From the IMG/VR virus record IMGVR_UViG_3300048855_000180, positions 1 through 43,321 of that record: a stretch of DNA of 43,321 bases. One strand, 5' to 3'. A program made the translations under genes and the position numbers. Shown here piece after piece: positions 1 to 43,321 of the stretch. This stretch comes from a virus (Duplodnaviria; Caudoviricetes). The notes under the pieces were generated by a model. That model was not told the DNA's origin. It was given only the letters and a program-made list of their open reading frames with translations, and made no database searches. Position 1 is the first letter of the stretch, and every line of letters starts with the position of its first letter.

Positions 1-1080
1 CTATCGTATCAACTTGATTTTGCTAGCCTTTCGGCCGTTTGTGCCAGTCTGTGACACGCCTTGTGACAACCGCAAAACGGCGGCTTCTGCGAGCACCTCT
101 TGGCGCGCGCTGGCGGTGTACAGCGAGACCATCGCGAGGCTCCTGTGGCCGGTGATGGCGGCGATCTCGCTGGCGCTGCACCCGGCCTCAGCAAGCCTGG
201 TGGCGGCAAGTTTCCGAAGCCCATGGATGTTCAAGCCGGGGCGCATGCCGAGGCGCGCAGCCTCCCGCTGGACCCGCATGCTGGCCCACTCCTTGCCCCA
301 GGGCTGACCGGTGGCGGAGGTCAGCATGAACACGCTGTCGCGGCTCCATGAGGCTAGCTCCTTGCGGAGTTCTGGCACTGCCGGGATGACGAGCGGGGTG
401 CCGGTTTTCTGCTGCTTGACCGCTAGCTTCGCCCCGTCAAAGGCGCTCCACAGCAGGCTGATCAGGTCGCCCCGGCGCTGGCCGGTGTGGTAGGCCAGGA
501 CCACCAGCCGCCGCTCAGGCTCCCGGAACTCCCGCATTGCCAGCCGGGCTTCCGCCTCTGTCCAGGCCAGCAGGTGGCCGCCCTTGAGCGGCTTGATCCT
601 AGCCGCGGGGTTGTACTCCAGCATGCCGCGGTCAACGCACCAGCCCAGGAAGGCGTGGGTCGAGGCGATGAAAACGTTAGCAGCGCCCGGCCCCTTGCCG
701 GCGGCGATCCCATCCCGCATCAGCAGGATCTTGCCGCGCTTCAGGCTGACCAGAGGCAAGTGGCCGATCTTCTCCAGGCCGATCATATATCTGGTGCGGC
801 CGGATTTCGTGGCCTCGCTAAGGCCGCGGTACTCAGGGGAGCGGCGCCATTCCGACAAGGCAGCCCCGATCGAGCCCTCGGGGCCGGCGGGCATCGGCGC
901 TCTGGCCGCTTTGAGCGCATCCAGAAACGCCGGGTCTGCCGGGTCAGGAAGCCGGGCGCCGCTGACCCGGCAGTACCAGTCGAGCCCCTTAGTCCCGTCT
1001 GCCCTTTGACGCGCGACCGCGCGGAGCCCTTTGGGTCTTGGTGGCAAGTTCGGTGGCCACGGCGGCGTAGAGTGCGTCAT
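1..1080 (-). CDS. int: Tyrosine recombinase / phage integrase
   Basis: Catalytic motifs TGQRRGD (R), KQQKTG (K), HGLRK (HxxR), ITGH...Y; start taken at ATG 1080 (the ORF track extends to 1116). Confidence 0.95.
   Translation of the reverse strand: MTHSTPPWPPNLPPRPKGLRAVARQRADGTKGLDWYCRVSGARLPDPADPAFLDALKAARAPMPAGPEGSIGAALSEWRRSPEYRGLSEATKSGRTRYMIGLEKIGHLPLVSLKRGKILLMRDGIAAGKGPGAANVFIASTHAFLGWCVDRGMLEYNPAARIKPLKGGHLLAWTEAEARLAMREFREPERRLVVLAYHTGQRRGDLISLLWSAFDGAKLAVKQQKTGTPLVIPAVPELRKELASWSRDSVFMLTSATGQPWGKEWASMRVQREAARLGMRPGLNIHGLRKLAATRLAEAGCSASEIAAITGHRSLAMVSLYTASARQEVLAEAAVLRLSQGVSQTGTNGRKASKIKLIR
40..68. repeat. Three TGTG(C/A)CA direct repeats in the integrase 3' end; candidate arm-type Int binding sites
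   Basis: TGTGCCA 40-46, TGTGACA 50-56, TGTGACA 62-68; adjacent palindrome ATCAACTTGAT 8-18 resembles an IHF site. Confidence 0.45.
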
Positions 1081-1276
1081 GCGATACGGCCTTTGCGCCC
1101 TCACCGGACATGGCATTGTCCAAGTCCTGAATATCGTACCGTGGGCTTTTCGCCCCTAGCGTCCGGCTCGGCGGCCTGATCTTGCCATCCTTTACGAGCT
1201 TTGACAGCTGGTGCGGATAGACCCCCAGCCGGTCAGCGGCCGCCGCAGGGGTCAGCCAGCGGGCTGTTTCAGCCAT
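989..1276 (-). CDS. xis: Excisionase-like HTH protein
   Basis: WLTPAAAADRLGV...LVKDGKI...PRYDIQDLD winged-HTH pattern; overlaps the int start. Confidence 0.75.
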   Translation of the reverse strand: MAETARWLTPAAAADRLGVYPHQLSKLVKDGKIRPPSRTLGAKSPRYDIQDLDNAMSGEGAKAVSHDALYAAVATELATKTQRAPRGRASKGRRD

Positions 1277-1361
1277 CTTTGGAGCCCTCCTTGGCCCGAT
1301 AATGACCTGTTCTCGTGCCTAGGGTCAGGGTGCAGGCGGGATGCCGGGGTTGGGGGGTCAT
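1269..1361 (-). CDS. 30-aa linker ORF (MTPQPRHP...)
   Basis: ATGA overlap with the upstream gene; stop overlaps the xis start. Confidence 0.35.
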   Translation of the reverse strand: MTPQPRHPACTLTLGTRTGHYRAKEGSKDG

Positions 1362-1597
1362 GATATCTCCGTCCCGCTGCAGAGCCTGCCCCGCGTCCAG
1401 AACTCGATGCGCTGCTCCTCGGTGCCCTTTCGCAGGACCATCCAATAGATGCCTCGATCCATGCGCTCGATATGGACGGTCACATCCTCAGCATGCAGAT
1501 TGTCGAACCCAGTCAGGCAAAGCTTTCCATTGTCTTCCGGCCCGAGCACTGAGCACCAAGGATGTGCTGAGATGGTGGTCTTCCGGTCCTCACTCAT
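1358..1597 (-). CDS. Hypothetical early protein (MSEDRKTT..., 79 aa)
   Basis: ATGA-coupled on both sides within the early operon. Confidence 0.7.
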   Translation of the reverse strand: MSEDRKTTISAHPWCSVLGPEDNGKLCLTGFDNLHAEDVTVHIERMDRGIYWMVLRKGTEEQRIEFWTRGRLCSGTEIS

Positions 1598-1710
1598 CGC
1601 CACTGTCCTTCCACCCACCCAATCGCCCTCACCATCGCCTCGGCCACGTCGCGCTCGCCCGCTGCCAGGAGGCGCTCGACGTGCGCGGCCTGGCGGGCGG
1701 TGAGGGTCAT
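1594..1710 (-). CDS. Hypothetical 38-aa protein (MTLTARQAAHVERLL...)
   Basis: ATGA overlaps at both ends; below the ORF-track size cutoff. Confidence 0.55.
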   Translation of the reverse strand: MTLTARQAAHVERLLAAGERDVAEAMVRAIGWVEGQWR

Positions 1711-1889
1711 CGTGCGGCGCTCTCGTAAACGGAGAGGGGCATGACCAACCAGCTTCCGTTGCTGGAGATGCAGACCGGCTTCTCGCCACCTTTCTCCCGA
1801 CGCTCATATTCTTCGACCGCCTGAGCCGCTGCGCTGCCACTGCCGATGATGGAGGCTACCCGGCGCGCAATTTCGATCTGGTCTACCAT
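1707..1889 (-). CDS. Hypothetical 60-aa protein (MVDQIEIARR...)
   Basis: GGAG-type RBS upstream; TGATG coupling. Confidence 0.65.
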   Translation of the reverse strand: MVDQIEIARRVASIIGSGSAAAQAVEEYERREKGGEKPVCISSNGSWLVMPLSVYESAAR

Positions 1890-2290
1890 CACTCCCCCTC
1901 CATCCCGGCGAGACGCGCGCGCAGGGCTGCGGCGCAGAGGGCTAGCGGTGAGGTATTGGCGCGAGCACTGCCGGCCTGCCGGCTGGCATTGAACATGGAG
2001 GCCCGCGCCTGCTTGGCTGGATCGCCATAAGGGGCACACGTTTCCCACCAGAACCCGGCCGGCACCAGCGTCAGGGCGGCGTCTAGGCTTGCAGTATAGG
2101 CAGGCACATGCTCCCAAGCCCTGCCGTTACCCGGCCTTCCAGCGCAGATGCTTGTATCCAAGGGCGACATGTGAACGCCGCCCCATCCGAGAACCTGGGC
2201 AATTTCCGCATCAATCTCGCGATCCGGCCCCGCGCTTGCCTCCGCCCGCGCGATCAGGTCGCGGAGGGTGTCCTGTGTCTTCTCCATCAC
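1889..2290 (-). CDS. Phage protein, ABA-sandwich-like family
   Basis: GPDREIDAEIA...PAYTASLDAALTL...TSPLALCAAALRA pattern typical of this small prophage family. Confidence 0.65.
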   Translation of the reverse strand: MMEKTQDTLRDLIARAEASAGPDREIDAEIAQVLGWGGVHMSPLDTSICAGRPGNGRAWEHVPAYTASLDAALTLVPAGFWWETCAPYGDPAKQARASMFNASRQAGSARANTSPLALCAAALRARLAGMEGE

Positions 2291-2457
2291 CTTCCCTCCC
2301 AGAACTGATCCTGCGGCTCCGGCTTCACAGCCACCCGCTCCCGCATCGGCACCCGCTGTTGGATCTCCGTCACGCCGCGGCGGGTGATGAACAGCCGCAA
2401 CTCGCCCCCGCTGATGGTCATGCGGAACCCGTCGATGATCTCGGGGTCGTCTTTCAT
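2287..2457 (-). CDS. Hypothetical 56-aa protein (MKDDPEII...)
   Basis: GGGGAG RBS; overlap coupling. Confidence 0.6.
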   Translation of the reverse strand: MKDDPEIIDGFRMTISGGELRLFITRRGVTEIQQRVPMRERVAVKPEPQDQFWEGR

Positions 2458-2684
2458 CGTGTGCTCCCCGCCTGCACCGTCTCGGCGCTCTTGATCGCGA
2501 CAGCCGCCCGGTGGAGTTGCGCCTCCACGCGCTTCAGAGTGCGCAGGCAAACCGCGTCGCAGGTGCCGGTCGCTTCGATGTCGTAGATCGCCCCGGCCAG
2601 ATTGTTGCCGGCATCCGCAGCGGCATCGATGCCCAGCACGTCCGCGAGGTCGCGGATCAGTATGGTGGCGTCTCGGTCTGTCAT
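2454..2684 (-). CDS. Hypothetical protein (MTDRDATIL...)
   Basis: AGGAG RBS; ATGA coupling. Confidence 0.65.
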   Translation of the reverse strand: MTDRDATILIRDLADVLGIDAAADAGNNLAGAIYDIEATGTCDAVCLRTLKRVEAQLHRAAVAIKSAETVQAGSTR

Positions 2685-2998
2685 GGCTGCGGCTCCTGCT
2701 GGGCGAGCGCGGCGCGGACGGCCAGTCCTTCCGCCGTGAGCGCCCAAAGCCAATTGCGCCATTCTTCGACGTGCGCATTGACCCGATCAACCAACACAAC
2801 GTCTGCCAGTGGCAGGCGGTGTTCCTCTTGCAGAGCCCAGAGTGCCTGGGCGAGTTCATAGCTTTCCGGCTTTACGGGCTTGGTTGTGCCGTGAGGCCAA
2901 GGGCCGTAGACCCGGGCGTCACCTTCCGGCAGCCACAGAAGCGCCTTCCTCTGCGTTGGCGTCAGCTTCCGCGCGATCTCATCGGGCGTGTCTGTCAT
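2681..2998 (-). CDS. Hypothetical protein, possibly winged helix (KLTPTQRKALL...LTAEGLAVRA)
   Basis: GGAG RBS; ATGA coupling; LT..Q/LT..G pattern. Confidence 0.65.
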   Translation of the reverse strand: MTDTPDEIARKLTPTQRKALLWLPEGDARVYGPWPHGTTKPVKPESYELAQALWALQEEHRLPLADVVLVDRVNAHVEEWRNWLWALTAEGLAVRAALAQQEPQP

Positions 2999-3276
2999 GG
3001 CTGCGGGGCTCCGGGGCGGGTGGCGATCATGGCGCGGTAGATGTCTTTCGGGTCCACGTCCTCCTTGTCGATCCATCCCGCCTGCTGCATCTCTTCGGTC
3101 GGCTCCAGCGGCACCACTGCGAAGCCGGCGGCGGGGATGGCGTCGAGGGCCATTGCGGCCCAAGTGCGCAGAGCGATGGGCGCAAGTTGGACACCGAAGA
3201 ATGCTTCGAGTGGCCTACGCAGTCCCATCGCCATAGCCTCCACTAGCTCCGGCGGATGCGTCATCGGCTCAGCCAT
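2995..3276 (-). CDS. Hypothetical phage protein with VPLEPTEEM...YRAMIA motif
   Basis: Motif common in lambdoid early-region proteins; GGAGG RBS. Confidence 0.7.
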   Translation of the reverse strand: MAEPMTHPPELVEAMAMGLRRPLEAFFGVQLAPIALRTWAAMALDAIPAAGFAVVPLEPTEEMQQAGWIDKEDVDPKDIYRAMIATRPGAPQP

Positions 3277-3454
3277 GCGGGCCTCCCTGGTCTTCGTCTT
3301 CATCGCGAGGGTCGGGCAGCGGGCAGCTCCGGAATGGCCGGGCCTCAATCTTCGGGTTGCCGTTCTCGTCGCAGTAGCCATCGCGTATCTGCGGACAGCC
3401 CTTCCACACGCAATCGCCGTCGCGGTCAGCGTGGCACACTTCGCGGCAGGCCAT
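3269..3454 (-). CDS. Small Cys-rich protein (MACREVCHADRDGDC...)
   Basis: 6 Cys in 61 aa; GGAGG RBS; coupled to neighbours. Confidence 0.6.
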   Translation of the reverse strand: MACREVCHADRDGDCVWKGCPQIRDGYCDENGNPKIEARPFRSCPLPDPRDEDEDQGGPHG

Positions 3455-3798
3455 CACTTGCCTCCCGGGGTGGGGTGGAGGGCGGAGTAAGCAATCTCCC
3501 GGCATTCCTCTTCAGACTTCGAGAATTCGACATACCCGCCGTGATCTAGCTCTATCCGGTTATCAGCGACGATGGTTTTCAACGCCTCCCGCAGCCTTTC
3601 ATTCTCCGCAGTCAGCCGCTCGATCTGCTCCTGCGCAGCCGCATCGACGGGAGGGGTGGCTTCCTCGCGATGGATGACGGGCAGAGCGCGCATTGCGCGG
3701 ATCACGTCAGGGGCGACGCCAGCTTCCCGCGCGACATGGGCACAGCGTTCCTGCATGTCGCTCTGCGCGTCGCGGGATACGTCTCTCAGCTCAGACAT
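3454..3798 (-). CDS. Hypothetical coiled-coil protein (IERLTAENERLREAL)
   Basis: AGGAGG RBS before ATG 3798. Confidence 0.7.
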   Translation of the reverse strand: MSELRDVSRDAQSDMQERCAHVAREAGVAPDVIRAMRALPVIHREEATPPVDAAAQEQIERLTAENERLREALKTIVADNRIELDHGGYVEFSKSEEECREIAYSALHPTPGGK

Positions 3799-4279
3799 CG
3801 TGGCCTCCTGCGCGCTGGGTGGTTGTGGCCCGCCGGAACGAGGCCATGCGGGCTCCGGCCTTCTGCAGAATGTCGTAGTGGACAGCGGCGATCTCCCCGG
3901 CTGGCAGCCCGCGATCTCGTGCCCACTCGACGGCATGAGGCGCGCAGAACGCCACCACATGGCTCTTGAGGTCGGCAATCTCTTGCTTGACCCGTTCCCG
4001 CTCGGCCGCAGCACCATCCGCCAGCGCCGCCTCCACCAGCGCGGCGACTTCGGATGGCGTGCGGCAGGGGCCTCGGTACGAGAAGTGCAGGGCCATGCGT
4101 TCCGGGCTGTGCCCTACGTCCCCGTGCCACTCCATGCGGCCGTCCTCGCTGTAGGCGCCGGTCCATTCCAAGGCGGTAAGGACGCCGCACTGGCTAAGCC
4201 AATGCCACCCATCCCGCTCAGGGTTCAGCGGCAGACCAGGGGCGTCCGGCCACCCGCCGGGGTTCTCCTGCGCGGTCAT
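3791..4279 (-). CDS. Hypothetical protein (GWPDAPGLPLNPERDGWHWL)
   Basis: 162-aa ORF coupled in the operon. Confidence 0.7.
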   Translation of the reverse strand: MTAQENPGGWPDAPGLPLNPERDGWHWLSQCGVLTALEWTGAYSEDGRMEWHGDVGHSPERMALHFSYRGPCRTPSEVAALVEAALADGAAAERERVKQEIADLKSHVVAFCAPHAVEWARDRGLPAGEIAAVHYDILQKAGARMASFRRATTTQRAGGHDV

Positions 4280-4854
4280 GCCCGCGCCCCTTCCGAAGTC
4301 CGCGCCTGGTGCCGCTGGAGAACGATGCGCTTGGCTTCAGCGGCCCCCCTCAGCACCTCCAACATCTGCTCAGGGGTGAAGCCGAATTCCTGCTGCACGT
4401 TCGTTTCACTGGCCCCTCGCGTCAGCATGATCGCGCCTTCCTTCATGTCCTGGCGTAGGATCTGAGCGCGTACTCTTGCGTCAGACGCATCTGGCTTCGC
4501 CTTCCGGCAAACCACCGGGTGCATTGGCTTCCATTCCAAGTTGGACAGCCTGCAGTCCATGGAATCGCCGTTGATGTGGCGCGGCGTCGCGCGGGACATG
4601 TCGCCGACAAAGGCCATTAGCACGGACCGGTTGATGTAGATTAGCGAGCGCACCTTCCCTGGTCTCTGCATGTAGACCCGCGGGCTACCCGAGTGGCACT
4701 GCAGCGTCAGGATGCGTTCTGGCAAGATTAAGGGGGTCATGCGGCCGCCCCTCCGGCGGATCATGGTTTCGCGGCATACCGACCGGACACGTCCCTGGTC
4801 CGAAACCTCGTAGTCAGGGAAGCCGACGACGGGGCTCCATTGCTCGTCCATCAC
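4276..4854 (-). CDS. NUMOD4-HNH homing endonuclease-like protein
   Basis: EQWSPVVGFPDYEVSDQGRVRS (NUMOD4) and VLMAFVG...RHINGDSMDCRLSNLEW (HNH_3-like). Confidence 0.85.
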   Translation of the reverse strand: MMDEQWSPVVGFPDYEVSDQGRVRSVCRETMIRRRGGRMTPLILPERILTLQCHSGSPRVYMQRPGKVRSLIYINRSVLMAFVGDMSRATPRHINGDSMDCRLSNLEWKPMHPVVCRKAKPDASDARVRAQILRQDMKEGAIMLTRGASETNVQQEFGFTPEQMLEVLRGAAEAKRIVLQRHQARTSEGARA

Positions 4855-4933
4855 CCCACCTCCTTCTTCACAGCCAGCTTGATTTCCCTAGGCCACAGGC
4901 TGGGCGGCGTAAAAATCCCGAGGGGCGACGGGG

Positions 4934-5203
4934 TCATGCCACGGCCCTGCCATCGACGGTCGCGAGCCGCACCGGACCGCGGAGGATGAGCGCGATGGCC
5001 TGACGGTTGCACTGTGCGGCGTCCTGGCGGGCTTCAACCGCGAACCCTTCCGCGCCGGCGCGGTCGTACAGGTCGGCCGCCTCGTTGTAGCAATCGCGGC
5101 CCGCGGCGAAGTGGTTGCGCAGGGCAAACTGCGTCCCGAGACGCTTGGCGCGATTGGCGCATACGATCAGGTCGTTGCGCGTGGTGGTCAGAGCGGGCTG
5201 CAT
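4934..5203 (-). CDS. Hypothetical helical protein (MQPALTTTRND...)
   Basis: GGAG RBS; member of the operon chain. Confidence 0.6.
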   Translation of the reverse strand: MQPALTTTRNDLIVCANRAKRLGTQFALRNHFAAGRDCYNEAADLYDRAGAEGFAVEARQDAAQCNRQAIALILRGPVRLATVDGRAVA

Positions 5204-5289
5204 GCGTGCATCTCCAGCAACTGATAGATGACGAGGAAGAGGATGGCGGAGAACGCGAGGTAGCCGGCGACGAAGAGCTTGGTGGTCAT
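5188..5289 (-). CDS. 33-aa single-pass membrane peptide (MTTKLFVAGYLAFSAILFLVIYQLL...)
   Basis: Hydrophobic stretch; ATGA-coupled start. Confidence 0.5.
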   Translation of the reverse strand: MTTKLFVAGYLAFSAILFLVIYQLLEMHACSPL

Positions 5290-5498
5290 GGCTGGAGGCT
5301 CGTGCTGTCCGGCTTGTATTCGGGCGGGACCTTTGCCTCATCCCATTCCGAGCGCGGGTCCGCCTCGTCCCAGCAGTCATCGCATAGCCACTGTCCGTTG
5401 GAGTGGACGCGTAGGTCGCCCCGGTGGTAGTGGCCGCAGCCTTCGGGGTTGTTGTCCGCGCAGTTCGAGCAGACGTACATGATGCGGTTCTCGCTCAC
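5286..5498 (-). CDS. Small zinc-finger protein
   Basis: CSNC and CDDC pairs; AGGAGG RBS; GTGA coupling. Confidence 0.7.
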   Translation of the reverse strand: MSENRIMYVCSNCADNNPEGCGHYHRGDLRVHSNGQWLCDDCWDEADPRSEWDEAKVPPEYKPDSTSLQP

Positions 5499-5887
5499 GC
5501 CGCCCTCCTGTCAGCAAGCGCTGGAAACGCCGCAGCCTGCGCAGCATCCAGATCCTTGAGGATCAGCCGCGACTGCCGGTGCGACCACCGGAACTCCGCC
5601 ATGTCGCCGGCCAGCAGCGCCTCGTACGCCGCGGCCTTGTGCTCCACCTGCTCGGCACAGAGCCGCTTCCACAGGCGGTAAACACCGTTCGCCGCGCGCT
5701 TCCCCTCATCGCGTTCCGTGCGCTCCTGGGCGAGCAGGGAATAAATCCGGTACTGGATGGCACGCTCGGCGCGGGCGACGGAGAACTCGCGGAAGTGGGG
5801 ATCGGCCTCGCCGGCGGACGCGATGTACAGGTTCCAGTAGGCGCGCAGGCCGGTGGTGCGGGAGAGGATGCGGGTGGATGCGTTCAC
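5495..5887 (-). CDS. Hypothetical early protein
   Basis: 130-aa ORF; GGAG RBS; coupled. Confidence 0.7.
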   Translation of the reverse strand: MNASTRILSRTTGLRAYWNLYIASAGEADPHFREFSVARAERAIQYRIYSLLAQERTERDEGKRAANGVYRLWKRLCAEQVEHKAAAYEALLAGDMAEFRWSHRQSRLILKDLDAAQAAAFPALADRRAA

Positions 5888-6066
5888 CAGAAGTCTCCCT
5901 TCCGCGGCGGGGCAGCCTTCTTCGCCTCCGCCGCAATCATCTCCAGCGCGATGGCGCGCATCGCTGCCTCGTCGCGAGCAGCAGTGCAGGGCGGCATGAA
6001 CTCGCGGCCCAGCGCCTTCTGGTCAGCGATCAGCGCGGGGGTGGAGTAGGTGGTGTAGGGGGTCAT
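5884..6066 (-). CDS. Hypothetical 60-aa protein
   Basis: ATGA/GTGA coupling on both sides. Confidence 0.6.
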   Translation of the reverse strand: MTPYTTYSTPALIADQKALGREFMPPCTAARDEAAMRAIALEMIAAEAKKAAPPRKGDFW

Positions 6067-6446
6067 GCCGCCACCTGCGTGGCGCGGGCTGCGGCAATCA
6101 GGCGCAATACAGTGGAAGGTTGGAACGCGGTGATATGCGCCGCGTCACTCCACTTGCCCTTCTCGGCATCGCCTTCGCTGAGACCGAGCGACTGAATGTC
6201 GAAATAGGTGATGTGCGCCGCGCGGTAGGCCATGCCGTACCCGCGCCCCGGCAGAGTGTTTCCGAACTGCACGCATTCGGTGCCGCTCTGGAAGCTCATG
6301 TGGGTCCAAGCGCCCGGAGTGGCGGCAAGCGCAATCTTTTCGAGCGCATCGAGATCGGCTGCGCTGAACGGGGCATTCACATCAGGAGCGGCAGCATCAC
6401 GCTCGACCGAGGGGGTGTGTTGGGCGTCCAAGGGGGTGGCCTCCAC
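6063..6446 (-). CDS. Ead/Ea22-like protein, first gene of the PL operon
   Basis: LEKIALAATPGAW...DAAHITAFQPSTVLRLI motif. Confidence 0.75.
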   Translation of the reverse strand: MEATPLDAQHTPSVERDAAAPDVNAPFSAADLDALEKIALAATPGAWTHMSFQSGTECVQFGNTLPGRGYGMAYRAAHITYFDIQSLGLSEGDAEKGKWSDAAHITAFQPSTVLRLIAAARATQVAA

Positions 6447-6471
6447 GGAGCCGTGCTTGGCTCGTGAAGGT

Positions 6472-6517
6472 AGGATAGGAGCAGTCCTATCCGATGCGCA
6501 ATAGGATATTCCCTATT
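6472..6517 (-). promoter_or_regulatory. PL promoter with operators OL (6475-6490, 6501-6516)
   Basis: Palindromes ATAGG-AGCAGT-CCTAT and ATAGG-ATATTC-CCTAT overlap a minus-strand TTGCGC-N18-TATCCT. Confidence 0.75.
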
Positions 6518-6525
6518 CGCCACAC

Positions 6526-6550
6526 AAAAAAAGAGGCCTCCTACGGGCCT
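6526..6550 (-). terminator. Intrinsic terminator downstream of cI
   Basis: Minus strand AGGCC-N7-GGCCT followed by C and T7. Confidence 0.55.
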
Positions 6551-6581
6551 ACCCTATCCATAGTCTCTGCGGAGCGGGATC

Positions 6582-7298
6582 CTAGACCCCGTGGATCTCT
6601 GCCATCGTCAGAATCCGGTGCATCGTCGAGACGCAGTGAGTCTCGAATTCAAGCTCGATGGGCGGGTTGAACTGCTTGACGATCACGATGCTCGAGCTCT
6701 TACGCACCAGCTCCTTAACGTAGGCCATTGGCTCTTCGTGCGGCCCCTGTTGCACCACCATCACCACTCGGTCCCCAGGTCTGGCCGGCCGGGCGGGATC
6801 GACAATCAGCAACTCGCCATGGGGGAAGGCAGGCACCATGCTCTCCCCCTCAACGTAGAGGCCGTACGCTCCCCGGTTCCCCTCCAGGGTGGGCGGACGG
6901 CGGACGAAATCAACCACGTCGCCCATATGCAGGATGAACGCGCCATCTCCGTCACTGCCGGCGGCAGTCCCATACACAGGCAAGTCCCTCCGCATCGCCG
7001 CCAGTGGTAGCGGCTCGACCGGCCTCCCCAAGGCTACGGTGGAGGCGCCTGTCGGAAGCTTAGGCGACGCGGGAATTACGTCAAACGGTAATGACCCCGA
7101 TTCCCTCAACTGATCGGGAGAACATCCCAAGAACACCGCCAGCCTCTCGCGGACGAGTTCGGGCAGCTCGCGGGGCAACTGGCGCTTCAGAAACTGTTGA
7201 ATATAGGCGTGATTCTTCCCCGCCTCTCGCGACAAGGTGGCCATGTCGTGGACCTTCCGGTCGACGAGGTCCTGTAAGAATGCGCGCCCTGTAAGCAT
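6582..7298 (-). CDS. cI: CI-type repressor (HTH plus S24 autopeptidase)
   Basis: N-terminal HTH (LSREAGKNHAYIQQF), AAG cleavage site, VEGESM (Ser) and YVKEL (Lys); start set at ATG 7298. Confidence 0.93.
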   Translation of the reverse strand: MLTGRAFLQDLVDRKVHDMATLSREAGKNHAYIQQFLKRQLPRELPELVRERLAVFLGCSPDQLRESGSLPFDVIPASPKLPTGASTVALGRPVEPLPLAAMRRDLPVYGTAAGSDGDGAFILHMGDVVDFVRRPPTLEGNRGAYGLYVEGESMVPAFPHGELLIVDPARPARPGDRVVMVVQQGPHEEPMAYVKELVRKSSSIVIVKQFNPPIELEFETHCVSTMHRILTMAEIHGV

Positions 7299-7379
7299 AG
7301 GAGGTTCCCTAGCCGATCCTTTGCTAGGCGTCTCGGCGGATTTATCCTCTTGCATGTATAGGGTTAGTCCTATCATAAT
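7297..7379 (+). promoter_or_regulatory. PR promoter with operators OR (7297-7312, 7358-7373)
   Basis: ATAGG-GTTAGT-CCTAT lies between TTGCAT (7350) and CATAAT (7374); ATAGG-AGGTTC-CCTAG overlaps the cI start. Confidence 0.75.
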
Positions 7380-7385
7380 AGGATT

Positions 7386-7598
7386 ATGGACCATCCGGCA
7401 GACCTCCTCGCCCGCGTAGAAGCCCATCTTGCGCAGACCAAACTGGCCCCGAGCAAGTTCGGTCTTCAGGCGGTGGGCGACCCTAATTTCGTGCGTGATC
7501 TGCGCCAGGGGAGGGAGCCCAGGCGCCGGACGGTCGAACGTGTGATGGCCAAGCTGGCGCCTGCGAACGCGGTGCGTGACGAAGCGCGGGCTGCCTGA
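7386..7598 (+). CDS. cro: Cro-like HTH repressor
   Basis: Divergent from cI; APSKFGLQAVGDPNFVRDLRQGREPR motif. Confidence 0.85.
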   Translation: MDHPADLLARVEAHLAQTKLAPSKFGLQAVGDPNFVRDLRQGREPRRRTVERVMAKLAPANAVRDEARAA

Positions 7599-7794
7599 TG
7601 TCCCTCTTTTCTTCCCGCCCGGCGCGTCATCGCTGCCTTGGCGTAACCGACTGTGCCTTCGCTTCCTACGAGCCCGCCCAAACGGAATCGAGCCAGGGTT
7701 GCCGCCCTAGCCCGTGCCTTCCGATGAGTCCCGAACTCTCTAAGCAGCTGCCGAAATCCTCGTTGCCGTCTTCCTCATCTTATGGAGAAGACCG

Positions 7795-8106
7795 GTGCGA
7801 AATTCTCGGTGGTTTAACCCCCAACAATTTCAGGACGACGCGGTGATCGCCTCAGCCGTCTCCCCGCAATCGGTAGAGCCCTTAAACAAGGCCATCCAGC
7901 GGGTGTTGCTCAAGTCTTATGGGCAGTACCGCAACGGGCCGAAGCTTCTGGCGAAGGCTGCAAGGTCGACCCCCCGGGCCGCCGAGAACTGGCTGGATGG
8001 GTCCTGCACGCCCAATGCGGAGAAGCTCGTCAACCTGATGGCCGAATGTGACGAGCTGGCCGAGGAAATCCTCCGTCGTGTCGGGAGGTCTAATTGTTCT
8101 CCGTAA
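7795..8106 (+). CDS. CII-position HTH regulator
   Basis: KLLAKAARSTPRAAENWLDG.CTPNAEKL HTH; GGAG RBS before GTG. Confidence 0.7.
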   Translation: MRNSRWFNPQQFQDDAVIASAVSPQSVEPLNKAIQRVLLKSYGQYRNGPKLLAKAARSTPRAAENWLDGSCTPNAEKLVNLMAECDELAEEILRRVGRSNCSP

Positions 8107-8335
8107 TTACCGAGTTCGGCCTATGCGGCTTCGGCCGCTCTGATGGCCTGATCCCCGAGGTCCGCGTGGGCGTCGTGCGATTCGCATGGTGCCGCGGCTC
8201 GCTCCTTTCCCGCGTCGAGAAATGGCATGCCGCCCTGACGGCGCGCTGCTCGCGCGATGAAACATCCTTGTCTGCCAGGCCGGCGGACAGCGATGGCCAA
8301 CCCACCGGCCGCAAACCCCTCTGACCGAGGAATTC

Positions 8336-8830
8336 ATGTCCAATCGTGTGACCCTGGAGCAACTGGTCGAGATGGACAGCGAGGCGTTCAACGCGCTCCC
8401 CGCTGACCAGATCGAACTGCTGTTTGAAGACGTCGCCAGTCTGAAGGCTCGTGCCAAGCAGATGGACGACCGTCTTTTTTATCTCGTCGACAAGCGCTTC
8501 GCCGGCGCCGCAGCGGAACTGCGCCGCGCTGAAGGCAAGGATACTGGAACTGTTCGCATCGAGTTCTCCGGCCTCGTCCTGATAGCTGACCTCCCGAAGT
8601 CGGTAAGCTGGGATGAGGATGGGCTCTTGAACGTTGAAAGCCGTCTGCGTGAGCAGGGCGAGCCGGTCGACGACTACATCAAGATCCGTCGCACCGTAGC
8701 GGAAAGCGCGTTCACCGCGTGGCCGTCGTCGCTGCAGTCCATGTTCCTGCCGCATCGCACGGTCGGCACGGGCAAGCCCACCTACAAGATCGAGAAGGCC
8801 AAGGCCAACTCGCGCCGGAGGGCTGCCTGA
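8336..8830 (+). CDS. Conserved hypothetical phage protein upstream of Sak4
   Basis: GAGG RBS; 164-aa ORF with DLPKSVSWD motif; TGATG coupling to the next gene. Confidence 0.8.
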   Translation: MSNRVTLEQLVEMDSEAFNALPADQIELLFEDVASLKARAKQMDDRLFYLVDKRFAGAAAELRRAEGKDTGTVRIEFSGLVLIADLPKSVSWDEDGLLNVESRLREQGEPVDDYIKIRRTVAESAFTAWPSSLQSMFLPHRTVGTGKPTYKIEKAKANSRRRAA

Positions 8831-9627
8831 TGCCGATCTCTCTCGCTAACGTCCGCAGCGGGCAGGCGCAGAAGCCGCCGCGCATCCTGGTCTATGGCAC
8901 CCACGGTGTCGGCAAGACCAGCTTCGCCGCATCGGCCCCAAACCCGATCTTCCTGCAGCTGGAGGATGGCCTGGGCCAGATCGACGCGCCGACCTTCGGT
9001 CTGCTGAAGACCTTCGACGAGATCATGGAGGCGATCGGCTCCCTGTACTCGGAGGAGCACGACTTCAAGACGCTGGTGATCGACAGCCTCGACTGGGCGG
9101 AGCCCGCGGTGTGGGCTCAGGTCTGCACGGTGAACAAGTGGGACAACATCGAGCAGCCCGGTTACGGCAAGGGCTATATCGCTGCGCTCGACGCTTGGCG
9201 AATGATCTTCGACGGGCTGAACGCCCTGCGCGACGAGAAGAACATGACCATCGTCATGATCGCGCACTCTGACGTGAAGCGGTTCGACAGCCCTGAAACC
9301 GAACCCTATGACCGGTTTCAGATCAAGCTGCACAAAGGCGCTTCTGCCCTCGTCCAAGAGCACGTCGACTGTGTGTTCTTCGCCAACTACCGGGTTTCGA
9401 CCATCAAGACAGACGTTGGGTTCAAGAAGACCGTTGTGCGAGGTGTCGGAGGCGGGGAGCGTCTTCTCTACACCAATGAGCGCCCAGGGTTCTTGGCCAA
9501 GAACCGCTACGCGATGCCGTCGACCCTACCCATGAGCTGGGAAGCCGTCGCCGAGCACATTCCATTCCTGCGCGGCTCCGCCGCTCCTGCCGCCTCCGTC
9601 CCCAGCACCGAAGAAGTGGAAGCATAA
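8830..9627 (+). CDS. Sak4-like AAA ATPase / recombinase
   Basis: Walker A YGTHGVGKT, Walker B TLVIDSLD, AKNR motif. Confidence 0.88.
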   Translation: MPISLANVRSGQAQKPPRILVYGTHGVGKTSFAASAPNPIFLQLEDGLGQIDAPTFGLLKTFDEIMEAIGSLYSEEHDFKTLVIDSLDWAEPAVWAQVCTVNKWDNIEQPGYGKGYIAALDAWRMIFDGLNALRDEKNMTIVMIAHSDVKRFDSPETEPYDRFQIKLHKGASALVQEHVDCVFFANYRVSTIKTDVGFKKTVVRGVGGGERLLYTNERPGFLAKNRYAMPSTLPMSWEAVAEHIPFLRGSAAPAASVPSTEEVEA

Positions 9628-9629
9628 TC

Positions 9630-10142
9630 ATGGCCCAGCTTGGTCAGACCTTCGACGCCAACTCCGTCGCCCCCGCCACCCCGTTCGAGACCATCCCCGC
9701 GGGCAAGTATCTCGCCCAGATCGTCAACAGCGAGATGAAGTCGACCTCCACCGGCGGCGAGATGCTGGTGCTGGAGATCGAGATCGTCGACGGCGAATAC
9801 AGCAAGCGCCGGCTCTGGGATCGGCTGAACCTGGTCAACAGCAACGCGACCGCTGTTGAAATCGCCCAGCGTGCCCTGTCGTCCATCTGCCACGCCGTTG
9901 GCCAGATGACCGTGCAGGACAGCGAGCAGCTGCACTTCAAGCCCATGGCCGTGACCGTCAAGGTGCGCCCGGCCGGGCCGGACAAGAACGGCATCCACCG
10001 CGACGCGCAGAACGAGATCAAGGGCTACGAGGCGGCCAACGGTCAGCGGTCGGTGTCTGCGGCTCCGGCCTCGCGCCCCAACGCCACCAGCGCGACGAAG
10101 CCAGCCGGACAGATGCCCTGGCAGAAGCACAAGGCCGCCTGA
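9630..10142 (+). CDS. DUF669 family single-stranded DNA-binding protein
   Basis: FETIPAGKY...RRLWDRLNL...NEIKGY and C-terminal PW motif; follows Sak4. Confidence 0.85.
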   Translation: MAQLGQTFDANSVAPATPFETIPAGKYLAQIVNSEMKSTSTGGEMLVLEIEIVDGEYSKRRLWDRLNLVNSNATAVEIAQRALSSICHAVGQMTVQDSEQLHFKPMAVTVKVRPAGPDKNGIHRDAQNEIKGYEAANGQRSVSAAPASRPNATSATKPAGQMPWQKHKAA

Positions 10143-10149
10143 TTAAGCC

Positions 10150-10190
10150 GGGGGCGGCAGGATCTTCCTGGCAGTCGAGCTGCCGCCCCC
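10150..10190 (+). terminator. GC-rich hairpin after the SSB gene (weak terminator or RNA-stabilising element)
   Basis: GGGGGCGGCAG / CTGCCGCCCCC 11-bp stem; no strong U tract. Confidence 0.4.
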
Positions 10191-10228
10191 TTCCACCCAC
10201 GATCTCGCGACCGGAGGCACGCCAACTT

Positions 10229-10987
10229 ATGGCCGTCTTGCCGCCTATGTCACCCCCGGACCCGACGTTGGAGGCCCTCGACCGCGCCATGGAGGCGCGC
10301 GCCCGGGCTACTCCGCGACGCAGGTATCTGGGTATGTCCAGCATCGCCGACCCTTGCTCGCGCAAGCTCTGGTACGGCTTGAACAGCAACGAGGACCCGG
10401 AGCCGTTTGCCGCCTCCACCCTGCGGCTGTTCGAGGACGGTCATCGGGGCGAGGATGTCATCGTCAGCTACCTGCGCATGGTGCCGGGGCTGCAGGTGCA
10501 TGTCCGCGACCCCGAGACCGGCAGCCAGTTCCACGTCGAGGACTTCGAGGGCCGCTTTGCCGGCAACCTCGACGGCGCCGTGCTTGGCTTACTGCAGGCC
10601 CCGACCACTTGGCACGTCTTCGAAGCCAAGATCTGCAACGAGAAGAAGTTCGCCAAGCTCAAGGCGCTGAAGGCAGAGCTTGGCGAGAAGCAAGCTCTGC
10701 AGGCCTGGGATCCGATCTACTACGGGCAGGCCATATCCTACATGTCGTACACCGGAATGAGCCGGCACTACCTGGTGGCCGGCACGCCTGGTGTCCGCGA
10801 ACTGGCTAGCGTCCGTACCAACGCGGACCCGGTCTATGCCGCGGAGCTTCGCTCCAAGGCAGAGCGGATCCTCGACGCGCGCTTCCCACCGGCGAAAGTC
10901 TCTAATGACCCGTCCTGGTACCAGTGCCGCTTCTGCCAGTGGCATGCCAAGTGCCATGGCGTGGCTGCTCAGGAGATGGCGGCATGA
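10229..10987 (+). CDS. Cas4-like PD-(D/E)XK exonuclease with Fe-S cysteines
   Basis: DPCSRKLWY, GNLDG, FEAK, GQAISYM and C-terminal CRFC...C. Confidence 0.85.
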   Translation: MAVLPPMSPPDPTLEALDRAMEARARATPRRRYLGMSSIADPCSRKLWYGLNSNEDPEPFAASTLRLFEDGHRGEDVIVSYLRMVPGLQVHVRDPETGSQFHVEDFEGRFAGNLDGAVLGLLQAPTTWHVFEAKICNEKKFAKLKALKAELGEKQALQAWDPIYYGQAISYMSYTGMSRHYLVAGTPGVRELASVRTNADPVYAAELRSKAERILDARFPPAKVSNDPSWYQCRFCQWHAKCHGVAAQEMAA

Positions 10988-11586
10988 ACGCCCTTTCTCC
11001 CCCGACCCTGCCGAACAAGGCAGAGGCGCTTCAGATTGGCGCCCTTCATTATGTGACTGGTACCCCGTGCGGGCGCGGGCATTTGTCGCCGCGATACACT
11101 CGTGGCGGCGCCTGTGTCGAGTGCGTGCGCTTGGTCCGGGGCGGGTGGCTCAAGACCCGCAAGCGTTCGCCCATAAATATGGATTTGGCTCTGGCTGCTC
11201 GCGATGCTGGGGAAACAACCTTTGTTCCGCTGAAGCCGTGTCCGAAGGGCCACAGCTTGCGTTTCATCGCTTCCAATAACTGCGTGCAATGCGATCTGAA
11301 TGCCCGCGCCCGAGACGTGTTGAAGCGTAAGTTCGCCCGTATCCGCAAGGAATATGGCCTTACGAACCAGCAATACCTTGATCTCGTAGCGGCACAGAAC
11401 AGTGCCTGCAGAATCTGCAGTAAAGTGGAAGCGGACCACTTCCGGCTGCACATAGATCATTGCCACAGCACATCCAAGGTGCGGGGCCTTCTCTGCGGTC
11501 CATGCAATCAGGGTATCGGCCTTCTCCGGCATTCAACGGAGATACTGCAGGCTGCCCAGAAGTACCTGCTGGAGTGCGGACAATGA
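10984..11586 (+). CDS. Endonuclease VII-family (His-Me) protein, probable homing endonuclease
   Basis: YGLT..Y..L...Q...CRIC...HIDHCH...VRGLLC..CNQGIG; two N-terminal PC.xGH...CVxC repeats; lower GC. Confidence 0.88.
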   Translation: MNALSPPTLPNKAEALQIGALHYVTGTPCGRGHLSPRYTRGGACVECVRLVRGGWLKTRKRSPINMDLALAARDAGETTFVPLKPCPKGHSLRFIASNNCVQCDLNARARDVLKRKFARIRKEYGLTNQQYLDLVAAQNSACRICSKVEADHFRLHIDHCHSTSKVRGLLCGPCNQGIGLLRHSTEILQAAQKYLLECGQ

Positions 11587-13172
11587 ACATCGCCATTCGC
11601 CCATATCAGCGTGGTGCTATCGATTCACTCTACTCTTGGTTCGATGAGCAGGCCGGCAACCCGTTAGTCGTCATCCCTACTGCGGGTGGGAAATCTCTTG
11701 TCATCTCAACTTTTATTAAAGAGGCAATTGAGGCCTATCCCGAGACAAGGATTTTAGTTCTCCAGCATGTCCGGGAACTGATCCTCCAGAACTTCCTGGA
11801 GCTTACCGGCTTCTGGCCGCAGGCCCCGGCGGGCATCTATTCCGCGGGCCTGGGACGCCGTGAGCTTCATACGCAGGTGGTCTTCGCCGGTATCCAGTCC
11901 ATCCACCGCCACGCGTATGGCTTGCAGCGGGTCGACCTGGTGCTGGTCGACGAGGCCCACCTGATCCCGCGGTCCTCGAATACCCTCTACCGCAAGTTCC
12001 TCGGCCAGCTGGCCGAGATCAATCCGTACATCAAGATCGTCGGGTTCACCGCCACGCCGTTCCGCCTGGATTCAGGTCTGCTGCACCGTGGCGAGGACGC
12101 CATGTTCAGCGACATCGCCTACGAGGCGAACATCCTGGACCTGATCCGGCAGGGTTATTTGGCTCGCCCGACCAGTCAGCGGGCCGACACCCAGATCGAC
12201 ACCTCGCAGGTCGCGACCAGAGGCGGCGAGTTCGTCCCCGGTGAGCTCGAGGCTGCCGCCATCCATCCCGAGGTTGTCGAGGCGGTCGCCGACGAGATCG
12301 TCCGGGCAGGGCAGGGGCGCCGTGGCTGGATCGTCTTCGGCTGCGGGATCAAGCATTGCACCATGCTGCGCGATGCCCTCCGGGCCCGGGGCATCACCTG
12401 CGAAAGCATCTTCGGCGACACGCCCGCCTTCGAGCGGGACCGGATTATCCAGGACTTCAAGGCCCAGAAGATCCAGGCCCTGTCCTCCATGAACGTGCTG
12501 ACGACCGGGTTCAACGCCCGGCACGTCGACCTCATCGCCCTGGCACGTCCCACCAAGTCGACCGGCCTTTACATCCAGATCGTCGGCCGCGGCACCCGGC
12601 TGTTCCCAGGCAAGGATGACTGTCTGGTGCTGGACTTTGGCGGCAACATCGCTCGCCACGGACCCCTCGATCAGCCCAAGTCGAAGAAGGACAAGCGGTC
12701 GATCGGTCCCCGCGAGGGCATGCCGGCAAAGATCTGCCAGCATTGCGAAGCCCGGAACGACATTCGGGCCCGTGAATGCCTCGACTGCGGCACCCCGTTC
12801 CCCGAGGTCGCGGCGCAGATCATCAGCACCAAGGCCACCACACTCGGCCTGCTCTCGGAAGACCAGATGCGGCCGCAGTGGGTCGACGTCGACGGCATCT
12901 CCTACCGGGCGCACTCCAAGCCGGGCAAGCCGACCTCTATGCGGGTCACCTACAGCTGCGGCCTGGTGCAGCATTCCGAGTGGGTCTGCCTGAATCACGA
13001 CGGATTTGCACGTCAGAAGGCGGTCCAGTGGTGGATCAAGCGGGCACCGGATGTGCCGGTCCCGAACAGCGTCGAAGAGGCCCTGCGGCTTCAGCACGTC
13101 CTCCGGCGGCCTCGTCAGATCGCAGTTCGCCCGGCAGGAAAGTTCACGGAAATTGTGGGTTCCGTCCTGTGA
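11583..13172 (+). CDS. SF2 helicase (RadD/YejH-like) with C-terminal Zn ribbon
   Basis: RPYQ, PTAGGKS, DEAH, TAT, QIVGRGTR, CQHC...CLDC. Confidence 0.93.
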   Translation: MNIAIRPYQRGAIDSLYSWFDEQAGNPLVVIPTAGGKSLVISTFIKEAIEAYPETRILVLQHVRELILQNFLELTGFWPQAPAGIYSAGLGRRELHTQVVFAGIQSIHRHAYGLQRVDLVLVDEAHLIPRSSNTLYRKFLGQLAEINPYIKIVGFTATPFRLDSGLLHRGEDAMFSDIAYEANILDLIRQGYLARPTSQRADTQIDTSQVATRGGEFVPGELEAAAIHPEVVEAVADEIVRAGQGRRGWIVFGCGIKHCTMLRDALRARGITCESIFGDTPAFERDRIIQDFKAQKIQALSSMNVLTTGFNARHVDLIALARPTKSTGLYIQIVGRGTRLFPGKDDCLVLDFGGNIARHGPLDQPKSKKDKRSIGPREGMPAKICQHCEARNDIRARECLDCGTPFPEVAAQIISTKATTLGLLSEDQMRPQWVDVDGISYRAHSKPGKPTSMRVTYSCGLVQHSEWVCLNHDGFARQKAVQWWIKRAPDVPVPNSVEEALRLQHVLRRPRQIAVRPAGKFTEIVGSVL

Positions 13173-13480
13173 TCGCCGTCACCTCGCCCAGCGGCACCCA
13201 GCTCGAGACCTTCCGGGCCCACCCGCTTGTCCAAGCCATCCTGCACGCTTTCCCAGGCGCGCAGATCCGAACCCCAAGAGAGGGCCTCATGATCGATGCG
13301 ACAGATCGGGAAATCGCCGCCCTTCAAGCGGCCTCCCCCCTGGCTGGTGAATACCTCGAGAGCATCGGCAAGACCGACATCGGCGCCATGAGCCTCGAGG
13401 AATGGATGACCTTCCTGGAGGTGGTGGTCACCGGCTTCCAGGACGCTCTCCGGATGCAGGTGGGGAGCCAATCAACGTGA
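13169..13480 (+). CDS. DUF6511-like protein with an N-terminal DnaX-tail-like peptide (alternative start ATG 13289)
   Basis: GTGA-coupled to the helicase stop; C-terminal AGEYLESIGKTD...EEWMTFLEVVVTGF; N-terminal HPLVQAILHAFPGAQI. Confidence 0.75.
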   Translation: MIAVTSPSGTQLETFRAHPLVQAILHAFPGAQIRTPREGLMIDATDREIAALQAASPLAGEYLESIGKTDIGAMSLEEWMTFLEVVVTGFQDALRMQVGSQST

Positions 13481-15744
13481 TGAGCTCCTTCCATGACTAC
13501 ATCAACCGGCGGAAAGACGGCGCGAACCCGATGGCGGACGCCGCGGTCTCGCTCGGCCTACCCGTGTTCCCCTGTGGCGCCGACAAGAAGCCGCTGACCA
13601 CCCACGGCTTCAAGGACGCGACCAACGATCCGGCGCGAATCCGCACCCTGTTCTCAGGCTCGGCCGCCGTGATGATCGGCGTGCCGACCGGTGCAGCCAC
13701 GGACGTCGTGGTGATCGACGTCGACCGCAAGGAGAATCGGCAGGGCGGTGCCTGGCTGGACGAGAACAGCCATCGCATGCCCCAGACCCGGACCATCCGC
13801 ACGGCGTCAGGCGGCCTGCACATCTACCTGCGCCACCCCGGGCAGCGGGTGAAGAACTCCAACGACAAGATCGCTCCCGGCATCGATGTGCGTGGCGACG
13901 GGGGATACGTCATCGTGCCTCCCAGCCCGGGCTACAGCCTTGCGGACGACGCACCCATGGCCGAGGTGCCGGAATGGCTCCTGGCCGTCCTGTGCCCGCC
14001 TGAGCCGGTTCCTGGGCCTGTTCCCGAGGTCCGTCGCCACACCCCGGCTTCGAACGGCGGAACGCCTTATGGCTTGAAGGCGCTCGAAGACGAATGCGCG
14101 GCGATCAGCAGGGCTTACTTCGGCCAACAGGAAGCCACCCTCAACGCCGCCGGGCTCAAGATCGGCGCTCTGGTGGCCGGCGGTGAGCTGGAAGCAGGAC
14201 CCGCCTTGGCTGACCTGCTGGCGGCGGCACGGTCCATGCCCTCCCAGCCTGGCAAGAAGCCCTGGCATCCTTCGGAATTGGAGAAGAAGGCCCGGCGGGC
14301 GTTCGAGGATGGATCGCGCAAGCCGCGCTCGGCCCCCGATCAGCCCCACACCCATTCCGACCTGGAGACCCATCCGGCTGCTGTGTTCTTGGCTAAGGTC
14401 GCCGAGAAGGCCAAACGAAATCCAGCGCCGGCAGTGCCAGTTGATCCTGAGATTATGGAGCTGGATGGTGTTCTAAAACTGTTCGTTGACCATTGCGAGC
14501 GCACGGCCATCAGCCCTCAGCCGTTCCTCGCGTTGGCCGCGGCAATCTGTCTCGTCGGAGTTCTGGCGGGCCGCAAGTACAGGACGACAACTGACCTCCG
14601 CACCAATGTCTACGCCGTCGGAATCGCCGACAGCGGCGGGGGCAAGGATCATGCTCGGAAGCAGATCAGGAAGGTGCTCTACGCGGCCGATCTTCAAAAG
14701 TATTTGGGCGGTTCAGACATTGCATCCAGCGCCGGCATGCGAACGGCTTTGCAACGGCACCCTGCGACCGTCTTTCTGGTGGACGAATTCGGGAACTGGC
14801 TGAGCGGTGTGCTTGGTGACAAGGCCCCGGCGCACAAAGCTCAAATCGCTGCCTTAATGAAGGAACTCTATAGCTCAGCCAATACAATCCTGAGCGGCAT
14901 CGAGTACGCCGATCAGACGAAGCAGGGCCGGCCTCGGGAGGATATTCATCAGCCGCACGCCTGCCTGTACGCGACAAGCACGCCGAGGCAGTTTTGGGCA
15001 GCTGTTGGAGGCGCTAACCTCGAAGACGGCTTGATGGCCCGCATGCTCTTGTTCCTAAGCCCGCAGAGCTATCCAGACGAACAGGAGCTGGAATTAGCGG
15101 AGCCCAGCGCCGAGCTTGTCGCGGCTTTGAAGGCGATCGTCTTGGGCCAGGGTCAGCATGACCAAGGCGGCAACATGCCCGAAATCTTCAGCCCGGTCAT
15201 GGAGTCTGGCACCGAACTGATTCCCTACACCGTACCGGAAACACCCGAGGCAACACAGGAAAGGCGAGCGCTCCGTCGCGAGCAGCTGGATAAACAGCGA
15301 AAGGCTGAAGGCACCTGGATCACGTCTATCGAGGGGCGTTTTGCCGAGAACGCAATGAAGCTGGCCCTGGTGCGAGCAATCAGCCGAGACCCTGGAGACC
15401 CCATCATCCAGGCTGCTGACGTGGCTTGGGGCAGGGCCGTAACGCGGCACTGCCTCGATACCCTGCTGCGCGAGGCGGGGCAGAACGTGGCGGAAACGGA
15501 ATACGAGAAGAAGACCCAGCGGCTGATGAAGATCATCCGCCAACACGGGCCGGTCACGGATCACGCGATCTTCGACCGCCATCGTTTTGGACATTCATCT
15601 CGGGAACGCGCCGAGATGCTGAACGACCTCATCCGTCTCGGGATGGTCGTGGCCATCGAGCCTGATCCCAGCAAGCCCGGCCCGAAACGGGTCAAGTACA
15701 TGATCGCCCCAGCGGCTGGCCCCGTCGACGATGTGGGGAATTAG
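13480..15744 (+). CDS. Bifunctional primase-polymerase (AEP) fused to a DUF3987-like helicase domain
   Basis: PVFPC..DKKP, VIDVD, RTASGGLHIY, DVRGDGGY; C-terminal IADSGGGKD and LVDEFG. Confidence 0.9.
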   Translation: MSSFHDYINRRKDGANPMADAAVSLGLPVFPCGADKKPLTTHGFKDATNDPARIRTLFSGSAAVMIGVPTGAATDVVVIDVDRKENRQGGAWLDENSHRMPQTRTIRTASGGLHIYLRHPGQRVKNSNDKIAPGIDVRGDGGYVIVPPSPGYSLADDAPMAEVPEWLLAVLCPPEPVPGPVPEVRRHTPASNGGTPYGLKALEDECAAISRAYFGQQEATLNAAGLKIGALVAGGELEAGPALADLLAAARSMPSQPGKKPWHPSELEKKARRAFEDGSRKPRSAPDQPHTHSDLETHPAAVFLAKVAEKAKRNPAPAVPVDPEIMELDGVLKLFVDHCERTAISPQPFLALAAAICLVGVLAGRKYRTTTDLRTNVYAVGIADSGGGKDHARKQIRKVLYAADLQKYLGGSDIASSAGMRTALQRHPATVFLVDEFGNWLSGVLGDKAPAHKAQIAALMKELYSSANTILSGIEYADQTKQGRPREDIHQPHACLYATSTPRQFWAAVGGANLEDGLMARMLLFLSPQSYPDEQELELAEPSAELVAALKAIVLGQGQHDQGGNMPEIFSPVMESGTELIPYTVPETPEATQERRALRREQLDKQRKAEGTWITSIEGRFAENAMKLALVRAISRDPGDPIIQAADVAWGRAVTRHCLDTLLREAGQNVAETEYEKKTQRLMKIIRQHGPVTDHAIFDRHRFGHSSRERAEMLNDLIRLGMVVAIEPDPSKPGPKRVKYMIAPAAGPVDDVGN

Positions 15745-15778
15745 AGAATGTCGCACATTCAACCCATTGAAATTACGC

Positions 15779-15910
15779 ATCTTTGCAACTTTGCAATTTC
15801 CCGCGTGCGCACGAATACGGGTTTGGTCCAGGTGCCGGGCAGGTACCCCATGGGAAATTGTAAAGATGTAAAGATAGATATTTATATCAATAATAATAAC
15901 AACTTAACTA
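15779..15910. other. Putative phage replication origin
   Basis: 24-bp imperfect inverted repeat (15779-15802 / 15852-15875) built of 8-bp units, followed by a very AT-rich tract, directly after the primase. Confidence 0.65.
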
Positions 15911-15954
15911 ACACATCTTCGCACATCCCAGACGCATCTTCACACACAAGCCGC

Positions 15955-16407
15955 ATGGAGGCCGTCATTTCGAAATTGGTCTCGACTGAAAGCAAAGAGC
16001 ACCGGGCAGCCAAGAACCGCCTGGCTCGGTGGCTGAACGCTCATGCAGAACAGGGGGGCGCGACGCCGGCCTTCGCTGCGGCAGTGGAATACCCATTCGC
16101 CGTCAATGGAGACGGTATCCGGACTTGGTCGGCCATGGGCTTCAATCGCATCCCCACGCGCCAGCAAATGCGGAAGTCCAGTCGGGGCATCATCTATCGC
16201 GCCGATATCGCCATCATCGAAGGCGACCTCGTCACCAGCATCATCGAAATCATCCATTCTCATCCGACACCTCACTGGAAGTTGGACTGGTTCGTGAACC
16301 GGGGCGTCGCCGTCTACGAGGCGTTCGCCTCCACCATCCTCGAAGTGAAGGGCACGCCTGCTTCCTTCGACGACATCCTGATGGAGTGCGGCCAGTGCAA
16401 GCGCTGA
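15955..16407 (+). CDS. CoiA-like PD-(D/E)XK nuclease
   Basis: ESKEHRAAK, EYPF, RADI, IEI..SH motifs. Confidence 0.6.
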   Translation: MEAVISKLVSTESKEHRAAKNRLARWLNAHAEQGGATPAFAAAVEYPFAVNGDGIRTWSAMGFNRIPTRQQMRKSSRGIIYRADIAIIEGDLVTSIIEIIHSHPTPHWKLDWFVNRGVAVYEAFASTILEVKGTPASFDDILMECGQCKR

Positions 16408-16808
16408 TGTCCTCTTCGTCTCTCACCACCACCCCCCCCCGAAAGTTTCGGGGGAGCCCCGAGCGGGCTATCCAGCGGGCCCTGCTCGCCAGGCTTCAGT
16501 CTCTGCTGCCCCTCGGCGCCATGGTCATCCATGTGCCGAACGAGGATGCCACCGGCTCCGCTGCCTATGGCCAGGCCAAGGTCCGGGATGGCCTGCTCCC
16601 GGGCTGCCCGGACCTGCTGATCGTGCACCAGGGCCGCGCCTACTGGATCGAGATGAAGGCCCCAGATGGATCGCCCTCAGACAGCCAGATGCAGGCCCAC
16701 AGGCGCCTCCGGGCGGCCGGGACGCCAGTGGAGGTCGCCTACGGTGTCGAAGACGCCCTGGAGGCTCTGAGAGGCTGGGGATTGATCCATGGGGGTGTCG
16801 CGGCATGA
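16407..16808 (+). CDS. VRR-NUC domain nuclease (Holliday junction resolvase-like)
   Basis: ERAIQ, HVPNE, GCPDL, WIEMK.PDG..S..Q. Confidence 0.88.
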   Translation: MSSSSLTTTPPRKFRGSPERAIQRALLARLQSLLPLGAMVIHVPNEDATGSAAYGQAKVRDGLLPGCPDLLIVHQGRAYWIEMKAPDGSPSDSQMQAHRRLRAAGTPVEVAYGVEDALEALRGWGLIHGGVAA

Positions 16809-17254
16809 CCCTCTCCACCCTCCCGGACGATCCCCGCACCCTGGCCCTGGCTGTGATCGATCAGGCGCTGCGGGATATCTCGGCCGACGTCAGCCCCCGC
16901 CCCGCCCGCCTCAGTCAGTCGCAAACCAAGCCGCATGAGGTCCAGGAGGCTGAGCACTTCCTGACCGACCAGGCGGGGGAGTGGGCCAGCGCGCGCCGCG
17001 ACTGGTGCGATCTCGCCGGCCTCGATGAGAGCGTGCTGCGGCGTAAGGCGCTTGCCCAGGTGCGGCGCTCAGCCAAGGTGCCCAGCACCGCGACGGGAAA
17101 GCTGCGGGCCCTTGAGGTCGGGCAGAGCGTCCTGCTGCCGTACCGGACCCCGTGGATGTTCGGAACCATGAGAGCCAAGGTCCAGCGTACCTGCGGCTAC
17201 GAATTCACCACTCAGGTCGAGAACGGCCAAACCCGCGTGTGGAGGATCAAGTGA
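16805..17254 (+). CDS. Hypothetical protein; C-terminal small domain (LEVGQS...RVWRI)
   Basis: ATGA-coupled 149-aa ORF. Confidence 0.7.
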   Translation: MTLSTLPDDPRTLALAVIDQALRDISADVSPRPARLSQSQTKPHEVQEAEHFLTDQAGEWASARRDWCDLAGLDESVLRRKALAQVRRSAKVPSTATGKLRALEVGQSVLLPYRTPWMFGTMRAKVQRTCGYEFTTQVENGQTRVWRIK

Positions 17255-17259
17255 TCAGC

Positions 17260-17514
17260 ATGCCGCAACAGATTGACGACGTGCTCGCCGCCGCTGGCTG
17301 GCCTGACATGGTTCATCAGCCCCCGCACTACCGCCAGGGCAAGGTCGAGTGCATCGACGCCATCGAGGCCGCGCTCGGGGAGGAAGGGTTCCGGGCGTAC
17401 TGCCGGGGTCAGGTGATCAAGTACTGCTGGCGTAGCGAGCACAAGGGGAACCCCACGCAGGATCTCGCCAAGGCGCAGTGGTATCTCGATCGGTTGCAGC
17501 GGGGGCAAGGGTGA
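17260..17514 (+). CDS. DUF3310 (SaV / T7 gp1.7-like) protein
   Basis: VHQPPHY...ECIDAI...GQVIKYCWR..HKG...DLAKAQWYL. Confidence 0.88.
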   Translation: MPQQIDDVLAAAGWPDMVHQPPHYRQGKVECIDAIEAALGEEGFRAYCRGQVIKYCWRSEHKGNPTQDLAKAQWYLDRLQRGQG

Positions 17515-17768
17515 TGGCAGAATTCGCAAAGGGCGCAGTCTGGGGCCTCTGCTTGATGTTCATTGCTCTGGTTCTCGTCATCGGTGCGGGGGGTGTGGTC
17601 AATGCTGTGTTCCCCCGCCAACTCGATGATACCGATCCTCCCGGCGGGCGCTCTCAGATGCTCTCCCTCACCGACCACAGGACCGGTTGCCAGTACCTCA
17701 TGGCTTCCCACGGCGGGCTGACCCCGCGACTGGCGGCAGACGGAAGCCATATGGGGTGCAAGCCATGA
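17514..17768 (+). CDS. DUF6440-like membrane-anchored protein
   Basis: N-terminal TM; TDHRTGCQYL...GGLTPRL.ADG. Confidence 0.75.
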   Translation: MAEFAKGAVWGLCLMFIALVLVIGAGGVVNAVFPRQLDDTDPPGGRSQMLSLTDHRTGCQYLMASHGGLTPRLAADGSHMGCKP

Positions 17769-18121
17769 ACCCTAATCCAGACGGAGCCCCGCACTACAAC
17801 GCATGGTGGGCCGGCGGCACCGGGGGCGATGCGACGGAGGATGCTGGCTTCGTCGAATTCCAGAGATTGGTGCGAATTGCCGTGAGCGCGGAAGTCCCCG
17901 ACGCTCATCTCGACTTCGCGGCCTTCGAGCGCGGGTCGCGTTGGGCCTCTAAGATGTCGGTCACCCGGCCCGGCAAGCGTCTCGATAAGCCAGTTGTTTA
18001 CGGCGTCGTCATCGGGTCGTTTCCAGCCACCGACACGCCGGCTCAGCTAGCCGCACGCGCTTCGGCATCTCTGCTGGCCAACTATCGCAAGTCCAGGCTG
18101 GGCGAAGGAGCAACCCCATGA
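17765..18121 (+). CDS. Hypothetical protein (MNPNPDGAPH...)
   Basis: ATGA-coupled on both sides. Confidence 0.6.
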   Translation: MNPNPDGAPHYNAWWAGGTGGDATEDAGFVEFQRLVRIAVSAEVPDAHLDFAAFERGSRWASKMSVTRPGKRLDKPVVYGVVIGSFPATDTPAQLAARASASLLANYRKSRLGEGATP

Positions 18122-18621
18122 CCAGCACCGTGACCCAAGCCGCCCTCCGCAACGGCACCCGGCGGGCTGTGGATCGGCCTGACCGCCCTCGCAGCGATCT
18201 AGGCCCCAACGGACCAGCCGCGAAGGCAAGGGCTTCTACGGTCGTGGAGACGGCTGAGGCGGGGGTGAAGGTGCGATGGGTCGAGGACCAGGGACCGATC
18301 GCGCACTATCGGCGCAACGCCCTGCTGACTGACCGGCAGTGCGATGCCGTGTCCAGGCTGGCCGAGCACTATGAGGAAAGCGGGCGCAGGCAGGGTGTGG
18401 TTGGTGGGTATGGGGCCAGGATCGGGGGCAAGCACGAGATGAGCGACGGCCAGGCGGAGGAGTGGAGGCGGTACTGCCGCCTCCTGGATGAAGCTCCACC
18501 CGCGACACGTCATGCGCTGGCCATGGTGGCAGCGGGCGAGTTCCCTGGGTTTACCGGCGCCCTGGCCTTGCTGCGGACAGGGGCTGCCGCGCTGGCCGAC
18601 CATCTGCGGTTTAACTATTGA
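18118..18621 (+). CDS. Putative late-gene regulator (Q-position; DUF6456-like)
   Basis: Last gene of the early-right operon; LRTGAAALADH C-terminus; followed by a promoter and terminator. Confidence 0.6.
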   Translation: MTSTVTQAALRNGTRRAVDRPDRPRSDLGPNGPAAKARASTVVETAEAGVKVRWVEDQGPIAHYRRNALLTDRQCDAVSRLAEHYEESGRRQGVVGGYGARIGGKHEMSDGQAEEWRRYCRLLDEAPPATRHALAMVAAGEFPGFTGALALLRTGAAALADHLRFNY

Positions 18622-18646
18622 CGCGAAGGCAGTCTTGAACTAAGTG
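18618..18646 (+). promoter_or_regulatory. Putative late promoter
   Basis: TTGACG-N17-TAAGTG overlapping the regulator stop codon. Confidence 0.55.
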
Positions 18647-18664
18647 AAGCGGCGAAGCCTTCCG

Positions 18665-18700
18665 CGCGCCTACTGCTCAGCAGTGGGCGCGTTTTCGTTT
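18665..18700 (+). terminator. Intrinsic terminator just downstream of the late promoter
   Basis: CGCGCCTACTGC-TCA-GCAGTGGGCGCG followed by TTTTCGTTT. Confidence 0.7.
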
Positions 18701-18714
18701 CCGGAGCCTGCCCC

Positions 18715-19464
18715 ATGGTCGGCATCTCCATCACCCTCGACACCAAGCCCCTGCAGGACCTGTTGCGCAAGACTAACCGGGACATGGCGACAGCGGCCTA
18801 CAAGGCGCTGAACCAGACTGCTCAGGACGTACAGGCTGCGCTCAAGGCCGAGATGCAGAAGGTGTTCTACAAGCCTACCCCCTATGTGCTGAACAGCACT
18901 GAGATTGCGTGGGCCAGGCGGGACAACCTGCAGGCCGCAGTCCAGTTCAGGAACAGGCTAGGCAACCTGAGGGGCGGCGATCCCGCCGACATGATCGGGG
19001 CTCAGGTCTTCGGTGGGACACGATCGCAGAAGCGGTCTGAGATCAGGCTAGGGGCGCTGTCCTCTGGTGGTCAGGCCATCTACATGATGCCCGCACGGTT
19101 CGCGCAGTACGATGCCAACGGCAATCCGAGCCGGGGCGAGTTGTCCATCATCATGTCGCAGCTGGGTGTGCTGAACCGCGGCGACAACAGGGCTGCCCGT
19201 CGAGGCAAGAGGACCAGGAAGGCTCGGACAGAGTACTTCGCCATCTTCGGCAGAGGCGAGGGCTTCAGCCTCATGGGCAACGCCCTGGCACCCGGCATCT
19301 ACCGGAAGAACGCAGCGGGCCGTCCGCTGCCGGTCTACTTTTTCATGAAGGGCCGGCCGCAGTACCGGAAGCGGCTGAGGTGGCACGAGGTGGCCAACGC
19401 CACGGTGCGGGCCAAGATCGCGGGGAACTTCGCGGCCGAGATGGCGAAGGTGGTCGAGAGGTAG
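18715..19464 (+). CDS. Basic morphogenesis protein, probable tail-completion (gpZ/gp10-like)
   Basis: ALNQTA...VFYKPTPY.LNS motif; Arg/Lys-rich; first late gene, upstream of cos. Confidence 0.55.
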   Translation: MVGISITLDTKPLQDLLRKTNRDMATAAYKALNQTAQDVQAALKAEMQKVFYKPTPYVLNSTEIAWARRDNLQAAVQFRNRLGNLRGGDPADMIGAQVFGGTRSQKRSEIRLGALSSGGQAIYMMPARFAQYDANGNPSRGELSIIMSQLGVLNRGDNRAARRGKRTRKARTEYFAIFGRGEGFSLMGNALAPGIYRKNAAGRPLPVYFFMKGRPQYRKRLRWHEVANATVRAKIAGNFAAEMAKVVER

Positions 19465-19576
19465 GATCGGAGCGGCCGAGCCACGCGCCACGCGCGGGAC
19501 TGACGCCGTTAGGGCGTCCAGCTATGCATTGAACGCGGGCGGGCAGCAGGTAGGGCGGGGGTACCCCCACCCCTTT

Positions 19577-19623
19577 GGGTCCTTCCCCCCGATTTTCTGA
19601 TCGCAGGGGTTCGGACCCCGCAA
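19577..19623 (+). other. Lambda-like cos site: cosQ GGGTCCT (19577-19583), predicted cohesive end GGGTTCGGACCC (19607-19618)
   Basis: Exact lambda cosQ heptamer with lambda-like spacing to a 12-mer resembling GGGCGGCGACCT; just upstream of terS. Confidence 0.75.
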
Positions 19624-19661
19624 TTTGGCTAGGCGGCGGCGCTCTATAGGGGTTGTGACGT

Positions 19662-20168
19662 ATGGCCACCCAAGCCGAGGTCGCCTCGCACCTTGATCTG
19701 ACCCAGCAGGCCGTCGGCAAGATGGTGGCGGACGGGGTGCTCCCGTCCGGCGTCGGCCGCGGCAACATGGATCTGAACGAGTGCCGGGTGGCCTATATCC
19801 GCCACCTCCGGGCCCGCAAGGCTGGCTGGTCGTCCGATGCTGCTGAGGAAGAGGGCCTAGACCTCGTCGCCGAGCGCGCACGCCTCGCCAAAGAGCAGGC
19901 CGACGCCCAGAGCATGAAGAACGCACTGGTCCGCGCTGAGCTGGTGCTGGTCGGGCCGCATACCAGCGCCATCCTGGGCCTGATCGAGATGACCAAAGCC
20001 CGCCTTTTACGGGTGGGGGCTGACGTGGCGAAGACCGATGCGCAGCTCCGAATCAGGATTGATGCCGCAGTCGAGGATGCCCTGGAGGATCTGACGATCA
20101 CCCGGGTTCAGGAGACTGCCGGCGGGGGCGAGGATGAAGAAGCCGAAGGCGAACCAGCCGACGCCTAG
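19662..20168 (+). CDS. terS: Terminase small subunit (Nu1-like)
   Basis: N-terminal wHTH (TQAEVASHLDLTQQAV) and ERARLAKEQAD coiled coil. Confidence 0.9.
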   Translation: MATQAEVASHLDLTQQAVGKMVADGVLPSGVGRGNMDLNECRVAYIRHLRARKAGWSSDAAEEEGLDLVAERARLAKEQADAQSMKNALVRAELVLVGPHTSAILGLIEMTKARLLRVGADVAKTDAQLRIRIDAAVEDALEDLTITRVQETAGGGEDEEAEGEPADA

Positions 20169-22119
20169 CGTCCTGGAGGTCCCGGGCGCGCGTCTTGCAG
20201 AAGAAGCCCGCCGCTGGTTCGCTGCATGGAAGCCCAAGAAGACCATCAGCCTCTCGGCCTGGTCTGAGCAGAACGCCCGCCTGGTAGACGGCCGACGGTA
20301 CCGTGCGTTCCCGTTCCAACGGGGCATCGCGGACGCCTTCACCGACCCGGCGGTTACCCAGATCACGGTCAAGAAGTCGAGCCGCATCGGCTATTCGCAG
20401 ATCGTGCAGAACTACGTCGGCTATTGCATCCACCAGCGGCCAACGCGGCTCCTGATCTACCAGCCGACGATCGACGACGCCGAAAAGTACAGCAAGGACG
20501 ACCTGGAGCCGGTCCTGCAGTGGCCTTCCACCCGCAGCGTGGTGACATTCAAGCCGCGGCATCCGGACAATCAGGTCCGGGCCAAGCGCTTCCCTGGCGG
20601 GTGGGTCCAGATCAAGGGCGCGAATAGCCCCAAGGAGTTCCGGCGCGTCACCGCCGACAAGGTGCTGCTGGAGGAACCGGACGGATACCCGCCATCAGCC
20701 GGCCAGGAAGGCGACCAGGCGGCTCTGGCGTTCAAGCGGTGCGTCACCTCGAACGAGCCGCTGAAAGCCGCTGGCAGCACGCCTACGGTCGCTGGCACTA
20801 GTCGTATCGACGCGCTGTTCTTGGCTGGCACGCAGGAACATCGGTATGTGCCGTGCCCCCATTGCGGGGTGTCGCAGCGGCTGGTGTTTGGCGACGGCAC
20901 AGGGCCCGGTATCCGCTGGGCACCGAAGGAGAACCCGACCCGCGCCTGGTACCGGTGCGAGAGTGGCTGCGACATCGAAGAGAGCCACAAGGCTTCGATG
21001 GATGAGGCTGGCGAATGGCGGGCGCATGCGCCGGAGAATGGACCGGGGCACCGGTCCTTTCACATCTGGGCCGCCTACAGCCAGTTCCCTGGCGCGGCGT
21101 GGCTGGCGATCGCCAAGGAGTTCCTGGAGGTCCGCAAGGACCCGAACAAGCTCAAGACCTTCGTCAACCAGACGCTAGGCGAGACTTGGCAGGTCCGGGG
21201 CGAGGCGCCGGAATGGCGGCGGCTGTACGATCGGAGGGAGAGCTATCCGGTGGGGATCGTACCCAAGGAAGCGCTCCTGCTCACCGGCGGGCTGGACGTG
21301 CAGAAGGGGCATCTGGAGCTATTCGTCTGGGCTTGGGGCAAGGATCGGCAGTCCTGGCTGATTGATCACGTGGTGCTGCAGGGCAACCCGTTTACGCGGG
21401 AGGTCTGGGACAGCGCGAGCGAGGCAATCCGACAGACGTACCGGCACGCCAGCGGCGTCGAGGTCCGGCTTTCCAAGGTGGGCGCCGATACCGGCTTCGC
21501 GACGACGCAGGTTGAAGCCTGGGCCCGCCGGCATACTGGCCTGGTAATCCCGGTAAAGGGCGCGAACAACATCTCCGCGCCGGTCTTTGCCTGGTCCGGG
21601 GTGCGGGACACGACGGCCGGCGGCAAGAAGCCTAAGCGCGGCCTCAAGCTGGGTATGGTGGGCGGCCACCTGATTACGCTGGAGCTGTACGGGCTTCTGG
21701 CACTGGATCCGCCGACCAAGGAAGACGTGAAGCTCGGTGTCGTGCACCCCGCGGGCTATGTGCACCTCAATGATCTGGCCAGCGAAGAGTTCTGCAAGCA
21801 GTTGGTCGGCGACCAATGGCTAGAAGAGAAGGCCGAGTGGAAGAAGGTGCACGCGACCGAAGCCTTGGATGGCTGGAAGTACGCGCGCGCCGTGTTCACC
21901 GCCATGGGCCTGGATCGCAAGCCAGCGTCTTGGTGGCGCGGCCTGGAAGCTGCGTATGCTTCTGAGCCCGAGGCCGCTGCGGCAGAGCCTGAAGACACAG
22001 AAGACGATGCCTCGCCGGAGATTCCGCCGGCCCGGGCCAGTATCGAGACGCCTGTTCCGCCGGTTCGTCCGAAGTATGCCCCCCGGTATCCGGGCGGTGG
22101 CAGTTGGTTTGGGAGGTGA
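20134..22119 (+). CDS. terL: Terminase large subunit, lambda GpA family
   Basis: KSSRIGYS Walker A, GSTPT, VPCPHCG, TFVNQTLGETW, GLDVQ. Confidence 0.96.
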   Translation: MKKPKANQPTPSVLEVPGARLAEEARRWFAAWKPKKTISLSAWSEQNARLVDGRRYRAFPFQRGIADAFTDPAVTQITVKKSSRIGYSQIVQNYVGYCIHQRPTRLLIYQPTIDDAEKYSKDDLEPVLQWPSTRSVVTFKPRHPDNQVRAKRFPGGWVQIKGANSPKEFRRVTADKVLLEEPDGYPPSAGQEGDQAALAFKRCVTSNEPLKAAGSTPTVAGTSRIDALFLAGTQEHRYVPCPHCGVSQRLVFGDGTGPGIRWAPKENPTRAWYRCESGCDIEESHKASMDEAGEWRAHAPENGPGHRSFHIWAAYSQFPGAAWLAIAKEFLEVRKDPNKLKTFVNQTLGETWQVRGEAPEWRRLYDRRESYPVGIVPKEALLLTGGLDVQKGHLELFVWAWGKDRQSWLIDHVVLQGNPFTREVWDSASEAIRQTYRHASGVEVRLSKVGADTGFATTQVEAWARRHTGLVIPVKGANNISAPVFAWSGVRDTTAGGKKPKRGLKLGMVGGHLITLELYGLLALDPPTKEDVKLGVVHPAGYVHLNDLASEEFCKQLVGDQWLEEKAEWKKVHATEALDGWKYARAVFTAMGLDRKPASWWRGLEAAYASEPEAAAAEPEDTEDDASPEIPPARASIETPVPPVRPKYAPRYPGGGSWFGR

Positions 22120-22121
22120 CG

Positions 22122-22355
22122 ATGGCGACGATTGTCGAGATCGATGCCCAAATCAGCGTAATCACGCTTGCTCTCGGGCGGGGGGAAAGCAAAGTGCGCT
22201 TTCCGGATGGGAGCGAGGTCACCTATCGATCCACCTCGGACATGCGGCTTGCGCTGGATACTCTGCGCCGGGAGCGCGACATCCTCTCCACGGGCGGCCT
22301 GACCGGCCGTGTGCGGCCGCAATTCTTCCTCGTGAGGCCCGTCCGTGACTGGTAA
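22122..22355 (+). CDS. Head-tail joining protein gpW-like
   Basis: GESKVRFPDGSEVTYRS; located between terL and portal; GGAGG RBS. Confidence 0.85.
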   Translation: MATIVEIDAQISVITLALGRGESKVRFPDGSEVTYRSTSDMRLALDTLRRERDILSTGGLTGRVRPQFFLVRPVRDW

Positions 22356-23859
22356 GGCCTCCTTCGTCGACCGCATGCTAGGCGTCGTTGGGCTCCAGCG
22401 CGCGCCGGAGGTCAAAGCTTACGCGGCCGGCCGGCAGAACCCGCGCACCCGTTGGTGGCGCGCTGGCCAGACCGGTCCCAACGCTGAGATTGGGCCAGCC
22501 TTGGCCATGCTGCGGGCCAGGTCGCGGCAGATGGTGCGCGACAACCCGTATGCCGCCCGGGCAGTGACGATCGTTGCCCAGCACCAAGTCGGGTATGGCA
22601 TCACGGCCCGCTGGAAGGACCCTGAAGCACAGACGCTCTGGGATGATTGGTGCAAATCCTGCGACCTGCACGGCATGCAGGACTTTGGCGGGATGCAGCT
22701 GCTGGCTGCCCGCAGCAGGTCCGAGAGTGGGGAAGCGCTGATGCGGCTTGTGCCGCTGTCTGCTGCGGAAGCGCGGCGTCAAGGCGCCAAAATCCCGCTA
22801 AAACTGGAGCTCCTGGAGGGAGATTTCCTCCCGGAAGACGGCGGAACACTGCTTGAGGGCCAGCTGTCAGTCGGCCACAGGGTGGTCCAGGGCGTCGAGT
22901 TCAATTCCTACGGCCAGCGGGTGAAATACTGGCTCCGCAAGGAGCACCCAGGCGAGTTGGGGCGCTTTATCAGCACGGGCGACGAGCTTCAGGCGGTGCC
23001 TGCGGAGCAGATTCTTCACATCTACCGCATCCAGCGTCCCGGGCAGGTCCGGGGCGTGCCGGATGCGGCACCCGCGCTCCTGCGTCTACGGATGCTGGAC
23101 GACTACGAGGAAACCGCGCTCGCTCAGGCCGTGTCTCAGTCGATGCTGGGCGTGTTTTTCACCACTCCGGGCGATCTGGATGGCACCCCGGAACCTGGTC
23201 CGGGCGGTCTTTCGGCCGAGGCTCCAGAGATCCCAGCCTTTGACCTGCGGCCCGGCATGACGATGAGTCTGCCGCCGGGCACCGAGCCGAAGTTCTTGCA
23301 GCCGAGCGGGGCAGGGGCGTTTGAGCCCTTCGCGATGCACTCGCTGATGGCGATTTCGGTTGGCTGGGGTGTGACCTACGACCAGCTGACCGGAGATCTG
23401 CGCCAGGCCAACTATTCCAGCCTTCGTGCCGGCAAAATCGAGTTTCGCCGCCTGATTGAAACCGACCAGTGGCAGGTATTCATCCCGCGCATGTGCCAGC
23501 CGGTGGCCGACGCATTCCTTCGAGCCGCGCGGGCTGTCGGTCTGCTTGGCCCGGAAGACTACGCCGTCGAGTGGGGTCCGCCCCGCATGGAGATGGTGAA
23601 TCCGAGCGAGGAAGTGCCGACCATCCGCGATGCGGTGCGCAGCGGCCTGATCTCTTGGCCGCAAGCGGTCTCGGAGCTTGGTTTCGATCCCGACCGGGTG
23701 CTGAGCGAGATCAAGACGTGGAACGCAAAACTGGATGCCGCCGGAATTATTCTCGATAGCGACCCAAGGCGGACAACCCTTTCCGGTGGCGCGCAGGACC
23801 CGAAGCAGAACGCCGCGGTGCAGTTAGGCGCCAACGGCCGGGTCCAACCGGCTAACTAA
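22345..23859 (+). CDS. Portal protein, lambda gpB family
   Basis: LRARSRQMVRDNPYA, RPGQVRGVP, LTGDLRQANYSSLR. Confidence 0.95.
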   Translation: MTGKASFVDRMLGVVGLQRAPEVKAYAAGRQNPRTRWWRAGQTGPNAEIGPALAMLRARSRQMVRDNPYAARAVTIVAQHQVGYGITARWKDPEAQTLWDDWCKSCDLHGMQDFGGMQLLAARSRSESGEALMRLVPLSAAEARRQGAKIPLKLELLEGDFLPEDGGTLLEGQLSVGHRVVQGVEFNSYGQRVKYWLRKEHPGELGRFISTGDELQAVPAEQILHIYRIQRPGQVRGVPDAAPALLRLRMLDDYEETALAQAVSQSMLGVFFTTPGDLDGTPEPGPGGLSAEAPEIPAFDLRPGMTMSLPPGTEPKFLQPSGAGAFEPFAMHSLMAISVGWGVTYDQLTGDLRQANYSSLRAGKIEFRRLIETDQWQVFIPRMCQPVADAFLRAARAVGLLGPEDYAVEWGPPRMEMVNPSEEVPTIRDAVRSGLISWPQAVSELGFDPDRVLSEIKTWNAKLDAAGIILDSDPRRTTLSGGAQDPKQNAAVQLGANGRVQPAN

Positions 23860-23870
23860 GAGGAACCATC

Positions 23871-25961
23871 ATGAAATCGATCGGCGAAACTGACCTCTCC
23901 GAGGTGCAGGCCATTGAGCGCGACCTGCCCCTGGCGGACAGCGACAAGGCGCCGAGCGTGACTGCCCTCGCGGCCAGCTCCGCGGAGCTTGGGCTCTATG
24001 GCGTAGTGGGCCTCGACGTTACTGCGGTGGGCATGCGGGCCGCCCTCGCCATGGTTGGCGACCGTGATCTGACGATCCGCATCGCCTCTCCCGGCGGCAA
24101 GGTCTTCGACGGACTGGCCATGTTCGCCATGCTGTCGCGGCACAAAGGGCACAAGACGGTTGTGGTCGAGGGCCTGGCCGGAAGTGCCGCGAGCTTTGTC
24201 GCGATGGCAGGCGACACCATCGAGATGGGTGCCTCGTCCTTCATGATGATCCACAACTCGCGCTCCGTAGCGATGGGTGATCGTCACACGCTGGCAGAGA
24301 CCGCGGCGATCAATGAGCGCATCGACGGCGCGATGGCCGGCATCTACGCCGCCCGCACCGGTCTGCCTCGCGATGAGATTGCAGCGATGATGGACGAGGA
24401 AACCTGGATGACTGCAGCCGAGGCGGTTCAGAGGGGTTTCGCCAGCGTCGTCACCGATGATTTGCCCGCTCCAAATGCCCTGACGCCAGACGCGTTGTGC
24501 ATGGTGGCGGCGCTCAAGAATGCACCCGAGGCCATCATGGCTATGGCTCGCGCTGCTACCCCGCCGGCGGTGCCGGCCCAACACCAGGAGGTCACCTTGA
24601 CCATTGCGACCATCCCGGCGGGGCCAGCTCCCGCCGATGCCACGGCTACGTCCGCTATCGCCACGCCCCCGGCCCAGGAGCCCCATGTGACCACGAACAC
24701 CCCCGTGGCTGCGACGCTGGAGCAGATCCAGGCCGTTGCCGCTCGCGCCAATCTCGGATCCGACTTCATCGTGGCGCAGCTTGCCGCTCGGTCCAGCCCC
24801 GCCGCCGTTGCAGACGCTGCGATCGATGCCATCGCGCAAGGCGTGCCGCAGCGGGCCGCCGGCATCAACGCGGTGATGCGCGACGGGCGCGTGGATGCCC
24901 GGGAGAATATGGAGCACGCGCTGATGGCGCGCGCCGGGCTCAAGGGCTACGATCCGTCCCGCGCCCAGGCTTACGCCGGGATGTCCCTGGTCGAGATCGC
25001 CCGCGAGTCCATCTCGGCGGTCGGCGGTAGCTCCCGCGGCATGGACCGCAACGCGATTGCCGGCGCCGCGCTCGGCATGCCGAACTTCATGGCAGCGGCC
25101 GGCCTGCACACTACCAGCGACTTCCCCCAGGTGCTGGCCAATGTGGCCCGCAAGTCGCTGTTGGCCGGGTACAACGCCGTCTCGCCGGTCTGGCGCCAGC
25201 TCGCCCGGGTGGTATCGCACTCCGACTACAAGCCGGTCGCCTATGCCCGCATGGGTGAAGCTCCGGCCCTGCTGAAGACTGCCGAGCATCAGCCGTACAC
25301 CTATGGCACGATGGCCGAGCGCGGCACGGCCATGGCTGTCGAGAAATGGGGGCGCCTGATCGGCGTGACCCGCGAAGTCATTATCAATGACGATCTCGGC
25401 GCCTTCACCCGCCTGCCGCAGTCCTTCGGCTATGCCGCGGCCGACACCATTCAGAAGCAGTTCTGGGCCACACTCGTCGCCAATCCGGTGATGAGCGATG
25501 GCGTGGCGCTGTTCCATGCCAACCATGGCAACCTGGCCGGCTCGGGCACGGTGATCAACACGGCCAGCATCAGCGCCGCCCGCCGGGCGATGCGGGTGCA
25601 GAAGGGTATCGACGGCCGGGCTATCCAGGTTGCGCCGAAGTATCTGATCGTCTCCCCCGACAAGGAGACGGAAGCGCAGACCTTCCTGGCGACGGTGCAG
25701 AATGCCGACTACTCGGCCGCAATCTTCGCCAACAGCCTGACCCTGGTTGTCACGCCGGAGCTGACCGGCAACGTCTGGTACCTGGCAGCCGACCCGGCTG
25801 CGCTGGACACCATCTACGTGGCCTTCCTGAATGGCCGCGAGGAGCCCCGCATCGAAGAGCGCATGGGCTTCGAGGTGGATGGCATGGAGATCAAGGCCGC
25901 GATCGACTTCGGCGTGGCGCCGATCGACTGGGTCGGCCTCTACAAGAACCCCGGCGCGTAA
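23871..25961 (+). CDS. ClpP-type prohead protease fused to major capsid protein
   Basis: IASPGG, GLAGSAAS, MMIHN, EETWM; Ala/Pro linker; HTTSDFP, REVIINDDLGAF capsid motifs. Confidence 0.92.
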   Translation: MKSIGETDLSEVQAIERDLPLADSDKAPSVTALAASSAELGLYGVVGLDVTAVGMRAALAMVGDRDLTIRIASPGGKVFDGLAMFAMLSRHKGHKTVVVEGLAGSAASFVAMAGDTIEMGASSFMMIHNSRSVAMGDRHTLAETAAINERIDGAMAGIYAARTGLPRDEIAAMMDEETWMTAAEAVQRGFASVVTDDLPAPNALTPDALCMVAALKNAPEAIMAMARAATPPAVPAQHQEVTLTIATIPAGPAPADATATSAIATPPAQEPHVTTNTPVAATLEQIQAVAARANLGSDFIVAQLAARSSPAAVADAAIDAIAQGVPQRAAGINAVMRDGRVDARENMEHALMARAGLKGYDPSRAQAYAGMSLVEIARESISAVGGSSRGMDRNAIAGAALGMPNFMAAAGLHTTSDFPQVLANVARKSLLAGYNAVSPVWRQLARVVSHSDYKPVAYARMGEAPALLKTAEHQPYTYGTMAERGTAMAVEKWGRLIGVTREVIINDDLGAFTRLPQSFGYAAADTIQKQFWATLVANPVMSDGVALFHANHGNLAGSGTVINTASISAARRAMRVQKGIDGRAIQVAPKYLIVSPDKETEAQTFLATVQNADYSAAIFANSLTLVVTPELTGNVWYLAADPAALDTIYVAFLNGREEPRIEERMGFEVDGMEIKAAIDFGVAPIDWVGLYKNPGA

Positions 25962-25982
25962 GGGCAGGCAAGGAGCACCCCC

Positions 25983-26309
25983 ATGAAGAACTATGTTCAG
26001 ATCCCTGACCTGATCCTGGTCACGGCCCCCCGCGTGCTGGCCAGTGGCGATGGCTGCCTCGTCGGCACCCTGTTTGGGGTCGCTACGAAGGCTGCCGCCA
26101 ACGGCGCAACAGTCACCGTCCAGACCATGGGCGTGGTTGAACTGCCCAAGGCGGCGACCATTACCCCGGCGGAGGGCGCCGCCCTCTACTGGGACAACAC
26201 GGCCTTCTCAGTCACGGCCACTGCTTCCGGCAACACGCTCATCGGCAAGGCTGTTCTGCCGGTGGCGGCTGCCAACGACGCGGTAATCCGTCTGCGCCTG
26301 AACGGCTAA
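25983..26309 (+). CDS. DUF2190 capsid decoration/cement protein
   Basis: MKNYVQ...GTLFGVA...GVVELPK...LYWD...IGKA. Confidence 0.88.
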   Translation: MKNYVQIPDLILVTAPRVLASGDGCLVGTLFGVATKAAANGATVTVQTMGVVELPKAATITPAEGAALYWDNTAFSVTATASGNTLIGKAVLPVAAANDAVIRLRLNG

Positions 26310-26318
26310 GAGGTCTCG

Positions 26319-26648
26319 ATGACCCTCCGCGCCGTCTTTGCCCGCGCCGCCCAGGCGATGACGCAGGTCGGCGGGGAGATCGTCACCTATGAGTTCAAAC
26401 AGGGCGGGCCACCGATATCGGCCCGCGCTGTTTTCTCTCAGCCTGAGGACGCTGACGTGGGTTTCGGCCGCTCCGGAAAAGCTTCGGTCCGGGTGGAAGC
26501 CATGATCACAGCCGCGGACCTTGCGCCTGGCCGCCCGCAGAAAGGCGACCTGATCGCGATTGGTGTGGAGAAGGGCTGGAGGGTCGAGACCGTTCGCCAG
26601 GACCCTACCGAGGCCTTCTTCATGCTCGGCCTAGCGCGGCAGGACTAA
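26319..26648 (+). CDS. Head-tail joining (FII-like) protein
   Basis: Position, size and P.KGD motif. Confidence 0.7.
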   Translation: MTLRAVFARAAQAMTQVGGEIVTYEFKQGGPPISARAVFSQPEDADVGFGRSGKASVRVEAMITAADLAPGRPQKGDLIAIGVEKGWRVETVRQDPTEAFFMLGLARQD

Positions 26649-26657
26649 GGATCCCCC

Positions 26658-27158
26658 ATGGCCAGGTTTTCCCTGCGTGAGGCTGTCTTCTCGGTCATGC
26701 ACGATCGACTGGAGGCGGCATTTCCCGACTTCAGCGGGTTTCGTGCCATCGAGCGCAACCCGATGAACGAGATCCCCTCGGACTACGAGTTTCCCTGTCT
26801 CCGCACCGTAGATGGCGACCATGCCGTGGTGGGCTCAGACCTTCTGGGCGAGATCACTTACCAGATGGACTGGTTCGTCACTGGCGCAGTCCAGGCGAGC
26901 GCGGCAAGCGAAGCCGGGGATCTGGACGCTGAGATGAACGATCTGCAGGCCAGGATCATTGAGGCGGTCACCACAGACGGCAGCCTGATCTCGGTCCCCC
27001 TGACGGATGGATGGCTCGAAATCAGGTCCGACGAAGGGCAGTTCTCCCTGAACCGACAGGGAGTCCAGGATAGCGAGTTCCCCTCTATCACTTTCACGCA
27101 GGGCATTGCCCTGACCGTGGAGGTTCACCGCGGCACGGCGTTCGTCGAGCCCGCCTAG
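26658..27158 (+). CDS. Tail terminator-like protein
   Basis: Acidic 166-aa ORF before the tail tube gene; N-terminal REAVF motif. Confidence 0.6.
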   Translation: MARFSLREAVFSVMHDRLEAAFPDFSGFRAIERNPMNEIPSDYEFPCLRTVDGDHAVVGSDLLGEITYQMDWFVTGAVQASAASEAGDLDAEMNDLQARIIEAVTTDGSLISVPLTDGWLEIRSDEGQFSLNRQGVQDSEFPSITFTQGIALTVEVHRGTAFVEPA

Positions 27159-27178
27159 CCCCCTCCGGAGAGATCACC

Positions 27179-27349
27179 ATGGACACCATTGATGTGGTTG
27201 CTCTGCAGCCTCTGATGGTCCCGGCTGGCCAGATTGCGGCCGGCGAGACCTTCGCCACCACCGAGCAGCATGCCGCACAGCTTGAAGGCCTCGGCCTGGT
27301 GAAGCGCCCCACCAAGAAAGCCGCCGAGAAGGCCGCCAAGGCCGACTGA
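27179..27349 (+). CDS. Small 56-aa structural/chaperone protein (MDTIDVVALQPL...)
   Basis: GGAG RBS; GETF...AAQLEGLGLV pattern. Confidence 0.65.
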   Translation: MDTIDVVALQPLMVPAGQIAAGETFATTEQHAAQLEGLGLVKRPTKKAAEKAAKAD

Positions 27350-27385
27350 TTCCGGCTCGCCGTCAACACAGAGGAGAATGTCGCG

Positions 27386-28336
27386 ATGGCGACCCAGCAA
27401 GGTTCCAATTTCAAGCTGTACGTGAAGGAACAGACCGACGCCGAGACCCTGGCGACCGGCAACTTCGTGCAGCTTCCGGTCAAGTCCTTCGATCTGTCCG
27501 CCGCCCAGCCGCTCAACCGCGATGACCTGTTGAGCGCGAACGTTGGTCGCGACGGCACCGACCCATATTTGGAAACTTTGTCGATGACCGGATCGGCTAT
27601 GGTTCCGATCGACACGGTATGCATCGGCTACTGGCTCAAGATGCTGCTCGGCGCCGCCACGGTCACGGGCACAACGGACAAGGTCCACGTTTGGAAGAGT
27701 GGGGCTGCCTCGCTGCCCGACTTTTCCATGGAGAAGGCCTTTCCCCAGGTCGCGCAGTTTTTCATGGCGCTGGGGATCAAGGCCAATACCCTGTCTTTCG
27801 ACTTGGCGCCGACTGGCCCGGCGAATGCCACGATTGGCCTGATGGGCCTAAACGAGACCCCGGCCAGTGTGTCCGGTGCCGGCACGGCGACACTGCCTGT
27901 GTTCCAGCGCTTCCAGCGCCCCACCGCGACCATTAAGAAGGATGGGGTTGCCTTGGCCAAGGTGGTCGGCGGCACGCTGAACTACTCCAACGGCATGGAA
28001 GCGGTGCAAACAATCCGCGCCGACAATAGGATGGACAGCATCGACCTTGGCACGGCGACGGCAGGCGCGGATATGCGCCTTCGCTACACCGACACCAGCC
28101 AGAGCTTGATCACGCAGGCCATCGCCGGCACCCCGATCGCGTTGGAGTATGGGTTCACCATCTCCGCGACGAAGGCCATCCTGTTCGAGTTCCCGCGGTT
28201 CTTCCTGAACCGCCCCGGGATCGCAGTCAGCGGCCCCGCCGGGATTGAGCTGCCCGTGCAGGGCCAGGCCGCGTTTGACCCGACCGTGGGAGCCATGATG
28301 CGGGTGACCTTGCGTAACCAGAACGCCGCGTACTGA
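27386..28336 (+). CDS. Major tail tube protein
   Basis: GAGGAG RBS; 316 aa; precedes chaperone and tape measure. Confidence 0.88.
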   Translation: MATQQGSNFKLYVKEQTDAETLATGNFVQLPVKSFDLSAAQPLNRDDLLSANVGRDGTDPYLETLSMTGSAMVPIDTVCIGYWLKMLLGAATVTGTTDKVHVWKSGAASLPDFSMEKAFPQVAQFFMALGIKANTLSFDLAPTGPANATIGLMGLNETPASVSGAGTATLPVFQRFQRPTATIKKDGVALAKVVGGTLNYSNGMEAVQTIRADNRMDSIDLGTATAGADMRLRYTDTSQSLITQAIAGTPIALEYGFTISATKAILFEFPRFFLNRPGIAVSGPAGIELPVQGQAAFDPTVGAMMRVTLRNQNAAY

Positions 28337-28380
28337 TCCCGAAACCTCTGACCAGGGACGCGCTCCGGCGCGATCATCGC

Positions 28381-28872
28381 TTGTTCAAGCTGTCCACCAC
28401 CTCCAAGATCGAGCCGATCTGGTACGACCTGCCGCACGGCATCCGCGTTCGGGCGATTCCGCTCAGCGCGGCGTCGGTGCGAGCCTCCCAGTACCTCGCC
28501 GCCAAGGCCCATGCCGCCAAGAAGGTGGAACTGGGTATCGAAGATGGCGTCGAGCCCACCGACGAACAGACGGCGGATCTGGAGGGCGCCTATCTGCGCG
28601 CCGGAACCCGGGCGATGGTGGCCAAGATCCAGGAATGGCAGGGTGTAGTCGGTGACGATGACCAGCCATTGCCGGTGACGCCGGAAGCCTTGGACGCCTT
28701 CACCGATCACCCGCTGCTGAGCCAGGCCTTTCGCAACGCCTATGAGGCGGAAACCGTGACCCTGGCCACGGAGGGAAACGGCTCCGGGAGCACTGGTCCT
28801 GGCGCTTCGCCGGAGGGGAGCAATACTGCCGCAATTGCCCCGGCAAATGCGCCAGATGCCCCGGGCTCCTGA
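28381..28872 (+). CDS. Tail assembly chaperone (gpG-like)
   Basis: IQEWQGVVGDDDQPLPVTPEAL motif; contains slippery G GGA AAC at 28773-28779. Confidence 0.85.
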   Translation: MFKLSTTSKIEPIWYDLPHGIRVRAIPLSAASVRASQYLAAKAHAAKKVELGIEDGVEPTDEQTADLEGAYLRAGTRAMVAKIQEWQGVVGDDDQPLPVTPEALDAFTDHPLLSQAFRNAYEAETVTLATEGNGSGSTGPGASPEGSNTAAIAPANAPDAPGS

Positions 28873-29108
28873 CCAGCCCTACGACTGAGGCGGGCGCCGC
28901 CTGCGACATGGCGGCGCGATCCTGCCTGGTGCAGGACATGGCTGGACCTCGGGTGGATATGGCCGGGGCGGTGGTGCTGGCGGAAGCCTTCGGGGTACCG
29001 CCGGGTGTGGCAGCGCCCCTGCTGGCCGCTTGCGCGGATGGCCTAGCCCTGGGGATGATCGAGAAGGCTAGGCTCAGGGAGCAAGATGAGGCGGCGCCAG
29101 CAGGCTAG
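28776..29108 (+). CDS. -1 frameshift extension of the chaperone (gpT part of gpGT)
   Basis: -1 frame is open from the slippery site to TAG 29108; Cys-rich CRNCPGKCARC. Confidence 0.78.
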   Translation, partial: KRLREHWSWRFAGGEQYCRNCPGKCARCPGLLTSPTTEAGAACDMAARSCLVQDMAGPRVDMAGAVVLAEAFGVPPGVAAPLLAACADGLALGMIEKARLREQDEAAPAG

Positions 29109-29722
29109 GGGGTCATGCCCGTCTGCCGGTATGCATCAAGACACGCTTGCTGGGCCTGGGCGCCATAGGCGATGCCCTCAAGATTAAGCAGCGACCTTGG
29201 GTTGTTATATGCGGCTTCCATCTGGGCGCCCCTAGCCTGGCAGGTGTAGGCAGCCTGCTGATCCCGCAGAGCCTGATTTCTGGCGTTGGTCTGGGCGATG
29301 GAAGTCCGACGTCGAGCTTCTACGGCCTCGGACAGGCGCGCTTCTTCTGCTGCGATACGGTCCTCCCGCGCCTGCGCAGGCTCGGAACGTCGCGTCTTGC
29401 CGGAAGACATGAGCGGGAAATCGGCATCGACGTTGGCGGCGGCGGCCCGCCGAACTGCCGCAGTATAGTCGGGCGAGTTGCTGAGAGCCCGCTGGAGAAG
29501 TTCGGCTTCCCTAGCCGCCTTGGCCGCCTCGCGGTCGCGCTGAGCCCGCTGCTCTGGTGTCAGGGCTGCCTCTGCGGCGGCGCGGGACTTACGCTCATCT
29601 TCCGCGTACTGCGCCATCTTGGCGGTAAACGCTTCATGTTCCCGTTGAAGCTGCGCCCGGGTCTCAGCGCTTGGACCACATCCGGCCGCCAACAGTAAAA
29701 CGGCAAGCGCCACTCTCCGCAT
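29105..29722 (-). CDS. Lipoprotein moron, antisense within the tail operon
   Basis: MRRVALAVLLLAAGC lipobox; GGAG RBS; coiled-coil body. Confidence 0.8.
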   Translation of the reverse strand: MRRVALAVLLLAAGCGPSAETRAQLQREHEAFTAKMAQYAEDERKSRAAAEAALTPEQRAQRDREAAKAAREAELLQRALSNSPDYTAAVRRAAAANVDADFPLMSSGKTRRSEPAQAREDRIAAEEARLSEAVEARRRTSIAQTNARNQALRDQQAAYTCQARGAQMEAAYNNPRSLLNLEGIAYGAQAQQACLDAYRQTGMTP

Positions 29723-29843
29723 CGCAATCTCCATACCAGCGCCACAACGGTATCAGGCCGGCGCTGGTCCTGGGAAGTGAGTAACCACCGTGGGTTGTAC
29801 GCGCGCCATTCAACGTACGGGGCGTGTCTGAAGGAGGCGCTGA

Positions 29844-32800
29844 ATGTCAGGCACTGCTGCCGGGAACCTGCGCATTCAGGTCGGGATCGATGGGGTTCCC
29901 GCGGCCGAGGCGGCGCTCACCAAGGTCGAGGGCGCGGTCGGGCGGGTCTCGAAGGGGACCACCAGCCTCGGCCAGGAGTCCAGCAAGGCCGGCGGCTTCA
30001 TGGAGCGTGCCCGCGGGCAGGCCACGAACTTCGGCCAGCAGCTGCAGGACGTGGCGGTCCAGGCCCAGTCCGGCACGAACGCGCTCACCATCCTGGGGCA
30101 GCAGGGCTCTCAGTTCCTCAGCGCCTTCGGCCCGGCGGGTGCGATCGCAGGCGCTGCTGTGGCGATCGGCGCCGCAGCGGCCGGCTTCCTGCTGACCGCA
30201 GGCAATGCCGAGAAGGCGAAGGTCTCCGCCAACGACGCCTTCGCCGCCATGCAGAAGGGCGCGAGCGACACCTCGACCTCCCTGCGCACGCTGAACGATC
30301 TGTTCCTCACCGCAGGACAGCGCGCCGCGAACCTGGCCAATGCCCAGCGTACCGCGCTGCGCGACCAGTTCCAGGGGCAGCTCGCTGCTCTCCCGGGGCA
30401 ACAGACTCCACTGTATGCCGATCTGGCGAAGCAGCAGAAGTATATCGCCGACTACAATGCCATCCTGCTGAGCGGGAAGCAGTACGGCGCCGGTGGTGAG
30501 AGCGACGAGGACCGGAACCGGCTCGCCACGGCCATCGTTCGCGTCAAGGAACTGCAGTCGCAGATCGCGGCGACGACCCGCGAGTCCGACCGCCTCAATC
30601 AGGCACTGCGGCAGGTCGATAATGCCGGCTTCCTGAAGGGGGATGAGTACGGCCCGGAAGACCCTTCGATCCGCCGCGCCGAGCTGGACAAGCGCTTCAA
30701 GATCGAAAACGACTACCGGTTGCAGATCGCCAAGATCGAAACTGCGATCAACGACAAGATCCTTGAGGGGAAGGCCGCCGAAGATGCGCGCGCCTCCGCG
30801 ACCAAGGACCGCGATGACGCTCTGAAGGCCCTGGATGGGACCGCCGGCAAAGCCGCGGCGGCGCGGGCGGCGGAAAGCAAGGCTGCGCGGGAAGCGATCC
30901 AGGCAGAGCGAGACGCTGCCGATGACCTAAGCCGCCGGTACGCTGTCCTGCGCATGGACAGCAAGGGCCTGCTGATCGGCAGCCGCAATGACGAGATCGC
31001 GGCGGCCGAGATCCGCAAGGTGGTTCTGCCCAAGAAGGCCGAGGCCGAAACCGCGGCCAAGGATGCCAAGAGGATCCAAGAAAAGGCACTGCAGGAGCAG
31101 CGCCAGGAAGCCCAGCGCACCATTGACTCGGTCGTGGACTACGGTTCGGACCGCTTTGCTGACCTGTTCAGCGAGACGAGCGGCGGCTGGGATCGGACCA
31201 TGGCGAGGATTCGCCAGACCGCGATCGGCACCTTCGCCAAGATGGTCGGCGACGCGCTGCTGCGCCCGATCATCCAGCCGTTCTACATGCAGAACGCTGG
31301 CACCATCGGCTCCCTTTCGGGTGCAAACGGGGCGGCTGCGGGCGGCGGGACGCCTCTGGCGGCGAACGGCACGGCTTACCTGCAGTCCGGCGGCGGGATT
31401 GCCAGCATCGGCAAGTCCTTCATGGGCACCGGCGCCTCGAACACCGGCATCGGGTTCGTGGACAATGCCCTGAACGCCACGGCCTATAGCTATGGCGGGC
31501 TGAGCGCGGAGGCGGCTTCCCAGGCCACTGCGCCCCTGGCTGCCAATACCTACCATCTCAGCTCCGGCGCGGCGGCTCAGTTCGCCAACGCGCCGGTCTC
31601 CGGCCCCGTCCTTACCGATGCAGGCGCGGCCACCGCCGGCGCGACCGACATCTCCTTCGGCGCAGCGGCGGGCGGCGTGCTGAGCATCGCCGGCGGCTTG
31701 TACGGCATCTACCAGGGCATCCAGACGGGCGGCGCAAAGGGGACTGCCCAAGGCGTCGCGGGTGCCGCCGGTGTGGCTGGTGGTGCGGCTGCTTTGGCCG
31801 GCGGTGCGGCGGCAGGTGGTGCGATTGCTGCCATCGGCGCAGTCGCGCCCTACATCGCGGCCATCGCCCTGGTCGCTTCGATGTTTCTCCCGGGCCAGAA
31901 GCCATCCGACCGCACCGGCGTCGCGCGCTACAACCTCGATACCGGCGTCAACGACGTCATTGGCCTCGAGGGCGTCCGGTACAGCCAGGGCAATCGCGAT
32001 CTGGCCCAGCAGCTGGGGCAGTCGGTTTCCGATCTCGCCGGCTCGCTGCGGACCGCGATGGGGGTCGATCGCAGCCCCTTCAACTTCGAAGTCGGGGCTG
32101 GCGACCGAGATGGCCTGACCGCCCAGTATGCCGGGCAGACGCGCCGCTACGAGTACGATGAGGCTGGGTCCAAGCAGTTGGTCAATGACCTGACGCTGGG
32201 CCTGATCGAATCTATGAAGGGGTTGGCGTCGGCCGAGGTGCAGTCGGTCATCAGCCACTCAGGCGGTGATGTCGAGAGGACCCTCAGCAATCTTGACTTC
32301 TACAACAACACCTACAAGGTCGCGTCGAATACCACCGTCGAAGAGCCTCTGAAGGCGGCCGGCAGTTTTATCACTGCGTTCAACCAGGTCGGCAAAACCA
32401 TCGAGGACATCACGGTCAAGGCTCGCGAGCTGGGGCTGTCCACCGAAGGGTTGAGCAAGAATCTGGCGAGCGCGCAGGCGGCCCTCTACCAGGCGCGCGC
32501 GGTCGAACTCTACGACAACAACCGCAACTTCGAGATCCGCCGGCTGCAGGCGGAGGGGCAGGAGCGGCAGGCAGCGCTGATCGCTCTGGACCTGCAGCAG
32601 GAACAGGAGCGCCGCCGGTATTCGGAATGGCTGCAGGATCGCGAGCTGGTTGGCACAGAGGGTGCCGAGCAGATGGCGAACCTGGAGCGCACCCTCGCCG
32701 CCGAGCGTCTGGCGGTGCAGCGCGACTATGCCGACCAGGCCAAGGCCCTCGATGCCGAGGTCCTGCTCTCGGCGCGTGCGGCGCATAACGAGACCGTCAC

Positions 32801-33836
32801 GGCCTGGGGCCGCCTGGCGGACCTGGATGTGCGGCAGCAGACCGCCAGCTCCCCTGAGGGGCGCGCCTCGCTCGACACCACGCTGGTAGCCTTTGACGCC
32901 CGCGCCGAGGCCGAGCGGGGCGCCACCTTTGAGTCCCTGGTCAGGGAAGGGCTCAACGGCACTGAGCTGATGGCGCAGACGATGCTCGCAACCGAGCGGG
33001 CGTTGGCTGCTGAGCGCCTGAAGATCCAGAAGGACTATGCCGAGCAGTCCAAGGCGATCGAGATCGATGCGCTGATCGCGTCGCGCGCGGACCACAACCA
33101 GACGGTCACCAACTGGCAGAGGTTGACCGACCTCGATGTGCGTCAGCAGACGGCAAGCTCTCCAGATGGCCGCGTGTCGCTCGATGCCACGCTCGCGGCC
33201 TTCGATGCCCGGGCCGAAGCCGAGCGGAGCGCGACCTTTGAGTCCTTGGTCAGGGAAGGCCTTAACGGCACCGAAATCATGGCTCGCACCATGGTCGAGA
33301 CCGAGAAGGCACTCGCGGCCGAGCGGCTGAAGGTCCAGAAAGACTATGCCGCGCAGTCGCTGGCATCCGATCGTCAGACGCAAGCCACGGCACGGGGCCT
33401 GCTGGAAGATCTGGCCTTCGGGTCCAACAGCGCCTTGTCCTCGCAGCAGCAGTATTTCGCTTCGCAGCAGACCTACAACGCAGCGCGGCGGGGGCTGAGC
33501 GGCGGCGCCACGGAGGATGCGGTCTCGGAATATGCCCGGGCCTCGCGTCTGGCATTGGGCGAGGCCGCCGACTTCTTCGGCCGCAATTCGACCCAGTACG
33601 CTGCTCTCGCCTCGGAGATCGCGGATGCGGTGCGCAGCGTCGCGCCCGCCGCCGACACCGCCGGGCTGGCCGACCTGCTGTCGGCCACGAACAGCGGAAA
33701 CGAGGCGCTGATCGACATCCAGATGCAGAATCTCGGCCTGCAGTCCCAGAACCTCGACGTCCTGAAATCGATGCGCGACCAGCTCGCCCGCCAGGGTGGG
33801 CAGATCGAGGCGCTGATGCGCCGCCTTGCGGCCTGA
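29844..33836 (+). CDS. Tail tape measure protein
   Basis: 1330 aa, Ala-rich; QQLQDVAVQAQSG...QQGSQ lambda-type motif; AGGAGG RBS. Confidence 0.93.
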   Translation: MSGTAAGNLRIQVGIDGVPAAEAALTKVEGAVGRVSKGTTSLGQESSKAGGFMERARGQATNFGQQLQDVAVQAQSGTNALTILGQQGSQFLSAFGPAGAIAGAAVAIGAAAAGFLLTAGNAEKAKVSANDAFAAMQKGASDTSTSLRTLNDLFLTAGQRAANLANAQRTALRDQFQGQLAALPGQQTPLYADLAKQQKYIADYNAILLSGKQYGAGGESDEDRNRLATAIVRVKELQSQIAATTRESDRLNQALRQVDNAGFLKGDEYGPEDPSIRRAELDKRFKIENDYRLQIAKIETAINDKILEGKAAEDARASATKDRDDALKALDGTAGKAAAARAAESKAAREAIQAERDAADDLSRRYAVLRMDSKGLLIGSRNDEIAAAEIRKVVLPKKAEAETAAKDAKRIQEKALQEQRQEAQRTIDSVVDYGSDRFADLFSETSGGWDRTMARIRQTAIGTFAKMVGDALLRPIIQPFYMQNAGTIGSLSGANGAAAGGGTPLAANGTAYLQSGGGIASIGKSFMGTGASNTGIGFVDNALNATAYSYGGLSAEAASQATAPLAANTYHLSSGAAAQFANAPVSGPVLTDAGAATAGATDISFGAAAGGVLSIAGGLYGIYQGIQTGGAKGTAQGVAGAAGVAGGAAALAGGAAAGGAIAAIGAVAPYIAAIALVASMFLPGQKPSDRTGVARYNLDTGVNDVIGLEGVRYSQGNRDLAQQLGQSVSDLAGSLRTAMGVDRSPFNFEVGAGDRDGLTAQYAGQTRRYEYDEAGSKQLVNDLTLGLIESMKGLASAEVQSVISHSGGDVERTLSNLDFYNNTYKVASNTTVEEPLKAAGSFITAFNQVGKTIEDITVKARELGLSTEGLSKNLASAQAALYQARAVELYDNNRNFEIRRLQAEGQERQAALIALDLQQEQERRRYSEWLQDRELVGTEGAEQMANLERTLAAERLAVQRDYADQAKALDAEVLLSARAAHNETVTAWGRLADLDVRQQTASSPEGRASLDTTLVAFDARAEAERGATFESLVREGLNGTELMAQTMLATERALAAERLKIQKDYAEQSKAIEIDALIASRADHNQTVTNWQRLTDLDVRQQTASSPDGRVSLDATLAAFDARAEAERSATFESLVREGLNGTEIMARTMVETEKALAAERLKVQKDYAAQSLASDRQTQATARGLLEDLAFGSNSALSSQQQYFASQQTYNAARRGLSGGATEDAVSEYARASRLALGEAADFFGRNSTQYAALASEIADAVRSVAPAADTAGLADLLSATNSGNEALIDIQMQNLGLQSQNLDVLKSMRDQLARQGGQIEALMRRLAA
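32685..33360 (+). repeat. 309-bp (103-aa) tandem duplication in the tape measure, about 2.2 copies
   Basis: Units start at 32685, 32994 and 33303 (E[RK]xLAAERL...DY); shared LDVRQQTASSP and ATFESLVREGLNGTE. Confidence 0.92.
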
Positions 33837-33848
33837 TCGGAGATCCTG

Positions 33849-34934
33849 ATGCCCGTCCTGCCCTATCGCGTCGCCCAGTCCACCGCCACGACGGGGACCG
33901 GCACGCTCACACTGCAGCCGGCTGCCGCCTCCATGCGGGGCTTCCGCGACGGCTTTGGCACCGCGGCCGTGCCGGTCTTCTACACCATCGCCTGGGCCAC
34001 GGGCTTCGAGGCGGGCCTCGGCACCTTCGATGGCGAGGCGCCCGGCACCTTGACGCGCAACACGGTCCTCGCGCGGCAGAGCGGCGCGAGCGGGCTGGCC
34101 AACCTGCCGGCGGGGACAAAGGACGTCTTCGCCGTGCTCGCATCCGGCCAGCGCGCGCAGCAGCAGGTGACGGGCAGTGCATCGCTGACGATCGCGGACC
34201 TGGGGAACCTGGTGATCTTCACCGGCTCGGGCCCGGCAGTGCTGGCCCTGCCGGCGGCCACCTCCGTCGCGCCGGGAACCGGCTACCTGATCCGCCACGC
34301 CGGCTCCGGCATCCTGACGCTGGACCCCGCATCCAGCGGTACGATCGACGGGGCAACGACGCAGATCCTCTTCGCGGGCGACGCCTGCGAGGCGATCAGC
34401 ACCGGCAGCGCCTGGGTGACCGCTGGCCTGCCAACCGGCTGGCGGCGCATCGAGCGTAAGGCGGTGTCCACGGTGTCGCAGGTGGTGTTTGAGCTGCCGC
34501 CGGGTCCGACGCAGTACCGGGTCGAGACGCCCTTCTTTGGCGTCAGCGCCGCCGGGGTGAGCCTGATCTTCCGGTCATCGGCGGATGGTGGGGCGAGCTA
34601 TTTTGATGCCGCTGGCGCCTATAGCTACGGTTGGCTGTTCAGCTCGGCGGCGGGCGCGCAGTCGGGTTTCGACAGCGCCGGCTTCGTGAACCTGACCAAC
34701 AACCTGGCCATCGGCAATCCGGGCAATCTGAGCATCGATATCTACCCGGGCGACGCTGCCCGCCCCCTGACGGTGCGGGCGGCCGGCGGCGTCTGCAGCC
34801 AGACGCCGCCCGAGTGGCGCGCGGTCCAGGCCTACGGCGCCCGGACGGCGAATGGTCGCTGCGACACGGTGAAGTTCCAGCCCTCGGCCGGTACCGTGAC
34901 GGGCGAATTTGCGCTGCTGGGCCTGGCCCCGTGA
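33849..34934 (+). CDS. Tail structural / fibre-like protein
   Basis: RVAQSTATTGTGTLTL N-terminus; beta-rich; follows the tape measure. Confidence 0.65.
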   Translation: MPVLPYRVAQSTATTGTGTLTLQPAAASMRGFRDGFGTAAVPVFYTIAWATGFEAGLGTFDGEAPGTLTRNTVLARQSGASGLANLPAGTKDVFAVLASGQRAQQQVTGSASLTIADLGNLVIFTGSGPAVLALPAATSVAPGTGYLIRHAGSGILTLDPASSGTIDGATTQILFAGDACEAISTGSAWVTAGLPTGWRRIERKAVSTVSQVVFELPPGPTQYRVETPFFGVSAAGVSLIFRSSADGGASYFDAAGAYSYGWLFSSAAGAQSGFDSAGFVNLTNNLAIGNPGNLSIDIYPGDAARPLTVRAAGGVCSQTPPEWRAVQAYGARTANGRCDTVKFQPSAGTVTGEFALLGLAP

Positions 34935-35095
34935 TCGACCTCTTTGCGGCGCCGGCGGCGCTGCCCCTGGCGGCGCTGCCGCCCGCCAACAGCCAGGTCA
35001 CCACCGAAGGCCGGCCGCAGATCGAGCGCGGCCCGTCGCGGCCGGTGGCCAGGGTCCTGCTCATCGAATTCGAGGCGAGGGGAGTGGCCGCATGA
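34931..35095 (+). CDS. 54-aa ORF sharing its N-terminus with the next gene
   Basis: GTGA and ATGA coupling; (M)IDLFAAPAALPLAALP. Confidence 0.55.
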   Translation: MIDLFAAPAALPLAALPPANSQVTTEGRPQIERGPSRPVARVLLIEFEARGVAA

Positions 35096-36648
35096 TCGAC
35101 CTCTTTGCCGCGCCCGGCGCCTGGCCGCTGGCCACGCTGCCGCTGGAGCTGCGGGCGCCGCCGGGCTCCAGCACCCTGCGTCTGGCCTCGGCCGGCTATC
35201 TCTCCGCCGCGGACGACAGCCCGGCCAGCACGCTCTACGAGCCCCGCATCCTGGGCGATATCGAGATCTCCGCCTCGGCGCTGGATGCCGCCGGGCTGGG
35301 CGGCCGGGTCGCGCTGGCGGGGACCGAGGTGCTGCTGCACGACGGCGATGGCTGGGCGGCGGATATGGCCCGCTACGGCACGGCGGATGGATCGGGGCTG
35401 CGGGTGCGGAGCGTGGCAGCTGTCTCGCCGCGGGCCAGCAACTTCGGCACGCCGCTGCAGGATGCGGTCACGGTGTTCCAAGGGCTGGTGGCCAATCTGC
35501 GGCTCGGAGAGGAGCGGCGCGCGGTCCTCGCCCTGGCCGATCTGTCAGAGCGGCTGAACGTCAACCTGCAGGCCAATCTCTACGGCGGCACCGGCGGCCA
35601 GGATGGCGCGCCCGAGCTTAAGGGGCTGCCCAAGCCCGTGTCCTTCGGCGAGCGCTACAACGTCGCGCCGGTGGCCCTCGGCCAGGTGGATCTCGGCGCC
35701 GGGGTGCTACCGACCTATCAGACCCACTGGCGGGGCATCCAGGGGCATACCGCGGTGCGAGTCCGCGGTGCGCCCCAGGCGGTCACCACCGGGGCACCGG
35801 GCGTCGGGGAATACCGGGACTGGCCGGCATTGGGGTGCTTCCAGTTGGGCGCCAGCCCGGACGGTGAGGTCCGCTGCGACGTGCGGGGCGACGCTTCCCC
35901 GAGCTACGCCAACACCACAGGCACCATCCTTCAGCGCATGCTGCGCACCCTGGGGCCGCAGCTGACCATGGATGATTTCGACATGGGCATGTTTGCCCTC
36001 GCCGAGGTGGACCTGCCCGGCGTCATCGGCTGGGGCTGCGGCGCCACGCCGGTCACGGCCGTGTCGGCGGCGGAAGATATCCTCAGAGCCTGCGGCGGTG
36101 TGCTCAGCGGCGGCAGGGATGGTCGGCTGCGGCTCTGGGACCCCCTGGCGCAGGATCTGCCGCAGTGGCGGCTGACGACCCCTGACGTGGTCTCCCTGAT
36201 CCCTGTTCCGATGCCGGCCTCGCTCCGCCCGGCGCCGCAGACCGCGCAGTCGTCATGGCAGAAGAACTGGGCGCCGAGCGGCGACCTGGTGGGATCGGTA
36301 GACGACGACACCCGGACACTGCTCTCCGGCACGGAAAGCATGGTCACCATCAACAGCGCGGCGCTCTCGGCCCGCGCGGCGCAGAGCCGGCAGATCAACC
36401 TCGGCGGGCTCTACGCGCAGGAGGCCGGCGCCACTGGCCGTGCGCAGCGGCTGCTGGACTGGCTGGCTCAGGGGCCGCAGTGCTTCGAGGTGGTGACCGA
36501 TGCCTACCCGGCGGCCATCGATCTCGGGCAGATCGGCGCCGTCGAGTACCCGCTCTATGGCCTGGCCGGCGGCTTCGTCGGTGTGGTGGTCGGATGGCGG
36601 GAGAGCGCCGCCACGGGGCGCGTCACCATGACACTGGCGGGGGTGTAG
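35092..36648 (+). CDS. Tail tip / hub protein
   Basis: YGGTGG.DG..ELKGLPKPVSFG...NVAP motif; GGAG RBS. Confidence 0.75.
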   Translation: MIDLFAAPGAWPLATLPLELRAPPGSSTLRLASAGYLSAADDSPASTLYEPRILGDIEISASALDAAGLGGRVALAGTEVLLHDGDGWAADMARYGTADGSGLRVRSVAAVSPRASNFGTPLQDAVTVFQGLVANLRLGEERRAVLALADLSERLNVNLQANLYGGTGGQDGAPELKGLPKPVSFGERYNVAPVALGQVDLGAGVLPTYQTHWRGIQGHTAVRVRGAPQAVTTGAPGVGEYRDWPALGCFQLGASPDGEVRCDVRGDASPSYANTTGTILQRMLRTLGPQLTMDDFDMGMFALAEVDLPGVIGWGCGATPVTAVSAAEDILRACGGVLSGGRDGRLRLWDPLAQDLPQWRLTTPDVVSLIPVPMPASLRPAPQTAQSSWQKNWAPSGDLVGSVDDDTRTLLSGTESMVTINSAALSARAAQSRQINLGGLYAQEAGATGRAQRLLDWLAQGPQCFEVVTDAYPAAIDLGQIGAVEYPLYGLAGGFVGVVVGWRESAATGRVTMTLAGV

Positions 36649-36651
36649 GGC

Positions 36652-37458
36652 ATGGCCTGCGGCATCCTGTGGCAGAACCTCGCCGACAGCGCGGCGCTCT
36701 CGCTGGCCTTCGGCACCGCGACGGTCGGCGCGCCATTGTCCAATCTGCGCGATCCGCAACCCCGCAGCCGGGCCCGGATCACTCTGGCCAGTGGCAACAA
36801 TGCCGCCCTGATCGTCGATCTGGGGGCGGTCTATCCGGTCGATACCGTCGCCCTGATCAGCACGACCTTCGGCGCCGCCAGCACCTTCATCCTGCGCGCC
36901 TCGCTAACCGACGCGGCCGGGCTGGCCGACCTGGTGTGGAGCACCGGCAGCCAGCCCTGCAGCACCGGGGACGCGGCCAATGGCAACCTGATCGTGCTGA
37001 ACGCAGCGCCGGTCAGCGCCCGCTATCTGCGGATCACGCTGGCGGACACCACGGCGGCGCAGATCGACATTGGCCGGCTGGTGGTCGGCGCCCGCACCCG
37101 CTTGGCGCGGGGCGTCGCCTACGGCCAGGAGACCGGGCGGATGATCCTCGATCGCCGGGAGCGCAATCCCTACACCGGGGCAGAGTTCGCCTCGGCGGCG
37201 CTCGCCAATCCCCGGGTCGATCAGTTCACCCTGCCATCCCTCGGCCTGGATGAGATCGACGGGCCGCTGCGCGACCTGACCTATGCCCTGGGGGGCGTGG
37301 GTGACGCGCTGTGGATACCGGATGACACCGTTTCCCGAGCCGAACTGAATCAGCGCTGCCTGTGGGGTGCGATCAACCCCGCAGGCGCCGACGCTCTGGC
37401 GAGCCGGACGAAATCGACCCGCGGCAGCCGGCAGTTCCGGGTCGTCGAACGGCTCTGA
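36652..37458 (+). CDS. Tail tip protein (distal-tail-like)
   Basis: SNLRDPQP, VDLGA, ARYLRITL, IDIGRLVVG. Confidence 0.7.
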   Translation: MACGILWQNLADSAALSLAFGTATVGAPLSNLRDPQPRSRARITLASGNNAALIVDLGAVYPVDTVALISTTFGAASTFILRASLTDAAGLADLVWSTGSQPCSTGDAANGNLIVLNAAPVSARYLRITLADTTAAQIDIGRLVVGARTRLARGVAYGQETGRMILDRRERNPYTGAEFASAALANPRVDQFTLPSLGLDEIDGPLRDLTYALGGVGDALWIPDDTVSRAELNQRCLWGAINPAGADALASRTKSTRGSRQFRVVERL

Positions 37459-37501
37459 CCATCGGGGCTCGGCCCCACCCCTAAAATCTGGAGGTTACCG
37501 C

Positions 37502-38593
37502 ATGTCGGGCACTTACCCCGCAGTGGTGATGCGCGCGCGCATTGGCGCGGTGAATACGGCGCGCAGAGCCAGGGTGAACATCGGGTCCGACGTCCGGATA
37601 TTCGTGGATGTCACCAATGCGCTTACCGGCTTGCCGGTCGAGAACATCACGGTCCCCGCAGCACTCTACTGGCTCCCGGGCACGTCGGCGGACCTTAGCG
37701 CGGGGCAACCGGCCGAGGTCTCGCTCTTTGCCCCTGGCGTCTTGACCTTCGTGGTGCCGGCGGAGATCTCGAACACCTATGCCTTCTGGATTGGCATCGA
37801 GGGGCCAATTCGTACGGCGTATGACGGGGCCTTCGACGTCTCCAGCAATGGCGTTCCGAGCGGACTGACATTCGCCGTCAGCCAGTGGAACGAGGTTCTG
37901 GCTGCTGCCGCCGCGTCGGGCGCATCCGCCGCCGGTTGGACCTATCGCGAACTGGCGCCGCGTCTCGCGGCCTTGGAGGCCCTAACCAGCTACGTGGTGC
38001 CGACCCTCTCGGCCTTCACCGCCGCTCCGGCTGTGGCGGAGGTCGGGGCATCGGTCGCCTCCGTGGTGCTGACCGTCACCCGCAACCGGATGGATCTGCC
38101 GGTGGCAATCACCGGCGCCAGCACTGCGACCATCCCCGCGGGGCAGACCAGCGTGACGGTGCCCGGACCCTTCACGGCCGCGGCGACCTGGACGGCCATG
38201 GTGACCGATCCCAGCCCGCCGCCGGAGCAACTGGCTACAGCGACGCGCCCGGTCACCCTGTCGTTTCAGAGCCGCCGCTATTGGGGCGTCTCTGCCAGCG
38301 CCACGCCAGATGACGCGGCGATCCTGGCGATGGCAAGCGAGTTCGCCACGGCGGCCTCTGCCCGCAAGACAGTGGACCTGACCCTCGCGGCGCAGCGCCC
38401 TGTCTTAGCGCAGCCAGCGGCATGGCCGATCGCTGTCACCATCCGCATCGCGGGCTTCGACTACACGAATTTCACCGACACCGTGCGCGACCTGACGAAC
38501 GCCTCCGGCGGCGTCGTGAGCTACCGCGTCCGCGTGCTCGACAACCTGCTGGGCACCGCCGAAGCGCCCGAGACCCTGGAGGTGACCTTCTGA
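37502..38593 (+). CDS. Virion structural protein with Ig-like region (possible fibre adaptor)
   Basis: GGAGG RBS; Thr/Val-rich beta segments; SFQSRRYWG. Confidence 0.6.
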   Translation: MSGTYPAVVMRARIGAVNTARRARVNIGSDVRIFVDVTNALTGLPVENITVPAALYWLPGTSADLSAGQPAEVSLFAPGVLTFVVPAEISNTYAFWIGIEGPIRTAYDGAFDVSSNGVPSGLTFAVSQWNEVLAAAAASGASAAGWTYRELAPRLAALEALTSYVVPTLSAFTAAPAVAEVGASVASVVLTVTRNRMDLPVAITGASTATIPAGQTSVTVPGPFTAAATWTAMVTDPSPPPEQLATATRPVTLSFQSRRYWGVSASATPDDAAILAMASEFATAASARKTVDLTLAAQRPVLAQPAAWPIAVTIRIAGFDYTNFTDTVRDLTNASGGVVSYRVRVLDNLLGTAEAPETLEVTF

Positions 38594-40971
38594 TGGCTGA
38601 CAAGGGCATCCCCATTGCCGGCCGCTTCCGCCGCATCAGCGGTGAGCCCCTGGCAGGGCCAGATGATATTGAAGGCCTGTCGGGCACGCTGGACGGCCTC
38701 GACACCCGCGCCGCGGCGTTGGAGCAGGGTCAGACCAGCGACCGCATCACGGCCGCCTCGTGGCTGGAGCTTGTGGGAAAGCCGGGCGCCTTCGCGGGCC
38801 AGGGCGGCGAGGTGGTGGGGCTGCTGTCCTCCACGCACAATGACCCGGCCAGCGGCCTGACAGTCTCGGATGGTGGCATTTATCGCTGGTCCACCGCTCC
38901 CGCCCGCTGGGACCGAATCGGGGACAATTCGGATCAGGTCGTGGCGTCCAAGGTGGCGATCGGCGTGGCGGATGCCGTGCAGCCGATTGACGGCAGGCTG
39001 GCAGCCCGCGAGCAGCAGATCGACGGCCAGCGGGTCACGGCCGCGACGGCGCGACAGGTGCGCGGCGGAGGCATCCGCGACGGCATTATCGCGCCCATCC
39101 GGACGCTGATCGGTCTGGGAAAGGCCACTCCCAAGCGCGTGATCGGCCGGGACAGGTATGGCCGGGCGGATTTGGTCCCCACCCCCGGCACCGTGGCGCG
39201 GGTTGAGAGTGGGTTGAGCGACCAGGTCGTCAAGGTGCAAGACGGGCACATCACTCGCCCCATGCGGCTGCCAGCGCCAACCAGCACGCGGGACGGCTCG
39301 GTTGGCGGCGGCTGGCGAACCATGTGGCGGATCGGCGACAAGGCTCCGCTTCGCTCGGACTCCCGCGGCCGCGTTGACCTCGTGCCCTCGCCCCAGATGA
39401 TGGGCCGTGTCGTGGACGGGTTGGACGGCACCGCAGTCGTCAAGCGGGACGCGACGGACCGCGTCTCGGCGGCGGGCGTCAACGTCGCCAGTTCCTCTGT
39501 ATCGCTCCGTGACGGCCCTCTGGGGACCTTTCGCAGCCTTTGGGGTATGGGGCGGATCCGAAAGAAGCAGCTGATCGGGCGGGATAAGCAGGGCCGCATC
39601 AACTACGTTCCGACCCCCGCGCTGGTGTCGCACTACCGGGATGTGCTCGGGATCAACAGCTACCTCGATCTCGGGGCGCTCCGCGGCGGCTATGATCCAA
39701 TCTACGTGCAGGCACTGGCGGATGGCCGGACACTGGCACTGCTGCAAGAGCGGAGTGGCAAGCTCTTCTCCGCGTTCCAGCGCAACGACCTCCTGTCCAC
39801 GACTGCACTAGCCAATGGCGCCGGGCCGATCCGGCTGATTATCTTCCACGGCCAGAGCAACGCCTATACCGCAGGGACCGCCGGGACCAATCCGCTGCAG
39901 GGCAAGGTGTGGCCGCATCACGCCATGAGCTTCAGCAATCGCGATGGGTTCGACGGCAACGTAGCGCTCGATCCTGGGACGTTTGTTGACCTGACGCCGC
40001 TCAACCCGACCACGGCAGGGGGCCTCTCGCTTGCAACGGCCACCGCATTTGCCTTGGAGCAACTGCTGCGCGATGCCGGACGTCCTTCCGGGGGCACGCT
40101 CGTCTGGTCCAGCAACTGGGGCGGGCAGCCCATCTCTGCCATTTCCAAAGGAACGCTGCCCTACGGCAATCTCATGACTGGGGTGGCGCGGATGGTGGCT
40201 GTGGCGGCTCGGTATGGCCGTGCCGTTGAGGTGGTCGCGCATGTGTTCGACCACGGCGAAAATGAGAGCGACGGCTACGAGGCTGCGCTTGCCACGCTCA
40301 TGGCGGACACGCGCGCGGACACGCAGGCCCTGACCGGCCAGGCGGCGCCGCCGCTGACCTTCGTCATGCAGATCAGCGCAACCGACAGCAAGACGACCAC
40401 GATCCCGGTCCCCCTGGCGCAGCTCGCCTATGCCAAGGCTAACGCGGCGGTGTCTCTGCAGCCGCGCTACTACACGCCGCTCGCTGCCGATCAGATACAC
40501 GGCACCGCCATCGGCAAAATGATGGTTGGCGAGCGGGTGGCATCCGAGCTGATGGATCGGCTTGCGGGGGTTGCACCGCTGCGGTTCTGGCCTACCAGCA
40601 TCACGCGGGCCGGCAATGTCGTCACCGTTACGCTGCCCTACCCGGCCGCATGGGACGAAATCTGGGTCAAAGCTGTCGCCAATAGAGCGTTCACCTATCT
40701 CGGCTCAGACAGCGGCAGCATCAGCGTCACGGGCGTCGCCATCACCGGAACCTATACCGTGGGGGTGACCTTGAGCGGCACCCCCACGGCTTCCGATCGC
40801 CGGCTTGCTTATGCCCGCCAGGACCCGTCCGTGACGGTTGACGGGTGGTCCAGCAGCCGGGGGCAGCTCTGCACGGCAACTGGCCGCCAGAGTGTCTATC
40901 AGCGCCTGGGCTTCGCGGTGCCGGCGACGATCAACCAGTACTGCGCACAATTCGAGGAGGTCATTCCATGA
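38593..40971 (+). CDS. Tail-associated protein with SGNH-fold O-acetylesterase domain
   Basis: HGQSN (39847-39861), GGQPI, DHGENE and DQIH (40489-40500) blocks; three 72-aa repeats upstream. Confidence 0.8.
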   Translation: MADKGIPIAGRFRRISGEPLAGPDDIEGLSGTLDGLDTRAAALEQGQTSDRITAASWLELVGKPGAFAGQGGEVVGLLSSTHNDPASGLTVSDGGIYRWSTAPARWDRIGDNSDQVVASKVAIGVADAVQPIDGRLAAREQQIDGQRVTAATARQVRGGGIRDGIIAPIRTLIGLGKATPKRVIGRDRYGRADLVPTPGTVARVESGLSDQVVKVQDGHITRPMRLPAPTSTRDGSVGGGWRTMWRIGDKAPLRSDSRGRVDLVPSPQMMGRVVDGLDGTAVVKRDATDRVSAAGVNVASSSVSLRDGPLGTFRSLWGMGRIRKKQLIGRDKQGRINYVPTPALVSHYRDVLGINSYLDLGALRGGYDPIYVQALADGRTLALLQERSGKLFSAFQRNDLLSTTALANGAGPIRLIIFHGQSNAYTAGTAGTNPLQGKVWPHHAMSFSNRDGFDGNVALDPGTFVDLTPLNPTTAGGLSLATATAFALEQLLRDAGRPSGGTLVWSSNWGGQPISAISKGTLPYGNLMTGVARMVAVAARYGRAVEVVAHVFDHGENESDGYEAALATLMADTRADTQALTGQAAPPLTFVMQISATDSKTTTIPVPLAQLAYAKANAAVSLQPRYYTPLAADQIHGTAIGKMMVGERVASELMDRLAGVAPLRFWPTSITRAGNVVTVTLPYPAAWDEIWVKAVANRAFTYLGSDSGSISVTGVAITGTYTVGVTLSGTPTASDRRLAYARQDPSVTVDGWSSSRGQLCTATGRQSVYQRLGFAVPATINQYCAQFEEVIP

Positions 40972-41798
40972 GCGGTAGCACCGACGCTTTCTCCCCCATC
41001 TGGCTCGACGGCGAAGTGGAGGGGGACGAACTTCCCGACCATGACGACCGTTCCTGGGGCCAGATCCTGCGGGCGCGGAGCGACTTCCGACGCTGGATCC
41101 GGGGCACCGCCAATGCGGTGACCATCACGGATGGCAAGGTGGCCGCGGTCGCCGACCTGGGCGGGGGAGGCAATGTCTTTGCGCAGGCGACCGCCGCCCG
41201 TCGTCCGGTGATGTCCAACGCGGAGGACGAAGCAACTTCAGCACTTTCCTTCGATGGTGCAGCCTGGATGCCGCGTGTGGCCGATCCGGTGAATTGGACG
41301 CAGCCATGGACGATGGTTGCTGTGACACGCGCGACACAGAAAGAAGCTGCGATCCAGTATCGGGCGGTGTGCGGAGCGCAAGACAGCGGAACAGCCCGCC
41401 ATGGCATCCTCTACGCGCGCCGCAACACGACGGCCCCCGATCCTACGTCATTCCCCGTCTGGACCGCTGCGCACGGGGCGGGGCAGGTTACTGTGTTCGG
41501 CGTCTGGGACGAACTGGCTTTGGTCATCGTCTCTTTCGACGGCACCACGCTGCGCATGTGGTTCAACGACGCGGAGCCTGTCTCGATCGCCACGACGGCC
41601 GCGCTCGCCGTGACGAACCAGTACCAGCTCGCGGCGATCAACAACGCCGGGGGATATGCCTACCTCGGCACGATCGAGGACATGGTTTGGTTCCAGGCCG
41701 ATGGGAATGCCGACAGCGCGTTGCTGGTCAATCAGCTCAAGAATTGGGCCGCCAGCGCGTTCGCGGAGCTTGGCCTGACGCCCCCGGCGGTGCCGTGA
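40968..41798 (+). CDS. LamG/ConA-like lectin-fold protein
   Basis: LSFDG, WTMVAV, VSFDGTTLRMWFND, YLGTIED; GGAGG RBS. Confidence 0.65.
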   Translation: MSGSTDAFSPIWLDGEVEGDELPDHDDRSWGQILRARSDFRRWIRGTANAVTITDGKVAAVADLGGGGNVFAQATAARRPVMSNAEDEATSALSFDGAAWMPRVADPVNWTQPWTMVAVTRATQKEAAIQYRAVCGAQDSGTARHGILYARRNTTAPDPTSFPVWTAAHGAGQVTVFGVWDELALVIVSFDGTTLRMWFNDAEPVSIATTAALAVTNQYQLAAINNAGGYAYLGTIEDMVWFQADGNADSALLVNQLKNWAASAFAELGLTPPAVP

Positions 41799-41858
41799 CA
41801 TGAGCCCGCCCCGCGTCGTTCGGATCGTGGTCCGCCGAACATGAATGGAGGATCAGCA

Positions 41859-42305
41859 ATGACCGCGCTGCGTCGTCTGGGGCGCTGGTTCGCTCGCTTG
41901 GTGCATCGCCCGGCGGAGCTGTTCGAGGTGGCGTCCAGCTGCGGCACGATAGGGCTGGTGGGTATTGCGCTCGTCAACCACGGCAACCCCCGTGTGGTGC
42001 CCAGCTTGTCGCTGCTGGCTGAGATCGTGCCTGAGCCCGTGTGGCTGCTCGGAGCCGGTGCGGCAGCACTGCTGCAGCTGTTCGCGCTTCACATGGACGA
42101 TCCTGAGGATCAGCGGCACCCCTTCCTGCAGCCTCAGAAATGGGTGCGCAGCGGCGCAGCAGCCGTGAACTGCACTTGGTATCTGATCCTGATCTGGGCT
42201 GTCGGGATCTCGGTTGGTCTCAACCATGTGCAGGCGATGTACGCCATGGCGGCCGGAATGAACCTCTACATCGTCGCTCATGTGCTCGTCAGGGTACGCG
42301 AGTGA
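41859..42305 (+). CDS. Four-TM membrane protein (holin-like)
   Basis: Four hydrophobic segments; GGAGGA RBS; lysis-cassette position. Confidence 0.6.
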   Translation: MTALRRLGRWFARLVHRPAELFEVASSCGTIGLVGIALVNHGNPRVVPSLSLLAEIVPEPVWLLGAGAAALLQLFALHMDDPEDQRHPFLQPQKWVRSGAAAVNCTWYLILIWAVGISVGLNHVQAMYAMAAGMNLYIVAHVLVRVRE

Positions 42306-42904
42306 TGGAGGCCGCTATCGAGGGATTGCCGCCGGCTGCGCAGGCCCTGCTGGGCGGCGTGGGAACCGGTGCAGTCGGGATCATCATCTTCCTTTGGAAG
42401 GCCTATCGCGACTATCGGAAGGACAAGCTGCAGGAAGAGCGTGACCGGCTGCAGGCAGAGCGCGACCGAGAGAAGGTCGAGGAAGAGCGCGAGGCGGCCC
42501 GCCGAGGCCGTCTGGATCGTGGCTTCGGCGCTCTAGATGATAGCCGCGACCGTCAGATCACGCGCCTGACAGCCGAGGCGGAGGCTGCGGAGCGCCGTCA
42601 CAGCCTCGACCGCGAGCGTTGGTCAGCGGACCTGTCCCGTGAGCGGGAGGCGCACCAGCGCACTGCCGAGGATCGCGACGAAGGCTGGGATCGTGGCAGG
42701 GGCATGGAGCAAGTCGCTCATCAGCACCGTCACGATTTCACGAACTTGCTGTTCGCGATTTACAGCGCCGGTCGGCTCGGAGCGCCGCTGCCCGATGCCG
42801 TGACCCGGACCTACGAAGCGGGCAAGAGCGGAGAGCCGATCCCGCCCAACCTGCTGCCGCCTCCGGTACCGCCTCTGCCGAACACGGACAGGCGCCGGCC
42901 ATAG
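42305..42904 (+). CDS. Single-TM coiled-coil protein of the lysis region
   Basis: LLGGVGTGAVGIIIFLW followed by a highly charged helix and Pro-rich tail; TGATG coupling. Confidence 0.7.
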   Translation: MEAAIEGLPPAAQALLGGVGTGAVGIIIFLWKAYRDYRKDKLQEERDRLQAERDREKVEEEREAARRGRLDRGFGALDDSRDRQITRLTAEAEAAERRHSLDRERWSADLSREREAHQRTAEDRDEGWDRGRGMEQVAHQHRHDFTNLLFAIYSAGRLGAPLPDAVTRTYEAGKSGEPIPPNLLPPPVPPLPNTDRRRP

Positions 42905-42958
42905 TTCCCGCGCGCGGCCTGGGACAAGCCGCGCAACCCCTGACAATCAGGAATCACC

Positions 42959-43321
42959 ATGGAAACCTGGGATGAAATCCGGGCTCTGCTCGATCTCGCC
43001 TTGCGCGGGCTCGCAGTCGGGCTGATCGGCCTGCTGGGCTATGCCGTCACGCTGCTGGTGCCGATTGCCCGTACGTGGCTGGCCGAGAAAATCACGTCCT
43101 CCGCCATGGCCCGCCTGACCGAGCAGGCGACCGGCCGGGCTGCGCAGATCGTGTCGGGCGCGGCGGAGGCAGCCACCGTTTCGCAGCAGGCCATGGAAAT
43201 GGCATCCGCCATGCCCCAGGCCATGAAGAACGCCGAGGCCTCAGTCGAAGGTGTCGGCAAGCTGATCGCCCGCAAGGTCGCGGAGATCAAGGTCTCCGTC
43301 GCGGAGGTGCCCAAGTCATGA
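42959..43321 (+). CDS. Putative holin-like single-TM protein
   Basis: N-terminal hydrophobic helix; ends in ATGA, suggesting a coupled next gene beyond the window. Confidence 0.55.
   Translation: METWDEIRALLDLALRGLAVGLIGLLGYAVTLLVPIARTWLAEKITSSAMARLTEQATGRAAQIVSGAAEAATVSQQAMEMASAMPQAMKNAEASVEGVGKLIARKVAEIKVSVAEVPKS

Follow-up and report, generated by a model that had tools for sequence, protein, structure and literature searches.

The closest described counterpart of the element reported here is the tail of E. coli tau. Tau binding maps to alpha residues 1079-1160 (PMC4703070), and the tau segment after helix 6 has been proposed to sit on alpha as a helix-loop-helix, in which D621-N623 form the turn and I624-F631 a helix (PMC1888804). 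In that study, substitutions cost 5.4 (L627P), 4.1 (S617P) and 3.8 kcal/mol (F631I) of alpha binding, 6.3 kcal/mol comes from the last 7 residues, and a C-terminal extension weakens binding. A 32-residue tail peptide binds alpha at 3.8 uM, as compared with 0.13-0.26 nM for the domain, and the isolated peptide is given as a 30,000-fold weaker binder. A construct shortened by 7 residues, ending at D636 (6.7 uM), is lethal even at low expression, and one shortened by 11 residues, losing A633 and L635, is not lethal (PMC1888804).

Few systems are known for how polymerase-less phages link to or disable host Pol III. N4 gp8 acts on the clamp loader. Twort Gp168 acts on the beta-clamp (PMC8565349), S. 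aureus DnaI is bound by a phage protein (PMC4887207), lambda P acts on host replication (PMC3640518), Mu uses the beta clamp (PMC12867686), and SPP1, with its G36P/G40P system, copies its DNA with PolC, DnaE, the clamp and the tau complex of its host (PMC3561973). In the literature searched, phage effectors attack at the clamp, at the helicase or helicase loader, or through SSB. The protein described here would resemble these effectors in being a small early protein that acts on the host replication machinery. None of them is known to copy the tau tail or to target the tau-DnaE joint, whereas here a host interface is copied in sequence, as a motif that moves between carriers.

The window, that is the whole stretch of DNA analysed, is a 43,321-base provirus record with a CheckV completeness estimate of 65%. 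In addition to an integrase, it carries a repressor-like gene, a rightward replication operon, a terminase and a portal (Table 1). The operon order is Sak4-like ATPase, DUF669 SSB, Cas4-like nuclease, endonuclease VII, SF2 helicase, a 103-aa ORF and prim-pol/DUF3987, and overlapping gene junctions are also found at several other places in it. An initial annotation of this DNA had listed a phage helicase beside prim-pol and SSB; the closest match of this helicase is RadD (SF2), it is not a DnaB-type replicative helicase, and the NCBIfam RadD match (E 1.3e-89) lies below that model's cut-off. The same annotation saw no replicative polymerase, in agreement with our search of the window, in which no PolA, PolB or DnaE gene was found. 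DNA synthesis is established for the prim-pol family, and the prim-pol of the window may itself synthesise DNA. The NUMOD4-HNH gene (4276-4854) and the endonuclease VII-type gene (10984-11586) are probably mobile endonucleases.

Table 1. Coordinates of features in the window.
Feature	Position	Strand	Evidence or remark
Integrase	1-1116		
Sak4-like single-strand annealing ATPase	8830..9627	+	
DUF669 single-stranded DNA-binding protein	9630..10142	+	
Cas4-like / PD-(D/E)XK exonuclease	10229..10987	+	
Endonuclease VII-type nuclease	10984..11586	+	Absent among annotated genes of the R. mucosa module
SF2 helicase, RadD-like, with zinc ribbon	11583..13172	+	NCBIfam RadD E 1.3e-89 (below model cut-off), PHROG 16, Pfam
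Long 103-aa ORF with DUF6511 behind a tau-tail-like extension	13169..13480	+	GTG start overlaps helicase stop (GTGA)
DnaX (tau) tail-like motif, residues 11-33	13199..13267	+	Pfam DUF3646 (below cut-off), profile-profile match, AlphaFold2 model
Shine-Dalgarno-like run AAGAGAGGG of internal start	13276..13284	+	Sequence; 4-base match
DUF6511 domain, possible short 63-aa isoform, helical	13289..13480	+	Without the acidic-Pro-Phe tail of many relatives
Prim-pol fused to DUF3987	13480..15744	+	Start overlaps DUF6511 stop

The ORF has 103 codons from GTG 13169 to its terminator TGA (13478-13480), and encodes DUF6511 plus a 40-residue N-terminal extension. Its reading in the initial annotation is confirmed: the GTG (13169-13171) overlaps the helicase TGA (13170-13172), the stretch quoted there, FRAHPLVQAILHAFPGAQI, forms residues 15-33, and the DUF6511 domain has its own ATG at 13289, preceded by the Shine-Dalgarno-like AAGAGAGGG run. 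Residues 41-98 match PF20121 with E 1.8e-19 (70.3 bits, above the curated cut-off of 28), and the gene lies between a phage SF2 helicase and a primase; by this domain and by this location, the ORF is a full member of the DUF6511 family (PF20121, PHROG 19707). Two isoforms, from the 13169 and 13289 starts, are plausible from these signals. The Shine-Dalgarno match of the upstream GTG is 3 bases, and RNA structure at either start does not exceed chance (z 1.21 and -0.03). Translation of the long form is presumed, with all 21 syntenic loci also keeping an internal start. No RNA run was among the matches listed for the sequencing runs checked for this sequence. One related DNA contig was found in them, with 3 differences in the ORF, one altering residue 17, too few for a selection test. 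A related phage contig differs densely from window positions 12989-13160, across the helicase's last 57 codons, and shows only 3 differences over the next 310 bases, suggesting a recombination boundary just upstream of the GTG start.

The N-terminal extension matches the tail of DnaX. Residues 11-33 align with DUF3646 (PF12362) positions 89-111 of 114 with E 8.8e-6, the match to the N-terminus that the initial annotation had anticipated, although its 26.4 bits fall below the family cut-off of 30.2 bits. The alphaproteobacterial DnaX model PRK09111 matches the peptide with E 0.0012, and no further family was matched by residues 1-40 in either of these two scans. The peptide fits the conserved alphaproteobacterial DnaX pattern (H/D)PLVxx(I/V)LxxFPGAxI, and is identical at 17/21 residues to the nearest of 36 DnaX tails, from Acetobacterales (mean 11.6 over the 36). 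The ORF is not itself a DnaX or DUF3646 member, as it covers only those 23 positions, below cut-off; AAA+ clamp-loader domains and a folded domain V core are absent from it, and its model is all helical. Thus, compared with alphaproteobacterial DnaX, the phage keeps the last fifth of the DUF3646 profile and lacks the other four fifths. Many phage copies of the motif (15/26) carry Trp where Phe is invariant in DnaX (36/36 tails). The likeness proposed in the initial annotation is therefore real, specific and conserved, but its placement at the extreme DnaX end is not: 12-60 residues separate the motif Phe from the stop in the 36 alphaproteobacterial tails.

The likeness is specific to DnaX, because reciprocal profile-profile, six-frame genome and database-wide searches all return DnaX. 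A profile of 24 motif-bearing DUF6511 proteins matches one of 37 alphaproteobacterial DnaX domains over 26 columns (96.6%, E 6.5e-10). In six frames, the 24-protein profile matches 270/401 Acetobacterales genomes, mostly once each; these matches involve positions 1-30 of the profile and lie in reading frames as long as DnaX, and all seven that were opened are DnaX tails. A 6-row profile of the phage peptide, also searched in six frames, has matches in 157/301 alphaproteobacterial genomes. Its best match coincides with the DUF3646 match in 30/30 genomes with both positions listed, out of 32 with a match in which PF12362 was searched as well; the unpublished genomes G440 and G656 are counted here, and without G440 the coincidence is 29/29. 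Six candidate non-DnaX genome matches were rejected, one as a frameshifted dnaX and five for lack of a credible motif. In one assembly (G539:C6:1724200-1732200, L447), dnaX seems to be split over several frames. A 10-sequence phage profile was run against 5.8 billion sequences, with 727 of 8,000 candidates scored; among the 120 best matches listed, 117 are DUF3646-bearing proteins, and the other three are a relative of the window's own protein, a NinB carrier and an HNH-like carrier. With residues 1-40 as a single sequence, a search against longer proteins gave no match, although the 10-sequence profile did. No clear relative of the ORF was found among GenBank phages, nor any relative of the primase among viral contigs.

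Among 149 representatives of DUF6511 (the best 150 of 291 at 50% identity, a ranking that favours motif carriers, minus one junk entry), the N-terminus is the motif in 24, a zinc finger in 56, called short in 53 and something else in 16. The junk entry, a 1933-aa repeat translation (P0022), was removed from all counts. Among a set of 80 viral loci, only two carry the motif. The commonest N-terminus is thus a four-cysteine zinc finger (weak YacG-like matches in 2/28 scanned), where the window has the tau-like motif. DUF3646 is matched at E<=1 by 13/25 motif proteins, with no match in the other 12, and by 0/32 DUF6511 proteins with other N-termini (4 + 28 scanned). A tree of 73 DUF6511 cores, short and other forms excluded, intermixes motif with zinc-finger forms (12 changes; 21 on average, and at least 16, after shuffling); with 55 columns and weak supports, it does not establish repeated gains. 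In two proteins (P0080, P0136), DUF6511 is fused in frame with the downstream primase (Pfam for P0080), suggesting a joint function. The C-terminus is Pro-aromatic in 72/149 representatives, 58 of them with an acidic residue just before. Many of these ends are acidic-Ile/Val-Pro-Phe and adjoin a RadD-like helicase (e.g. P0045, P0134, L216, L287); we take them to resemble the bacterial SSB tail, possibly a second replisome mimic in the family.

The conservation in syntenic phages that the initial annotation named as a check is found at 21 distinct loci by pattern searches (7/20 metagenome pattern matches were out of frame and were dropped). In 20/21, the gene follows the helicase, and a long primase-type ORF is mostly downstream; in the remaining one (L307), no upstream ORF was found. 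One syntenic locus belongs to Roseomonas mucosa AD2, for which RefSeq annotates the long form (WP_168550287.1), its start codon overlapping the stop of the helicase. The hosts suggested by this locus are Acetobacteraceae-like. The AD2 module (L453:11933-17224) is on a 416-kb record labelled plasmid, and has a shortened prim-pol gene followed by an IS21 element.

Overlapping start codons are present in all 19 distinct loci compared. Relative to the helicase, 12 are in the +1 frame and 6, including the window, in the +2 frame, and one has no upstream ORF. The ORF is therefore a separate gene and not a frameshift product; a programmed frameshift fusion to the helicase was rejected, there being no single conserved frame relation. 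At one type of locus (L286:695-730, minus strand), the final codons of the helicase, read in the +1 frame, encode the motif's first helix. At another (L288:4945-5005, minus strand), a similar lead lies wholly past the helicase stop, as if a short duplication had abolished the overlap. The idea that some relatives have no internal start proved wrong: on DNA, 21/21 syntenic loci keep an in-frame ATG or GTG downstream of the motif, and for 17 of them the Shine-Dalgarno match is 4-5 bases. Where the linker is short, the codons for Pro-Gly-Ala also serve as the internal start's Shine-Dalgarno sequence.

Across 28 loci, codons show synonymous variation and each other frame has stops in 14/28. The entropy is highest at third codon positions (1.62, against 1.03 and 0.84), a comparison that is partly circular for loci found by degenerate patterns. 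These sequence comparisons indicate that the motif is conserved as protein. A chance likeness in an untranslated spacer is very improbable and already largely refuted. The match is only 23 residues long and under the Pfam cut-off, and a degenerate DNA pattern did pick up 27 non-coding look-alike loci. Against this, the motif is conserved in 24 clusters at 50% identity and on several other carriers, DUF3646 separates motif carriers from relatives with other N-termini, and the database-wide E-values reach 2e-8.

The motif is also found on phage proteins unrelated to DUF6511. Among 65 pattern matches there were six non-DUF6511 carrier loci, 5 more motif-DUF6511 genes and the 27 non-coding look-alikes, the rest being noise. 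The motif lies ~25-30 codons upstream of the usual start of NinB (L247, P0172), of a PDDEXK_14 nuclease (L248) and of an unnamed 130-aa protein (L170). It forms the end of an 83-aa Cys-rich ORF (L241, L270), is C-terminal on a protein that we take to be HNH-like from its motifs (P0251), and lies within a 59-aa ORF (L256). L247, L248, L170, L241 and L256 each match the end of DUF3646 with E 6e-6 to 8e-5. All carriers of known context are in replication or early regions. The motif thus appears, by sequence, to be a movable module on unrelated phage proteins. Genes with SSB-like ends are immediately upstream of L247 and L248. A description of L170 as UvsY-like was dropped, having no Pfam or PHROGs support.

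A regulatory leader or relic, in which a captured piece of host dnaX binds nothing and is kept for helicase coupling or for the DUF6511 ribosome-binding site, is rather improbable. It would account for the short-linker Pro-Gly-Ala codons CCA GGA GC, which give an AGGAG run 5-7 codons upstream of the internal start, and for the frequent use of TTG or GTG as the upstream start, with poor Shine-Dalgarno matches. However, each of the four Pro codons and each of the four Ala codons occurs, the middle position has Gly, Asp and Glu codons, and third codon positions are the most variable, with the circularity given above. In the window and R. mucosa, the motif is 12-13 codons from the internal start, and the buried-face residues HPLV..IL are retained as in DnaX. 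Moreover, the C-terminal or stand-alone placements (P0251, L241, L256) cannot lead DUF6511.

AlphaFold2 models the 103-aa ORF with a helix at 9-17, a turn, a helix at 19-27, and then FPGA and an extended stretch (pLDDT 87-94 for residues 11-30). The donor domain, modelled from a 37-sequence DnaX alignment (mean pLDDT 94.5), has an alpha/beta core, a long helix at 76-93, a turn and a helix at 95-103. For this domain, two fold searches both rank E. coli tau domain V (5fku_E) first, with E 2.5e-3 in one and Z 6.9 (a value in the range typical of common folds), rmsd 2.7 and 96 aligned in the other; the best PDB matches, with modest scores, are 5fku_E, 5fkv_E and 2aya. The alphaproteobacterial donor domain thus shares the domain V fold. 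By sequence, neither the peptide nor one DnaX tail nor the DnaX alignment retrieved tau from the PDB. The 103-aa model had no clear match by fold (the highest Z, 5.9, lay on the DUF6511 helices), a BFVD search reached E 0.0096 with unnamed small proteins, and the ESM Atlas had no usable match.

The register of the motif is not given by the fold superposition, whose end is near model residue 102 / tau residue 623; it was aligned by hand. The hand register puts F28 on F631, and H18, V21 and I24 on D621, I624 and L627; with one residue inserted, A31 and I33 fall on A633 and L635. In this hand alignment, the positions key to E. coli alpha binding (V21, I24, F28, A31, I33) are kept in the phage peptide. 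On the models, therefore, the motif probably sits where the alpha-binding helix-turn-helix lies in tau. Both it and the E. coli segment (DnaX ~614-636; PMC1888804, PMC4703070) have a helix-turn-helix, an aromatic and a small-x-hydrophobic end. Unlike tau, the 23-residue phage piece has no domain V core, DnaB-binding domain or clamp-loader ATPase, is N-terminal on a phage protein, and has no clear counterpart of the last 7 tau residues.

The phage peptide probably binds DnaE, whether as decoy or as tether. The initial annotation had raised both tethering of host DnaE and uncoupling of the host replisome, from this locus and without the motif's occurrence on other carriers. Another partner of the tail is decidedly improbable, for instance ClpXP, with the peptide as a degron or protease decoy. 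ClpXP trims Caulobacter tau to gamma by C-terminal removal (bioRxiv 10.1101/2022.11.10.516041), a degron would account for the indifference to carrier, and the literature searched yielded no alphaproteobacterial demonstration of motif-DnaE binding. However, ClpXP recognition is at Ala544-Ala545 (bioRxiv 10.1101/2022.11.10.516041), whereas the motif aligns at 563-589 of the 616-position alphaproteobacterial DnaX model (numbering only roughly comparable) and, in the hand register, occupies the alpha-binding position of E. coli tau.

A decoy, in which the tau-tail mimic of the long isoform competes with tau on DnaE, is favoured tentatively, at somewhat less than an even chance. The long isoform would be made through translational coupling to the helicase and would bear a short linear mimic of the tau tail. 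This peptide would fold as a helix-turn-helix on the tau-binding C-terminal domain of host Pol III alpha (DnaE) and compete with tau there. During lytic development, the Pol III core would be loosened from the host clamp loader and DnaB, chromosome replication would stall, and polymerase and nucleotides would be freed. DUF6511 would be mainly a carrier, with the two starts setting the dose. In Caulobacter, excess tau C-terminal domain may titrate DnaE (bioRxiv 10.1101/2022.11.10.516041). Against a decoy, a phage without PolA, PolB or DnaE may itself need an intact Pol III holoenzyme.

A tether is unlikely. Here the peptide would bind DnaE and DUF6511 would bind the RadD-like helicase, the prim-pol or SSB, standing in for tau in delivering host Pol III core to the phage's primers or D-loops. 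This fits the position of the gene after the helicase in 20/21 syntenic loci, mostly before a long primase-type ORF, the location of all carriers of known context in replication or early regions, and a micromolar affinity, which suits tethering. PolA, PolB or DnaE was found in 0/18 motif-carrier records, of which only two are at least 90% complete; the comparison covered motif carriers alone, so that this absence does not set them apart, and a prim-pol that possibly synthesises DNA itself lessens the need. Many relatives end in Pro-aromatic (72/149), 58 of them after an acidic residue as in an SSB tail, next to a RadD-like helicase, and a direct interaction with SSB is described for E. coli RadD (PMC10238739), but the window and R. 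mucosa proteins have no such tail. Furthermore, no DUF6511 partner is known, a zinc finger can take the place of the motif, and the motif is also found on unrelated carriers and in the 59-aa ORF. The decoy is ranked over the tether because the carriers are unrelated and the motif is at either end or nearly alone, and because in E. coli toxicity is seen with a micromolar binder that has the same end position. It is likewise favoured over a dedicated helicase-primase adaptor because the motif is a movable module on unrelated proteins.

A broader reading, standing just short of an even chance, is that of a mobile "tau-tag" of Alphaproteobacteria phages: a captured DnaE-binding motif on replication and recombination proteins (DUF6511, NinB, nucleases, microproteins) that would seize the Pol III core from the clamp loader for phage forks and recombination intermediates, with dual starts giving the dose. 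If true, such a tag would represent a class of replisome mimicry not yet reported, directed at the tau-alpha joint, and would offer a natural peptide lead against this interface. The full-text literature searched, with subscription journals mostly outside it, held no paper naming DUF6511 or DUF3646. In the titles and abstract starts listed, no phage tau-tail mimic was described, in keeping with the claim of the initial annotation that the mechanism is undescribed. The tau-tail motif is real, conserved and not found in print, and its proposed target is well motivated. A copy of the tau tail would add to the known phage targets the tau-DnaE joint, which couples the polymerase to the helicase and clamp loader. 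It would also give a first functional handle on DUF6511 and points to residues probably used by alphaproteobacterial tau on DnaE, and the natural Phe-to-Trp variants would illustrate short-peptide competition at an interface considered an antibacterial target.

The non-coding look-alikes form a separate family (L232; 27/44 loci of one DNA pattern), rejected as motif carriers because they have identical codons and no start. L232:3900-4100 and 26 other viral loci (L233-L275) share a conserved intergenic DNA element with repeated TGGACAA/TTGACAA boxes and CATAAT. In this element, a TCCTTTCC stretch is complementary to the GGAAAGGA ribosome-binding site of a ~720-800-codon gene, with a hairpin between them, and the whole looks like a promoter plus a leader RNA masking the ribosome-binding site.
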